Shown here: positions 1 to 64,000 of the stretch, piece by piece | Layout: the number at the start of each line of letters is the position of its first letter | Position numbering within the stretch: position 1 is the first letter of the stretch | NCBI GenBank assembly: GCA_963717505.1 | Contig: OY970342.1 | Span: forward strand, 3,904,001 to 3,968,000 | DNA: 64,000 nucleotides | Direction of reading: 5' to 3' | From: Candidatus Eiseniibacteriota bacterium | Lineage (GTDB): Bacteria > Eisenbacteria > RBG-16-71-46 | The notes under the pieces: model-generated | What the model was told of the DNA's origin: nothing | What the model saw: the letters and a program-made list of their open reading frames with translations, nothing else | The model's database searches: none | Made by a program: the position numbers and the translations under genes

Positions 1-8
1 GGTGGTCT

Positions 9-1112
9 TCATCGCTCGTCCTCGGCGCGGCTCGCGGGTTCGTTGGGCACCGGGAACGCGACGCGCAGGGTGGCACCGCCCCCGGGGTTGTTGCGCACCG
101 TGACCCGACCGCCGGCTTCGCGCACGATCTGGACGGAGATCGGTAGCCCGAGCCCGGTGCCCATCGATCGGGTGGTGAAGAACGGGTCGAAGATCTTCTC
201 CATCAGCTCGCGCGGGATCCCGACTCCGGTGTCGCGAAACGACACGTCGGCCATCGATCGGCGGGTGCGGTAGCGCTTGAGCTCGGTGGCGATGTGCAGC
301 TCGCCGCCCTGCGGCATGGCCTGGATCGCGTTCAGACAAAGATTCAGGAACGCCTGCTGGACCAGATCCGGGTCGGCGTAGACCTCGGGCAGGTCGCCGG
401 CGTACTCGCGCACCAGCCGAACCTGGGCATCGCCGAGCTGGAGGTCGATCATGTCCAGCGTCTTGTCGAGCACCTGGTGCAGGTTGCACGGGCGCGGACG
501 CGCGGACGGCGGCTTCGCGAACATTAGGAGGCCGGTGATGATCTGCTCGATCCGGTCGAGTTCCTTGATGACGTCCTCGAGGTCCTCCCGGCGCGGGTCG
601 CGGCGCTTGAGCTTGGAACCGACGAACTGGACCGTGGTGCGAATCCCGGTCAGCGGGTTGCGGATCTCGTGCGCGACGTAGGCCGACAGCTCGCCGAGCG
701 AAACCAGCCGATCGATGTTCTTCTGGAACTCGCCGTCCTCGCTCTCCGAGATCGGGTCGGCGAGGATCACCGAGCCAATCGGGTCGCCTTCCTCGTCGCG
801 AATCGGAAAGGCCTCGGCCTTGAGGGTCAGCTCGCGGCCTTCGGTCTCATGGCGAAATTCCCGGGGCTCGCGGGACGCCCCCTTGAGCCACCGAGCGTCG
901 GCGCCGGGGAACAGGCGCGCGGCCGGAGCGCCCATCAGGCTGCCCTCTTCGGCGCCCAGCAACTCTTCGATCCGGCGATTGTGGAACACCACGCGGCGAT
1001 CGCGATCGAGCGCGACCACAGCCTGCTCGAGCGCGTCGAGGGCCTGAATCGGCCAAGTCGGCACCCGCACCGGTGTCTCGGGCTCGGGCGGGCGTACCGT
1101 GGCCTCGCGCAT
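9..1112 (-). CDS. PAS-domain sensor histidine kinase (NtrB/AtoS-like)
   Basis: H-box AHEIRNPL, N-box NLCLNAIQAM, G1 DTGVGI, F/G2 FDPFFTT..GTGLGL; N-terminal PAS-like segment; ATG at 1112 preceded by GGAGG. Confidence 0.92.
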   Translation of the reverse strand: MREATVRPPEPETPVRVPTWPIQALDALEQAVVALDRDRRVVFHNRRIEELLGAEEGSLMGAPAARLFPGADARWLKGASREPREFRHETEGRELTLKAEAFPIRDEEGDPIGSVILADPISESEDGEFQKNIDRLVSLGELSAYVAHEIRNPLTGIRTTVQFVGSKLKRRDPRREDLEDVIKELDRIEQIITGLLMFAKPPSARPRPCNLHQVLDKTLDMIDLQLGDAQVRLVREYAGDLPEVYADPDLVQQAFLNLCLNAIQAMPQGGELHIATELKRYRTRRSMADVSFRDTGVGIPRELMEKIFDPFFTTRSMGTGLGLPISVQIVREAGGRVTVRNNPGGGATLRVAFPVPNEPASRAEDER

Positions 1113-1196
1113 GGACGTGCATCCCTCCGCTGGATGACTGGGTCGCAGCGGCCTACGGGTAGCACACCGGGAGCACGACTGCCAGCGAAAAGCGGT

Positions 1197-1226
1197 TTGA
1201 GCCGCGCGCACTGACGCTGATAGACT
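1197..1226 (+). promoter_or_regulatory. Putative sigma70 promoter for the PpiD-like gene
   Basis: TTGAGC-N18-TAGACT with TGn extended -10. Confidence 0.45.
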
Positions 1227-1288
1227 GCGCGGTTCCTTATTGTCCCCCTCTTGACCCGATTGCGCGGACCCGGGCTCGCGCCCCCGCG

Positions 1289-3115
1289 TTGGAGATGCAG
1301 ATGCTTCGCTTCTTGCGGATGGGCAGCAAGCGCACGAAGACGATCTGGTGGATCATGATCGTCGTCACGGTCGTCACCTTCCTCGGTGGATTCGTCTTCC
1401 TGCTCGGCTCGGGGCTCGACTCGGGGTTCCAGGCCCAGGCGACCGGCGCGGTCGGCGTCGTGGATGGCGACCTGATCGGGCGCAACGAATACCAGAATGC
1501 CGTCGCCGAACAGCGCATGGCCCACCAGCGGACGTACGGCACCGATCCGCAGGACCAGGATTTGAAGAACGTCGAGGCGCAGGCCTGGCGGTCGCTGATC
1601 TATCAGCGGCTGCTGTCGCAGCGAGCTCGCGCACTCGGGCTCGGCGCCAGCGACGGGGAGGTCGTGTTCTCGCTCCGGGTTTCGCCGCCCCCCGCGCTCC
1701 AGTCCCAGCCGATGTTTCAGACCGACGGCCAGTTCGACTACACCAAGTACCAGGCGGCGCTCCAGGATCCCAACAACAACTGGGGCCCGTTCGAAGAGAT
1801 GACTCGGGAACAGATCCCGGTGCGCAAGCTCCAGGAACGCCTGCTGGCCTCGATCAAGGCCTCGGAGCCGGAGCTGCGCGACCAGTATCATGTCCAGTTC
1901 GATCGGCTCGACGCCACCGTCGTCCAGGTGCAGCCCGAGATGGGCGGCGAGGCGCGGAACGTGAGCGAGGCGGACATGGAGCGGGTGCTCGAGAAGTACC
2001 GGAATCGCTTCGTCGCCGCCGCCCACACCGAGCTGGAAGTCCTGACCGTGCCGAAGCCGATCGGCGAAGCCGAGATCGCCTCGGCGCGCGAATTGTCGCA
2101 ATCCCTGGCCGACCGGATCCGGGCCGGCGAGGATTTCAGTGATTTGGCTCGGGACTACTCCGAGGGCCCGGCCGCGGATCAGGGCGGGGTCATCGAACGC
2201 CCGTTTCAGCCCGGGGACTTCGACGGCGCACTCGGCGCCCGGTTCGCAGCGCTCGAGCCCGGCCAGATCATGGATCCCTTTCAGGACCAGACGCGTTACG
2301 TCATCGTTCGCCGACTCGAGTCGCGCGAGGGCGACCCTCCGGGCAGCATCCGATTGGCGCAGATCGTCATCCGGGTGCGTGCGAACGACGACGAGGTTCG
2401 TGCCCAGCACGAGCGTCTGACCCGGATTCGCAAGCACGCGGGCCGCATCGGTCTCGGTCGCGCAGCGACCGAAGAAGGCATGGCCACGTTCTCGACCGGC
2501 CCGTTCACCATCAACTCGCCGCCCAACGTCCTGCAGGGTGTGCCCGAAGCCGCCGACTGGGGCGTGAGTGCCAAGGTCCGCGAGATCAGCCCCCTGTTCG
2601 AAGGCCGCGACGAGTTCCTGATCGCCCAGGTGACCCGCCAGGTTCCGGCCGGACCGGCCCCGCGCGAAGAGATCGAGCCGGACCTGCGCCAAGTCGCGGA
2701 AATGGACCTGCGCCTGCAGGGGTCCAAGCCGAAGGTCGACGCGGTCGCGCAGGCGGTCGCCCAGGGCCAGACGCTCGAAGCCGCGGCCCGCGCCCAGGGC
2801 CTCGAGGTTCAGACCGTGCACAACCTGACCCGGACCGGATCGGAAACCGTGCTCGCGAATGCTCCGGAGGTGCGCGGAATGCTGTTCGGTTCCAAGCCCG
2901 GACAGGTCGTCGGCCCGTTTCAGGGTCTCGACGCGTGGTACCTGGTGCGAGTCGACGCGTTCACCGCGGCCGACACGTCGGCGTTCGGCCCATTGCGCGA
3001 ACAGGTGATGAACGACGTCGTGCAACGCCGGCAGAGAATGTTCCTGGCGTCGTACCTGAACGAGCTGCGGCTCGGGGCCAAGGTCAAGGACCTGCGCAGC
3101 ACCGGCGCCAACTAG
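1289..3115 (+). CDS. Peptidyl-prolyl isomerase, PpiD/SurA family (N-terminal TM, SurA_N, rotamase)
   Basis: TM helix near N-terminus, SurA_N-like helices, parvulin motif FSDLARDYSEGPAADQGG. Confidence 0.85.
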   Translation: MEMQMLRFLRMGSKRTKTIWWIMIVVTVVTFLGGFVFLLGSGLDSGFQAQATGAVGVVDGDLIGRNEYQNAVAEQRMAHQRTYGTDPQDQDLKNVEAQAWRSLIYQRLLSQRARALGLGASDGEVVFSLRVSPPPALQSQPMFQTDGQFDYTKYQAALQDPNNNWGPFEEMTREQIPVRKLQERLLASIKASEPELRDQYHVQFDRLDATVVQVQPEMGGEARNVSEADMERVLEKYRNRFVAAAHTELEVLTVPKPIGEAEIASARELSQSLADRIRAGEDFSDLARDYSEGPAADQGGVIERPFQPGDFDGALGARFAALEPGQIMDPFQDQTRYVIVRRLESREGDPPGSIRLAQIVIRVRANDDEVRAQHERLTRIRKHAGRIGLGRAATEEGMATFSTGPFTINSPPNVLQGVPEAADWGVSAKVREISPLFEGRDEFLIAQVTRQVPAGPAPREEIEPDLRQVAEMDLRLQGSKPKVDAVAQAVAQGQTLEAAARAQGLEVQTVHNLTRTGSETVLANAPEVRGMLFGSKPGQVVGPFQGLDAWYLVRVDAFTAADTSAFGPLREQVMNDVVQRRQRMFLASYLNELRLGAKVKDLRSTGAN

Positions 3116-3147
3116 TCGGAAGCCAACGCTTGCCGTGCGGGCGACGA

Positions 3148-3354
3148 CTAGCCGATCGGCTTGTTGTCGCCCGACTTCTTGTCGTCCGGCGACTCCTCGC
3201 GCGTGATCTCGTCACCGATCTCACGCTGCGCCTTCCGGAACTCCCGCAGCGCCTGGCCCATGCCCTTGGCCATCTTCGGGATCTGACTGGGCCCGAACAC
3301 CAGCAGAATGATCACGAACAGGACCAGGAGTTCCGTGCCACCGAGTCCAAACAC
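3148..3354 (-). CDS. tatA: Twin-arginine translocase TatA/E
   Basis: MFGLGGTELLVLFVIILLVFGPSQIPKMAKGMGQALREFRK. Confidence 0.93.
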   Translation of the reverse strand: MFGLGGTELLVLFVIILLVFGPSQIPKMAKGMGQALREFRKAQREIGDEITREESPDDKKSGDNKPIG

Positions 3355-3384
3355 ATTCCTCTCCCGCGGCCGCGGCCGCTCAGA

Positions 3385-3807
3385 TCAATCGAGGCGGAGT
3401 CGGCTGCGGTCGCTGCCGATCACCACCGTGACTTCCGCCAGATCGGATGTCCAGGACTGACGGATGACGGGCGGTCCCCCCAGGTAGCGGGCGACGGCCT
3501 GTGCCGAAGATACATCTTCCCGGCGGGCCACGACCATCGAGGCAAAGTAGTCGGAGCGGTCGGCGTTGCGCACGTCGGAGACGTGGTAGCCGCCTTCACG
3601 CAGGCGCGAGGCCACGCGCGCGGCGACCCCGGCCTCGCCCGAACCGTTGAGGACCTGCACCCGGACCACGCGATTCCCCGGGCCGTGCGTCACCTGCGAC
3701 GAGCGCGGCCGCACGCGCGCCCAGACCGCCGACAGCGCGAGCGCCACGACCACGATCCCGAGCACTCCCACGACCACACGGCCGACCGGACGATTAGCGG
3801 CGGCCAC
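3385..3807 (-). CDS. LytR C-terminal domain membrane protein
   Basis: TM helix followed by VQVLNGSGEAGVAA...VTVVIGSD; GTG start with GGAG upstream. Confidence 0.8.
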   Translation of the reverse strand: MAAANRPVGRVVVGVLGIVVVALALSAVWARVRPRSSQVTHGPGNRVVRVQVLNGSGEAGVAARVASRLREGGYHVSDVRNADRSDYFASMVVARREDVSSAQAVARYLGGPPVIRQSWTSDLAEVTVVIGSDRSRLRLD

Positions 3808-4375
3808 GCGCTGGCTTCTCCGGTGATCGCGCCGCTCGGCTGAGCCGTGCCCAGGTGCGGGCGAGCGACTCGGGCAGCACCTTGGTGCCGGCAACCACCG
3901 GCATGAAATTGGTGTCGCCGTCCCACCGCGGAACCAGGTGCAGGTGCAGATGCCCGGGAAAACCGGCGCCGGCCACCCGCCCCCGATTGGCGCCGTAGTT
4001 GACGCCGTCGGGCCGGTACTCGAGCGCCAGGATTCGCTCGGCGAGTGCCGTCAGCTCGATCAGGTCGGCGCGCTCGCCGGCCTCGAGTTCGCCAAATGCC
4101 GCCGCGTGACGGCGCACCGCGACCATCAGGTGCCCCGGGTTGTAGGGAAAACGGTTGAGCATGAGCAGCGCCTTCTCGCGGCGCGCGATCACCAGGTCCG
4201 CGCGATCGCTCCGGCGCGACGACACCAGGCAGAACAGACAAGCTTCCTGGGGCGGCTTGCGGGTCCGGGCCGACGACGACCCGCGGCGCGACGGCCGCGA
4301 TGCGCGCCCGATGTAGGCGGCCCGCCACGGCGCCCACAGCCGTTCGAGACCGCGGGGGTCAGCCCTGCGTGCCAC
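3794..4375 (-). CDS. HIT family hydrolase (Ap4A phosphorylase/hydrolase-like)
   Basis: LWAPWR, CLFC, LNRFPYNPGHLMV, HLHLHLVPRW; GTG start with GGAGG. Confidence 0.9.
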   Translation of the reverse strand: MARRADPRGLERLWAPWRAAYIGRASRPSRRGSSSARTRKPPQEACLFCLVSSRRSDRADLVIARREKALLMLNRFPYNPGHLMVAVRRHAAAFGELEAGERADLIELTALAERILALEYRPDGVNYGANRGRVAGAGFPGHLHLHLVPRWDGDTNFMPVVAGTKVLPESLARTWARLSRAARSPEKPARGRR

Positions 4376-5147
4376 GCTGGCCTCCGTTGTGACGCATCTG
4401 CTGGTAGACACGCTCGACTTCCTCGAGCTGGGCCGGGGTGTTGATGCCCATCAGCTCGCGGTAATCCGGAGCGCAGACCACCGCGACCCGCTGCCCGGCG
4501 GCACGGATCGACTCCATGGTGTCGGTGAGATAGTACTCGCCCTGATCGTTGTGGGCCGTCAGGCCAGCCAGAGCGCGGGCCAGGGCCGGGTAGTGAAACG
4601 CGTAGATTCCGGAATTGACCTCGGCGATCGCACGCTCCTTCTCGCCGGCGTCGCGATGTTCGACGATTCGCACCAGGGACTCGTCAGCGCCGCGCACGAT
4701 GCGCCCGTAGCCGGTCGGGTCGGGAAGGCGCATCGACAGCACCGTCGCCGAAGCGCCCGACCGGGCGTGGTGCTCGAGCAGCGCATGGAGCGTGCCCGCG
4801 CGCAACAAGGGCGTATCGCCGCAGACCACGAGCAGTGTCCCCTCGAAATCTTCGAGCAGCGGCGCGGCCATGAGCACGGCATGCCCGGTGCCGCGCTGCT
4901 CGGCCTGAATCACCCACTCGACGTCGCGCCCGGCGAACGTCGCCTGCACGCGGTCCCGCTGGTGGCCGATGACCACCATGGTCCGGCCGACGCCGAGGCG
5001 GTCGAGGCAGTCGAGCACGTGACCGAGCAGCGGCCGGCCCGCCATCGTGTGCAGCACCTTGGCCAGGTCGCTGTTCATGCGCGTGCCCTGGCCCGCGGCC
5101 AGCACCAGTGCCGTCACCCCAGGATGTCGGTTCAGGGCGGCCCCCAT
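4359..5147 (-). CDS. glmU: GlmU-like uridyltransferase, N-terminal domain only
   Basis: LAAGQGTRM..KVLH, GTGHAV, GDTPLL, EVNSGIY, EYYLTD; stops after GINT..LEE, no hexapeptide acetyltransferase domain. Confidence 0.85.
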   Translation of the reverse strand: MGAALNRHPGVTALVLAAGQGTRMNSDLAKVLHTMAGRPLLGHVLDCLDRLGVGRTMVVIGHQRDRVQATFAGRDVEWVIQAEQRGTGHAVLMAAPLLEDFEGTLLVVCGDTPLLRAGTLHALLEHHARSGASATVLSMRLPDPTGYGRIVRGADESLVRIVEHRDAGEKERAIAEVNSGIYAFHYPALARALAGLTAHNDQGEYYLTDTMESIRAAGQRVAVVCAPDYRELMGINTPAQLEEVERVYQQMRHNGGQRGTQG

Positions 5148-5980
5148 TCGAAGTTGTCGATCAGCCGGGTGCCTCCGATGCGGGCGGCCACCGCGACCAG
5201 CACCCGACCGCGCACGCGGCCGACCGGAGCCAGCGAGCGGGCATCGACGATCGCGACGTAGTCTTCGCGCACGCGCGGGTGGCGCTTCAACTCCGAGCGG
5301 ATCGCGCGCAGCAGGCGCGGCACCCCCCGTTCGCCGCCTCCGAGCGCGCGCTTCGCGGCCGCGAGGCCGCGGGACAACGCCACCGCCTGAGTGCGCTCGG
5401 CAGCACTCAAATACGCGTTGCGCGACGAACAAGCCAGGCCGTCGGCTTCGCGGCGGGTCGCGCCGCGTCGCACCCGCACCGGCAGCAGCAGATCGCGGAC
5501 CATGCGCTCGACCAGTATGGCCTGCTGCGCATCCTTCTGGCCGAGCCAGAGATCGTCGGGCTGGACGGCGCCGAGCAGTTTGGCGACCACCGTGGTCACG
5601 CCGGTGAAATGGCCGGGCCGCGACGCGCCCTCGAGGACCTGATCGAGCCCCTCGACCCGCACCCGCGTACGCTCATCCGGCGGGTAGAGATCGGCGACCT
5701 CGGGCAGCCACAGCAGGTCGACGCCCGCCGATCGCAGCAACGCCCGGTCCCGGGCGAGCGGGCGCGGATAGCGGGCGAAGTCTTCGCGCGGTCCGAACTG
5801 GAGCGGATTGACGAAGATGCTCGCCACCAGTCGCCGCGCCGAGGCGCGCGCGCGGCGCACCAGGCTCAGGTGCCCGGCGTGCAGCGCTCCCATGGTCGGA
5901 ACGAATGCGATCCGTTCGCCCCGGCGGCGCCATGGGGCCATGGCCCGGCGCAAGGCGCCAACCGATCGGACGACGCGCAT
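5132..5980 (-). CDS. panC: Pantoate--beta-alanine ligase
   Basis: FVPTMGALHAGHLSL, SIFVNPLQF, RPGHFTGV, GQKDAQQ, SSRN, RLIDN. Confidence 0.96.
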   Translation of the reverse strand: MRVVRSVGALRRAMAPWRRRGERIAFVPTMGALHAGHLSLVRRARASARRLVASIFVNPLQFGPREDFARYPRPLARDRALLRSAGVDLLWLPEVADLYPPDERTRVRVEGLDQVLEGASRPGHFTGVTTVVAKLLGAVQPDDLWLGQKDAQQAILVERMVRDLLLPVRVRRGATRREADGLACSSRNAYLSAAERTQAVALSRGLAAAKRALGGGERGVPRLLRAIRSELKRHPRVREDYVAIVDARSLAPVGRVRGRVLVAVAARIGGTRLIDNFEWGPP

Positions 5981-6042
5981 GGCGCCGCCGCGCACCGCGG
6001 GGCGCCCGCCCGTCCGTGGGCGCCGGCGTCCTCGCGCAGCGC

Positions 6043-6876
6043 TCAATACGACTCCCGCTCGCTCGGGAAGCGGCGCTGCCGGACGTCGTCGACGTAACGC
6101 TCGAACGCCTCGCGCATCACCTTCGCCAGCTCGGCGTAGCGGCGCACGAATTTCGGCGTGTGGCCGAGATAGAGGCCGAGCAGGTCGTGACTGACCAGCA
6201 CCTGGCCGTCGCACGCCGGGCCGGCGCCGATCCCGATGGTGGGCACCGTGAGCCCGCGACTGATCTCGCCGCCGAGGCGCGCCGGGATGCCCTCGAGCAC
6301 GATCGCGAAGCACCCGGCTTGCTCGAGCATCCGGGACTCGCGCAGGAGGCGTTCCTGGTCGCCTTCGCCCCGGCCCTGCACCTTGTAGCCGCCCATCGCC
6401 AGGACCGACTGCGGCGTCAATCCGAGATGGCCCATCACCGGAATCCCGATCTCGACGATGCGGCGCACAGCGTCGGCGACGCGCTCACCGCCCTCGAGTT
6501 TGACCGCGTCCGCGCCGCCCTCCTGGACCAGGCGACCGGCGTTCAACACCGCCTGCTCGACGCTGACCTGGTACGACATGAACGGCAGGTCGCCGACCAC
6601 CAGTGCCGCTGTCTTGGCTCGCGTCACCGCGCGCGTGTGATGCAGCATGTCCTCCATGGTCACAGGTAGCGTGCTGTCGTAGCCGAGGACCACGGTGCCC
6701 AGGCTGTCGCCGACCAGGATCACATCCATGCCGGCTTCGTCGGCGAGGCGCGCGGTCGGAAAGTCGTAGGCGGTGACCACCGCAATCGGCTCGCTCCGCC
6801 GCTTCATCGCGGCGAGCTCGGGAGCCCTGACCTTGGACCGCGGGGTGCGCGAGGCGCCCACGCCCGGTTCGCTCAT
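6043..6876 (-). CDS. panB: 3-methyl-2-oxobutanoate hydroxymethyltransferase
   Basis: TAYD, LVGDSLG, AVKLEGG, GHLGLTPQS, IGIGAG..DGQVLV. Confidence 0.97.
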   Translation of the reverse strand: MSEPGVGASRTPRSKVRAPELAAMKRRSEPIAVVTAYDFPTARLADEAGMDVILVGDSLGTVVLGYDSTLPVTMEDMLHHTRAVTRAKTAALVVGDLPFMSYQVSVEQAVLNAGRLVQEGGADAVKLEGGERVADAVRRIVEIGIPVMGHLGLTPQSVLAMGGYKVQGRGEGDQERLLRESRMLEQAGCFAIVLEGIPARLGGEISRGLTVPTIGIGAGPACDGQVLVSHDLLGLYLGHTPKFVRRYAELAKVMREAFERYVDDVRQRRFPSERESY

Positions 6877-6904
6877 GTCACTGCCTCCTGGGCGCCCTAC
6901 GGCG

Positions 6905-7555
6905 TCAGGTCGCCGCGCCCCGGTCGATGGGCGCGTAGTACGTGGTCCCGGCCCGGTGGGTCAGGATGCGATTCAGCAGGTCCTCGAAGTCGGCGGTGTT
7001 GTTCACGAAATCGATGCCGTTGGTGTTCACGACCAGCAGCGGCGCCTCGGTGAAGTGAAAGAAGAAGTGATTGTAGGCCTCGTTGAGCTGGCGAATGTAG
7101 TCGCGTTGCATGTCTCGCTCGAACGGCCGGCCCCGCCGGCCGATGCGCATCATGAGGGTGTCCGGGTTGGCCTGCAAATAGACCACGATATCGGGTTTCA
7201 TGACGTCGAGCTCGAGCCAGCCGACCAAACGCTCGTACAGCGCCAGCTCGCGCTCCGACAGGTTGAGTCCGGCGAAGATCCGATCCTTCTGGAACAGATA
7301 GTCGGAGATCATGCGCTCGCTGAACAGCTCCAGCTGGCGCAGCGAACGCTGTTGCTGGTATCGGCTAAACAGGAAATGCATCTGCGTCTGAAACGCGAAG
7401 CGCGCCCGGTCCTGGTAGAAGTCCTTGAGGAACGGATTCTCCTCGACTTCCTCGAGCACCAGTCGGGCCTGGAGTCGTTCGCTGAGCAGGCGCGCCAGGC
7501 TGGTCTTGCCGACCCCGATCACGCCCTCGACCACGACGTAGCGATTGTCGGGCAT
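6905..7555 (-). CDS. Deoxynucleoside kinase (dGK/dAK family)
   Basis: VEGVIGVGKTSL P-loop, NPFL.DFY, FLFSRYQQ, RGRPFE. Confidence 0.92.
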   Translation of the reverse strand: MPDNRYVVVEGVIGVGKTSLARLLSERLQARLVLEEVEENPFLKDFYQDRARFAFQTQMHFLFSRYQQQRSLRQLELFSERMISDYLFQKDRIFAGLNLSERELALYERLVGWLELDVMKPDIVVYLQANPDTLMMRIGRRGRPFERDMQRDYIRQLNEAYNHFFFHFTEAPLLVVNTNGIDFVNNTADFEDLLNRILTHRAGTTYYAPIDRGAAT

Positions 7556-7611
7556 CGGGGGTCAGCGAGTTCCGGATCGAGCCCAGGACATCGTGAGGCG
7601 CGCGGCCGGCG

Positions 7612-8109
7612 TCAGTTCCACAGCCGGTTGCCGCGCCGGACTGGTGGCCGCTCGCCGAGCCCGGACAGATGATGGAGCAGGGTCTGGCCGGTCACCGGAT
7701 GAATCAGCAGCGGCTCCAGCTCGACCAGCGGCACCAGCACGAACGATCGCCGGGTCAGCTCGGGGTGCGGGACTTTGAGGTCGGGCTCGTCGAGGATCAG
7801 CCGGTCGTAGAGCAGCAGGTCGAGATCGATCGTGCGCGGCCCCCACCGCTGATGGGGTCGCACGCGCCCCAGGCGCTTCTCGATCAGCAGCAGGTTCCAC
7901 AAGAGCTGCCGAGGCGTCAGCCCGGTCTCGATCAGGGCGACGGCATTCAGGAAGTTCGGCTGCTCGACCTCCCCGGCGGGTTCGCTGTCGTAGAGCGACG
8001 AAGCCCGCACCAGCTGGGTTGCGGGCAGGCGCGCCAGGTCGTCGAGCGCCATGCGGATCATGGTTTCGCGGTCGCCGAGGTTCGAGCCGAGGCCGACGAA
8101 GGCCTTCAT
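7612..8109 (-). CDS. folK: 6-hydroxymethyl-7,8-dihydropterin pyrophosphokinase
   Basis: GLGSNLGD, FLNAV, RWGPRTIDLDLL, PHP...RSFVLVPL. Confidence 0.95.
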   Translation of the reverse strand: MKAFVGLGSNLGDRETMIRMALDDLARLPATQLVRASSLYDSEPAGEVEQPNFLNAVALIETGLTPRQLLWNLLLIEKRLGRVRPHQRWGPRTIDLDLLLYDRLILDEPDLKVPHPELTRRSFVLVPLVELEPLLIHPVTGQTLLHHLSGLGERPPVRRGNRLWN

Positions 8110-8135
8110 CCGAATGCCGGCCTCGGGGGCGACGC

Positions 8136-8495
8136 TCATGCCCGTCGCTCGCGGACCACTTCGATCACGGCCCGGCCTCCGGTGGTCCAACCTAGGTTCT
8201 GCTTGGCGATTCGCACCAGCACGCGCCGCACGCGGAATTGCTCGAGTACGGTTTCGGCGACGCTGGCCCCGAGGGCTTCGAGCAAGTGAAAGCTCTTGCC
8301 CTCGACCACGTCCTTTACGGTTCGGTACAGGCGATCGTAGTCCACGGCATCGGCCAGCTTATCCGAGCGTTCGGCGGCGTCGTCAGCCGGGTCCAGCTCG
8401 ATGTCGACCTCGAGCCGCTGGCCGGCCTCTTTCTCATAGGGTCGGGCACCGTGATGTCCGAACACCGACAGCCCTTCCAGCCGGATCCTGGCCAA
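8136..8495 (-). CDS. folB: Dihydroneopterin aldolase
   Basis: FGHHGA..EKEAGQ, AVDY, LLEAL; TTG start at 8495 after GAGGAG; forms the 3' part of the 8136..10226 ORF call. Confidence 0.9.
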   Translation of the reverse strand: MARIRLEGLSVFGHHGARPYEKEAGQRLEVDIELDPADDAAERSDKLADAVDYDRLYRTVKDVVEGKSFHLLEALGASVAETVLEQFRVRRVLVRIAKQNLGWTTGGRAVIEVVRERRA

Positions 8496-8559
8496 CGCCC
8501 CTCCTCTGAAGACACGAAAGCGGACGGCCGAGGTCGGCCGACCGCCGATTGCCGGACGG

Positions 8560-8588
8560 AGGATAGGAAGGGGGTCCGGGTGGGTCAA
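8560..8588 (-). promoter_or_regulatory. Putative sigma70 promoter for folB-folK-dnk-panBC operon
   Basis: TTGACC-N17-TATCCT on the minus strand. Confidence 0.65.
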
Positions 8589-11500
8589 ACCGCCGGTAGA
8601 GCGCCCGGTTCGCGTTTGGGCGCCGCCTTGGGTCCCCACCGCCACACGCGCGCCGCCAGGTTCTGCGAGTCCTCGATCACCGTGTAGAGCATGGGCACGA
8701 GCAGCAGCGTGAGCACGGTCGCCGACGCCAGGCCGCCGATCACCGTGCGCGCCAGCGGGAAGTACATGATGTCGCCGACGTTGGCCTTGCCGATCGCGAG
8801 CGGCAAGAGGCCGAGGATGGTCACGGTCGTGGTCATCAGGATCGGACGCAGACGGTGGCGTCCCGCCTGGAGAATCGCCTCCGTGCGGTCCAGGCCGCGC
8901 TCGCGCAGCTGGTGCATGTGGTGGATGAGCACGATGCCGTTGTTCACCACGATACCCATCAGGATCAGGATTCCGATCTGCGACATCAGGTTGAACGGCG
9001 TCCCGGTGATCAGGTCGAGCCAGGCGATGCCGACGAACGCGAACGGCAGCGCAAACATGATCGCGAACGGGTGGCTCAGCGACTCGAACAGCCCGGCCAT
9101 CACGAAATAGACCAGGAACAGCGCGAGCAGCATGTTGATCAGCAGCTCCTGCTGGGTCTGGTCCTCCTCCTCGAAGCCAAACCCGTACGACCACGAGTAC
9201 CCGGCCGGGAACGTCATCGCCGTTCATCACGCGGGTGGCTTCCTTGCGCACCTCGCCGCCTTTGCTCGCGGCGAAATTGCCGCCGACCACCACGATCGAG
9301 CGGCGCTGTTGGCGCTGGATCTGGCCGGGGGTTTCGACCGTGCGGAAGTCGGCGACCGCGGCGAGCGGCACGCGCTCGCCCTCGGGGGTGAACAGCGACA
9401 TGTCTTCGAGCTGGCTCATGCGCTCGCGGTCTTCGGGAGCCAGGCGCGCGTTGACTTCGACGTCGCCATCCGGACCCCGGAACCGGGCCAGCGGCCGCCC
9501 GCGGAAGAACAGCGCGACATCCCCCGCGACTCCGGAGGGCGTGAGACCGTAGTGCCGCGTCTCGGGCCCGCGCACCGAAACCTGGACCTCGCGTCGCCCC
9601 TTCTCGCCGCCGACCGCCACGTCGGTCAAGCCCTCGACCTGCGACAGCCGGCGCTCGACCTCTTCGGCCAGCATGTCCATGCGCGGCCCGGGATCGCCGA
9701 ACAATCGCACCACCAGCCGGGACGCCCCGGATTCTTCGTCCTGCCCCTGCAGCTCGAGCTTGGCGCCCGGCAGCTCGGGAATGCGCTTGCGCATCCATTC
9801 GCGGACCTCTTGCGCCCCGTCGTCGCTTGCGTGCGAATCCTCGAGGTAGGCGCGGGTAAACGCGAAGTTGTTGGTGAAGAACGAGTAGGTGGACTTGACG
9901 TGCATCGAGTCCTTGTTCGCGCGGATCCAGGACTCGATCCGCGTCACGTAGCGCTCGGCTTCGAGATGATTCACGTTGTCCGCGAATTCGTAGGTGACCT
10001 GCACCGACTCGACCTTGGTGCCGGTGAACGCGCTCTTGTCCACCGGCATGAAGGCTGCGACCGCCGATGCGAACAGAACGAAGCCGAAGGCCGTGGTTCG
10101 CACACGGTGGACCAGCGTCCACTCCAGCAACCGCTGGTACCTGTCCCCGAGCCATTCGACCACGCCGATACGCGGCGAGATCCCGCCGGGCAGGACGCGT
10201 CCCATCGCCAGCGGAATCGCGGTCAAGCGACAGGAACAACGAGCAGAGCAGCGTGAAGATGATGGTGCGCCCGACCTCGCCGATCCAGGTCGAGATCTCG
10301 GTGCGCGCCGCCGAGCACCAGCGGCAGGAACACGATCATCGAGGTCATGGTCGAGCTGATCACCGCCGGCAGCACTTCACGCGAGCCGCGCAGCGCGGCC
10401 CGCATCCGGCCCATGCCTTCGATGCGCAGGCGCTCGATGCTCTCGAGCACCACGACGGCGTTGTCGACGAGCATACCGACGGCCAGCATCAGCCCCATCA
10501 TCGACAGGATGTTGAGTGTGCGTCCGGTGAAGAACATCAGAGCCGCGGCCGCGAGCAGCGACACCGGAATGGTCAACGCCACCACCAGCGTTGCGGCCAG
10601 CCGGCGCAGGAAGAAGAACAGGACGCCGGTCGCCAGCAACGCGCCGATGATGCCCGCCTCGAGCAGGCCGTGGATCGAGTTGCGGATCTGCTCGGCCTGG
10701 TCGGTGAAGGTCAGCACCTGGATGCCTTCCAGCGCCGGATCGTCCTTCATGGTCGCCAGCACCTTGCGGGCGCGCGACGCCACCGCCACGGTGTTGGCGC
10801 CCGATTCCTTGATGACGTTGAGCCCGATCGCGCGCGTGTCGTCGAGGTGGCGGCCGTAGTCGAGGTCGGGCTCGGCATAGGCCACGGTCGCCACGTCGCC
10901 GAGCCTCAGACCCTGGTCGTTGATCGGGAAGCTCTTCGATCTCCTCGAGGCTGCGGAACTGGTTGACGACCCGCAGCGGCCACTCCTGGTCGCCCCGACG
11001 CAACTGGCCGGCATTGAGGCTGCGGTTGGAGGCGTCGAGCTTCTCGACCACGTCCCGGGCCTCGAGCCCGTGGCGGCGGAGCGCGTCCATGCGGAACAGC
11101 GATCTGCACTTCGGGCGGATCGACGCCGTACAGCTCGACCTTGGCCACGCCCGGAACGCGGCGCAGCGGGTCGGCGATGTGGCGGTTGAGCAGCTCGTAG
11201 TCGCGCGACAGGTCGCGGTCGGCCGAGATCCGGCACTCGAGCACCGGAATGTCCGACGAGCGGAAGCTGTTGACGTGGATCTGGTCGACGTCGGCCGGCA
11301 GCTCGGTCGCGGATGCGCTCGAGCTTCTCGCGCGCCTCGACGCGCAGCGGCTCGATGTCCTCGCCCCAGTCGAACTGGACGTAGATGTTGGCCGAGTTCG
11401 CCGACGACCACGAGTTGATCCGCCGCACCCGGCTCAGCGTCGCGAGCGCCTCCTCGGCCGGGCGCGTGATCTCCTCCTCCACCTGGGCCGGCAGCGCGTT

Positions 11501-11656
11501 CGGGTACGGGATGTTGATCTCGAGCCCGGGGAAATCGACCTCGGGCAGGAACGCCAGCGGCAGGCGGGTCGCCGACACGGCGCCCATCACCAGCATGCAC
11601 ACGATCACCATGCTGGCGGTGATCGGGTAGCGCAGGCTCCAGCGCGGCAGGTTCAC
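8585..11656 (-). CDS. RND efflux permease (AcrB/MdtC-like), second subunit; several frameshifts
   Basis: [31 protein letters not shown] spread over ORF pieces 10223-12853, 10906-11244, 8136-10226, 8585-9217. Confidence 0.85.
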
Positions 11657-14600
11657 GACGAGCGGTCCAAGAGTCGCGTACACCGCGGGCATCACGACCA
11701 GCGTGAGCACGGTCGCCGAACAGTGAGCCCGCCGATCAGGGTGATCGCCAGCGGACGCGCGGAGCTCGGCGCCCTCGCCGGTCGCGATCGCCATCGGCAC
11801 CAGACCGAGCACGGTGGTCAGCGTGGTCATCAGGATCGGGCGCAGCGCGGACCGAGCCGGCCTCGACCAGCGCGTCGAGCTTGGCGCGGCCCTGCGTCGC
11901 GCAGCTCGCGTTGGCGTAGTCGACCAGCACGATGCGCGTTGTTGACCACGATCCCGGCCAGCACCACCAGGCCGATCAGCACCATGACGCTGACCGAGGT
12001 GCCGGTGAGCCACCAGGGCGAGCACCACGCCGATCACGCCGATCGGCATCGTGAACATGATCACGAACGGATGCAGCAGCGACTCGAACTGGCTCGCCAT
12101 CACCAGGTAGACCAGGAAGACCGCGAGCAGCAGCGCGAACCGGAGCGAGCCGAACGACTCGCGCCAGCTCGCGGTTCTGGCCGGCCAGCGCGACCTGGAC
12201 GCCCGGCGGCAGGTCCATGCCCGCCAGCGACCGCCTCGATGTCGTCGCGCGGCCGAAGCCAGGTCGCGACCCTGGAGGTTGGCGGTGACCACCGCGGCGC
12301 GCTGCTGGCCGATGCGCCGGATCTCGCCGGGGCCGCGCGCGACCCGGACGTCGGCGACCGCGCCGAGCGGCACGACCGTCCCCTGATTGCGCCCGACTTC
12401 GAGCTGGGCGAGCTCGGCGACCATCGAGCGCTCGTCCTCGGTGGCGCGCACGCGCACGTCGATCTTGCGCTCGAGATCGTTGAACTGGGTCGCCGCCTCG
12501 CCCTGCACGGCGTTCCGCACCAGACGCGAGCGCCGACATCGGGTCCAGGTGCATGGCGGCCAGCCGGTCGCGATCGAACGCGATCTGCACCTCGGGATCG
12601 CCGAGCCGCATCGAGGCTCTCGACGTCGGTCAGCCCCGGGCATCCGCGTCCAGCTCGCGCGACCACGGTCGGCGCCAGCGGCGCGCAGCGTGTCCAGGTC
12701 GTAGGCGTAGATCTCGACTTCGATCGGCGTCTGGAAGCGGAACAGCGACGGCACTTCGTAGTCGTAGGTCAGCCCCGGGCATCGGCGTCCATCGCGTCGC
12801 GCAGCACGGTGGCCACGGCCGTCCTCGGCCTTGCGGTCGTCGGCGCGTTTCATGCACCACCGCGATCTGGCCGCGGTTGGCCTCGCGCGCCGAGCCGGCG
12901 AACGCCGCGAGATCGGTCTGCCCGGCGCTGGTGTGAACGAACTTGACCCGCGGGTCCTTGCGCACCTGGGCGGCGAGCTGCTCGAGCGCGCTGGTCGGTG
13001 ACGTGCAGCGCCGTGCCCCGGCGGCAGTCGTCACGTTGAAGCGGAACTCGCCCTGGGTGAACGGCGGGAACAGATTCCGCGGCAGCGGAGATCCGACCGC
13101 CAGCGATGCCACGAACGCCAGCGTGGACCAGCCCAGCACGGCGCACCGGCCGCGCGAGCGCCGCCGCGCAGAACCACGGGATAGCTGCGCGTCGAGCGGC
13201 GCTCATCCCGGCGTCGAACGGCTGCAGCAGACGATCGACCCACGGCCGAATGCAGATGTCCCGCCTGACGCCACCAGCCAGGTGACGAACCGGCGGCAGT
13301 GCCAGCAGGACGAAGAGCCACCCATCGATTCGCCGTCGCGCAGCGACCCGGGCGATTCGCTTCGGCTCCTATCCCCGGCGCCGGATGCGCGACGGATCCA
13401 CGACCCAGGACGCCGTAGATGGTCGGCACCAGCGTCAGGGCGACAACCAGCGAGGCCAGCTGCGAGAAGGTGATGATCAGCGCCTGGTCGCGGATCAGCT
13501 GTCCGGCCAGTCCCTCGACGAAGACCAGCGGGCACGAACACCGCGACCGTGGTGAGCGTCGAGGCGGTGACCGCCATCGCCACGTTCGCCGGTGCCGCGG
13601 CGCGCGGCGCTCGCCGGCGTCGAGGCCCTCCTCGCGCTTCGGAAGATGCTCTCGAGCACGACGATCGAGTTGTCCACCAGATTGCCGACGCCGAGCGCCA
13701 GGCCGCCGAGCGACATGAGGTTGAGCGACAGCGCCGAAGCGGTACATGACGATGAACGTCGCGAGCACCGAGACCGGGATCGCGAGCGCGATGATCAGCG
13801 TCGTGCGCAAGTCGCGCAGGAATGCGAAGAGCACCAGGACCGCCAGCAGGCCGCCCAGCAACAGCGGAGGTCATGACGTCGTCGATCGCGGCGCGATGAA
13901 GCGCGACTGGTCGGCGACCGCGACCAGCTTCAGGTCGCGAGGCAACGGGATCGCCTTGGCGCGGCCCTGGACGGCGGGGCGACCGCCACGGTGTTGGCGT
14001 CGCCCTCCTTGTAGATCCGCGATCTCGACTGATTCCTCGCCGTCGACCCGGGCCACGACCTCGCGGTCCGCGCGCCACGCGAAACTGTGGCCACGTCCGA
14101 GACCCGAACCACGCCGTCATCGCGCACCGCCAGGATGACCTCGGCGATCTCTGCGGGCTCGGCGAACTGGTTGATCGCGCGCACCAGGTACTCGGAGCGC
14201 CCTCGGTCAGCGAGCCGCCGGCCAGGTTGATGTTCTCGTCGCGCAGGCGTTGAGTGACGTCGGCGAGCGACAGCCCCACCGCCGAGAGCCGGGCGGCATC
14301 GACGTCGACCTGGATTTCCTCTTCCTCGCCACCCGACGACGCGCACCGCGGCCACGCCCGAGACGCCCTCGAGGTCGCGCTTGACCGTCTGCTCGGCGAT
14401 CCGGCGCAGCCGGCGCAGGTTGCCGCCGCCCGAGAGTCGGTAGCGCAGGATCGGGTCGAGCGCCGGGTCGAAGCGCAGGATCGCCGGCCGCTCGCGCCTC
14501 ACGCGGTAGCGTGACCAGGTCCAGCTTCTCGCGCACCGAGAGCGACGCCAGGTCCATGCGCGTTCCGGAGCTGGAACTCGAGGGTGACCTCGGACTGGCC

Positions 14601-14858
14601 GGGACGCGAGATCGAGTGCATGCGCACGAGACCGGGCACCACGCCTGCCGCTTCCTCGACCGGGCGAGTGACGAACTGCTCGACGTCGCCGGGGGCGGCG
14701 TCGGGCAGATTGGTGCGCACCGTGAGCGACGGGTAGGAGATATCGGGCAGCAGGTCGACGGCGAGGCGCGTCTGGGCTACCAGCCCGAAGATCGCCACCG
14801 CGGCGGTGGCCATGAACACCGTGATCGGCCGGCGGATCGACCCTTCGACCAGGCGCAT
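11653..14858 (-). CDS. RND efflux permease (AcrB/MdtB-like), first subunit; many frameshifts
   Basis: [63 protein letters not shown] in successive frames. Confidence 0.85.
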
Positions 14859-14865
14859 GTGCGGC

Positions 14866-15967
14866 CTACAAGGTGACGGCGCGGATCTTCGATCCGGGCT
14901 TGAGGCCGCCCTGACCGACGGTGACGACGCTGTCCCCCGACGACACCCCGTTCAGGATCTGCGCCGTGTCGTTCTCCGACGGCTCCGACGGTCACCGAGA
15001 CCCGATTGACGCTGTCGCCGCGTGCGACGAACACGAATGACTCGCCGTCCTCGGTGATCACGCCACGGCGCGGAATCAGCAGCGCTCGATCGAACGTGCC
15101 AGTCTTGAGCCGAACTCGGGCGAACGTGCCGGGACGCAGGGCGCCCGATGAATTGGGCACTTCGACCGTGACCTTGAACGTGCCGTTGGCGCGATCCACC
15201 ACCGGATTGACGATCGCGACCCGGGCCGGGAACGACTGTCCGGGATGGGTGTCGAACGTGAGTTCGGCGATCTGGCCGAGGCGCACACGCGCCAGCTCGC
15301 GCTCGGGGAAGTAGAGGCGCGCGAGCACCGGATCGAAGTCCACGAGCCGGAAGCACTCGCGGCCCTCGGGGACGGTCTCGCCCAGGTGGACCATGCGCTC
15401 GACCAGTCGTCCCGAGAACGGCGCGACGATCCGCGTCTGGGTCAGGTCGTATCGCGCCTGCTCGAGTGCCACCCAGGCGTTGCGAACCCCCAGCTCCTTT
15501 TCATCCAGCTCCTTCTGGCTCAGGTAATCCTTGGCCTGGAGCTGCTGCCCGCGATCGTGCTCGCGTTTAGCCAGTTCCCAGGCCAGTTCGGTGCGCTCGA
15601 CCGCCAGCCGGGCCTCGGTGTCGTCGAGGCGGACCAGCACCTGCCCTTTGGTGACGTAGGCACCCTCCTCGACCAGCACCTCGACGATCGGACCCTCGGC
15701 GCGCGCCACCAGGGTCGCGGTGTTTTGGGCCTCGAGCGTCGCGGTGGTTTCGAGGAAGGTCGAGATCGGGCCCGAGAGCACCGCCGAAAGCTCGACCGGC
15801 GCGGGAGGCGGCGCTTTGTCGTCCTTCTTCTTGTCGGACTTGCCGTTGCTGCCCGCGTTGCGCGCGATCAGCAGGCTCGCGATCGCAACGCCGACAATGA
15901 CCACGCCAACCGCGGACCAGATCATGATGCGGCGCGGCCGTCGCTTGATCGGACGATCTTCGATCAC
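14866..15967 (-). CDS. RND periplasmic adaptor (membrane fusion protein); frameshift near C-terminus
   Basis: TM anchor, VEEGAYVTKGQVLVRLD, IVAPFSG, LRPGTF; true C-terminus VVTVGQGGLKPG in another frame. Confidence 0.88.
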
Positions 15968-16263
15968 GGGGACCTCCTCGGCCGCACCCGGGCGGCAGCC
16001 TGCCGGACAGCGATTCCCGGTCGAGCCGTCGCCCGTCCGGCGGGAGCCTCAGGGCGGTGCGAAATCGGACCTGGAGTCCCAAGCTGACGCGGATGTCGAT
16101 GCTTACGCAAGCCTCGACCGGTGGGTTGCGTGACTGTCGGACGAACGCGGCATTCAGGCCCCGCGAGCGCTGAACCGCCCGGGCTGAAGGTCCGTCGGAC
16201 CGGGTTCCGTCGCGGGTCCGGCATTGAGCCAGTCGACCCCGGAGGGGTATTCCGCCCGGGGGG

Positions 16264-17628
16264 TCAGCCCTGGTAGTAGCGGTCCGCCACCTCGAGGGCC
16301 TTGTCGATCGCGGCCAACCCCTCGCGCGCTTCGTCCGGCGTGGTGGTGCATGGCGGCGTCACCTGCAGCCGGTTGAAATGAGCGAACGGCCAGACGCCGC
16401 CCGCCTTGCAGGCGCTCATCAGCTCGACCATCGGCTGGGCCGCCGGCCCCGCGGCGTTGAACGGCACCAACGGCTCACGCGTGTCGCGATTGCGCACCAG
16501 CTCGATCGCCCAGAACACGCCGAGCCCGCGCACCTCGCCGACGCTCGGGTGCCTGGCGGCGATCCTTTCCAGCTCGGGACCGATCACCTCGGCGCCCAGG
16601 CGCCGGGCGTTCTCGATGATCCGTTCCTCCTTGAAGACCCCGATGCTGGCCACGATCGACGCGCACGCCAGCGGATGCCCCGAATAGGTGAGGCCACCCA
16701 GGTACACGCGATCCTTGAAGGTCTCGGCGATGCGCCGGCTGATGATCACGCCGCCGACCGGGACGTAACCCGAGTTGGAGCCCTTGGCGAAGGCGATCAG
16801 ATCGGGCGTCACCTTCCAGCGGTCGACCGCGAACCATTCGCCACAGCGTCCGAAACCGGCCATGACTTCGTCGCAAATCATGACGATGCCGTGCTTGGTG
16901 CACAGATCGCGCACGCCCTGCAGGTAGCCATCCGGCGGCACCAGGATGCCGTTGGTGCCGACCACGGTCTCGAGCACGATCGCGGCCACCGTGTGCGGCC
17001 CCTCGACCATCAGGACGTTCGACAGATGCTCGAGCGCACGCGCGCATTCTTCGGCGGCATCCCGCGCGTGGAACGCGGATCGATAGAGATAGGGACCCCA
17101 GAACTTGACGATCCCGGGCATGCCCGGCTCGCTCCCCCATCGGCGGGGATCGCCGGTCATGGTGATCGAAGTTCCGGTGGCACCGTGATAGCTGCGATAG
17201 GCGGTCAGCACCTTGTGGCGGCCGGTGTGTCCGCGCGCCATCCGCACCGCGTTCTCGTTCGCCTCGGCGCCGCCGTTGGTGAAGAACACCATGTCGAGAT
17301 CGCCCGGAGCCAGCTCGGCGATCAGGCGCGCGGCCTCGCTGCGCATGTCGTTGGCGTGGAACGGCGCAATGGTGCACAGGCGCGCCGCCTGTTCCTGGAT
17401 CGCGGCGATCAGCTTGGGATGCTGGTGCCCGATGTTGACGTTGACCAGCTGGCTGGAGAAATCGAGCCAGGTGTTGCCCTTGTCGTCCCACATGCGGGAG
17501 CCCTTGGCCCCGGCGATCACCGTGGGCTTGAGCGCCCCCTGGGCCGACCAGGAGTGGAAGACGTGGGCGCGGTCGTTGGCGTAGGCGCTGTCGAGATAGG
17601 GCGAGGTGTGCGTTTCGAGGTGGGTCAT
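16264..17628 (-). CDS. Class III PLP aminotransferase (taurine/omega-amino acid:pyruvate-like)
   Basis: FFTNGGAEANE, SYHG, DEVMAGFGRCG, PDLIAFAKG, GLTYSGHP. Confidence 0.92.
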   Translation of the reverse strand: MTHLETHTSPYLDSAYANDRAHVFHSWSAQGALKPTVIAGAKGSRMWDDKGNTWLDFSSQLVNVNIGHQHPKLIAAIQEQAARLCTIAPFHANDMRSEAARLIAELAPGDLDMVFFTNGGAEANENAVRMARGHTGRHKVLTAYRSYHGATGTSITMTGDPRRWGSEPGMPGIVKFWGPYLYRSAFHARDAAEECARALEHLSNVLMVEGPHTVAAIVLETVVGTNGILVPPDGYLQGVRDLCTKHGIVMICDEVMAGFGRCGEWFAVDRWKVTPDLIAFAKGSNSGYVPVGGVIISRRIAETFKDRVYLGGLTYSGHPLACASIVASIGVFKEERIIENARRLGAEVIGPELERIAARHPSVGEVRGLGVFWAIELVRNRDTREPLVPFNAAGPAAQPMVELMSACKAGGVWPFAHFNRLQVTPPCTTTPDEAREGLAAIDKALEVADRYYQG

Positions 17629-19097
17629 GAAGGATATGATACGTGACGTGAGAGCACTACGAAAACTGCGGTGCAGTTGCGTGAGTCGGAGCGGGCCGGA
17701 GGCCACGCTTCCGAAATCAAGCGCCGTGGGGTAGATCGAGCACTCGCAACCGAGGTGACGATGCCCTGGATCGTCGCGAAGACGTCGGAACAGCCTTCGT
17801 CACTGGAGCGGATGCGCCACTCGCCCAAGGTGGTATCGCAGCGCGTCGGCTGGCCGACGCTGAGGTCGGCTCTCCAGCAGAGGGTGAAGGTGCGCGACTG
17901 CCCGGCGTTCAGGCTGTACGGCGGACTGCTTCCCGCACCACTGATCGTCACGCCATCGAGCAGGATGGTGCCCGTGTCCCAGCCGATTTGCTGGGCACTC
18001 AAGTTGCCGGTCTGCAGCGTGCTCGAATTGTTCTTGAGCGTCAGGCTGCCACAGCGGATCTCGCCGGGCCGGAAGTAGCCGAAGTGGATCTGCTCAGGCT
18101 GGTAGGAGCAGCCGATCACGCCGCTGCCCCAGCAGCTGAGCGGCGGGCAGCCGGCTCCGACGTTGACTTCGCAGGTGTGGTCGCCGACGTAGATCGGCTC
18201 AAAGCGCACGATGAAGGTCTGGCGCTCGCCCGGACCCAGGTCGTAGCTCGCTTGGCCGGCAATGCTGAAACCGGGGCAACTCTCGGTAACCGTGCCCGCC
18301 AGGTTGCTGGTGCCCACATTCGTGAGCTCGAAGGTGGCGTCGGAGCGAGTGCCCAGCGCCTGCTGCGGGAACAAGAGACCGCTGACGGAGAGCTGGCAGG
18401 CGGGATCGACGGGAACCCCGGTGCCGGTGCACATGATTGCTGGGCAGCCGGAGGCGGTGATCGTGCAGCTTTGGATCCCGGCTTGGCTTGGGTGGAAGCG
18501 GATCGTGAGGGTCTCTGACTGGCCTGGGCCCAAGTCGTAGCCCGTCAGGCCCTCGATCGCGAAGGCTGGGCAAGATTCGGCGAGGCTTCCGACCAGCCGG
18601 CGAGTTCCGGTGTTCGTGACGGTGAAGGTTCGATCCAGGACCTGACCGACGGTCACGCTACCGAAATCAAGGGTGGCCGGCGATACAGCACAAGTATCCG
18701 GTCCCGGGATCCCCGTGCCCTGGCAGGCCACGATGCATGCGGCCTGGCCGGTCGAGACCGTACAGCGATATGCACCCTCCGCCGGAGGAGAGAAGCGGAC
18801 CGCGATGATGACGGATTGGCCCACGCTCAGGACGTAGTCGGAGCTCCCAGCAATCAGGAAGCCGGTGCAGTTGGCGGTCAACGCTCCCGACAGGACACCG
18901 TCGCCGGCGTTGGTCAGGGTCACCTGCCGGTCCGCGGACGATCCGACGGCGACGCTTCCAAAATTCATGCTCGTGGCACTGAGCGAGCACTGGGGCGACG
19001 GCGGTGCCGTCGGGGGATCGGATTTCTTGGCACACGCCAGCGCCGCCGCAACAAGCGTGAACAGGACGTACGAGGAGATGCGAGGGTTGGGCTTCAC
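17625..19097 (-). CDS. Lipoprotein with ~4 Cys-rich ASH/choice-of-anchor-D Ig-like repeats
   Basis: Lipobox ALA-C; repeats C..S...(L/M).FG.V.VG...D....(L/V)TN.G...L.G; GTGA overlap with recombinase stop. Confidence 0.78.
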   Translation of the reverse strand: MKPNPRISSYVLFTLVAAALACAKKSDPPTAPPSPQCSLSATSMNFGSVAVGSSADRQVTLTNAGDGVLSGALTANCTGFLIAGSSDYVLSVGQSVIIAVRFSPPAEGAYRCTVSTGQAACIVACQGTGIPGPDTCAVSPATLDFGSVTVGQVLDRTFTVTNTGTRRLVGSLAESCPAFAIEGLTGYDLGPGQSETLTIRFHPSQAGIQSCTITASGCPAIMCTGTGVPVDPACQLSVSGLLFPQQALGTRSDATFELTNVGTSNLAGTVTESCPGFSIAGQASYDLGPGERQTFIVRFEPIYVGDHTCEVNVGAGCPPLSCWGSGVIGCSYQPEQIHFGYFRPGEIRCGSLTLKNNSSTLQTGNLSAQQIGWDTGTILLDGVTISGAGSSPPYSLNAGQSRTFTLCWRADLSVGQPTRCDTTLGEWRIRSSDEGCSDVFATIQGIVTSVASARSTPRRLISEAWPPARSDSRNCTAVFVVLSRHVSYPS

Positions 19098-19771
19098 GGC
19101 GGCAAGTCTCGATACCCGGGGGCGGGTGGTTCATGGACAAAGCCCGAGCCGACGCTTGCCGGCTGAGTCTGGTACGCCGCGCCTGAGTCCGGATGCACGA
19201 TCCACGGCGATCGCTCGAGCTGCTCGAAGAGCGCGGCGCGATGTCGGTCGGTGATCCGCGCGTAGATCGAGGTGCTCCGAATCGACTGATGTCCGAGGTG
19301 ATCCTGGACGAACTCAAGACTGACGCCGGCATCCAACAGATGCGTCGCGATCGAGTGCCTCAAGCAGTGGCAGGTGTACCGACTGGGCAGATGCGCGCGA
19401 TCGCGGTAGCGGGCGAACAGGGACTGGATCTGGCGTTTGCGCAGCGGCCCATCGCGCCCGGGGAACAGGGGACCATCCGGACGACCTGGAGCCATGGCCC
19501 GGAATGTCTGCAGCAAGCTTGCTGTCGAGCCGAACAGCGGCCGCTCGGTCCACGCCCCACCCTTGAGTCGCTTGACCACGATCCGGCCGCGTTCGAAATC
19601 GACGTCGCCACGGACAAGGAGTGCTACCTCCCCGACGCGCAGGCCGTAGTGATAGATCAGCGCGAAAAGCGCGCGGTCGCGAGGCTCCGCGATGGCCTGG
19701 AAAAAGGCACGGACTTCGATCTGGGTGAGGTAGCGGGGCAGGCGCTGACTCGCGCCCGCGGGGCGGGGCAT
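19094..19771 (-). CDS. Tyrosine recombinase, catalytic-domain-only (FimB/FimE-like size)
   Basis: YLT..EV, GLRVGE (R), RLKGG (K), HCLRH (HxxR), LGH, TSIY (Y); 225 aa, no N-terminal core-binding domain. Confidence 0.92.
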   Translation of the reverse strand: MPRPAGASQRLPRYLTQIEVRAFFQAIAEPRDRALFALIYHYGLRVGEVALLVRGDVDFERGRIVVKRLKGGAWTERPLFGSTASLLQTFRAMAPGRPDGPLFPGRDGPLRKRQIQSLFARYRDRAHLPSRYTCHCLRHSIATHLLDAGVSLEFVQDHLGHQSIRSTSIYARITDRHRAALFEQLERSPWIVHPDSGAAYQTQPASVGSGFVHEPPAPGYRDLPP

Positions 19772-19801
19772 GGATTCGAGGGGATCAAGGGCGAGACCGG
19801 C

Positions 19802-19829
19802 ACTGCACCTTTTAGCGAAACGGTGCGGT
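19802..19829. other. Putative recombination site A (11-6-11): ACTGCACCTTT-TAGCGA-AACGGTGCGGT
   Basis: Palindromic arms around asymmetric core, 30 bp upstream of recombinase ATG. Confidence 0.7.
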
Positions 19830-19964
19830 GCTTGGGCTTGAGCCGACCGGGCGGGACCTGAGGAGGGTGTCGGCCGGTCGGCCAGGTCAACCGAGGAATC
19901 AGGCCGTGGCAGAAACCGGCGTTCTTGCCGTTACTTCAGCGGATTCTGGGGGCCCAGAGGCGGG

Positions 19965-19992
19965 ACTGCACCTTCTCGCTAGATGGTGCGCT
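19965..19992. other. Putative recombination site B (11-6-11): ACTGCACCTTC-TCGCTA-GATGGTGCGCT
   Basis: Same arms as site A; core is the exact reverse complement of site A core. Confidence 0.7.
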
Positions 19993-20129
19993 AGGAATTC
20001 CAAACATACGCTCTCAAGCTCCGATCGTCAATCCGCTCGCGAAACCGTCCATCTCTCCTCCCTACATTCAATTCAAACGGAGCCCACGGTTACCACCCAC
20101 GCCCAGAAGGTCCCAGTGCTTTCAGCTTG

Positions 20130-30575: not shown

Positions 30576-31781
30576 TCACGAGTCGAAGCGTGCGAGTCGG
30601 ACGGCGGCTTCACGGCAACGCTCGACCGTCGGCACCAGCGCCCACCGGAGGTAGCCCGCGCCTTCGACCCCCAGGAACGAGCCCGGAGTCGCGACGATGC
30701 CGGCGCGCAACAGCCGCTCGACGAAGGCGACGTCGTCTCCCCCCGGGGCCGGCGCCCATAAGTAGAAGGTGGCCTCGCTGGCTTCGATCGTCCATCCGCG
30801 CCCCGCGAACGCCTTGAGCATGATCTCCCGCTTGGCCCGGTAGACCTCGCGCTGGCGTTCGGCGTGCGCGTCGTCGTTCCAGGCGGCGATCGCCGCGCGT
30901 TGCACGAAGTCCGGGGTCGCGACCCCGACGTTGGGACGGAAGCGGGTGAGCGCCTCGATCAGTCGCGCATCGCCGGCCATGAACCCCGAACGGTATCCGG
31001 TCATCGCCGATCGCTTGCTCAAGGTGTGGAACGCGAGGACGTTTTCCGTCCCGTGCTCGAGCATCGAACCCGGTGCGACGTCGAAGTAGATGTCGGCGTA
31101 GGCTTCGTCGGCCGCGATCCAGTAGCCGTGCCGCCGTGCATGATCGGCGATGGCTCCCAGGGCCCCGCGATCGAGCGCAGCGCCGGTCGGATTGTGCGGG
31201 TGGTTGAGCCATAGGAGCGCGGTGCGCCGCCACACCTCGTCGGGCACCAGACCGGTGTGGAACCGGAATCCGTCCTCACGTCGCAGGGCCACCCGGTGGA
31301 TCTCGGCGCCCGCGAACTGGGCCGCCGACGCGAAGACCGGATAGGCCGGCGAAGGGATCACAACGACATTGCGCGCGGACGAGCGACCGATCACCGCGAG
31401 CGGCAGCAGGAACACACCCTCCTTGGTGCCGTTGACCGGGAGCAGCTCGCAATCGGGATCGACCGTGACGCCAAACCGGCGCGCGAGCCAGCCGGCGGCG
31501 GCCACACGCAGCTCGCGCATGCCAACGGTCGCGGGATAGCTCGAGACTTCGGGGATCGCGTTCCGCAGCGTCTCGCGAATGAAGTCGGGGGTGCGCTCGC
31601 GCGGATCGCCGACGCTGAAATCGATCGGCTCGACTCCGGGCGGCACGAGCTCGCGGCTCATCGCCGCCAGGCGCACGAACGGATAGTCGCCCGTGGCTTC
31701 GAGCACCGGATTGATCGGCGGCAGGACTCGGGCCCCCGGGTCGATCGCGGAGGTGGCGGCGGGCGGCGAGGGTCGGCTCAT
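30576..31781 (-). CDS. dapC: Succinyldiaminopimelate aminotransferase (class I/II)
   Basis: YPF..L, GTKE, NHPHNPTG, DEAYADIY, TLSKRSAMTGYRSG; between dapE and dapD. Confidence 0.85.
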   Translation of the reverse strand: MSRPSPPAATSAIDPGARVLPPINPVLEATGDYPFVRLAAMSRELVPPGVEPIDFSVGDPRERTPDFIRETLRNAIPEVSSYPATVGMRELRVAAAGWLARRFGVTVDPDCELLPVNGTKEGVFLLPLAVIGRSSARNVVVIPSPAYPVFASAAQFAGAEIHRVALRREDGFRFHTGLVPDEVWRRTALLWLNHPHNPTGAALDRGALGAIADHARRHGYWIAADEAYADIYFDVAPGSMLEHGTENVLAFHTLSKRSAMTGYRSGFMAGDARLIEALTRFRPNVGVATPDFVQRAAIAAWNDDAHAERQREVYRAKREIMLKAFAGRGWTIEASEATFYLWAPAPGGDDVAFVERLLRAGIVATPGSFLGVEGAGYLRWALVPTVERCREAAVRLARFDS

Positions 31782-32833
31782 CGTACGAGGAACTCTTCGA
31801 GCATCCGGTGCGCCGGCTCGAGGTTGCCGATCGGGCAGTATTCGTTCGCCTGGTGCGCTTGCTCGGGAACGCCGGGGCCGAAATTGAACGCTGGAATCCC
31901 GGCCGTGGTGAAGCGCGCGACGTCGGTCCAGCCCTGCTTGCCGGCGATCGGGAGTCCGAAGCGCTCGACGAATTCGCGCACCGCGGGTGCGTCCAGGCAC
32001 ACCTTCCCCGAGGGCGCCCGATCCACGATCTTGAACTCGAAGGATTTGGGAACTCGCTCGCGCAGAGCTCGCTCGGCTTGCTCCAGGGACATGTCGGGCG
32101 TGAACCGATAGTTGAGGTTCGCGACCAGCTCGTCGGGTACGACGTTGCGCGCCCGGCCCGCACGCAGCGTGGTCACTTGCAGGGTTTCGGCGAACTCGAC
32201 TCCTTCGAGTTGCTTGCGCACCACCGGCACGCGCGTCACTTCCGCCAGCCAGTCGGCCGCCTGCTCGACCGCGTTGATGCCGGTCCAGGGCCGCGCGCTG
32301 TGGGCGCTCTTCCCCACCACCCGCACCTCGGCGTTCAGCGAGCCGTTGCAGCCCAGCTCGACCTTGAGGTCGGTGGGCTCGAGCAACACCGCGAGTCGGG
32401 CGGAGCGCAGCCACGGCATGTCCGCGATCACGCGACCGAGCCCGTTGTCGTCGGCCGGACCCTCCTCGGCGTCGTAGAACACGAACGCCAGATCGAAGCG
32501 CGCGATCATCGGGTCCAGCGTTTCGAGCAGCGCCAGCATCACGGCGAGGCCGGACTTCATGTCGCTCGAGCCGAGTCCGACCACGCGGTCGTCGACGCGA
32601 CGCGCGGTGCCGTTCCCCTGCGCCGGGACCGTATCCAGGTGACCGGCCACGACGGCGAGCGGCCGGCCGCTCTGCGGTCCGCGCCACACCACGCTCAGCT
32701 TCGAGCGCAGGACTTCGCCGCCGCGATCCCGGAGTCGGTCCTGGACGAATGCCGCGATCTCGGCCTCGCGGCCGGTTTCGCTCGGAATGTTGATCAGCGT
32801 TTCGAGCAGGTCGGCGAGCGCGGTGCCGGTCAT
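31778..32833 (-). CDS. dapE: Succinyl-diaminopimelate desuccinylase (M20)
   Basis: GHLDTVP, GLGSSDMKSG, FYDAEE, LEPT, AHSARPW, GWTDVARF, AHQANE. Confidence 0.92.
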   Translation of the reverse strand: MTGTALADLLETLINIPSETGREAEIAAFVQDRLRDRGGEVLRSKLSVVWRGPQSGRPLAVVAGHLDTVPAQGNGTARRVDDRVVGLGSSDMKSGLAVMLALLETLDPMIARFDLAFVFYDAEEGPADDNGLGRVIADMPWLRSARLAVLLEPTDLKVELGCNGSLNAEVRVVGKSAHSARPWTGINAVEQAADWLAEVTRVPVVRKQLEGVEFAETLQVTTLRAGRARNVVPDELVANLNYRFTPDMSLEQAERALRERVPKSFEFKIVDRAPSGKVCLDAPAVREFVERFGLPIAGKQGWTDVARFTTAGIPAFNFGPGVPEQAHQANEYCPIGNLEPAHRMLEEFLVR

Positions 32834-32946
32834 GGCCGCGACTCTAGCCCGGTGGCCCGGCGAGGCGCCAGCCCGTCGCGAACCCAGCGTGCGACTCGTT
32901 CTGGAGCGAGTTGCCGAGTCGGCGACGCCCACGTAGCGTCTGACCC

Positions 32947-33795
32947 GTGACCACCCCCACCTCCACGCTGCTGCGCGTCACCGGTCGCGACGCGCTCGCC
33001 GTGCTGCACCGGATCGCCACCCAACACCTGGTGGACCTGGCCGCGGGCCAGGCGCGCATGACCTGCTTCTGCGATTTCCGCGGCCGGCTGTTGGACCGCG
33101 CGTGCGTGGCCGTGGACCAGGACGGCGCGGTATGGCTGCTGCACGACGAGCCCGGCGGCGACGACCTGGCCGAGTTCGTCGATCGCCACGTGTTCCGCGA
33201 GGACGTCAAGATCGAGGATCGGAGTGCGTCCCGAAGCGTGAGTGTGGAGTTCGATTCGAACTTCCATTCGGCGCCGCGCGCGCGGCTCGAGGAAGTGACC
33301 ACGACCTGGGCGGGTTCGATCCGTACGCCCTGGACGGTGCCGGTGTCCGGCGGCGTGCTGTTCACGGTCGGCGGCGATGCGACACTTCCCAGTCATGACG
33401 AAGCCGCGCGCATTCGCGCCGGCTGGCCGCGCCACGATCACGAAGTCGACGAATCGTTCACGCCGTTCGAGGTCGGCCTCGCCCACGAGGTGCACCTGAG
33501 CAAGGGCTGCTACACCGGCCAGGAAGCGCTGATGCGGCTCGTGACCTACCGCAGCGTGCGGCGCCGGCTGGTGCGGGTGCGCGGCACCGGGTCGGCTCCG
33601 TCCGTCCCGACCGACATCGTTCACGGCGAGGCCAAGGTCGGTCGAATGACGAGTGCGGTGGCCGAGGGGGGCGGCTGGGTCGGACTCGCGGTGGTTCAGC
33701 ACGGCGTGATCGGTTCGCCCGGGAACACGCTCGCAGGGGCTGCGATCGACGCCGTCGAACCGTTCCCGTCGAGCCAGCCACTCGGGCTGCCCTGA
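32947..33795 (+). CDS. YgfZ/GcvT-like folate-binding protein
   Basis: KGCYTGQE signature. Confidence 0.85.
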   Translation: MTTPTSTLLRVTGRDALAVLHRIATQHLVDLAAGQARMTCFCDFRGRLLDRACVAVDQDGAVWLLHDEPGGDDLAEFVDRHVFREDVKIEDRSASRSVSVEFDSNFHSAPRARLEEVTTTWAGSIRTPWTVPVSGGVLFTVGGDATLPSHDEAARIRAGWPRHDHEVDESFTPFEVGLAHEVHLSKGCYTGQEALMRLVTYRSVRRRLVRVRGTGSAPSVPTDIVHGEAKVGRMTSAVAEGGGWVGLAVVQHGVIGSPGNTLAGAAIDAVEPFPSSQPLGLP

Positions 33796-33840
33796 TCGGC
33801 CATCGCTTCGGAGTCCGCGACTGCGATACATTGGGCGGTC

Positions 33841-36234
33841 ATGACCCTCGCTTCAGGCACCCGTTTCGGCAACTACGAGATCCTGTCTCCTCTCGGCGCG
33901 GGCGGCATGGGCGAGGTCTATCGCGCCCGTGACCTGCGTCTCGACCGGGTGGTCGCGATCAAGTCGCTGCCGGCGGGACTGACCGCGGACCCTGAACGCC
34001 TCGCCCGCTTCGAGCGCGAGGCGCGGCTGCTCGCGTCACTCAACCACCCCAACATCGCGACCATCCACGGCATCGAGGATCTCGGCGCCACGGGCGGCGG
34101 GTCGTGCCTGGTGCTCGAGTTCATCGAGGGCGAAACCCTGGCGCAGCGGATCGCGCGCGGCGCGCTGCCGGTGCGCGAGACGCTCGAAGTCGCCGGGCAG
34201 ATTGCGGCGGCGATCGAGTCGGCACACGAGCGCGGCATCGTCCACCGCGATCTCAAGCCGGGCAACGTCATGCTGACTGCGTCGCGCGCGGTCAAGGTCC
34301 TGGACTTTGGCCTGGCCAAGGACACGGACCCCGTCGCCCCCGGTTCCGGCCCGCTCTCGGCCTCGCCGACCGTGGCGATGACCGCGACCACTCCGGGCGT
34401 CATCCTGGGCACCGCTCCCTACATGAGCCCCGAGCAGGCACGCGGCAAGGCGGCCGATCGCCGCACCGACGTCTGGGCGTTCGGCTGCATCGTGATGGAA
34501 TGCCTCACCGGCCGGCCGACCTTCTCCGGCGAAACCGTGTCCGACGTGATCGCGCGCATCCTCGAGCGCGATCCCGACTGGAGCAGCATCCCGGCGTCGA
34601 CCCCGCAGCGTCTGCGCGACCTGATTCGCCGTTGCCTGACCAAGGAAGCCGCCGAACGGCCGCGTGACATCGGCGACCTGCGGCGCGAGCTGAGCGCCAT
34701 CTCGCTCGATCTCTCCAGCGGCCCGCGCGCGCCGTCCTCCGCCACCGAGGTGCCGTCGCTCGCCGTGCTCTACTTCGAGAACCTGGCCAAGGATCCGGAG
34801 AGCGACTACTTCTGCTCGGGCGTCACCGAGGACATCGTGACCGACTTGTCCAAGATCAAGGGCTTGAAAGTCGCGTCGCGCAACGCCGTGCTCCGCTACC
34901 GCGGAGCACCTGCCGATCCACAGAAGGTCGGCTCCGAACTCGGCGTGCGCGCGGTGCTCGAGGGCAGCGTGCGGCGCGCCGGCGACCGAGTTCGCATCAC
35001 GGTGCAGCTGGTCAACGCCGCTGACGGTTTCCAGCTCTGGGCCGAGCGCTACGATCGCAAGCTCGACGACATCTTCGGCGTCCAGGAAGAGATCGCGTCG
35101 TCGATCGCTGCCGCGCTGCGTGTGGCGCTGACACCGGCCGACGTCGAAAAGCTGGCCGCCGACCGTCCGAACGACGCGCGTGCCTACGATCTCTACCTCA
35201 AGGCGCGCCAACGGTATGGTCAGTATTCCGCCGATTCCTTGAAGGAAGCGCTCGAGCTCTTCCACCAGGCGATCGCGGTGGATGCCAACTACGCTCGCGC
35301 CTGGGCCGGTGTCGCCGACTGTCACGGGCAAATGGTGCAGTGGGGGTTCGAAGCACACGAGGATGGCATCCGGCTCGGGCTCGAAGCTGCACGTCGGGCC
35401 ACCACGATCGATCCCGGCCTCGCGGATGGCTACAAGGCCGAGGGACTCGTGCTTCGCATCGCCGACGATGTCGAGGGATCCCGCGCGGCGTTGGTTCGGG
35501 CGGTCCAGGCGGATCCCAACCACACCCCGGCGATCATCAACCTCGCGGTCCACGCCGTGACCCGCGCCGATCTCGCCGGCGCCGAGCGCCTGATACGTCG
35601 CACGCTCGAGATCGATCCCCAGGAGCCGTTTGCGACGTCCTGGCTAGTGCTGCTGACCCGCTGGACTCGGAGATTCGATGAATGCGAAACGCTGATCGAC
35701 CGGTTGCGCCGCCTTTCGGACGATCCGTTCTACGTCACGGCGGTGTATTCGCTCCGGGCACGATTGGCCGTCGATCGAGGCGATCTCGCATCCGCGGCGG
35801 CCACGTTGGCGGCGAGTCGAGCCGACCACTGTCGGCCCCAAGACATCGCCGCCGCCGAGGCGTTGGTGGCGGTCAACGAGGGCCGCCTCGAGAAGGCCCG
35901 GCAGATTCTTCACGAGATCGGGCAGAAGCCGCTGATGGGCGAGAGCATCCTCGCGGCTGCAGTTGCCGCCGTGCGGCTCGGAGACGTCGAACGGGCGCTC
36001 GAACTCATCAACCGAGAACTCATGCGCGACATGATGCCCTGCGTGGCCCGCCTCGAGCGGGAACTCCACCCGTTGCTCGACCACCGGCCGTTCGCCCCCC
36101 GGCGATGGAATGCGACGATGGTGTGGCCGTTGGAAGCTCCGATGATCGACCCGGCCTGTCACTCGGTGTTTCACGAGGTCAAGATCGAATCGGGTCGTCC
36201 ACAGGGCAGCGACATCCTGCGCGGGCTGGCCTGA
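33841..36234 (+). CDS. Hanks-type Ser/Thr kinase with TolB_N-like and TPR domains
   Basis: LGAGGMGEVY, HRDLKPGN, DFGLAK, YMSPEQ; SLAVLYFEN...VLEGSVR; TPR-like helices. Confidence 0.92.
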   Translation: MTLASGTRFGNYEILSPLGAGGMGEVYRARDLRLDRVVAIKSLPAGLTADPERLARFEREARLLASLNHPNIATIHGIEDLGATGGGSCLVLEFIEGETLAQRIARGALPVRETLEVAGQIAAAIESAHERGIVHRDLKPGNVMLTASRAVKVLDFGLAKDTDPVAPGSGPLSASPTVAMTATTPGVILGTAPYMSPEQARGKAADRRTDVWAFGCIVMECLTGRPTFSGETVSDVIARILERDPDWSSIPASTPQRLRDLIRRCLTKEAAERPRDIGDLRRELSAISLDLSSGPRAPSSATEVPSLAVLYFENLAKDPESDYFCSGVTEDIVTDLSKIKGLKVASRNAVLRYRGAPADPQKVGSELGVRAVLEGSVRRAGDRVRITVQLVNAADGFQLWAERYDRKLDDIFGVQEEIASSIAAALRVALTPADVEKLAADRPNDARAYDLYLKARQRYGQYSADSLKEALELFHQAIAVDANYARAWAGVADCHGQMVQWGFEAHEDGIRLGLEAARRATTIDPGLADGYKAEGLVLRIADDVEGSRAALVRAVQADPNHTPAIINLAVHAVTRADLAGAERLIRRTLEIDPQEPFATSWLVLLTRWTRRFDECETLIDRLRRLSDDPFYVTAVYSLRARLAVDRGDLASAAATLAASRADHCRPQDIAAAEALVAVNEGRLEKARQILHEIGQKPLMGESILAAAVAAVRLGDVERALELINRELMRDMMPCVARLERELHPLLDHRPFAPRRWNATMVWPLEAPMIDPACHSVFHEVKIESGRPQGSDILRGLA

Positions 36235-36264
36235 GCGGTCGTGCCTGCCGAATCTCGGTGAGTG

Positions 36265-37857
36265 TTACTCCGGCGCTTCCGGCTCCTCGTCCGAGTCGTC
36301 GACCACGATCGCGTCGGTGGTCAGCACCAGCGTCCCAATGCTCGCCGCGTGCTGCAGCGCGCAGCGCGTCACCTTGGTCGGATCGACGATGCCGGCGGCG
36401 TTCAGGTCGCAATAGCGGCCTTTGAGCGCGTCGTAGCCGAACGCGTCCTTGCCGCCGCGGATCCGTTCGATCACCACACCCCCCGGCTCGCCCGCGTTCT
36501 CCGCGATCTGGCGCGCCGGCTGTTCCAGCGCCTTCGACACGATGGTCACGCCCATCTGCTCGTCTTCCGACAGCGATAATGATTCGAGCACGTGCGCGGT
36601 GCGCAGCAACGCGACCCCGCCGCCCGGCACCGTGCCCTCCTCGACCGCGGAGCGGGTGGCGGCCAGCGCATCGTCGTAGCGCGTGCGCCGTTCGGCCATC
36701 TCCAGCTCGGTGGGCGCGCCGACACGCACCACCGCGATCCCGCCCGACAAGCGCGCGACGCGCTGGCGCAGGGCATCGCGCTCGAATCCCGGACCTGCCG
36801 CACCCGCGGCGCGATCGAGTTTGGCGATGCGGTCGCGAATGATGCGCGCATCGCCTCCGCCTTCGATCAACGTGGTGGTGTCGCGATCGACCACCACGCG
36901 CTGGGCGCGTCCGAGATCGCCGGGCTCGAGTCGATCGAGCGTACGGCCCATCTCGCGGGTCACCAGCGTGGCTCCGGTCAGCACCGCCAGGTCCTCGAGC
37001 AGCTCGCGCCCGCGCTCGCCGCTCTGGGGCAGGCGGACTCCGACGCAGGCGATGGTGCCGCGCAGGCGATTGACCACCATGGTCGCCAGGGCTTCGCCTT
37101 CGATGTCCTCGGCGATCACCACCAGCGGCCGGCCGGCCTGGGCGGCGTGCTCGAGGACCGCGAGCACTTCCTGCGCCGCCGCGAGACGCAGCGACGTCAA
37201 CAGCACGAAGGGGTGCTCGAGCGTGACCGTCATGTCCTCGCCACGCGTCACGAAGTAGGGCGAAACGTAGCCGTAGTCCAGCCGCACGCCTTCGACCACC
37301 TCCAGCGTGTCGGTGAGCCCGCGCCCCTCGTCGACCGTGACCACGCCACTGCGCCCGACCCGATCGAACGCTTCCGCCACCAGCGATCCGATCCGCGAGT
37401 CGTTGGCGCTGATCACCGCGACACGCTGGAGGTCTTCGCGGCCGTCGACCGCGCGCGCCTGTCGCTTGAGATCCTCGACCACCAGGTTCACCGCCCGTTC
37501 GATTCCGCGCTTGAGCGCCATCGGGTTGTGCCCCGCGGCAACTGCCTCGAGTCCGCGGGACACGATGCCGTGGGCGAGCACCGTGGCGGTCGTGGTGCCG
37601 TCGCCCGCCACCTCGCCGGTCTTGATCGCGACTTCGCGCACCAGTTGGGCGCCCAGGTTCTCGAACGGATTGACCAGCTCGATCTCGCGAGCGATCGCCA
37701 GCCCGTCGCTGGTGATGGTCGGCACCCCGTGCAGGTGATCGATCACCACGTTGCGCCCGCGCGGACCGAGCGTCACGCGCACCGCGCCCGCCAGCTGGTC
37801 GACGCCGCGTCGTAGTGATTGTCGAGCCTGATCGTCGAACTCGATGCGCTTGCCCAT
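36265..37857 (-). CDS. groEL: Chaperonin GroEL, divergent paralog
   Basis: TLGPRGRNV, AGDGTTTATVLA, GGIAV..VGA, PGGGVALL, GIVDPTKV; acidic tail rather than GGM repeats. Confidence 0.93.
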   Translation of the reverse strand: MGKRIEFDDQARQSLRRGVDQLAGAVRVTLGPRGRNVVIDHLHGVPTITSDGLAIAREIELVNPFENLGAQLVREVAIKTGEVAGDGTTTATVLAHGIVSRGLEAVAAGHNPMALKRGIERAVNLVVEDLKRQARAVDGREDLQRVAVISANDSRIGSLVAEAFDRVGRSGVVTVDEGRGLTDTLEVVEGVRLDYGYVSPYFVTRGEDMTVTLEHPFVLLTSLRLAAAQEVLAVLEHAAQAGRPLVVIAEDIEGEALATMVVNRLRGTIACVGVRLPQSGERGRELLEDLAVLTGATLVTREMGRTLDRLEPGDLGRAQRVVVDRDTTTLIEGGGDARIIRDRIAKLDRAAGAAGPGFERDALRQRVARLSGGIAVVRVGAPTELEMAERRTRYDDALAATRSAVEEGTVPGGGVALLRTAHVLESLSLSEDEQMGVTIVSKALEQPARQIAENAGEPGGVVIERIRGGKDAFGYDALKGRYCDLNAAGIVDPTKVTRCALQHAASIGTLVLTTDAIVVDDSDEEPEAPE

Positions 37858-37908
37858 GGGGTCCATCCCTCGGCCGACCGGCGGCCGGATCCGGCATACG
37901 GCAATGAG

Positions 37909-39696
37909 TTACGGGTTGGTCTTCAGGTGACGCTCGATATCCGGCTCCAGATGGCGTTCGAATGCTCGCGCCCAGCCCTTCACCTGGTCATCGGCCTCCG
38001 GATGACGCGCCGCCACTGCGAACCAGCGGGCGGCCGACGACGAGTCCCCGGCCATCGCGAAACATACCCCCGCGTCCGCCGGGTGTCGCGCCGAGTCCGG
38101 CTCGGCGCCGGCCAGCAACACGAACTCGCCCGCTGCCGACAACCAGTCGCCGGCCGCAGCGAACCTCGCCGCCAGCTCCCGGTGATCCTGGGACCAGCGC
38201 TCGCTCGCGCGCCGCTCAGGATCGGACTCCTCGCGTCCGGCGTGGATCTCGACCCACCCCGACGTGCTGTCGTAACGAAAGAAGCGATCGGGACCGTCGG
38301 GTGCTCGCGAGCTCCGGGCGGCGTACGCGCTGAAGAACCCGCCGCTCAACGTGGGGTCCCGATACCACACCCGGAGCGCGGGTCCGCCTTCGGTGAGAAA
38401 GCCGACATGGGTGGGCACGCGCGTGAAGAAGAAACGGGTGTTCGGCTCCGGCTTCGGCACGACACGAAGCAGGTCGGCGCGCAGGAACGACACGAAACTC
38501 GCCGCGCGCTTCTGGTATGCCTCGGTGCCCCAGTCGGTCGACGGCGTCGCGCTCAGAATCCCGCGGAGCGCCACCAGCACAACGACCACGCTCACCGCCA
38601 CCCAGCGCCGGACAGCAACCCAGGGCGACAGCGCGATCCACACGCCCATCGCACCGAGCAAGGTGTAGTAGGCGTGCCAGCCGGCGCCCGGCCAGAAGGC
38701 CGGCATCCACGCGACCAACGCCCACACGATCCCGCACGCGGTGACACGCCACGGTTCGGCAGCCGGCTTCGGCGCCGGCTTCGGGGCCGGCTTCGGATCG
38801 TCGTCTTCGCGGGGGCGATACAATACGAGCAGCAGGAGCGGAACCAGCGCCGGCATCGTGCGCTTGAGGATGGCGAGCCAGGGCTCGGCGGGCGCCGGTG
38901 CGTGATCCAGGTTGAACGGCACCAGCAGAGTGCGCACGACACGGGTCGTGAACGATGCACTTCCCTCCGGCGCCTCGAGGCCACCCGACGCCGCAGCACG
39001 CAGAGCGGGGTGGAGCAACGCCCATCCGGCGGCAACGACCAGCATCGGCAACGCCCGTATCAGGACGGTTCGCGTCGAAACCCGATCCGCGATCAGTGCG
39101 AGGGCGATCGCGATCCCCGGCACCACTGCCGCCGACTCCTTGCTGAGGAGTGCCGCCGCAAGGAAGCCGGCTGCGATCCACGGCCGGTGCGCGAGAAACG
39201 CATGGAGCGACAGCAGACCGAACAGGAGCATCCAGGATTCCTGCACGCCCGCCACCCAGACCACCGGGACCGCCCAGGCCGCGAGCGCCGCCGTCGCGAC
39301 GATCGCCACCGTCGCCGCCCGCACCCCCGCGATCCGCCGCGCGATCTGGAAGTAGACCGCGAGTGCCCCGATCGCCACCGCGACCCCGACCAGGTGGAAG
39401 ACGAGCTCGTTCGGCCCCACGGCTCGCTGGAGCCACCAGTAGTGGAACTCGCGCGACAGCGGTCGCCACCAGCCGAACATTAGCGACTGGGTGCCCCACA
39501 GTGATGCGAAGCCGGCGTCGCGCGTGCGATCGAGGAAGATGTAGTCGTCGTTCAGGAATGGCGCGCGCCGCGCATAGCTGTACCCGGCGATCAGTGAAGC
39601 CGCGACCAGCAATGAACTGCGAAGCCCCGCGCTGCGGATGCGCTTGAGAATCTGGTTGGCCCCCGCCCGAATCAGCAGGGCCGAAATCACCGCCAT
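37909..39696 (-). CDS. Polytopic GT-C (PMT/TMTC-like) membrane protein with TPR-like C-terminus
   Basis: DDY.FL, WWRPLSRE, ALLSKE, many TM helices; paralog of 43525..45249. Confidence 0.6.
   Translation of the reverse strand: MAVISALLIRAGANQILKRIRSAGLRSSLLVAASLIAGYSYARRAPFLNDDYIFLDRTRDAGFASLWGTQSLMFGWWRPLSREFHYWWLQRAVGPNELVFHLVGVAVAIGALAVYFQIARRIAGVRAATVAIVATAALAAWAVPVVWVAGVQESWMLLFGLLSLHAFLAHRPWIAAGFLAAALLSKESAAVVPGIAIALALIADRVSTRTVLIRALPMLVVAAGWALLHPALRAAASGGLEAPEGSASFTTRVVRTLLVPFNLDHAPAPAEPWLAILKRTMPALVPLLLLVLYRPREDDDPKPAPKPAPKPAAEPWRVTACGIVWALVAWMPAFWPGAGWHAYYTLLGAMGVWIALSPWVAVRRWVAVSVVVVLVALRGILSATPSTDWGTEAYQKRAASFVSFLRADLLRVVPKPEPNTRFFFTRVPTHVGFLTEGGPALRVWYRDPTLSGGFFSAYAARSSRAPDGPDRFFRYDSTSGWVEIHAGREESDPERRASERWSQDHRELAARFAAAGDWLSAAGEFVLLAGAEPDSARHPADAGVCFAMAGDSSSAARWFAVAARHPEADDQVKGWARAFERHLEPDIERHLKTNP
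38762..38796. repeat. 12-bp tandem repeat x3 encoding PKPA linker
   Basis: GCCGGCTTCGG(C/G) x3. Confidence 0.8.
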
Positions 39697-40796
39697 CGAG
39701 CCAGGAACAGGTTGGTTTCGCCTCGGGCCCTGGCCCCCCGATTCGAGGCGAACACCAGCCACTGTCCGTCGGGGCTGAACATCGGGAAGCCGTCGAAGGT
39801 CGGATCACGGGTCACCGGCTCAGCGGTCCCGCCGCCGACCGGCACCAGGTAGAGGTCGAAATTGCGACCCTCGGGCTGCTCGTGGTTGGACGAGAAGATC
39901 AGCGCTTTGTCGTCCGGGGTGAAGAACGGCGCGAAGGAGGCGCCCGGCAGGTTCGTGACCTGGCGCTTGTCGCTGCCATTGGCGCGCATCACCCACAGAT
40001 TCATGTGCGAGGGCCGCACCAGATCCTGCGCGAGCAACGCCCGATAGTCCGCGACCGCCACCGAGTCCACCGGATGGTCGGCGCGGTAGCAGATGAGCTT
40101 GCCGTCGTGCGAGAAGAACGCGCCACCGTCGTAGCCGACTTCGTGCGTCAGGCGTTGCCTCGCAGTGCCGTCGGGTTTCATGCGATAGAGCTCGAGGTCG
40201 CCGTGACGCAACGAGGTGAACACGATCCATTTCCCGTCGGTGGAAACGGTGGCCTCCGCGTCGTAGCGCGGCGAGGGCGCCAGCGGCTTCAGGTCGGAGC
40301 CGTCGGGCTTCGCGGTGTACAAGTCGTAGCCGGGGTAGAGCGGCCATACGTAGCCGCGGGAGTAGTCGGGGCGCGGCGGACAGGTGTCGGCGGCGGCGTG
40401 GGTCGAAGCGAACAGGATGCGGTGGTCCTGGTCGTAGAAGTAGCCGCAGGTGGTGCGTCCCTTCCCGGTGCTGACGCGCTCGGTGGTGCCGGTCACCACG
40501 TCGAGAATGTACTGCTGGTCGCACGGCCAGTCCCCGCGCGTCGCCTGGAAGATGAGCCGGGTGCCGTCGGCCGACCAGTAGGCTTCGGCGTTCTCGCCGC
40601 CGAACGTCAGCTGCCACAGCTCGGCGAAGTGAGTTTCGCCTTCCCGGATCAGACTGTCGGCTCGGTAGTCCTGACTCATGGGCTCCGTGGACTCGGTCGC
40701 ACTCACGGGCGACGAGAGCCACCGTCCGCCGGCGGGGACCCAGGCCATCCCGGCGACCATGCCCACGACCGCCATTCGCGTGACGATGCGTCTCAT
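39687..40796 (-). CDS. TolB-like PD40 beta-propeller protein
   Basis: GENAEAYWS, GRTTC, YDAEAT.S.DG, YDGGAFFS.DG, FDGFPMFSPDG. Confidence 0.88.
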   Translation of the reverse strand: MRRIVTRMAVVGMVAGMAWVPAGGRWLSSPVSATESTEPMSQDYRADSLIREGETHFAELWQLTFGGENAEAYWSADGTRLIFQATRGDWPCDQQYILDVVTGTTERVSTGKGRTTCGYFYDQDHRILFASTHAAADTCPPRPDYSRGYVWPLYPGYDLYTAKPDGSDLKPLAPSPRYDAEATVSTDGKWIVFTSLRHGDLELYRMKPDGTARQRLTHEVGYDGGAFFSHDGKLICYRADHPVDSVAVADYRALLAQDLVRPSHMNLWVMRANGSDKRQVTNLPGASFAPFFTPDDKALIFSSNHEQPEGRNFDLYLVPVGGGTAEPVTRDPTFDGFPMFSPDGQWLVFASNRGARARGETNLFLARWR

Positions 40797-42664
40797 CGGT
40801 TGCGCCGCCCCAGAATCGCCAGCAGCTCGACGTCGGCCCCACCCCGTTTCACCGTGATGTGCACCTGCTGCCCGGGCTTTCGCGAGCGCAGAGCAAACGT
40901 GTAGTCGTAGATGTTGTCGACGCGGATGCCGTCGAAGCGCACGATGACGTCCCCGCCCTTGAGCCCGGCCGAATCCGCCGGGCTGCCGGAACGCACGCCC
41001 GAAAGCAGCACGCCGCCTTCGGTCTGCATGTAGTCCGGAATGGTGCCCAGGTAGGCGCCGTAGCCGCCACCGCCGGCGATGCGTCCGGTCGAGCTGTCGG
41101 CCTTGGCGCGCACGTAGCGGACGCGCGGCCGCGCATCGAGTGACTCGACCAGGGCGGTCGCGAAGCGCGTCACCCGCTCGAGCCCGGCGGCGTTGATCTT
41201 GTCCCAGGTGTCGCTCGGCTTGTGGTAGTCGGCATGCGCCCCGGTGAACATCATGAGCACCGGAATGTCGCGCTTGTAGAACGACGAGTGGTCGCTCGGC
41301 CCGTAGCCGTCGCTCGAAGTTCGGAGCGTGAACGCGCCCTTCGCCTCGCTGCTCGCGTGCGCCTGCGGCGAACCGACCGCGCGGTTCACGTTGGCGAGCA
41401 GCTCGGGGAACTCGGCGGCCGTCCCGGCGCCCATCACCATCAGGCGGTCGTCGCGCAGACGCCCGACCATGTCGAAGTTGAGCATGGCTTCGACAGTCTC
41501 GATCGGCCGCGTCGGGTCGTCGACGAAGTGCGACGAGCCGATCAGCCCGCTCTCCTCGCCGGTGAACGCGCAGAACACCAGGTTGTGGTCGGGGCGCTGG
41601 CCGGCGCGCGCCTCGGGGCGCAGCGTGCAGGCGAGCCCGAGCAGAGCCGCGGTGCCCGAGGCATTGTCGTCGGCGCCGACGTGCGGCACCTGTACCTCGG
41701 GCGTGAGCGAGCTTTCGCCGCCGTACCCCAGGTGGTCGTAGTGGGCGCCGATCACGATGGTGCGCGTGGTGTCGCGGCCCCGGATCCATCCCACCACGTT
41801 GCGCGTGTTGGCGCGGGTGCGCTTGAGCGACACGGTCAGCGTCACTGAATCCGCGAGCGCCAGGCTGTGCGGGCGCCCGTGCGCCTCGATCGCCGATTGC
41901 GCCGCCGCCAGGGTCAAGCCGCTGCCGGCCAGCATCTGCTCGGCCAACCGCTCCGACACCCGTGCCGCCAGCAGCCCGCTGGTCATGTACCCACCACCGT
42001 CGGTGCGGGGTCGCGGCAGCGGCTCGCCCGCGTGCCAGCGCGGACCATTCACCACCAGGAGCCCGATCGCGCCGTGCTCGCGCGCGGCAATCGCCTTGGT
42101 GCGCAGCTCGGCGTGCGCGGTGTTGACGCTGCCGTCGAATCGGCTGGACGAGTCCATCTCGCCCGGTTCATGGTTCAGCACCAGCACCAGCTTGTCGCGC
42201 ACATCGATCCCGGCGTAGTCGTCGTAGTCGAAGCCCGGAGCGCTGATGCCGTAGCCGGCGAACACGACGGGAGCGGTGACCGTGCCGTTGGTCGAGAAGC
42301 CGATCGGCTGATAGTGATCGCCGGATGGAATGCGATCAGTGCCGGTTTGGATCGCACTCGGCGCGACCACTTCGACTCCGGTCGTGACCTCCACCGACTG
42401 GAACCAGGTGCCCTTTTCCCCGCCCGGCTCGAGACCGAGCGCCCGCATTCGTGCCGCGATCCAGTTCGCCGCCGAGTCGATGCCGGCGGTGCCGAGACCG
42501 CGTCCCTCCCACGCCGGGTCGGCGAGGCGACGGACGGACTCGATCAGGGCGCCCGGAGGGCACGTTTCCGTGCTCGCATGCGAGACGGACACACAGATGA
42601 CCGAAAGCAAGACCGGCAGGGATGCCTGTTGCCAGGCGCGCAGCGGACCCACGCGGCGACTCAC
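40793..42664 (-). CDS. M28 family aminopeptidase with PA and PDZ domains
   Basis: GAHYDHLG, GADDNASG, FTGEESGLIGS, NFDMVG, DYHKPSD; YLGTIPD..GSPA..AGL PDZ. Confidence 0.92.
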   Translation of the reverse strand: MSRRVGPLRAWQQASLPVLLSVICVSVSHASTETCPPGALIESVRRLADPAWEGRGLGTAGIDSAANWIAARMRALGLEPGGEKGTWFQSVEVTTGVEVVAPSAIQTGTDRIPSGDHYQPIGFSTNGTVTAPVVFAGYGISAPGFDYDDYAGIDVRDKLVLVLNHEPGEMDSSSRFDGSVNTAHAELRTKAIAAREHGAIGLLVVNGPRWHAGEPLPRPRTDGGGYMTSGLLAARVSERLAEQMLAGSGLTLAAAQSAIEAHGRPHSLALADSVTLTVSLKRTRANTRNVVGWIRGRDTTRTIVIGAHYDHLGYGGESSLTPEVQVPHVGADDNASGTAALLGLACTLRPEARAGQRPDHNLVFCAFTGEESGLIGSSHFVDDPTRPIETVEAMLNFDMVGRLRDDRLMVMGAGTAAEFPELLANVNRAVGSPQAHASSEAKGAFTLRTSSDGYGPSDHSSFYKRDIPVLMMFTGAHADYHKPSDTWDKINAAGLERVTRFATALVESLDARPRVRYVRAKADSSTGRIAGGGGYGAYLGTIPDYMQTEGGVLLSGVRSGSPADSAGLKGGDVIVRFDGIRVDNIYDYTFALRSRKPGQQVHITVKRGGADVELLAILGRRNR

Positions 42665-43077
42665 CAGGTCCGCCCCGCGATGGTCATGACGAATCGGCCG
42701 ATGTCACCAAGGGATTCGTTCAGGTATTGGTACACTCGCGCATCGTCTACCTCCCAGTACATGTGGACCAGGCGATTTCTGAAGCGGGACATGGCGCGCA
42801 GCGCCTCGGCGTCCCCGACTTCGAGGATCCCCTGTTCGGAGAGGACCGAGAAGCTGTCGGCGTTGTCCTTGGGGAAGCGAAAGTTCTCGGACGCAATGAC
42901 GTGATTGGCAACGTCAATGCAGCACTCGATTGCGATGACCAGATGGTACTTGGCGTTGCCGAGTTTGTCGGAATCGGCCAGGAACACGTCGCGTGGAGTC
43001 GCCGCCAGAGCGTGAAGGGTCCCGAGGTATCGCTTGAGGTTGGAAAGCAGCTGGTCCAGTTTGGCGGGGTCGACCAT
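42661..43077 (-). CDS. HEPN (DUF86/HepT) RNase toxin
   Basis: RNRLVH (RX4H) followed by Tyr; adjacent MNT gene. Confidence 0.9.
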   Translation of the reverse strand: MVDPAKLDQLLSNLKRYLGTLHALAATPRDVFLADSDKLGNAKYHLVIAIECCIDVANHVIASENFRFPKDNADSFSVLSEQGILEVGDAEALRAMSRFRNRLVHMYWEVDDARVYQYLNESLGDIGRFVMTIAGRTW

Positions 43078-43506
43078 TCACAACCCCTTTTCAGCGATCC
43101 GGCGCAGCCGTAGCTCGTGCATTTGCCGGAACTCTTCCTTGTAGTCGTGGTACCGCCCAAGGATATCGACCTCGAGCGCGACGCGGGCCGCGTCGTCCCC
43201 CGAAAAAATCCTCGCGCCCTCTTCCAAGACTCGCCCACGGAGTTCGAGCGGCGCATCGCCGAGGTTTCTCAGATCCACGCTCGATCCCGCCACTCTCGAG
43301 AGTTCGGCAGCGAGATGGCCCTCGTCGCGAAGTGAAAGAGCCGATCCTTGCCGGTACTCCCTCAGGTAGTACCCGACATCAAGGTCGCTGTCCGGTCGCG
43401 GAGTCCCCACCACCCGACTGCCGTGAACGTAGGCCGCGAGGATGCCGCGTGCCGGAAACAGCTTCGCGGCCCCATCCCGCAGTCGAGTCAGCAGTTCTGG
43501 GTCCAT
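43078..43506 (-). CDS. Minimal nucleotidyltransferase (MntA) antitoxin
   Basis: GSRVVGTPRPDSDLD (GSX10DXD), VDL. Confidence 0.9.
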   Translation of the reverse strand: MDPELLTRLRDGAAKLFPARGILAAYVHGSRVVGTPRPDSDLDVGYYLREYRQGSALSLRDEGHLAAELSRVAGSSVDLRNLGDAPLELRGRVLEEGARIFSGDDAARVALEVDILGRYHDYKEEFRQMHELRLRRIAEKGL

Positions 43507-43524
43507 GCCCGAGAAACTAGACGG

Positions 43525-45249
43525 TCAGCGCGGCGACTGCCAGCGCGCCGCGAACCCGCGCGCGAAGTTGGCGTCGTCGCGCCCGACGCCCGGCGCGCCG
43601 AGCACGTGGGCATAGAGCCGTGCCGCGCGCAGCGAGTCGCGCGCGACTTCGGCGGCCACCGCGCCGCTCATCGCGAAGCCGACGCTCTCCGGATAGGCGG
43701 TGAACAGTAGCTCGAACTCGGCCGCCGCCGCGGACCAGTCCTCGGCGCGCGCGAAGTGCGCGGCCAGTTCACGATGGTCCTCGCGCCAGCTCGGATTCGC
43801 GGCCCGCGCGGCGACGACCGATCCCGTATCGCGCGACACCTCGATCCAGCGCACGGTGGTGCTGTCGTAGCGAAAGAACAGATCGGGCGCCGCCACGGCG
43901 CCGAGCGCTCGGCGCTGGTACGACGACCAGAAAGCACCCGAGATCGTCGAGTCGCGATACCAGACCTCAAAGGCCGGCGAGAACCACGCATAGCCGAGGC
44001 CGATGCTGTGCGGCACGTGCGCGAAGTACAGCCGCGAGTGGGACGGCAGCCGGGGATGCACCTCGAGCAGCGAGTTCCGCAGCCGCCCGATGAAGTAGGC
44101 CTGCCGGCGCTGGTAGAGGTTGGCGCTGAAACTCCACGTGTTGGTGTCGCCCTGGAGCGGCTGCAGCACGGCCGCCAATGCGACCACGGCGACCGCGAGC
44201 TTGGGGCGCCTCGCCAGCAGTATGCCGAGGGCCAGCCAGGCTCCGGCTGCCCCGAAGAGCGCGTAGTACGGATGCCAGTCGATGCTCGGCAGCACGAGCG
44301 GAAGCCATGCGATCGCGGCCCACGCAACGCCGAAGCGCACCGCACGATCGGCATCGCCGGTCGTCGGATCCGACGGAACCGCGTCGGTCGTGCGTTGGGG
44401 CATGCGACCGAACGCGCTCCATACTGCGAAAGCGATGGCCACGGCGATCGCGGGGAGCGCGGGAAGCAGCGCGCCCGCGAAACCGGACACCGGACGCGGC
44501 AGGCCGGACAGGTTCACGAGCCCGAGCGCCGCGTGAATCGGAACCATCCAGGCCGGCACGGTGTGGGCCGCGACCTCGACCGCGAGCCGGCTCGGCCGGA
44601 GAAGTCGGTCGAGCAGCGTGGGGTGGAACACGAACCAGATGCCGGTGAGCACGAAGGCCGGCGCCAGCTTCTTCAGGACCTGAAGTGGGCGGGCACGCTC
44701 CGAAATCGACAGCCACGCGGCCGCGAGCAAGGGCAGGATCGCCGCGGTTTCCTTGCTGAGCAACGCCCCGGCGAGAAACACCAGGGACGAGCCGACCCGG
44801 CGCACCGACACGGCCTGCAGGTACAGAAGACCGAACAGCAGCAGCCACAGATCCTGAACCCCGGCGGCCCACAACAGCGCTCCCGACCACGCCGACATCG
44901 CGGCGAACCCGATGGCGGCGATCCCGGCGGCGCGCGTCCCGGCCAGCCGGCGCGCGAAACTGAAGAACAACATCAGGGCCGCGAGCCAGAGCGCGAAGGC
45001 CGCGGCGTGGAACGCCAGCTCGTTCGCGCCGAACGCACGATGGAGCATCCAGAAGTGCAGCTCGCGCGACCACGGCCGGTACCAGGCCCACAAAGGCGCC
45101 TCGCGCGACCACAGCTCGGCAAAGGATGCGTCGCGGACTCGCGCGAGAATGGCGTAGTCGTCACCGATGAACGGCATCGGCAACGCGAAGCCCCAGGCCG
45201 CGACCAGGTAGGCGGCGAGCAGGGCGGCGAAGACCAGGGTCAGCGGCAC
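43525..45249 (-). CDS. Polytopic GT-C (PMT/TMTC-like) membrane protein with TPR-like C-terminus
   Basis: DDY.IL, WYRPWSRE, ALLSKE, FFRYDST, DHRELAA; GTG start after GGAGG. Confidence 0.6.
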   Translation of the reverse strand: MPLTLVFAALLAAYLVAAWGFALPMPFIGDDYAILARVRDASFAELWSREAPLWAWYRPWSRELHFWMLHRAFGANELAFHAAAFALWLAALMLFFSFARRLAGTRAAGIAAIGFAAMSAWSGALLWAAGVQDLWLLLFGLLYLQAVSVRRVGSSLVFLAGALLSKETAAILPLLAAAWLSISERARPLQVLKKLAPAFVLTGIWFVFHPTLLDRLLRPSRLAVEVAAHTVPAWMVPIHAALGLVNLSGLPRPVSGFAGALLPALPAIAVAIAFAVWSAFGRMPQRTTDAVPSDPTTGDADRAVRFGVAWAAIAWLPLVLPSIDWHPYYALFGAAGAWLALGILLARRPKLAVAVVALAAVLQPLQGDTNTWSFSANLYQRRQAYFIGRLRNSLLEVHPRLPSHSRLYFAHVPHSIGLGYAWFSPAFEVWYRDSTISGAFWSSYQRRALGAVAAPDLFFRYDSTTVRWIEVSRDTGSVVAARAANPSWREDHRELAAHFARAEDWSAAAAEFELLFTAYPESVGFAMSGAVAAEVARDSLRAARLYAHVLGAPGVGRDDANFARGFAARWQSPR

Positions 45250-46118
45250 GCCTCCCAGAGAATCCGCATGCCTTTGAGCGTCAGCGCCTCGTCGATCCGG
45301 TTCACGGTCTCGCATTCCGGGGCGATCGCCTGGGCATATCCGCCGGTGGCAATGACGTGCGGCGTTCCTTTCATCTCGAGCGCGAGCCGGCGGACCAGGG
45401 CATCGACCTGCCCGGCGTGCCCCCACAGCACCCCAGCCTGAAGCGACTCCTCGGTGGTTCGACCCAGGGCCCGCTCCGGACGCTTCAGCTCGACACGCGG
45501 GATGCGCGCGGCGCGGCGGAACAGCTCTTCGGCCGAAGTCCCGACTCCCGGCGCGATGATCCCGCCCAGGTAGGCGCCCGACTGGGAGACGCAATCGAAC
45601 GTGGTCGCGGTTCCCAGATCGACGACGATCGCCGGCGTGCCGTACAGCGCATGCACGGCGATGGCGTTGGCAATGCGGTCAGCGCCGACCGCGTGGCGGT
45701 CGCGGTAGCGGATCTGCAGATCGGAAGCGGTGGTCGCGTTGACTTCGACCGGCTCCCCGCTGGCGACGCGCGCGAGGGCCTGAGTCCACGGGGGGGTCAG
45801 CGCCGGCACCACCGAGCACAACACCGAGCCTTCGGGCTTGGGCGCCTCGCCTTCGGCGAGCAGCCCGCGCAAGGTCAGCACGATTTCGTCGGCGGTGTTG
45901 CGCCCGCTGGTCAACCGCCAGAACCCGGCGACCTCGCCGCCTTTGAATAGACCCACCGTGGTTTCGCTGTTGCCGACGTCGACCGCGAGCACGACCGCGG
46001 CGCGATTCGCCCGGGAACGCGACGCGGGCTTCTCAGCCGCTCGACGGGTGCCGGCGCGAGACGGATGCGGCACCAGCTGGGGACCGGGGCGGCGTGCAGT
46101 GAAGCGTCGTGAGGCCAT
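45240..46118 (-). CDS. coaX: Type III pantothenate kinase
   Basis: AVDVGNS, VGADR, VVDLGTATT, GGIIAPG, IATGG, LTLKG. Confidence 0.94.
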   Translation of the reverse strand: MASRRFTARRPGPQLVPHPSRAGTRRAAEKPASRSRANRAAVVLAVDVGNSETTVGLFKGGEVAGFWRLTSGRNTADEIVLTLRGLLAEGEAPKPEGSVLCSVVPALTPPWTQALARVASGEPVEVNATTASDLQIRYRDRHAVGADRIANAIAVHALYGTPAIVVDLGTATTFDCVSQSGAYLGGIIAPGVGTSAEELFRRAARIPRVELKRPERALGRTTEESLQAGVLWGHAGQVDALVRRLALEMKGTPHVIATGGYAQAIAPECETVNRIDEALTLKGMRILWEACR

Positions 46119-46145
46119 GGGATCTCCAGGGTTGGATTCGAATCG

Positions 46146-46926
46146 CTATCCGGAAGGCGGCGACACCGGCCGTTCCAGGGTCTCGCGCTCGTCGGCGTCC
46201 TCGTCCTCCCGCCGGCGGCGAGCCACGACCCAGGACAGGCCGACGCTCAGGAAGTACAACACCACCACCGGCAGCGACATCACGAGCTGCGCGGTGAACA
46301 CGTCGCCCGGCGTGATCAGCGCGGTGACCAGGAAGGCGCCGACGATCGCGATCCGCCACTGCCGGAGCAGGAAGCCGGGCGTCACCAGGCCGATCGCGGT
46401 CAGCGTCATGGTCACCAGCGGCAGCTGGCACACCACGCCGCACGCTAGCGCCATGTTGTAGAAGAATCCGAGCAGCGACCCGACCCGGATCTGCGCGGTC
46501 ATGCTCGGGGTCATGAATGCAGTGAGCACGTCGACCACCATCGGCACCAGGTAGAAGTAGGCGGCGGCAACACCGGCCATGAACAGCAGCATCGAGCCCA
46601 TGGCCATCGGCAGGATCAGGCTGCGTTCGCGGCGCAGGAGCCCGGGCACGATGAACCGCCAGATGCGGTAGAACACGTACGGAGCCACGATCATCAGCCC
46701 GATCAGCAGCGCCAGCTTGATGCGCTCGTTGAATGCCTCGAGCGGCGACAGGATCACGGCGGTGCCGACCGTGCGCTGGATGAGGTCCTCGAGCACTCGC
46801 GGCGCCAGCCAGCCAGCCGGCCACCGCGCCCACCAGGCACGCGCCCACGGTGTGAAACAGGACGCTGCGCAGCTCGTCGAGGTGGCCGAGGAACGGCATT
46901 TCGCCGGTCTGGCGGGGATCGGTCAT
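46146..46926 (-). CDS. tatC: Twin-arginine translocase TatC; frameshift near 46800
   Basis: MPFLGHLDELR, SPLEAF, FIVPGL..RE, ALITPGD. Confidence 0.9.
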
Positions 46927-47749
46927 GCGGTCGGGATCCACGACGGCTTGGCTCCGAACTCGACGTCACCGGCGATCACGCGCACCAGCTTGCCGGGCGC
47001 GGACTCGACCACCAGGGCGCCGTCCTCGGCGAGATCGCGCGCGATGCCGCGCACCTCGCCCGACGGAGTGTGCACCGACCAGGTCACGCCCCCAGAAGGT
47101 CGCGCGCTTCCGCCAGGCCACGAGTGCCACGCCGCGATCGCCCTCGGTGTGTTCGGTCCACCGCGGCTCGAGCGCATTCAGGAACTCCGCCGCGACCGCC
47201 TCGCGCGTGAGCCGATGCCCGGCGAGCGCCAGCGACGTCGCGCGCTCGCGCAGCTCGGGCGGGAAGTCTTCGCCTCCTGCGCCACGTTCACGCCGACGCC
47301 GACTACCGCCGCCTGGATTCCCGAAGCCGTCCGCCGGCTCTCGCACAGAATGCCGGCAACCTTGCGTCCCTCGAGCAGCAGGTCGTTCGGCCACTTGAGG
47401 TCGGCATGGACGCCGAGTCGGTCGAGCGCCTTCGGCCAGCGCGAGCCCGGCGACCAGCGGCAGGGTACCGAGCAGGTCGGCGCTCGCACGCCAGGTGGAG
47501 CAACACCGACATCGCGAGCCCGTGGTGCCCGGCGTCGAGTGCCAGGTTCGGCCCATGCGCCCACGGCCCTTGGTCTGCTCGTCGGCGACCACGACGGAGC
47601 CGTCCGGAGCGCCGAGCCCGAGCAGCGTCCCAGGCGTCGTCGTTGGTCGATTCGGTCTCGCCGCGGTCGACCAGGTGTCGCCCGAGGTGGCGCGTGTGCA
47701 GGCGGGCGGCGAACACCGCGCGATCGAAGGTGCCGTCCATCTCAGCCAA
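46923..47749 (-). CDS. birA: Biotin--[acetyl-CoA carboxylase] ligase; frameshifted
   Basis: [45 protein letters not shown] in successive frames. Confidence 0.88.
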
Positions 47750-48642
47750 CTTCTTCGATCTCGAGGCTCAGGTCGAGCGCCGGCGCCGAGTGCGTGAGCG
47801 CGCCGACCGAGATGTAGTCGACGCCGATCTCGGCGTAGGCGCGCACGTTGTCGAGACCGATGCCGCCCGACACCTCGATCTCGGGCCAGCGCTTGGCGCC
47901 CGCCGGCATGCGCGGGCTGTCGGGCGGATGCTCGCGCGCACCAGCGGTCGACCTCGGCCACCGCCCGCTTCACCTCCTCGACGCGTCCGGTTGTCGAGCA
48001 GGATGCGGTCGACCTCGGGGCGCAGCGCCTCGCGCAGCTGGTCGAGCGACTCGACCTCGACCTCGAGCAGCAGGTCGCCCTGCCGCGTGCGCGGCGATGC
48101 GATCGAGCGCCGCGGTGATGCCGCCCGCGGCGCGGATGTGGTTGTCCTTGACCAGGTACATGTCCCACAGCGCGAGCCGGTGGTTCTGGCCGCCGCCGCA
48201 CTGGACCGCGTACTTCTCGAGGAAGCGCAGCCCCGGCGTGGTCTTGCGCGTGTCGAGGATCACGGCGCCGGTGCCGGCGACCGCGTCGACGTAGCGGCGG
48301 GTGAGCGTCGCGACCCCCGAGAGGCGCTGCAGGAAGTTGAGCGCGGTGCGCTCGGCCTTGAGGATGCTGCCGGCGTCGCCGATCACCTGCGCGCACGGCC
48401 GCCCCGGCGGTGATCGTCGCGCCGTCCTGCGACCAGCGGCCGGAACTTGAGGTTGGGATCGGCCTCGCGGAACGTGAGTCGGGCGATCTCGATGCCGGCG
48501 ACCACGCCCGGCTGTCTGGCGACGATCACCGCGCGCGCGCCTTGACCCCCGAGCGAATCGTGTTGAGCGTGGTGATGTCGCCGGTGCCGACGTCTTCGGA
48601 CAGGGCGAACTTGACCAGCGGAAGTGCGACCGCTTCGAGCAT
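47742..48642 (-). CDS. nadC: Quinolinate phosphoribosyltransferase; frameshifted
   Basis: [58 protein letters not shown]. Confidence 0.92.
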
Positions 48643-48696
48643 CGCCAGATGCTAGCCGAGGGTGGGACCGCGGTCGAGCGCGGGCAACTCCGTTCG

Positions 48697-50851
<2,155 letters not shown>

Positions 50852-50943
50852 GGCCCCAAGGGTAAACCGCGGCGCACGAGTCCCGAAAGCGAGTCCTCGC
50901 GCAGGCGGCATCGCGTGAGCCCTGCGGCGAAGCCCGCCTTCGA

Positions 50944-52203
50944 TCAACCGCCCAGCGAGCGCCCGGCCTCACGGCGCGCGGGCGCCACGACATTGGCGAG
51001 CATCACCCCCGCGGCCAGGGCGGCGAACATGATCACCGCGCGGAACGCGGTTTCGACGCCGACCACGACGTTGCGATCCATCAGGTGCGCGAGGCTGCGG
51101 AACCCGATACTGCCCGGCACCAGCAGCAGAATCGAAGGCACCAGCATCACCGCCGCGGGCCTCCTCAGGATGCGCGAGCCGATGTTGCTGACCACGCCGG
51201 CGGTGAGCGCCCCGATCATGATGCCCAGCTCCGGGCCGAGCATCGCGGCACCCCAGCGCCCGCCGCCGAACGCCAGCGCGCCGGCGAGCAGGATCCACGG
51301 CAGATCCGACGGCGCGGCACGCAACAGGACCATGAAGCTCGCAGGCGCCAGGATCAGGGCGAGCGCCTCGGTCCAGACCGGGAGCGCGAGCGCTTCGCCG
51401 TAGCGCAGCGTGCCGAACAGCCAGGCCGCTACGCGGTCGCCGGCGGCGACGCCGACCGTGATCTGCAGGAACACCACCATGGCGCCACTCAGGCGCGCGG
51501 TGCCCGAAGCCAGGTGGCGGGTCGCCAGCTCGATGGTCGCGGTGGTCAGCGTCAGGCCTGGGATCAGCACGATGATGCCGGCGAGTGTCGCGACGAACAC
51601 GTGACCGGGGCCGGTAAGTGAGGCGAGTGCCCCCGCGATCAACGCCGCGAAGAACGCGGCGAGCGGCTCGAACAGCCGCTGCGCCGCCGGCATGCGAGCG
51701 ATCCCGTACGACAAGGCGCCGACCGCGACGCCGATCGCGCCCGCCCACGCGACTTCGCGGGCACCGCCGCCCAGGAAGCGCGCCGCCGCTGCCGACGAGC
51801 ACGCGTAGGCGATCAAGGTCAGTACCCGCCCGTAGCGCGGCGGCGCCGAGGTCAACGCCTCGATCCGAGCGAGCGCCGGCTGGGCGTCGAGCGATCCGTC
51901 GGCGACCGCATCGGCGATTCCATCGAGTGCCGCCAGCCGTTCGAGCTGGACACCGCCCGGCTCGACGCGCATGAGGAAGGTCTGTTGCTGATTCTGCGGC
52001 CCGAACGCGGCGAAGATCGAGGTCGGCGTCGAGAAGAACTGCGCCTCGAGCCCGAGACGATTTGCGACCCGGTCGAGTGTTTCTTCGAGACGGTGCGCCG
52101 GATTGCCATGCGCATGCATCTCGCGTCCCAGTCGCAGGACGAAGGCAATGCGCGGATCCGCGCCGGGTTCGGGCGCGCGCGGCCTCGAGTCGAGTGTCGT
52201 CAC
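50944..52203 (-). CDS. ThrE family threonine/serine exporter
   Basis: G.PAHRLEE, STPTSI, LIPG..LT, LLVPG; many TM helices. Confidence 0.85.
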   Translation of the reverse strand: MTTLDSRPRAPEPGADPRIAFVLRLGREMHAHGNPAHRLEETLDRVANRLGLEAQFFSTPTSIFAAFGPQNQQQTFLMRVEPGGVQLERLAALDGIADAVADGSLDAQPALARIEALTSAPPRYGRVLTLIAYACSSAAAARFLGGGAREVAWAGAIGVAVGALSYGIARMPAAQRLFEPLAAFFAALIAGALASLTGPGHVFVATLAGIIVLIPGLTLTTATIELATRHLASGTARLSGAMVVFLQITVGVAAGDRVAAWLFGTLRYGEALALPVWTEALALILAPASFMVLLRAAPSDLPWILLAGALAFGGGRWGAAMLGPELGIMIGALTAGVVSNIGSRILRRPAAVMLVPSILLLVPGSIGFRSLAHLMDRNVVVGVETAFRAVIMFAALAAGVMLANVVAPARREAGRSLGG

Positions 52204-53540
52204 CAGCGCATGCGAATCGTGTAGCGGACCGTGACCTCCTTGCCCGCCGCGACCGGAATCGCGAACTCGATGGTGTTCGCGTCGCGGCGGCGGAACGGAT
52301 GCGATTGCTGGGTGACTTCGGTCTCGCCCCCCGCCGACTCCTCGACCATGATCTCGACGTTGGTCTTCTTCTGGTTTCGCAGCTTGATCTCGATCGTCGC
52401 TTCGCGCTCGCGATCCGAGATCCGGCGGTTCGAGACCTCGCGGCGCTCGGCCACCAGGTCGAACGCGGCGCCGACGTCGAGCGACAGCGTCTCGCGCTCG
52501 GCGGTGTGGCGCATCACGGTCTCGCCCGCGAACTGGAGCGCGCCCGAGGCGTCGGCCTCGTAGAAACGCACGCGACCGCCGGGCAGCGGCATACCGAGAC
52601 CGTTGGCGTCGTGGTTGGCGACGTCGAGCTGCGCCCGTATCGGCGACCCATTCATCGTCCGGTAGCGGGTGCGGAACTTGATGTCACGTCGCTCGTACAT
52701 CGACAGGCTCTGCGCCTCCCGGTCGCGCAGCGTGGCCGGGCGATCGAGCGCGTAGAGGTGGTACTCGGAGAACGTCTGCTCGCTCAGATCGGCGGCGCCC
52801 TCGGAGGCGGTCGCCATCATGCGCATCTCCTTTGGCATCGGCATCGGCGACGGCCCGGCGCGCCCCGGGTCACCGGCGACCAGCTTGAGCGTCGCGTTCA
52901 CGAAGTCGCGCCCGGTGGTGTTGGAGACCGTCACGCCCGAACTCCAGGTGCCCGTACCCTCGCCGCGCCGGACTACGACGTGCTCCGCGTTCCACGACAG
53001 GCCGCCGGTCAGGTAGCTGAGTTCGGCTTCGGTTCGATTGCCGCTCCCGTCGAGCACGACCTCGAGCGAGGGTTCGAGCACCAGGGAACGGCCGCGTGCG
53101 CTGAAGCTGACGTCCTCGACTGCGGTGCGCGCCGCGGTGTGCAATGTGCCGTCGTCGCCACGGATCAGCAGCCAGGCGCCGTCGGTCGCGACCAGCGTGC
53201 CTTCGACCACGCGCTCGCCGCGCAGCACTGCGCGCACCCGGCTGCCGCGCGCGCGCTCGAGCGCCTCGTCGCCACTGCCGACGTCGAACCGGTAGGCCAT
53301 GCGCGCTACACGCCCGGAACGCGGAACCAGGCGCGTCGACGAGAAGTCGATGCGGGCGGGCACGTCGATCAACACGGTGTCACCTCGCGTGGATTCGAGC
53401 ACGCGATCCTCGCGCACGAATCCCAGGTCGTGGCTGTAGACGGTGACCGAGGTCGCAGCGGTCGCGGGAACGGCGCCGGCCATCAGGGCCAGGCTTTGGA
53501 ACAACGCGGCGGCGACGGAACACGAGACGAAACGGCGCAT
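52200..53540 (-). CDS. DUF4139-domain secreted protein
   Basis: Signal peptide, VTVYS..LG.VRE, SYLTGGLSW.A, LG.PLPGG.VR.Y. Confidence 0.82.
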   Translation of the reverse strand: MRRFVSCSVAAALFQSLALMAGAVPATAATSVTVYSHDLGFVREDRVLESTRGDTVLIDVPARIDFSSTRLVPRSGRVARMAYRFDVGSGDEALERARGSRVRAVLRGERVVEGTLVATDGAWLLIRGDDGTLHTAARTAVEDVSFSARGRSLVLEPSLEVVLDGSGNRTEAELSYLTGGLSWNAEHVVVRRGEGTGTWSSGVTVSNTTGRDFVNATLKLVAGDPGRAGPSPMPMPKEMRMMATASEGAADLSEQTFSEYHLYALDRPATLRDREAQSLSMYERRDIKFRTRYRTMNGSPIRAQLDVANHDANGLGMPLPGGRVRFYEADASGALQFAGETVMRHTAERETLSLDVGAAFDLVAERREVSNRRISDREREATIEIKLRNQKKTNVEIMVEESAGGETEVTQQSHPFRRRDANTIEFAIPVAAGKEVTVRYTIRMRW

Positions 53541-53627
53541 GATTCCCTCCAGGAGAATTCGAACGGCCGAACGATGCCACAAACCGTACGCCGGCGCCCA
53601 TCGGGGCATTCCCTGGAGTCGAAAACG

Positions 53628-54557
53628 CTACGAAGCGGGCAGAGTTCGTTCCCGAACTTCGCCCGAGGACTCGAGCGAGAGGACGCGCTCCTCGAACGTC
53701 GCGATCTCGAAGCGTTCGGCAATCGCCTCGAGGGAGGTCTCCAGCAGCCGGAGCTTGTCCTCGAGCCGCCGGTGCATGCCAGGATGCGCAGCCAGCCGGG
53801 GATCGACGTGGTCTTCGCTGAGTCCGAGCGCGTCGACCGCGTGCAGCGGATAGGAAAGCGGAATGCCCTCCCCCGCCAGCCGATCGAGGATCCGGTGGAA
53901 GCGCGAATCCGACAGGTAGTAGCGCGCGGTGTGGTAGACCGGCAATCGAAGGCCGCGCGACACGGTGAGCGGGAACTCGATCAGGCTGCGGCCGTCGCAG
54001 ATCCAGCGGTGCGGCTCGCGCTCGAGCGTGAACGGCCAGCAGCGCAGCTGCAACGTCCGGCCGATGTCGCCGCCCTTGAGCGCCATGAACATCCGCGCCG
54101 GGAGCAGCAGCGGAGTCGGGTACGCCGAGGCGTCGTAGCGATATCCGGATTCGATCAATGCTGCGATGCCGCGGGCGTCGAGGTCGAAGTTGGGCGCCCG
54201 GAATCCGGTCACGGTCGCCCCGCTCGAACTCTCGAGCACGTTGCGCGAGGCAACCAGCTCGTCACGCATTGCCGCCGGGCTCAGCCGCGAGAACGCGAAC
54301 GGATGACTGAACGTATGGCTCGCGATCTCATGTCCGGCGGCAGCCACGGCCGCGATCGGCCCCGGGTTGGCCTGTGCGTCACGACCGACCACGAAGAACG
54401 TGGCGCGCACGCCGGCGCGGCGGAACAGTTGAACCAGCCGCGGCAACGCCACCGAATAGGCGAGCGGGTCGGGCGTGATCCCGGTGATGCCGTAGCCGGC
54501 CAGGTGCAGATCCACCGGATCCACGTCGACGCTGATGGTCGCCACCGGACGATTCAC
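53628..54557 (-). CDS. Polysaccharide deacetylase family protein
   Basis: SVDVD, ATFFVVG, GHEIASHT.SH, GFRAP, YDAS. Confidence 0.88.
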   Translation of the reverse strand: MNRPVATISVDVDPVDLHLAGYGITGITPDPLAYSVALPRLVQLFRRAGVRATFFVVGRDAQANPGPIAAVAAAGHEIASHTFSHPFAFSRLSPAAMRDELVASRNVLESSSGATVTGFRAPNFDLDARGIAALIESGYRYDASAYPTPLLLPARMFMALKGGDIGRTLQLRCWPFTLEREPHRWICDGRSLIEFPLTVSRGLRLPVYHTARYYLSDSRFHRILDRLAGEGIPLSYPLHAVDALGLSEDHVDPRLAAHPGMHRRLEDKLRLLETSLEAIAERFEIATFEERVLSLESSGEVRERTLPAS

Positions 54558-54845
54558 GAGCCCTCCCTGGAGTCACGCGGGATCCGGTCGGAAGCCGCCT
54601 TGGGATTCCCTAGCAGGGGGCGCGCCGCCGTCCGGGGGCTGGCGGCCGCCCGGAACCCCATATTATGGTATGCGCTCCAGCGCCCGATACCGTGCCGCAG
54701 CGGGCGGGGCGCGCGGACCCGGACGATCCTCGTTGCGAAACGCACGACGCAACGGCCCTGGCCGGCTCGCCGTCGTGACCGGTCGCGGCTCAAGCGGCTG
54801 GCGAACGCTCGCCTATGTTCCCCGGAAACTCTCAGCGGAGGCGGA

Positions 54846-56173
54846 ATGTCGCTGCATGCGGCGATCATCGGTGGCGGGATCTCGGGCCTGGCGAGCGCCG
54901 TCCGGGTCGCCGGGCTGGGCCACCGGGTGACGCTGTTCGAGGGCGAGGACTACCTGGGCGGCCTGGGCACCACATTCCCGTGGCGCGACCGGCACCTCGA
55001 GCGCTTCTACCACTGCATCCTCCCCAGCGACACAGCCTTGCTCGGGATGATCCGGGAGCTGGGCCTCGAGTCGCAGATGCTGTGGCGCGGGACGCGCATG
55101 GGCTTCATGTACCGGCGGCGCATCTACTCCCTGAACACGGCGTGGGATCTGCTGTCGTTCGGGCCGCTGACGCCGTTCGAGCGCGTGCGCATGGGGTTGC
55201 TCGGGCTGCGCGCGCGTTCGCACGGCCTGAGTCCCGAGCTGGACAGCGTCACCGCCGCCGATTGGCTGCGCGGTATGGCCGGCGACCGCGCGTTCAAGAT
55301 TCTGTGGCAGCCACTGCTGTCGGCCAAGATTGGCGATCGCTATGACTCGCTGCCCGCGCTCTGGGTGTCGAGCCGCATGAATCGCGAGAAGAGCACCGGG
55401 CCCGAGCGCAAGGGCTGCCTGACCGGCGGCTACAAGTCGTTGATCGATGCGTTCGAGCAACACCTGCGCGCCCGCGGCGCCGCGATCCAATTGAACACGC
55501 GGGTCGAGGAGATCGAGCGCCACGGCGAGCGCATGGTGCTCCGGCTCGCGGACGGTCGCCGGGAGAACTTCGACTACGTGGTGTCGACCTCGCCGTTGAT
55601 CCAGTTCCAGAGGATGACCCGGACGCTCGACCTCGACCCGGCGATCCGCGAGCTGCCGCTCGACTACCAGGGCGTGGTCAGCGGCGTGTTCCTCACCGAG
55701 AAGCCGCTCTCCCCCTACTACTGGATGCCGTTCGTCGACAGCGAGACCACGGCGCAGGGCGCGATCGAGATGTCGAACCTGGTGCCGCTCGGACGCGCGA
55801 ACGGGCTGCACGTGAACTACCTGGTCAACTACACGCACCGTTCGAGCGAGCTGTTTCAGCGCTCGGAGGACGAGCTGCTTGCGCGGCTACCGCACCGACC
55901 TCCTGGCTCTGTTCCCCGAGGCCGGGCGCAGCATCGTCGACCAGTATCCTGTTCCGGGCTCCGTTCGTCGAGCCGATCTGGACGCTGAACTACAACCAGG
56001 TCAAGCCACCGACCTCGGTGATCGCCGGCCGGCTCTATCTGTCGTGCACCGCGCAGGTCTACCCGCGCGTCAACTCGTGGAACTCGTGCTGCGAGGTGGT
56101 CGAGGAAATGTTGCCCGGTCTCGCCGCCGAGACGACGGCGGTGCACGCGACGCGCAGCTTAGGCGTAGCATGA
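54846..56173 (+). CDS. FAD-dependent oxidoreductase (amine oxidase/HemY-like); frameshifts near 3' end
   Basis: IIGGGISGL, LGGL, LERFYH; 3' part of ORF 52062..55988. Confidence 0.8.
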
Positions 56174-57028
56174 TCTAGGTCATCTTCCCGGCCTACAACG
56201 AAGCCAAGGTCATCCGCCCGACGCTGCTGGCGCTGGTCGCGGCCATGCGCGGCAGCAGCGAACCCTGGCACGCGGTGCTGGTCGACGACGGCAGCACCGA
56301 CGCGACGCTGGCCGAGGCCCAGCGCGCCGTGACCGAGAGCGGCGGCGTCCTGTCGCTCACCGTGCTCAAGCACGAGGTCAATCGCGGTCTCGGCGCCGGC
56401 CTGCGCACCGGCATCTACTGGTGCCTCGACCAGGCGGCGGAAGACGATGTGATCGTCACACTCGACGCCGACAACACGCACCCGCCGGCGTTGATCCCGT
56501 CGCTGGTGGCGCGCGCGCGCGACGGCTACGACCTGGCGATCGCCTCGCGCTATCGCGGCGGCTCCGAAGTCCACGGCGTGCCCGGCTACCGCCGCGCCCT
56601 GTCCGACGTCGGACGCCTGGTGTTCCAGGGGATGTTCCCGATTCCGGGCGTGCGCGACTACACCTGCTGCTTCCGCGCCTATCGGGTGCCGATCCTGCGC
56701 CGGGCGCGGCTCGTCTACGGCGACGAGCTGTGCACCGCGCGCGGCTTCGAGGCGGTGATGGACCTGCTGCTCAAGCTGCGGCCCGCTCGGCGTGCACGCG
56801 GTCGAGATCCCGTTCGTGCTCGACTACGGCGGCCGCGTCGGCCAGAGCAAGATGAAGGTGGCGAAGACGATCCGCACGACGCTGGCGCTGCTCGGACGCC
56901 GATTCGCCGAGCGCTTCGGCCGCCATTCGCGGCGCACGATCGGCGCCAAGATCGCGTCGGCCGAGCGAGCCGCCGCGATCCGCGACGGCCGCGCCGCAGA
57001 GGGTCGGGCGCGCGGAGACGCGCGGTGA
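56170..57028 (+). CDS. GT2 polyprenol-phosphate glycosyltransferase-like; TAG at codon 3 and a frameshift
   Basis: ATG ATC TAG GTC ATC TTC CCG GCC TAC AAC GAA = MI*VIFPAYNE; VDDGSTD, TLDADNTH, ASRY, D.T..FRAY. Confidence 0.85.
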
Positions 57029-58143
57029 CGATCGGAATCGTCGTCGGCACGCGACCCGAGATCATCAAGATGGCGCCGGTCGTGCGCGCCTGCCTCGCGC
57101 GCCGGGTGCCGTATCTGCTTGCTCCACACCGGCCAGCACTACAGCTTCGAGATGGACGGCGTGTTCTTCAAGGAGCTGGACCTGCCGGCGCCCGCACGTC
57201 AATCTCGAAGTCGGTTCGGGCACTCAGGCGTACCAGATCGGAAGCATCGTGCTCGGCATGGAGCCGATCCTGCGCGAGCGGCGGCCCGACGTCGTGCTGG
57301 TCGAAGGCGACACCAACTCGGTGCTCGCCGGCGCCCTGGCCGCGAACAAGCTGGGGGTTACGGTCGGTCACGTCGAAGCCGGGCTGCGCAGCTACGATCG
57401 CACCATGCCCGAGGAGATCAATCGCATCCTGACCGACCATCTCTCCGACTGGCTGTTCGCGCCGACCGAGGGTGCGCGCCGCCTGCTGCTCGGCGAAGGC
57501 ATCACCGGCGATCGCATCCACGTCACCGGCAACACCGTGGTCGACGAGCTGATGCTCCAGCGCGAGCGCGCCGAGCGCCCGGAGCTGTTCGGCCGCTTCG
57601 GCGTCGAGCCCGGACGCTACGCGGTCGCGACCGTGCACCGCGCCGAGAACGTGGACCACGAGGATCGCCTGCGCGGCATCTTCGACGGCCTGGCGGGGCG
57701 CCGCACGCGCTCTGGGCATTCCGGTGCTCGCCGCACTCCATCCGCGCACCTCCGCGCGCCTCGAGCGGCTGGGCGCGAAGTTCGACAATGGCGTACGTGC
57801 CCTGCCGCCGCTCGGCTACCTCGACTTCCTCGGACTTCACGCGCGCGCGGCACTGACGCTCACGGATTCCGGCGGACTCCAGGAAGAGGCGTGCTGCCTG
57901 GGCGTGCCGTGCGTCACCTTGCGCGACAACACCGAGCGACCGGAGTCGGTCGAGGTCGGCGCCAACATGCTGGCCGGGGCGGACGCCGGCCGCATCGTCG
58001 CCGCCGCGCAGGCGATGCTCGCGCGCGAGCGCGACTGGCCGAATCCTTTCGGCGACGGCGCGAGCGGATTGCGCATCGTGGATCTGCTGACCGGGGCCGC
58101 ACCGACCTCGGGCGCGCCACCCACCATGCCCCCGCGCGCGTGA
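57025..58143 (+). CDS. wecB: UDP-N-acetylglucosamine 2-epimerase (non-hydrolysing); frameshifted
   Basis: GTRPEIIK, HTGQHY, GDTNS, HVEAGLRS, PEEINR, HRAEN, TDSGGLQEEA, TERPE. Confidence 0.93.
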
Positions 58144-59633
58144 ACTCCCGGGCCTGGTGGACGCCGGCCCTGGCGCTGGCCCTGCTCTACCCTCTCGCGT
58201 TCATCGCGGTCGCGGTCCTGCGCATGGGACATCCGTTCGAGTTGGAATGGATGGAGGGCGGGGCACTCAGCCACGTCCAGCGCATCCTGGCCGGAAAACC
58301 TCTCTACATCGAGCCCTCGCTCGAGTTCACACCGTTCATCTATCCCCCGCTCTACTTTCACGTCTCGGCCTGGTTCGCGCGCGTCTTGGGCGCCGACTTC
58401 TTCGCGCTGCGTCTGGTGTCGTTTCTGTCGTCACTCGGCGCGATCGCACTGATCTTCGCCATCGTCCGCCGGCGCACGGGCGGACTGCTTGCGCCGACGC
58501 TGGCTGCGTGCCTGTTTGCCGCCAGCTACCGCGAGGGCGGCGCCTGGTTCGATGTTGCGCGCAACGACGCTTTGTATTTGTTTCTGTTACTGGCCGGAGT
58601 CTGGGCGTTGATGCGTCCAGGCTCGCCGTGGCTGGCCGGCGCCCTGGGCGGAATCGGCTTCGCGCTCAGTGCGCTGACCAAGCAATCGGCGTTATTCGTC
58701 GCGGTGCCGGTCGGAGTCTGGCTGCTGGCCACCGAGTGGCGGCGCGGCGCGGCGTTCACGCTCGCGTTCGCCGCACTCGCCGGCGGGGCCACGCTTTGGC
58801 TCGATCAGGCCTCGGGTGGCTGGTATCGCTACTACGTCTTCGAACTGCCGCGCGACCATCCGATCATCGGCCAGCTCCTGCGCGGCTTCTGGACCGCGGA
58901 GTACCTCGGCGTCTACGGGCTGGCGCTCGCGATCGCGGCGTTTCGCTTCGTGAAAGCGCCGCTCGGCGAGTGGCGCCGGACCGGGCTCGACCTGGTCCTG
59001 CTGGCATCGCTGATCCTGACCGCCTACGCGACCAAGGTCCGGGTCGGGAGCTTCGACAACCTGATCCTGCCGGCCCACGTCGCCGCCAGCCTCGGTCTCG
59101 GCTGGGGGCTCGGCGCGCTGCTCGAGTACGCGCGCGGGCTGCCCGAGGAGCGTGGGCGGTCGCTCGAGCGATTCGCGGCACTTCTGTGCATCGCTACGTT
59201 CACGCTGACTCTGTACAAGCCTTGGCGGCAATTGCCGCCGGCTGGCGACGTCGAGGCTGGAAACCAGATTGTCGAGAGCCTGCGACGGGTCGAAGGCGAC
59301 GTTTGGGTGCCGAGCCATCCGTATCTCGCCGAGCGCGCGGGCAAGCCCGGGCACGCGCACGAGCTGGCGATCACCGACGTGCTCCGGCCGGTGGATTCGC
59401 CGCAGCACGCGAAGCTCATGGCGTCACTGCGCGAAGCGTTGCGCGAGCGGCGCTGGCAGGTGGTGGTGTTGGACCATGTCGGCTGGCTCAAAGACGAGGT
59501 CCAGCCCTACTACGAGCACAAAGCCCAGATGTTCGGCGACGATGAGTCCGATCGCTTCTGGCCGGCGACCGGCTATCACACGAGACCGGACTTCGTGTGG
59601 GCCGCCAAAGCGGATAGCTCCGGCCTTCCCTGA
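58140..59633 (+). CDS. GT-C (ArnT/GT39-like) membrane glycosyltransferase
   Basis: LEWMEG, YPPLY, RLVS, ARND, LTKQ; polytopic. Confidence 0.75.
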   Translation: MNSRAWWTPALALALLYPLAFIAVAVLRMGHPFELEWMEGGALSHVQRILAGKPLYIEPSLEFTPFIYPPLYFHVSAWFARVLGADFFALRLVSFLSSLGAIALIFAIVRRRTGGLLAPTLAACLFAASYREGGAWFDVARNDALYLFLLLAGVWALMRPGSPWLAGALGGIGFALSALTKQSALFVAVPVGVWLLATEWRRGAAFTLAFAALAGGATLWLDQASGGWYRYYVFELPRDHPIIGQLLRGFWTAEYLGVYGLALAIAAFRFVKAPLGEWRRTGLDLVLLASLILTAYATKVRVGSFDNLILPAHVAASLGLGWGLGALLEYARGLPEERGRSLERFAALLCIATFTLTLYKPWRQLPPAGDVEAGNQIVESLRRVEGDVWVPSHPYLAERAGKPGHAHELAITDVLRPVDSPQHAKLMASLREALRERRWQVVVLDHVGWLKDEVQPYYEHKAQMFGDDESDRFWPATGYHTRPDFVWAAKADSSGLP

Positions 59634-59912
59634 CTTCTCTTGTGCTACACGAATTTGGCTCTTGACTTGGACCGGGCGCAGGTCGATCTTCCGGGCACGG
59701 GCGTACGAGGCATCGAGCGACTGCTCTGCCGTCCGCTGACGCGCTGAATCCGCGCGAGAACGACACGCCCGAAATCACTTCGATCGGCCGCTACCACCCT
59801 CGCCTCGCTTCCCCGCCGCGCCCGACCGTCAGATTGGGGCCGCGCGTTGCTCTCGGCGAACTCGGCGCAACCATCCCGACCGGGCCATGACCGGGTCATG
59901 GGAGCGTTCGCG

Positions 59913-62891
59913 ATGCGAATGTTCGTGGGGCTGTCGTTCCTGGTGGTGTTGCCCGTTGCCCTGAGCGGCGCGCCGGCGGAGTGCGCCAAGCGCTTCGATC
60001 CGGACGGCCTGACCGTCGAGCAGTGGCGCCAGCTGATGCCCGGGTACTTCCCTCCATCCGACGGCAATCCGCGCGTGGCGCCACTGGCGATTCCGGACGT
60101 CTTCGGTCCGGGGGCGGTGCTGCGGGTTGGCAACGTCCACATGAAGGTGACCAACTTCGGGCACTGCGGCAACTGGTACGGGCACCCCTCCGACGACCCG
60201 GGAGCGCAGTGGCCCGCGGCTTCGGGCGTCCAGTACCTGGAGACCATCCGCCTGTCGGTGGCGGCAGTGAATCCCACCGCCACCGACCCCAACGCCGTTC
60301 GGCGCGTCAGCTATTTCAGGGAATGGCGGCCGCAGACGCTGGACCCGGAAGACCGGATCTACCGCGCGTACGACGGCGCCATCAACTCCTCTCGGTTTGC
60401 CAACGACGACGGTGACGTGACCGCGGACCCCTACGGGTGCGAGATCCCGCCCTGCCAGAGCGTCGACGAGGATTTCCACGACGGCCGAGACAACGACCGC
60501 GACGGCCTGATCGACGAGGACTTCGCGGCGCTCGGTCAGGAGACCTACTCGTGCGTGATCTGGGACAACACGATCGAAGCGATCAACTTTGTGCAGCCGG
60601 AGAAACATGTGCCGCTCGGCCTCGAGTGCCGGCAGCGCGCTTGGGCCTATTCGGTGGCCGGGTTTCAGGACTTCAATGTGATCGAGTGGGAGATCTTCAA
60701 CCGGTCGGGCTCGACCCTCGACAGCATCTACGTCGGCGGACTGGTGAACATGGACGCGGGCCCGCTCGAGCTCTCCAACTTCTTCAACGAGGATTTTGAC
60801 GTTCCGACGTTCCCGCAAGGTGAGTTTCCGATCATCGTAGGCAGCGAGCTCGGCACGCTGGTGGATCCCTTGCGCCGGCAGTTCCCGCACCACCCGGAGC
60901 TGGATGGCTCCCTGGTCGGCAGTGGTGCGGATTCGGCCCTATGTCCGCGAGCCAACATCCGGGTCAACGGCTTCTCGGTGATCGACGACAACGGCGACGA
61001 GGGCCGATCTCAGGGGGTCGGCTCCTTTCTCCTCGTCTCCCATACCACCGATCCCACGGGTGAGACCGGCCCGCAGCGCGTTGGCTTCCGGGCGTTTCGT
61101 TCGTTCCTGTCCAGCGCTCCGTTCGCGCAGGGCGGGTTTCCGACCCTGGATGCCGAGCGGTTCTCGTTCATGTCGGGAAACGCCATCACCAACGTCGGGG
61201 ACGACGGCTTCATCAACGCACCGCCCGGCGACCAGAAAGGGGACTTCTTCAACTACTGGTCGTGCGGTCCGTGGCTCAAGGTTCCCGACGGTGGCCGAAT
61301 TGTGGTGACGGTCGCCTTCGCCGTTCACCCAGCAACCTACGCAGATATGCTGGAGTGGCCTCAGGACCTTCAGCGGTACAAGTCCGGCGCGATGTCGGCC
61401 GAGGGCCTGATGCAACGGTACCCGGCCCTGCGCAACGCGTTCAATGTGCAGCTCGCGTACGAGGGCGTGCACGAGAGGCGCGAGGGCTTCGGTTACTCGG
61501 ACTTCCAGGCGCCCGACTACCACGGTCGCGAGTCCAAACGGCAGATCACGCCCGGCGGCCCCCCGCAGTACCTCTCCGACTGCCGCGACATCGAGCTGGG
61601 CCGGACCCGCCAGGTGACCGATCGCGAGCCGACCTGGTTCGACTTCGATTGCGACTACTGCACGGGAGTCTGGGACTACGAGATGGGCGCCGCTGACTTC
61701 CGCAACGGTGGGCTGTTCCACAAGCACTGGAACGCCGAAGCGCCGCCGCCCAATCCTGCGCTCAACGTGGGTGCGGCCTACAACTACACCGACAACGCGG
61801 GGCGTTCCGTGGTTCCCAGCGGCGACAACCAGATCACGCTGGCGTGGAACAACCTGTCCGAGGTGACGCCGGATCCCAAGTCGGGCTGGCTGGACTTCCG
61901 TGGCTACCGGCTGTGGAAGGTGTCCGACTGGAGGCGGCCGGTGGGTGCGTCGGGTCCCGAGGATGCGGACTGGACCCTGCTCGGCGAGTTCCGGCAGTTC
62001 CGCTACTACGATGCCAATCGTCCGATCACCGACAACCGTTTTGTCGACGGCGCGGGCGACACGGTGTGCCCACGGGTGTTCATTCCGAATCACGTGGACC
62101 CGGTCTCCGGCGCAGTCGGGCCGGCGACAGTGCCGATCTGTCTCCAACGCGGGGATCTGTGGAATCGACAGAACGGCCAGGTCATCCCGCCGGATCGCAG
62201 TCTGCCCTGCGATCAGGACACGCTCGGCAACTGCATCACGGTCAGAGGCTGCATCGTCCACCGCTCGCCGTGTCTCACCGTTTCAAACCAGGAAACCGTG
62301 ACGCAGTACCCGATCGGCTACTACCGGTACGTCGATCGCGAGGTCAAGAACGGCTTCATGTATTTCTACTCGGTCACCGCGTTCGACTCGACCACCGAGC
62401 TGGGCCGGACGACCGAACTGGGCGGCCGTCGTTCCGCGGTCGAGGCCGAAGGGGTGGTGCCGGAAGCCTCGGTCAAGACCGGCCAGGCGGTGTGGGTGGT
62501 CCCGAACCCGTATCGCGGCTACGCGAACATCTCGGATCGGCCATCGTCGTGGGACATGACGCCGAACGCGTCGGACCCGACCGGAACACACATCGACTTC
62601 ATGGGGCTGCCGGCCGGGCGCTGGACGATTCGGATCTACACGGTGTCGGGAGATCTGGTCGAGGAATTGCACTCAGACGACGCGGTGAACGAATCGGTGC
62701 GGCCGGCGCTCCTGTCCCCGGACGGCACCTCGGTACCGGGTTACAACCGGCAGCAGGACTACGCCAACGACGGACAGGCGCGCTGGAACCTGATCACCCG
62801 CAATGGCCAGGACATCGTCAGCGGGATCTATTTGTTCACGGTCGAGTCCGGCGAGGGGACACAGCGGGGACGGTTCGTCGTGATTCGGTAG
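59913..62891 (+). CDS. Large secreted protein with Ca-binding-like loops, FN3-like segment and T9SS-like C-terminal domain
   Basis: Signal peptide; DGRDNDRDGLIDED; F.GY..W...Y.Y.VTAFD; VVPNPY...IRIYT..GDLV...WNL..RNGQ...SG.Y. Confidence 0.75.
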   Translation: MRMFVGLSFLVVLPVALSGAPAECAKRFDPDGLTVEQWRQLMPGYFPPSDGNPRVAPLAIPDVFGPGAVLRVGNVHMKVTNFGHCGNWYGHPSDDPGAQWPAASGVQYLETIRLSVAAVNPTATDPNAVRRVSYFREWRPQTLDPEDRIYRAYDGAINSSRFANDDGDVTADPYGCEIPPCQSVDEDFHDGRDNDRDGLIDEDFAALGQETYSCVIWDNTIEAINFVQPEKHVPLGLECRQRAWAYSVAGFQDFNVIEWEIFNRSGSTLDSIYVGGLVNMDAGPLELSNFFNEDFDVPTFPQGEFPIIVGSELGTLVDPLRRQFPHHPELDGSLVGSGADSALCPRANIRVNGFSVIDDNGDEGRSQGVGSFLLVSHTTDPTGETGPQRVGFRAFRSFLSSAPFAQGGFPTLDAERFSFMSGNAITNVGDDGFINAPPGDQKGDFFNYWSCGPWLKVPDGGRIVVTVAFAVHPATYADMLEWPQDLQRYKSGAMSAEGLMQRYPALRNAFNVQLAYEGVHERREGFGYSDFQAPDYHGRESKRQITPGGPPQYLSDCRDIELGRTRQVTDREPTWFDFDCDYCTGVWDYEMGAADFRNGGLFHKHWNAEAPPPNPALNVGAAYNYTDNAGRSVVPSGDNQITLAWNNLSEVTPDPKSGWLDFRGYRLWKVSDWRRPVGASGPEDADWTLLGEFRQFRYYDANRPITDNRFVDGAGDTVCPRVFIPNHVDPVSGAVGPATVPICLQRGDLWNRQNGQVIPPDRSLPCDQDTLGNCITVRGCIVHRSPCLTVSNQETVTQYPIGYYRYVDREVKNGFMYFYSVTAFDSTTELGRTTELGGRRSAVEAEGVVPEASVKTGQAVWVVPNPYRGYANISDRPSSWDMTPNASDPTGTHIDFMGLPAGRWTIRIYTVSGDLVEELHSDDAVNESVRPALLSPDGTSVPGYNRQQDYANDGQARWNLITRNGQDIVSGIYLFTVESGEGTQRGRFVVIR

Positions 62892-63050
62892 CGATTTCGG
62901 GTGACGCGTCCTGGGCCGCGCGTCCGGCGTTGCGGCGCTGACAATAATTTGACTTGACGCGTTTTCGAGGCTTGCCGACGACGCTTCGCCGAGTGGTCAT
63001 GGATTCGCGCTGGAGCGAAACCGTCGGGCGTACAGACGCGTTCACCTCCG

Positions 63051-63125
63051 ATCACACTTGCGATCGCGAAGCGCATCGCGTTTCGCACTCCTCGCGCAAG
63101 CGTGAGCGTCGCAAAGTGGCGTGAT
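63051..63125 (+). other. Predicted three-way-junction RNA/ssDNA structure upstream of DUF222-type gene
   Basis: Closing stem 63051-63063/63109-63125, hairpins 63066-63086 and 63091-63106, each with one G-U pair. Confidence 0.35.
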
Positions 63126-63203
63126 AGGAATACCTCGCCCTCGCGTCCGCCTGATCATCGATCAGGCAATTCAAATGCGCGCCCCCGAAGAAAGTGATTT
63201 CCG

Positions 63204-64000: not shown

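What the first reader, a model, noticed from the sequence alone, without database searches (positions are those of the whole stretch)
19802..19992. Paired 28-bp recombination-like sites with inverted cores next to a FimB-like recombinase: candidate DNA switch
Seen: site A ACTGCACCTTT-TAGCGA-AACGGTGCGGT (19802-19829) and site B ACTGCACCTTC-TCGCTA-GATGGTGCGCT (19965-19992). Both have palindromic GCACC/GGTGC arms and their 6-bp cores are exact reverse complements. They lie 30 bp upstream of a 225-aa tyrosine recombinase with all catalytic residues. Known: 11-6-11 is the geometry of Xer/dif-type sites, core polarity sets the outcome (inverted cores give inversion), and FimB/FimE flip a short regulatory segment. 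Inference: 19819-19975 (157 bp) is invertible; flipping would create the near-perfect site ACTGCACCTTT-TAGCGA-GAAGGTGCAGT. The segment holds a 9-bp perfect stem (19842-19850/19874-19882) and a TTGACC hexamer but no clear -10, so it may switch termination or read-through into recombinase and lipoprotein rather than a promoter.
Basis: partly seen in the sequence, partly recalled or inferred. Interest (0 to 1): 0.85.

Follow-up and report, generated by a model that had tools for sequence, protein, structure and literature searches.

The report
Self-encoded invertible leader DNA switch
Two 28-bp recombinase sites with mirror-image 6-bp cores bracket a 157-bp stretch between a promoter and a small recombinase gene, which looks like a flip-flop DNA switch for that gene and the surface-protein gene behind it, and belongs to a conserved, apparently undescribed family in soil bacteria.

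Summary
Sites A (19802-19829) and B (19965-19992) exist as described. They are the only two such sites in the 4.16-Mb genome. They lie between a sigma-70-like promoter (20031-20003, minus strand) and a 225-aa tyrosine recombinase that has only the catalytic domain.

The same layout (promoter, distal site, 108-149-nt spacer, proximal site, recombinase, variable cargo gene) recurs in 28 homologous loci, those with a named record being Candidatus Eisenbacteria. In the 22 analysed position by position, the central 6 bp of the two sites are exact reverse complements. Eight different cores occur across the 28. The positions next to the core match in only 9-12 of 22. This is the signature of a tyrosine-recombinase crossover region.

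In a low-GC sister subfamily, two loci carry the spacer in the opposite orientation to their relatives, so inversion between such sites has happened in nature.

The promoter lies outside the segment. The segment is C-rich and G-poor on the sense strand in 21 of 22 loci. I read it as a leader switch acting after transcription initiation, like the flgB and cwpV switches of C. difficile, probably through orientation-dependent Rho termination.

Not shown: inversion in this genome. Only three low-depth contigs were available, and none showed a junction.

The parts
20003..20031 (-). Sigma-70-like promoter outside the invertible segment: TTGACG, 17 nt, TATGTT. Its -10 hexamer ends 10 nt before the distal site.
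   Evidence: the only promoter-like site in 19600-20300 (1 found, 0.1 expected); in 19 of 22 homologous loci the best-scoring promoter-like hexamer pair ends 3-19 nt before the distal site. Mean best score is 8.5 of 12, against 6.2 in 61 control windows.
19965..19992 (.). It lies at about the predicted start of the transcript.
   Evidence: matrix score 29.9. Conserved at this position in 22 + 6 loci.
19976..19981 (.). Core of the distal site (TCGCTA on the + strand), the presumed crossover region.
   Evidence: all 6 core positions are identical between the distal site and the reverse complement of the proximal site in 22 of 22 loci, with 0 G-T pairs. The flanking positions 11 and 18 match in only 12 and 9 of 22.
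19819..19975 (.). Presumed invertible segment of 157 bp: the two inner arms plus a 135-nt spacer. The spacer is C-rich and G-poor on the minus (sense) strand.
   Evidence: spacer C 56, G 36 on the sense strand; skew is positive in 21 of 22 loci; no promoter-like site inside on either strand (best 6-8 of 12); the homologous segment is found inverted in 2 loci of the sister subfamily.
19842..19882 (.). Imperfect 17-nt inverted repeat (hairpin) inside the segment. It has no T run after it on either strand.
   Evidence: I3; 0 terminator-like sites. Its sequence is not conserved in other loci (spacers listed).
19802..19829 (.).
   Evidence: matrix score 37.2. Present in 27 of the 28 loci examined.
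19813..19818 (.). Core of the proximal site (TAGCGA on the + strand).
19094..19771 (-). 225-aa tyrosine recombinase with the catalytic domain only and no N-terminal core-binding domain. The tail has a conserved S-P-W-I-V-x-P motif.
   Evidence: PF00589, residues 14-175; matches only the C-terminal 170 positions of the Xer models and is below all cut-offs. R45, K70, H135, R138, H161 and Y170 are invariant in 28 sequences; model pLDDT 82.7, best fold match is the catalytic part of 4a8e.
17625..19097 (-). 490-aa Ig-like repeat protein with a signal-peptide or lipoprotein-like N-terminus. Its start overlaps the recombinase stop by 4 nt. It is the presumed cargo of the switch.
   Evidence: coordinates. 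HYDIN/VesB-like Ig, ASH, DUF1573; an ORF follows on the same strand in each of the 10 other Eisenbacteria-type loci tested, and 8 of the 10 products have repeat or extracellular-type domains.

Best explanation
The region 19802-19992 is a site-specific DNA inversion switch in the transcribed leader of a small operon. A fixed promoter (20031-20003, minus strand) reads through the distal site, a 135-nt spacer and the proximal site. It then reads into the recombinase gene and the overlapping Ig-like surface-protein gene.

The recombinase binds the four 11-nt arms as two dimers. It exchanges strands within the identical but oppositely oriented 6-bp cores. This flips the 157 bp between them.

The promoter is outside and the segment holds none, so orientation must act after initiation. 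In the orientation found in the assembly the leader RNA is C-rich, G-poor and weakly structured, which is what Rho needs to load. Flipped, it is G-rich and more structured. I propose that the assembled orientation is the low-expression state, with Rho-dependent attenuation before the recombinase, and that the flipped state lets transcription through.

Because the recombinase is itself behind the switch, the expressing state should favour its own reversal, which would explain why one orientation dominates in assemblies.

Shown: the sites, their uniqueness, their conservation, core covariation, the outside promoter, the strand asymmetry, and inverted segments in sister loci.
Inferred: that this copy inverts, that this enzyme does it, and the Rho step.

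My odds: about 0.65 for 'invertible leader switch run by the adjacent recombinase' and about 0.35 for the Rho mechanism in particular.
For: 1. Two sites only in 4.16 Mb, both directly upstream of the recombinase.

2. Conservation. Both sites were found in 22 of 28 loci examined, all with recombinases at least 63% identical to this one. Of the 6 without the pair, 3 had under 220 nt of upstream sequence, 2 (L014, L015) lack the distal site, and 1 (L060, 52% identity) has none. Six further loci out of 17 examined have the pair; 9 of those 17 were duplicates and 2 were again the L014/L015 loci. Spacing is 136-177 nt start to start.

3. Core covariation. Seven cores occur in 22 loci and an eighth in L114. 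Positions 12-17 are identical between the distal site and the reverse complement of the proximal site in 22 of 22 loci, with 0 G-T pairs. Positions 11 and 18 match in 12 and 9 of 22.

4. A search that assumes no motif (perfect 6-bp reverse-complement core, palindromic and similar arms) scores family loci 22-38. In 33 more distant homologues the best score is at most 20.

5. A sister subfamily (45-56% identity, low GC) has the same layout with different arms and cores. Its spacers are strongly strand-asymmetric: C/G counts are 44/11, 76/20, 54/22, 55/16 and 29/9 in five loci, but 13/59 (L043) and 13/56 (L049) in two.
- L049 aligns to the reverse complement of L047 (score 35) and of L046 (score 32), each with 0 of 1000 composition-matched shuffles as high. 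It does not align forward (837 and 131 of 1000).
- L043 aligns to the reverse complement of L042 (18 of 1000) and not forward (463 of 1000).
- The recombinases of these pairs are 73% and 77% identical.

6. The promoter is outside and none is inside.

7. Strand asymmetry. Spacer C-G skew is +0.24, positive in 21 of 22 loci, against -0.08 in the 150 nt upstream. The sense RNA is less stable than the flipped one in 20 of 22 loci. For the own leader the values are -83.9 and -111.9 kcal/mol. This follows from the skew and is not independent evidence.

8. The genome encodes Rho (719 bits, cut-off 509).

9. All catalytic residues are invariant.

10. Precedent. The 154-bp flgB switch of C. difficile lies in the leader, has no promoter, and needs Rho for the OFF state. 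The cwpV switch forms a terminator in one orientation (passages read in PMC7446863, and PMC5386303).
Against: - No read shows the flipped form here. Only three low-depth Logan contigs lie on the stretch. One spans site A in the reference orientation, and there are no junctions.
- In 27 of the 28 Eisenbacteria-type loci the spacer's C-G skew is positive or about zero (one, L033, is -0.06), and every pair with alignable spacers is in the same orientation. Inversion in this subfamily is therefore either rare, strongly biased, or lost.
- The evidence for inversion comes from a subfamily only 45-56% identical, from 2 loci, and from comparison between organisms, not within a population.
- The Rho step rests on base composition alone. 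No rut site can be proven by sequence.
- No intrinsic terminator is predicted in the native region.
- The cognate role of this enzyme is inferred from adjacency.
- Synapsis of two sites 163 bp apart needs sharp bending. No accessory-protein site was identified.
Confidence: 0.65

Rival explanations
1. The two sites act in the RNA, not the DNA. Both are transcribed in the 5' leader. They either pair with each other in a long-range helix, or each forms a hairpin and the complementary 6-nt loops 'kiss'. Either way this would control translation or stability of the recombinase mRNA.
For: The promoter places both sites in the transcript. The minimum-energy fold of the native leader pairs the distal with the proximal site. 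Covariation that keeps complementarity is what an RNA helix would also show.
Against: - 0 G-T pairs in 132 core cells, although A/G changes are common there.
- Complementarity stops abruptly at a 6-bp block centred between two protein-site-like arms. Positions 8-11 and 18-21 match in only 5 to 18 of 22 loci (19 alone reaches 18).
- An RNA model does not predict that the spacer is found reverse-complemented between the same sites in L043 and L049.
- No Rfam family matches.
- The element always accompanies a recombinase with intact catalytic residues.
Confidence: 0.1
2. In this lineage the sites are recombinase-binding operators that now serve mainly to autoregulate the promoter. The distal site lies at the transcript start, and the two sites could loop. 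The segment is effectively locked, and inversion is an ancestral property.
For: The distal site starts 10 nt after the -10 hexamer. All informative Eisenbacteria-type loci share one orientation. Two loci (L014, L015) have lost the distal site but keep the proximal site and the gene.
Against: Binding alone does not require the two cores to stay exact reverse complements through at least 7 changes of core sequence. That constraint is specific to strand exchange between the partners. This rival is compatible with the best explanation as an added layer.
Confidence: 0.12
3. The sites serve another recombination reaction: integration, excision or capture of DNA as in an integron or a Xer-exploiting element, or mobility of the recombinase-plus-cargo module.
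For: The family is patchy (14 of 206 genomes of the phylum, 13 of 83 genera) yet 66-86% identical across families. The gene behind the recombinase differs from locus to locus. Both facts suggest horizontal movement of a module.
Against: - No third site exists anywhere in the genome, so there is no cassette array and no distant partner.
- Cores are inverted, not direct, in all 28 + 7 loci. Direct cores would be needed for excision.
- The interval between the sites keeps a constant small size (spacers 108-149 nt) and holds no gene.
- The score is below the integron-integrase cut-off (91 against 265 bits).
Confidence: 0.08

Closest known systems
Flagellar (flgB) switch of Clostridioides difficile with the recombinase RecV
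   Same: Both have a short invertible segment (154 bp there, 157 bp here) flanked by imperfect inverted repeats. In both it lies inside the 5' leader downstream of the promoter and contains no promoter. In C. difficile the OFF state depends on Rho. That switch was first noticed because one strain's genome carried the segment inverted, which is the kind of evidence I have for the sister loci (passages of PMC5386303, and PMC7446863).
   Different: RecV is encoded elsewhere and serves several switches. Here the recombinase is the first gene behind its own switch. The authors could not find a rut-like composition in the AT-rich flgB leader, whereas here the strand asymmetry is strong and conserved.
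cwpV switch of C. difficile
   Same: An invertible leader between the promoter and a cell-surface protein gene. Control is by premature termination in one orientation (passage in PMC5386303).
   Different: There an intrinsic terminator forms in the OFF orientation. Here no stem-plus-T-run is predicted in the native region.
fimS with FimB/FimE of Escherichia coli
   Same: Short tyrosine recombinases of about 200 aa flip a short regulatory segment next to their own genes. The orientation also feeds back on fimE mRNA through a Rho-dependent terminator (passage in PMC5386303).
   Different: fimS carries the promoter, whereas here the promoter is outside. By sequence this enzyme is not in the FimB/FimE models: 59 bits against cut-offs of 221-222. 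From recall, the fim repeats are 9 bp with flanking half-sites, not an 11-6-11 site.
Xer recombinases and dif-type sites
   Same: The best sequence and fold matches are Xer-type catalytic domains. These are the XerA model at 124.5 bits and PDB 4a8e (and with TM 0.64). From general knowledge, the 11-6-11 site geometry is that of dif-type sites.
   Different: The enzyme is below all Xer cut-offs and lacks the whole N-terminal core-binding domain, matching only model positions of about 90-290. There are two inverted sites beside the gene rather than one site at the terminus. The family is patchy, not universal.

Membership tests
Tyrosine recombinase superfamily (Pfam PF00589) | Catalytic-domain profile match above the curated cut-off | tested here: met
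   103.2 bits against a cut-off of 27.1, residues 14-175 covering profile positions 2-170 of 172.
Tyrosine recombinase superfamily (Pfam PF00589) | Catalytic R-K-H-R-H/W plus the tyrosine nucleophile | tested here: met
   R45, K70, H135, R138, H161 and Y170 are invariant in 28 aligned family members. Assigning these residues to the catalytic roles rests on the usual motif contexts, which I recalled.
FimB/FimE-type tyrosine DNA invertases (NCBIfam NF007370, NF007371) | Score above the model cut-off | tested here: not met
   58.7 and 59.0 bits against cut-offs of 221 and 222. The likeness is in size and presumed role only.
Xer recombinases (XerC, XerD, XerA, XerS models) | Full-length match, including the N-terminal core-binding domain, above the cut-off | tested here: not met
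   best is XerA at 124.5 bits against 220, matching model positions 90-258 only. The reading frames upstream of the ATG show no N-terminal domain.
Integron integrase with attI/attC | Integrase model above the cut-off and an array of further recombination sites | tested here: not met
   91.4 bits against 265; only two sites in the genome.
Invertible DNA switch (inverton) | Two partner sites in inverted orientation flanking a short segment next to a recombinase gene | tested here: met
   inverted identical 6-bp cores in 28 loci. The recombinase starts 30 nt from the proximal site.
Invertible DNA switch (inverton) | Both orientations present in one population | tested here: inconclusive
   three contigs at depth 2-3 and no junction, which is too little to tell. 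Between organisms, two sister loci are inverted relative to their relatives.
Leader-type (post-initiation) switch, as at cwpV and flgB | Promoter upstream of the segment and none inside it | tested here: met
   This is by consensus scan only. No transcript start was mapped, and no RNA run was listed.
Leader-type (post-initiation) switch, as at cwpV and flgB | Orientation-dependent termination of the leader transcript | not testable with these tools
   Only indirect evidence: C over G skew and weak structure in the observed orientation, and rho is present.

The most novel reading that the evidence does not exclude
A portable, self-resetting phase-variation cassette whose invertible part is not a promoter or a terminator hairpin. 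Instead it is a strand-asymmetric stretch that serves as a Rho loading site in one orientation and not in the other. The roughly 200-aa recombinase lacks a core-binding domain and sits behind its own switch, so the expressing state promotes its own reversal. The cassette has been placed in front of many unrelated cargo genes in at least two bacterial lineages. The partner sites have diversified into at least 12 natural core variants.
Probability: 0.3. Interest if true: 0.75.

Novelty: new variant of a known kind. Interest (0 to 1): 0.6.

Why it matters
Programmed DNA inversion is known mostly from gut and pathogenic bacteria. This would extend it to an uncultured soil phylum and define a whole recombinase family with its sites, found by sequence alone.

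Three things make it useful.
- The sites are fully defined (11-6-11), and natural covariation marks the crossover region. The enzymes are very small (about 200 aa, one domain) and come with at least 8 + 4 natural core variants. That is an attractive source of compact, possibly orthogonal recombinase and site pairs.
- The strong strand asymmetry, reversed in two of the seven low-GC loci, offers a clean test of how Rho can tell the two orientations of an invertible leader apart. The C. difficile papers leave that question open.
- The cargo genes are mostly surface or secreted repeat proteins in Eisenbacteria. This points to phase-variable cell surfaces in soil bacteria.

My searches found no paper combining Eisenbacteria and recombinase (0 papers). 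The listing for invertons, tyrosine recombinase, metagenomes and terminator (15 of 23 titles and abstract starts seen) showed none on this family. Supplementary files were not consulted.

Tried and rejected
- Rfam. There is no family in 19600-20300 at E up to 10 apart from two chance-level hits.
- Reads. One search found three DNA runs of one study, kept as contigs, holding 0.39, 0.11 and 0.00 of the words. No RNA holder was listed. Laying them gave three pieces at depth 2-3 and no junction, with one piece ending at 19970 inside site B. This says nothing either way.
- Inverted spacers among Eisenbacteria-type loci. None was found. Only about 9 of 22 spacers are similar enough to any other to be informative.
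- More low-GC relatives. A sample of 401 genomes of the phylum of L025's genome held only the query itself.
- More distant homologues (30-52% identity, 38 loci). None has a comparable site pair, so the layout is confined to the two subfamilies.
- L025 and L045. Their distal sites score at noise level (16 and 18). I did not count L025 as an inverted example although its spacer is G-rich.
- A promoter inside the segment was rejected. An intrinsic terminator was rejected.
- An N-terminal domain hidden upstream of the ATG was rejected.
- An integron-like array was rejected.
- A conserved motif near the proximal site of the low-GC loci could not be assigned to a promoter or a bending-protein site.

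Full report
**What is in the window**

As direct repeats they are 80% identical over 30 nt and lie 163 nt apart. Each has partly palindromic 11-nt arms. The central hexamers, TAGCGA and TCGCTA, are exact reverse complements.

The full motif occurs nowhere else in the window (0 expected in shuffles) or in the 4.16-Mb single-contig genome. A weight matrix trained only on sites from other organisms ranks these two positions first and second in the genome, at 37.2 and 29.9. The next best is 19.4. The short arm pattern alone is not rare (6 found against 5.0 expected), so the weight lies on the whole site.

The genes are on the minus strand.
- Directly after site A, 30 nt on, starts a 225-aa ORF (19094-19771). 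It is a tyrosine recombinase catalytic domain and nothing else. Pfam PF00589 covers residues 14-175. The NCBIfam Xer, integron and FimB/FimE models match only with their C-terminal parts and all stay far below their cut-offs. The three frames upstream hold no N-terminal domain.
- The AlphaFold model (pLDDT 82.7) is a lone catalytic domain. It is closest to the catalytic part of an archaeal Xer (4a8e, TM 0.64). The sequence search of the PDB also puts 4a8e first.
- The stop of the recombinase overlaps the start of a 490-aa Ig-like repeat protein (17625-19097).
- Upstream lie a 1840-aa Rhs/YD-shell protein and a small ORF with no family.
- In the 137-nt gap before site B is the only promoter-like site of the region: TTGACG, 17 nt, TATGTT at 20031-20003. 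It ends 10 nt before site B. No intrinsic terminator is predicted.

**The family**

The protein belongs to a large, tightly conserved family of proteins. The 120 best hits listed are 192-277 aa long, 63-100% identical to it, and carry PF00589 only (887 hits in all). All start just before the catalytic domain. R45, K70, H135, R138, H161 and Y170 are invariant in 28 aligned members, and so is a C-terminal S-P-W-I-V-x-P motif. Named genome records place the family in Candidatus Eisenbacteria. It is patchy there: 14 of 206 genomes of the phylum and 13 of 83 genera at E up to 1e-40.

I examined the upstream DNA of 28 loci whose recombinase is at least 63% identical, plus L060 at 52%.
- 22 have both sites at the same places, 136-177 nt apart start to start.
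- Of the other six, three contigs end too early (L029-L031). Two have enough sequence but lack the distal site (L014, L015). L060 has none.
- Seventeen loci from a separate genome search gave 9 duplicates, the same 2 without a distal site, and 6 new loci with the pair.

In the 22 distinct pairs, positions 12-17 of the distal site equal the reverse complement of the proximal site in 22 of 22 loci at every position. The sequence itself changes: TAGCGA, TGGCGA, TAGCAG, TGTCAG, TTGCAG, TAGAAG and TCGCGG, with TAGTTA added. There is no G-T pair among the 132 core cells. The next positions outward, 11 and 18, agree in only 12 and 9 of 22.

A strictly identical 6-bp block with sharp borders, centred between two 11-nt protein-site-like arms, is what strand exchange by a tyrosine recombinase demands of two partner sites. 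Opposite polarity of the block means inversion. That last step rests on established knowledge of these enzymes.

A search that presupposes no motif gives family loci 22-38 points. In 33 more distant homologues the best score is at most 20.

**Evidence that such segments do flip**

Homologues at 45-56% identity from low-GC organisms have the same layout but other arms (AGTTAnACATTTT-like). The layout is an extended -10 or sigma-70 promoter, distal site, about 115-190 nt, proximal site, and a recombinase of about 200 aa. Their cores are AACCAA, AATCAA, TGACTA and TTAACT, again exact reverse complements in the loci analysed.

Their spacers are strongly strand-asymmetric. C/G counts on the sense strand are 44/11, 76/20, 54/22, 55/16 and 29/9 in L041, L042, L046, L047 and L050. 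They are 13/59 and 13/56 in L043 and L049.

The asymmetry is not only compositional.
- L049's spacer aligns with the reverse complement of L047 (score 35) and of L046 (score 32). In each case 0 of 1000 composition-matched shuffles score as high. It does not align forward (837 and 131 of 1000 reach the score).
- L043 aligns with the reverse complement of L042 (18 of 1000) and not forward (463 of 1000).
- The recombinases of these pairs are 73% and 77% identical.

So between the same kind of sites, next to closely related enzymes, the segment occurs in both orientations. The C. difficile flagellar switch was first recognised by the same sort of comparison (PMC5386303 passage).

I did not count L025. 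Its spacer is G-rich but its distal site is at noise level.

**What the flip would do**

In 19 of 22 loci the best-scoring promoter-like hexamer pair ends 3-19 nt before the distal site. The mean best score is 8.5 of 12, against 6.2 in 61 control windows. Inside the segment neither strand scores above 8. So the promoter is fixed and the segment is part of the leader.

The spacers are poorly conserved in sequence but consistently C-rich and G-poor on the sense strand.
- The totals are C 1172 and G 718.
- Skew is +0.24, positive in 21 of 22 loci, against -0.08 in the 150 nt upstream and +0.11 in the coding sequence.
- As a consequence the sense RNA folds less stably than its flipped version in 20 of 22 loci. 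For the own leader the values are -83.9 and -111.9 kcal/mol, with C/G counts of 87/58 and 68/77.

C-rich, G-poor, weakly structured RNA is the classical loading substrate of Rho. This is described in general terms in PMC7446863. The genome has rho. Two C. difficile switches work after initiation from inside a leader: cwpV by an intrinsic terminator and flgB through Rho.

I therefore propose orientation-dependent Rho attenuation. The recombinase is behind the switch, so the permissive state raises recombinase and should be self-limiting. The orientation that dominates in assemblies should then be the attenuated one, which fits its being the C-rich one. All of this paragraph beyond the composition is inference.

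**Cargo**

In each of the 10 other Eisenbacteria-type loci tested, an ORF follows the recombinase on the same strand.
- Eight encode a different repeat or extracellular-type protein (Ig-like, FN3, PKD, BNR/sortilin, beta-helix, PEGA, beta-propeller).
- One has only a weak TPR hit and one has no family.
- In the low-GC loci the cargo is more varied: a methyltransferase, an FGE-sulfatase-type enzyme, NHL and WD40 propellers, a transglutaminase, and four ORFs with no family.

The module thus looks portable.

**Against my reading**

- No inversion is shown in this genome. The only runs found hold the stretch as three contigs at depth 2-3 without junctions.
- Among the 28 Eisenbacteria-type loci none is clearly flipped: spacer skew runs from -0.06 to +0.46, and every informative comparison is forward.
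- The inverted examples are two, from a distant subfamily, and are between organisms.
- The Rho step has no direct support.
- An RNA-level role of the two sites cannot be excluded. The native leader's best fold pairs them. However, this reading fits the absence of G-T pairs, the sharp 6-bp block and the flipped spacers poorly.
- A mainly autoregulatory role of the distal site at the transcript start may well coexist with the switch.

**Comparison and novelty**

By function the nearest systems are the flgB and cwpV leader switches of C. difficile and fimS/FimE of E. coli. By sequence and fold the enzyme is nearest to Xer-type catalytic domains, but it fails the membership tests of Xer, FimB/FimE and integron integrases.

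It is an inverton of the leader type. Four things are new:
- the enzyme family, which lacks a core-binding domain;
- the placement of the enzyme behind its own switch;
- the conserved strand asymmetry of the flipped part;
- its spread in front of variable cargo in uncultured environmental lineages.

Searches for Eisenbacteria with recombinase returned 0 papers. The listing for invertons, tyrosine recombinase, metagenomes and terminator showed nothing on this family (titles and abstract starts only). PMC8138268 was read only in passages found by term and added nothing.

**Verdict**

- Observation: confirmed.
- Best explanation: an invertible leader switch, confidence 0.65. The Rho mechanism inside it has confidence of about 0.35.
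- Novelty: new variant of a known kind.
- Interest: 0.6.

Noticed in passing
window 20130-25957 (minus strand): A 1840-aa Rhs/YD-shell (teneurin-like) protein (20435-25957) is followed by an overlapping 120-aa ORF (20130-20492) with no Pfam or NCBIfam family. This is the usual layout of a polymorphic toxin with its immunity gene. It ends 137 nt before the switch promoter, and no terminator is predicted in between, so read-through into the switch is possible.
   Followed up: partly
L014 (= L109) and L015 (= L111): Two Eisenbacteria loci keep the proximal site and an intact recombinase but have no recognisable distal site within 900 and 326 nt. They may be naturally locked or decayed switches.
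   Followed up: partly
L112/L122, L120/L123, L118/L124, L121/L125: Four genomes carry two copies of the module. Three pairs share the same core (TGGCGA, TAGCAG, TGGCGA), which would allow recombination between the distant copies. One genome has two different cores (TTGCAG and TAGCAG).
   Followed up: no
L041, L045, L046, L047 (near the proximal site); L049 (near the distal site, reverse-complemented): A conserved motif of about 17 nt, rich in T, A and C, lies 14-16 nt inside the segment next to one site, and it moves with the flip. It may be a binding site for an accessory or DNA-bending protein. I could not assign it.
   Followed up: partly
own genome G000:C1:3604182-3604856: A second, distant tyrosine recombinase homologue (39% identity) is interrupted by one TGA. 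Three weaker partial matches lie elsewhere in the genome.
   Followed up: no
protein P0066: One family member, 75% identical, is labelled by its source as Candidatus Bathyarchaeia. This is either a mis-binned contig or transfer into an archaeon.
   Followed up: no
window 19094-19771, residues 186-194 of the protein: The tail after the catalytic tyrosine carries an invariant S-x-W-I-V-x-P motif (S188, W190, I191, V192, P194). Only moderate model confidence there; the last ~20 residues fall below pLDDT 50. It may replace contacts normally made by the missing N-terminal domain or act between subunits.
   Followed up: no
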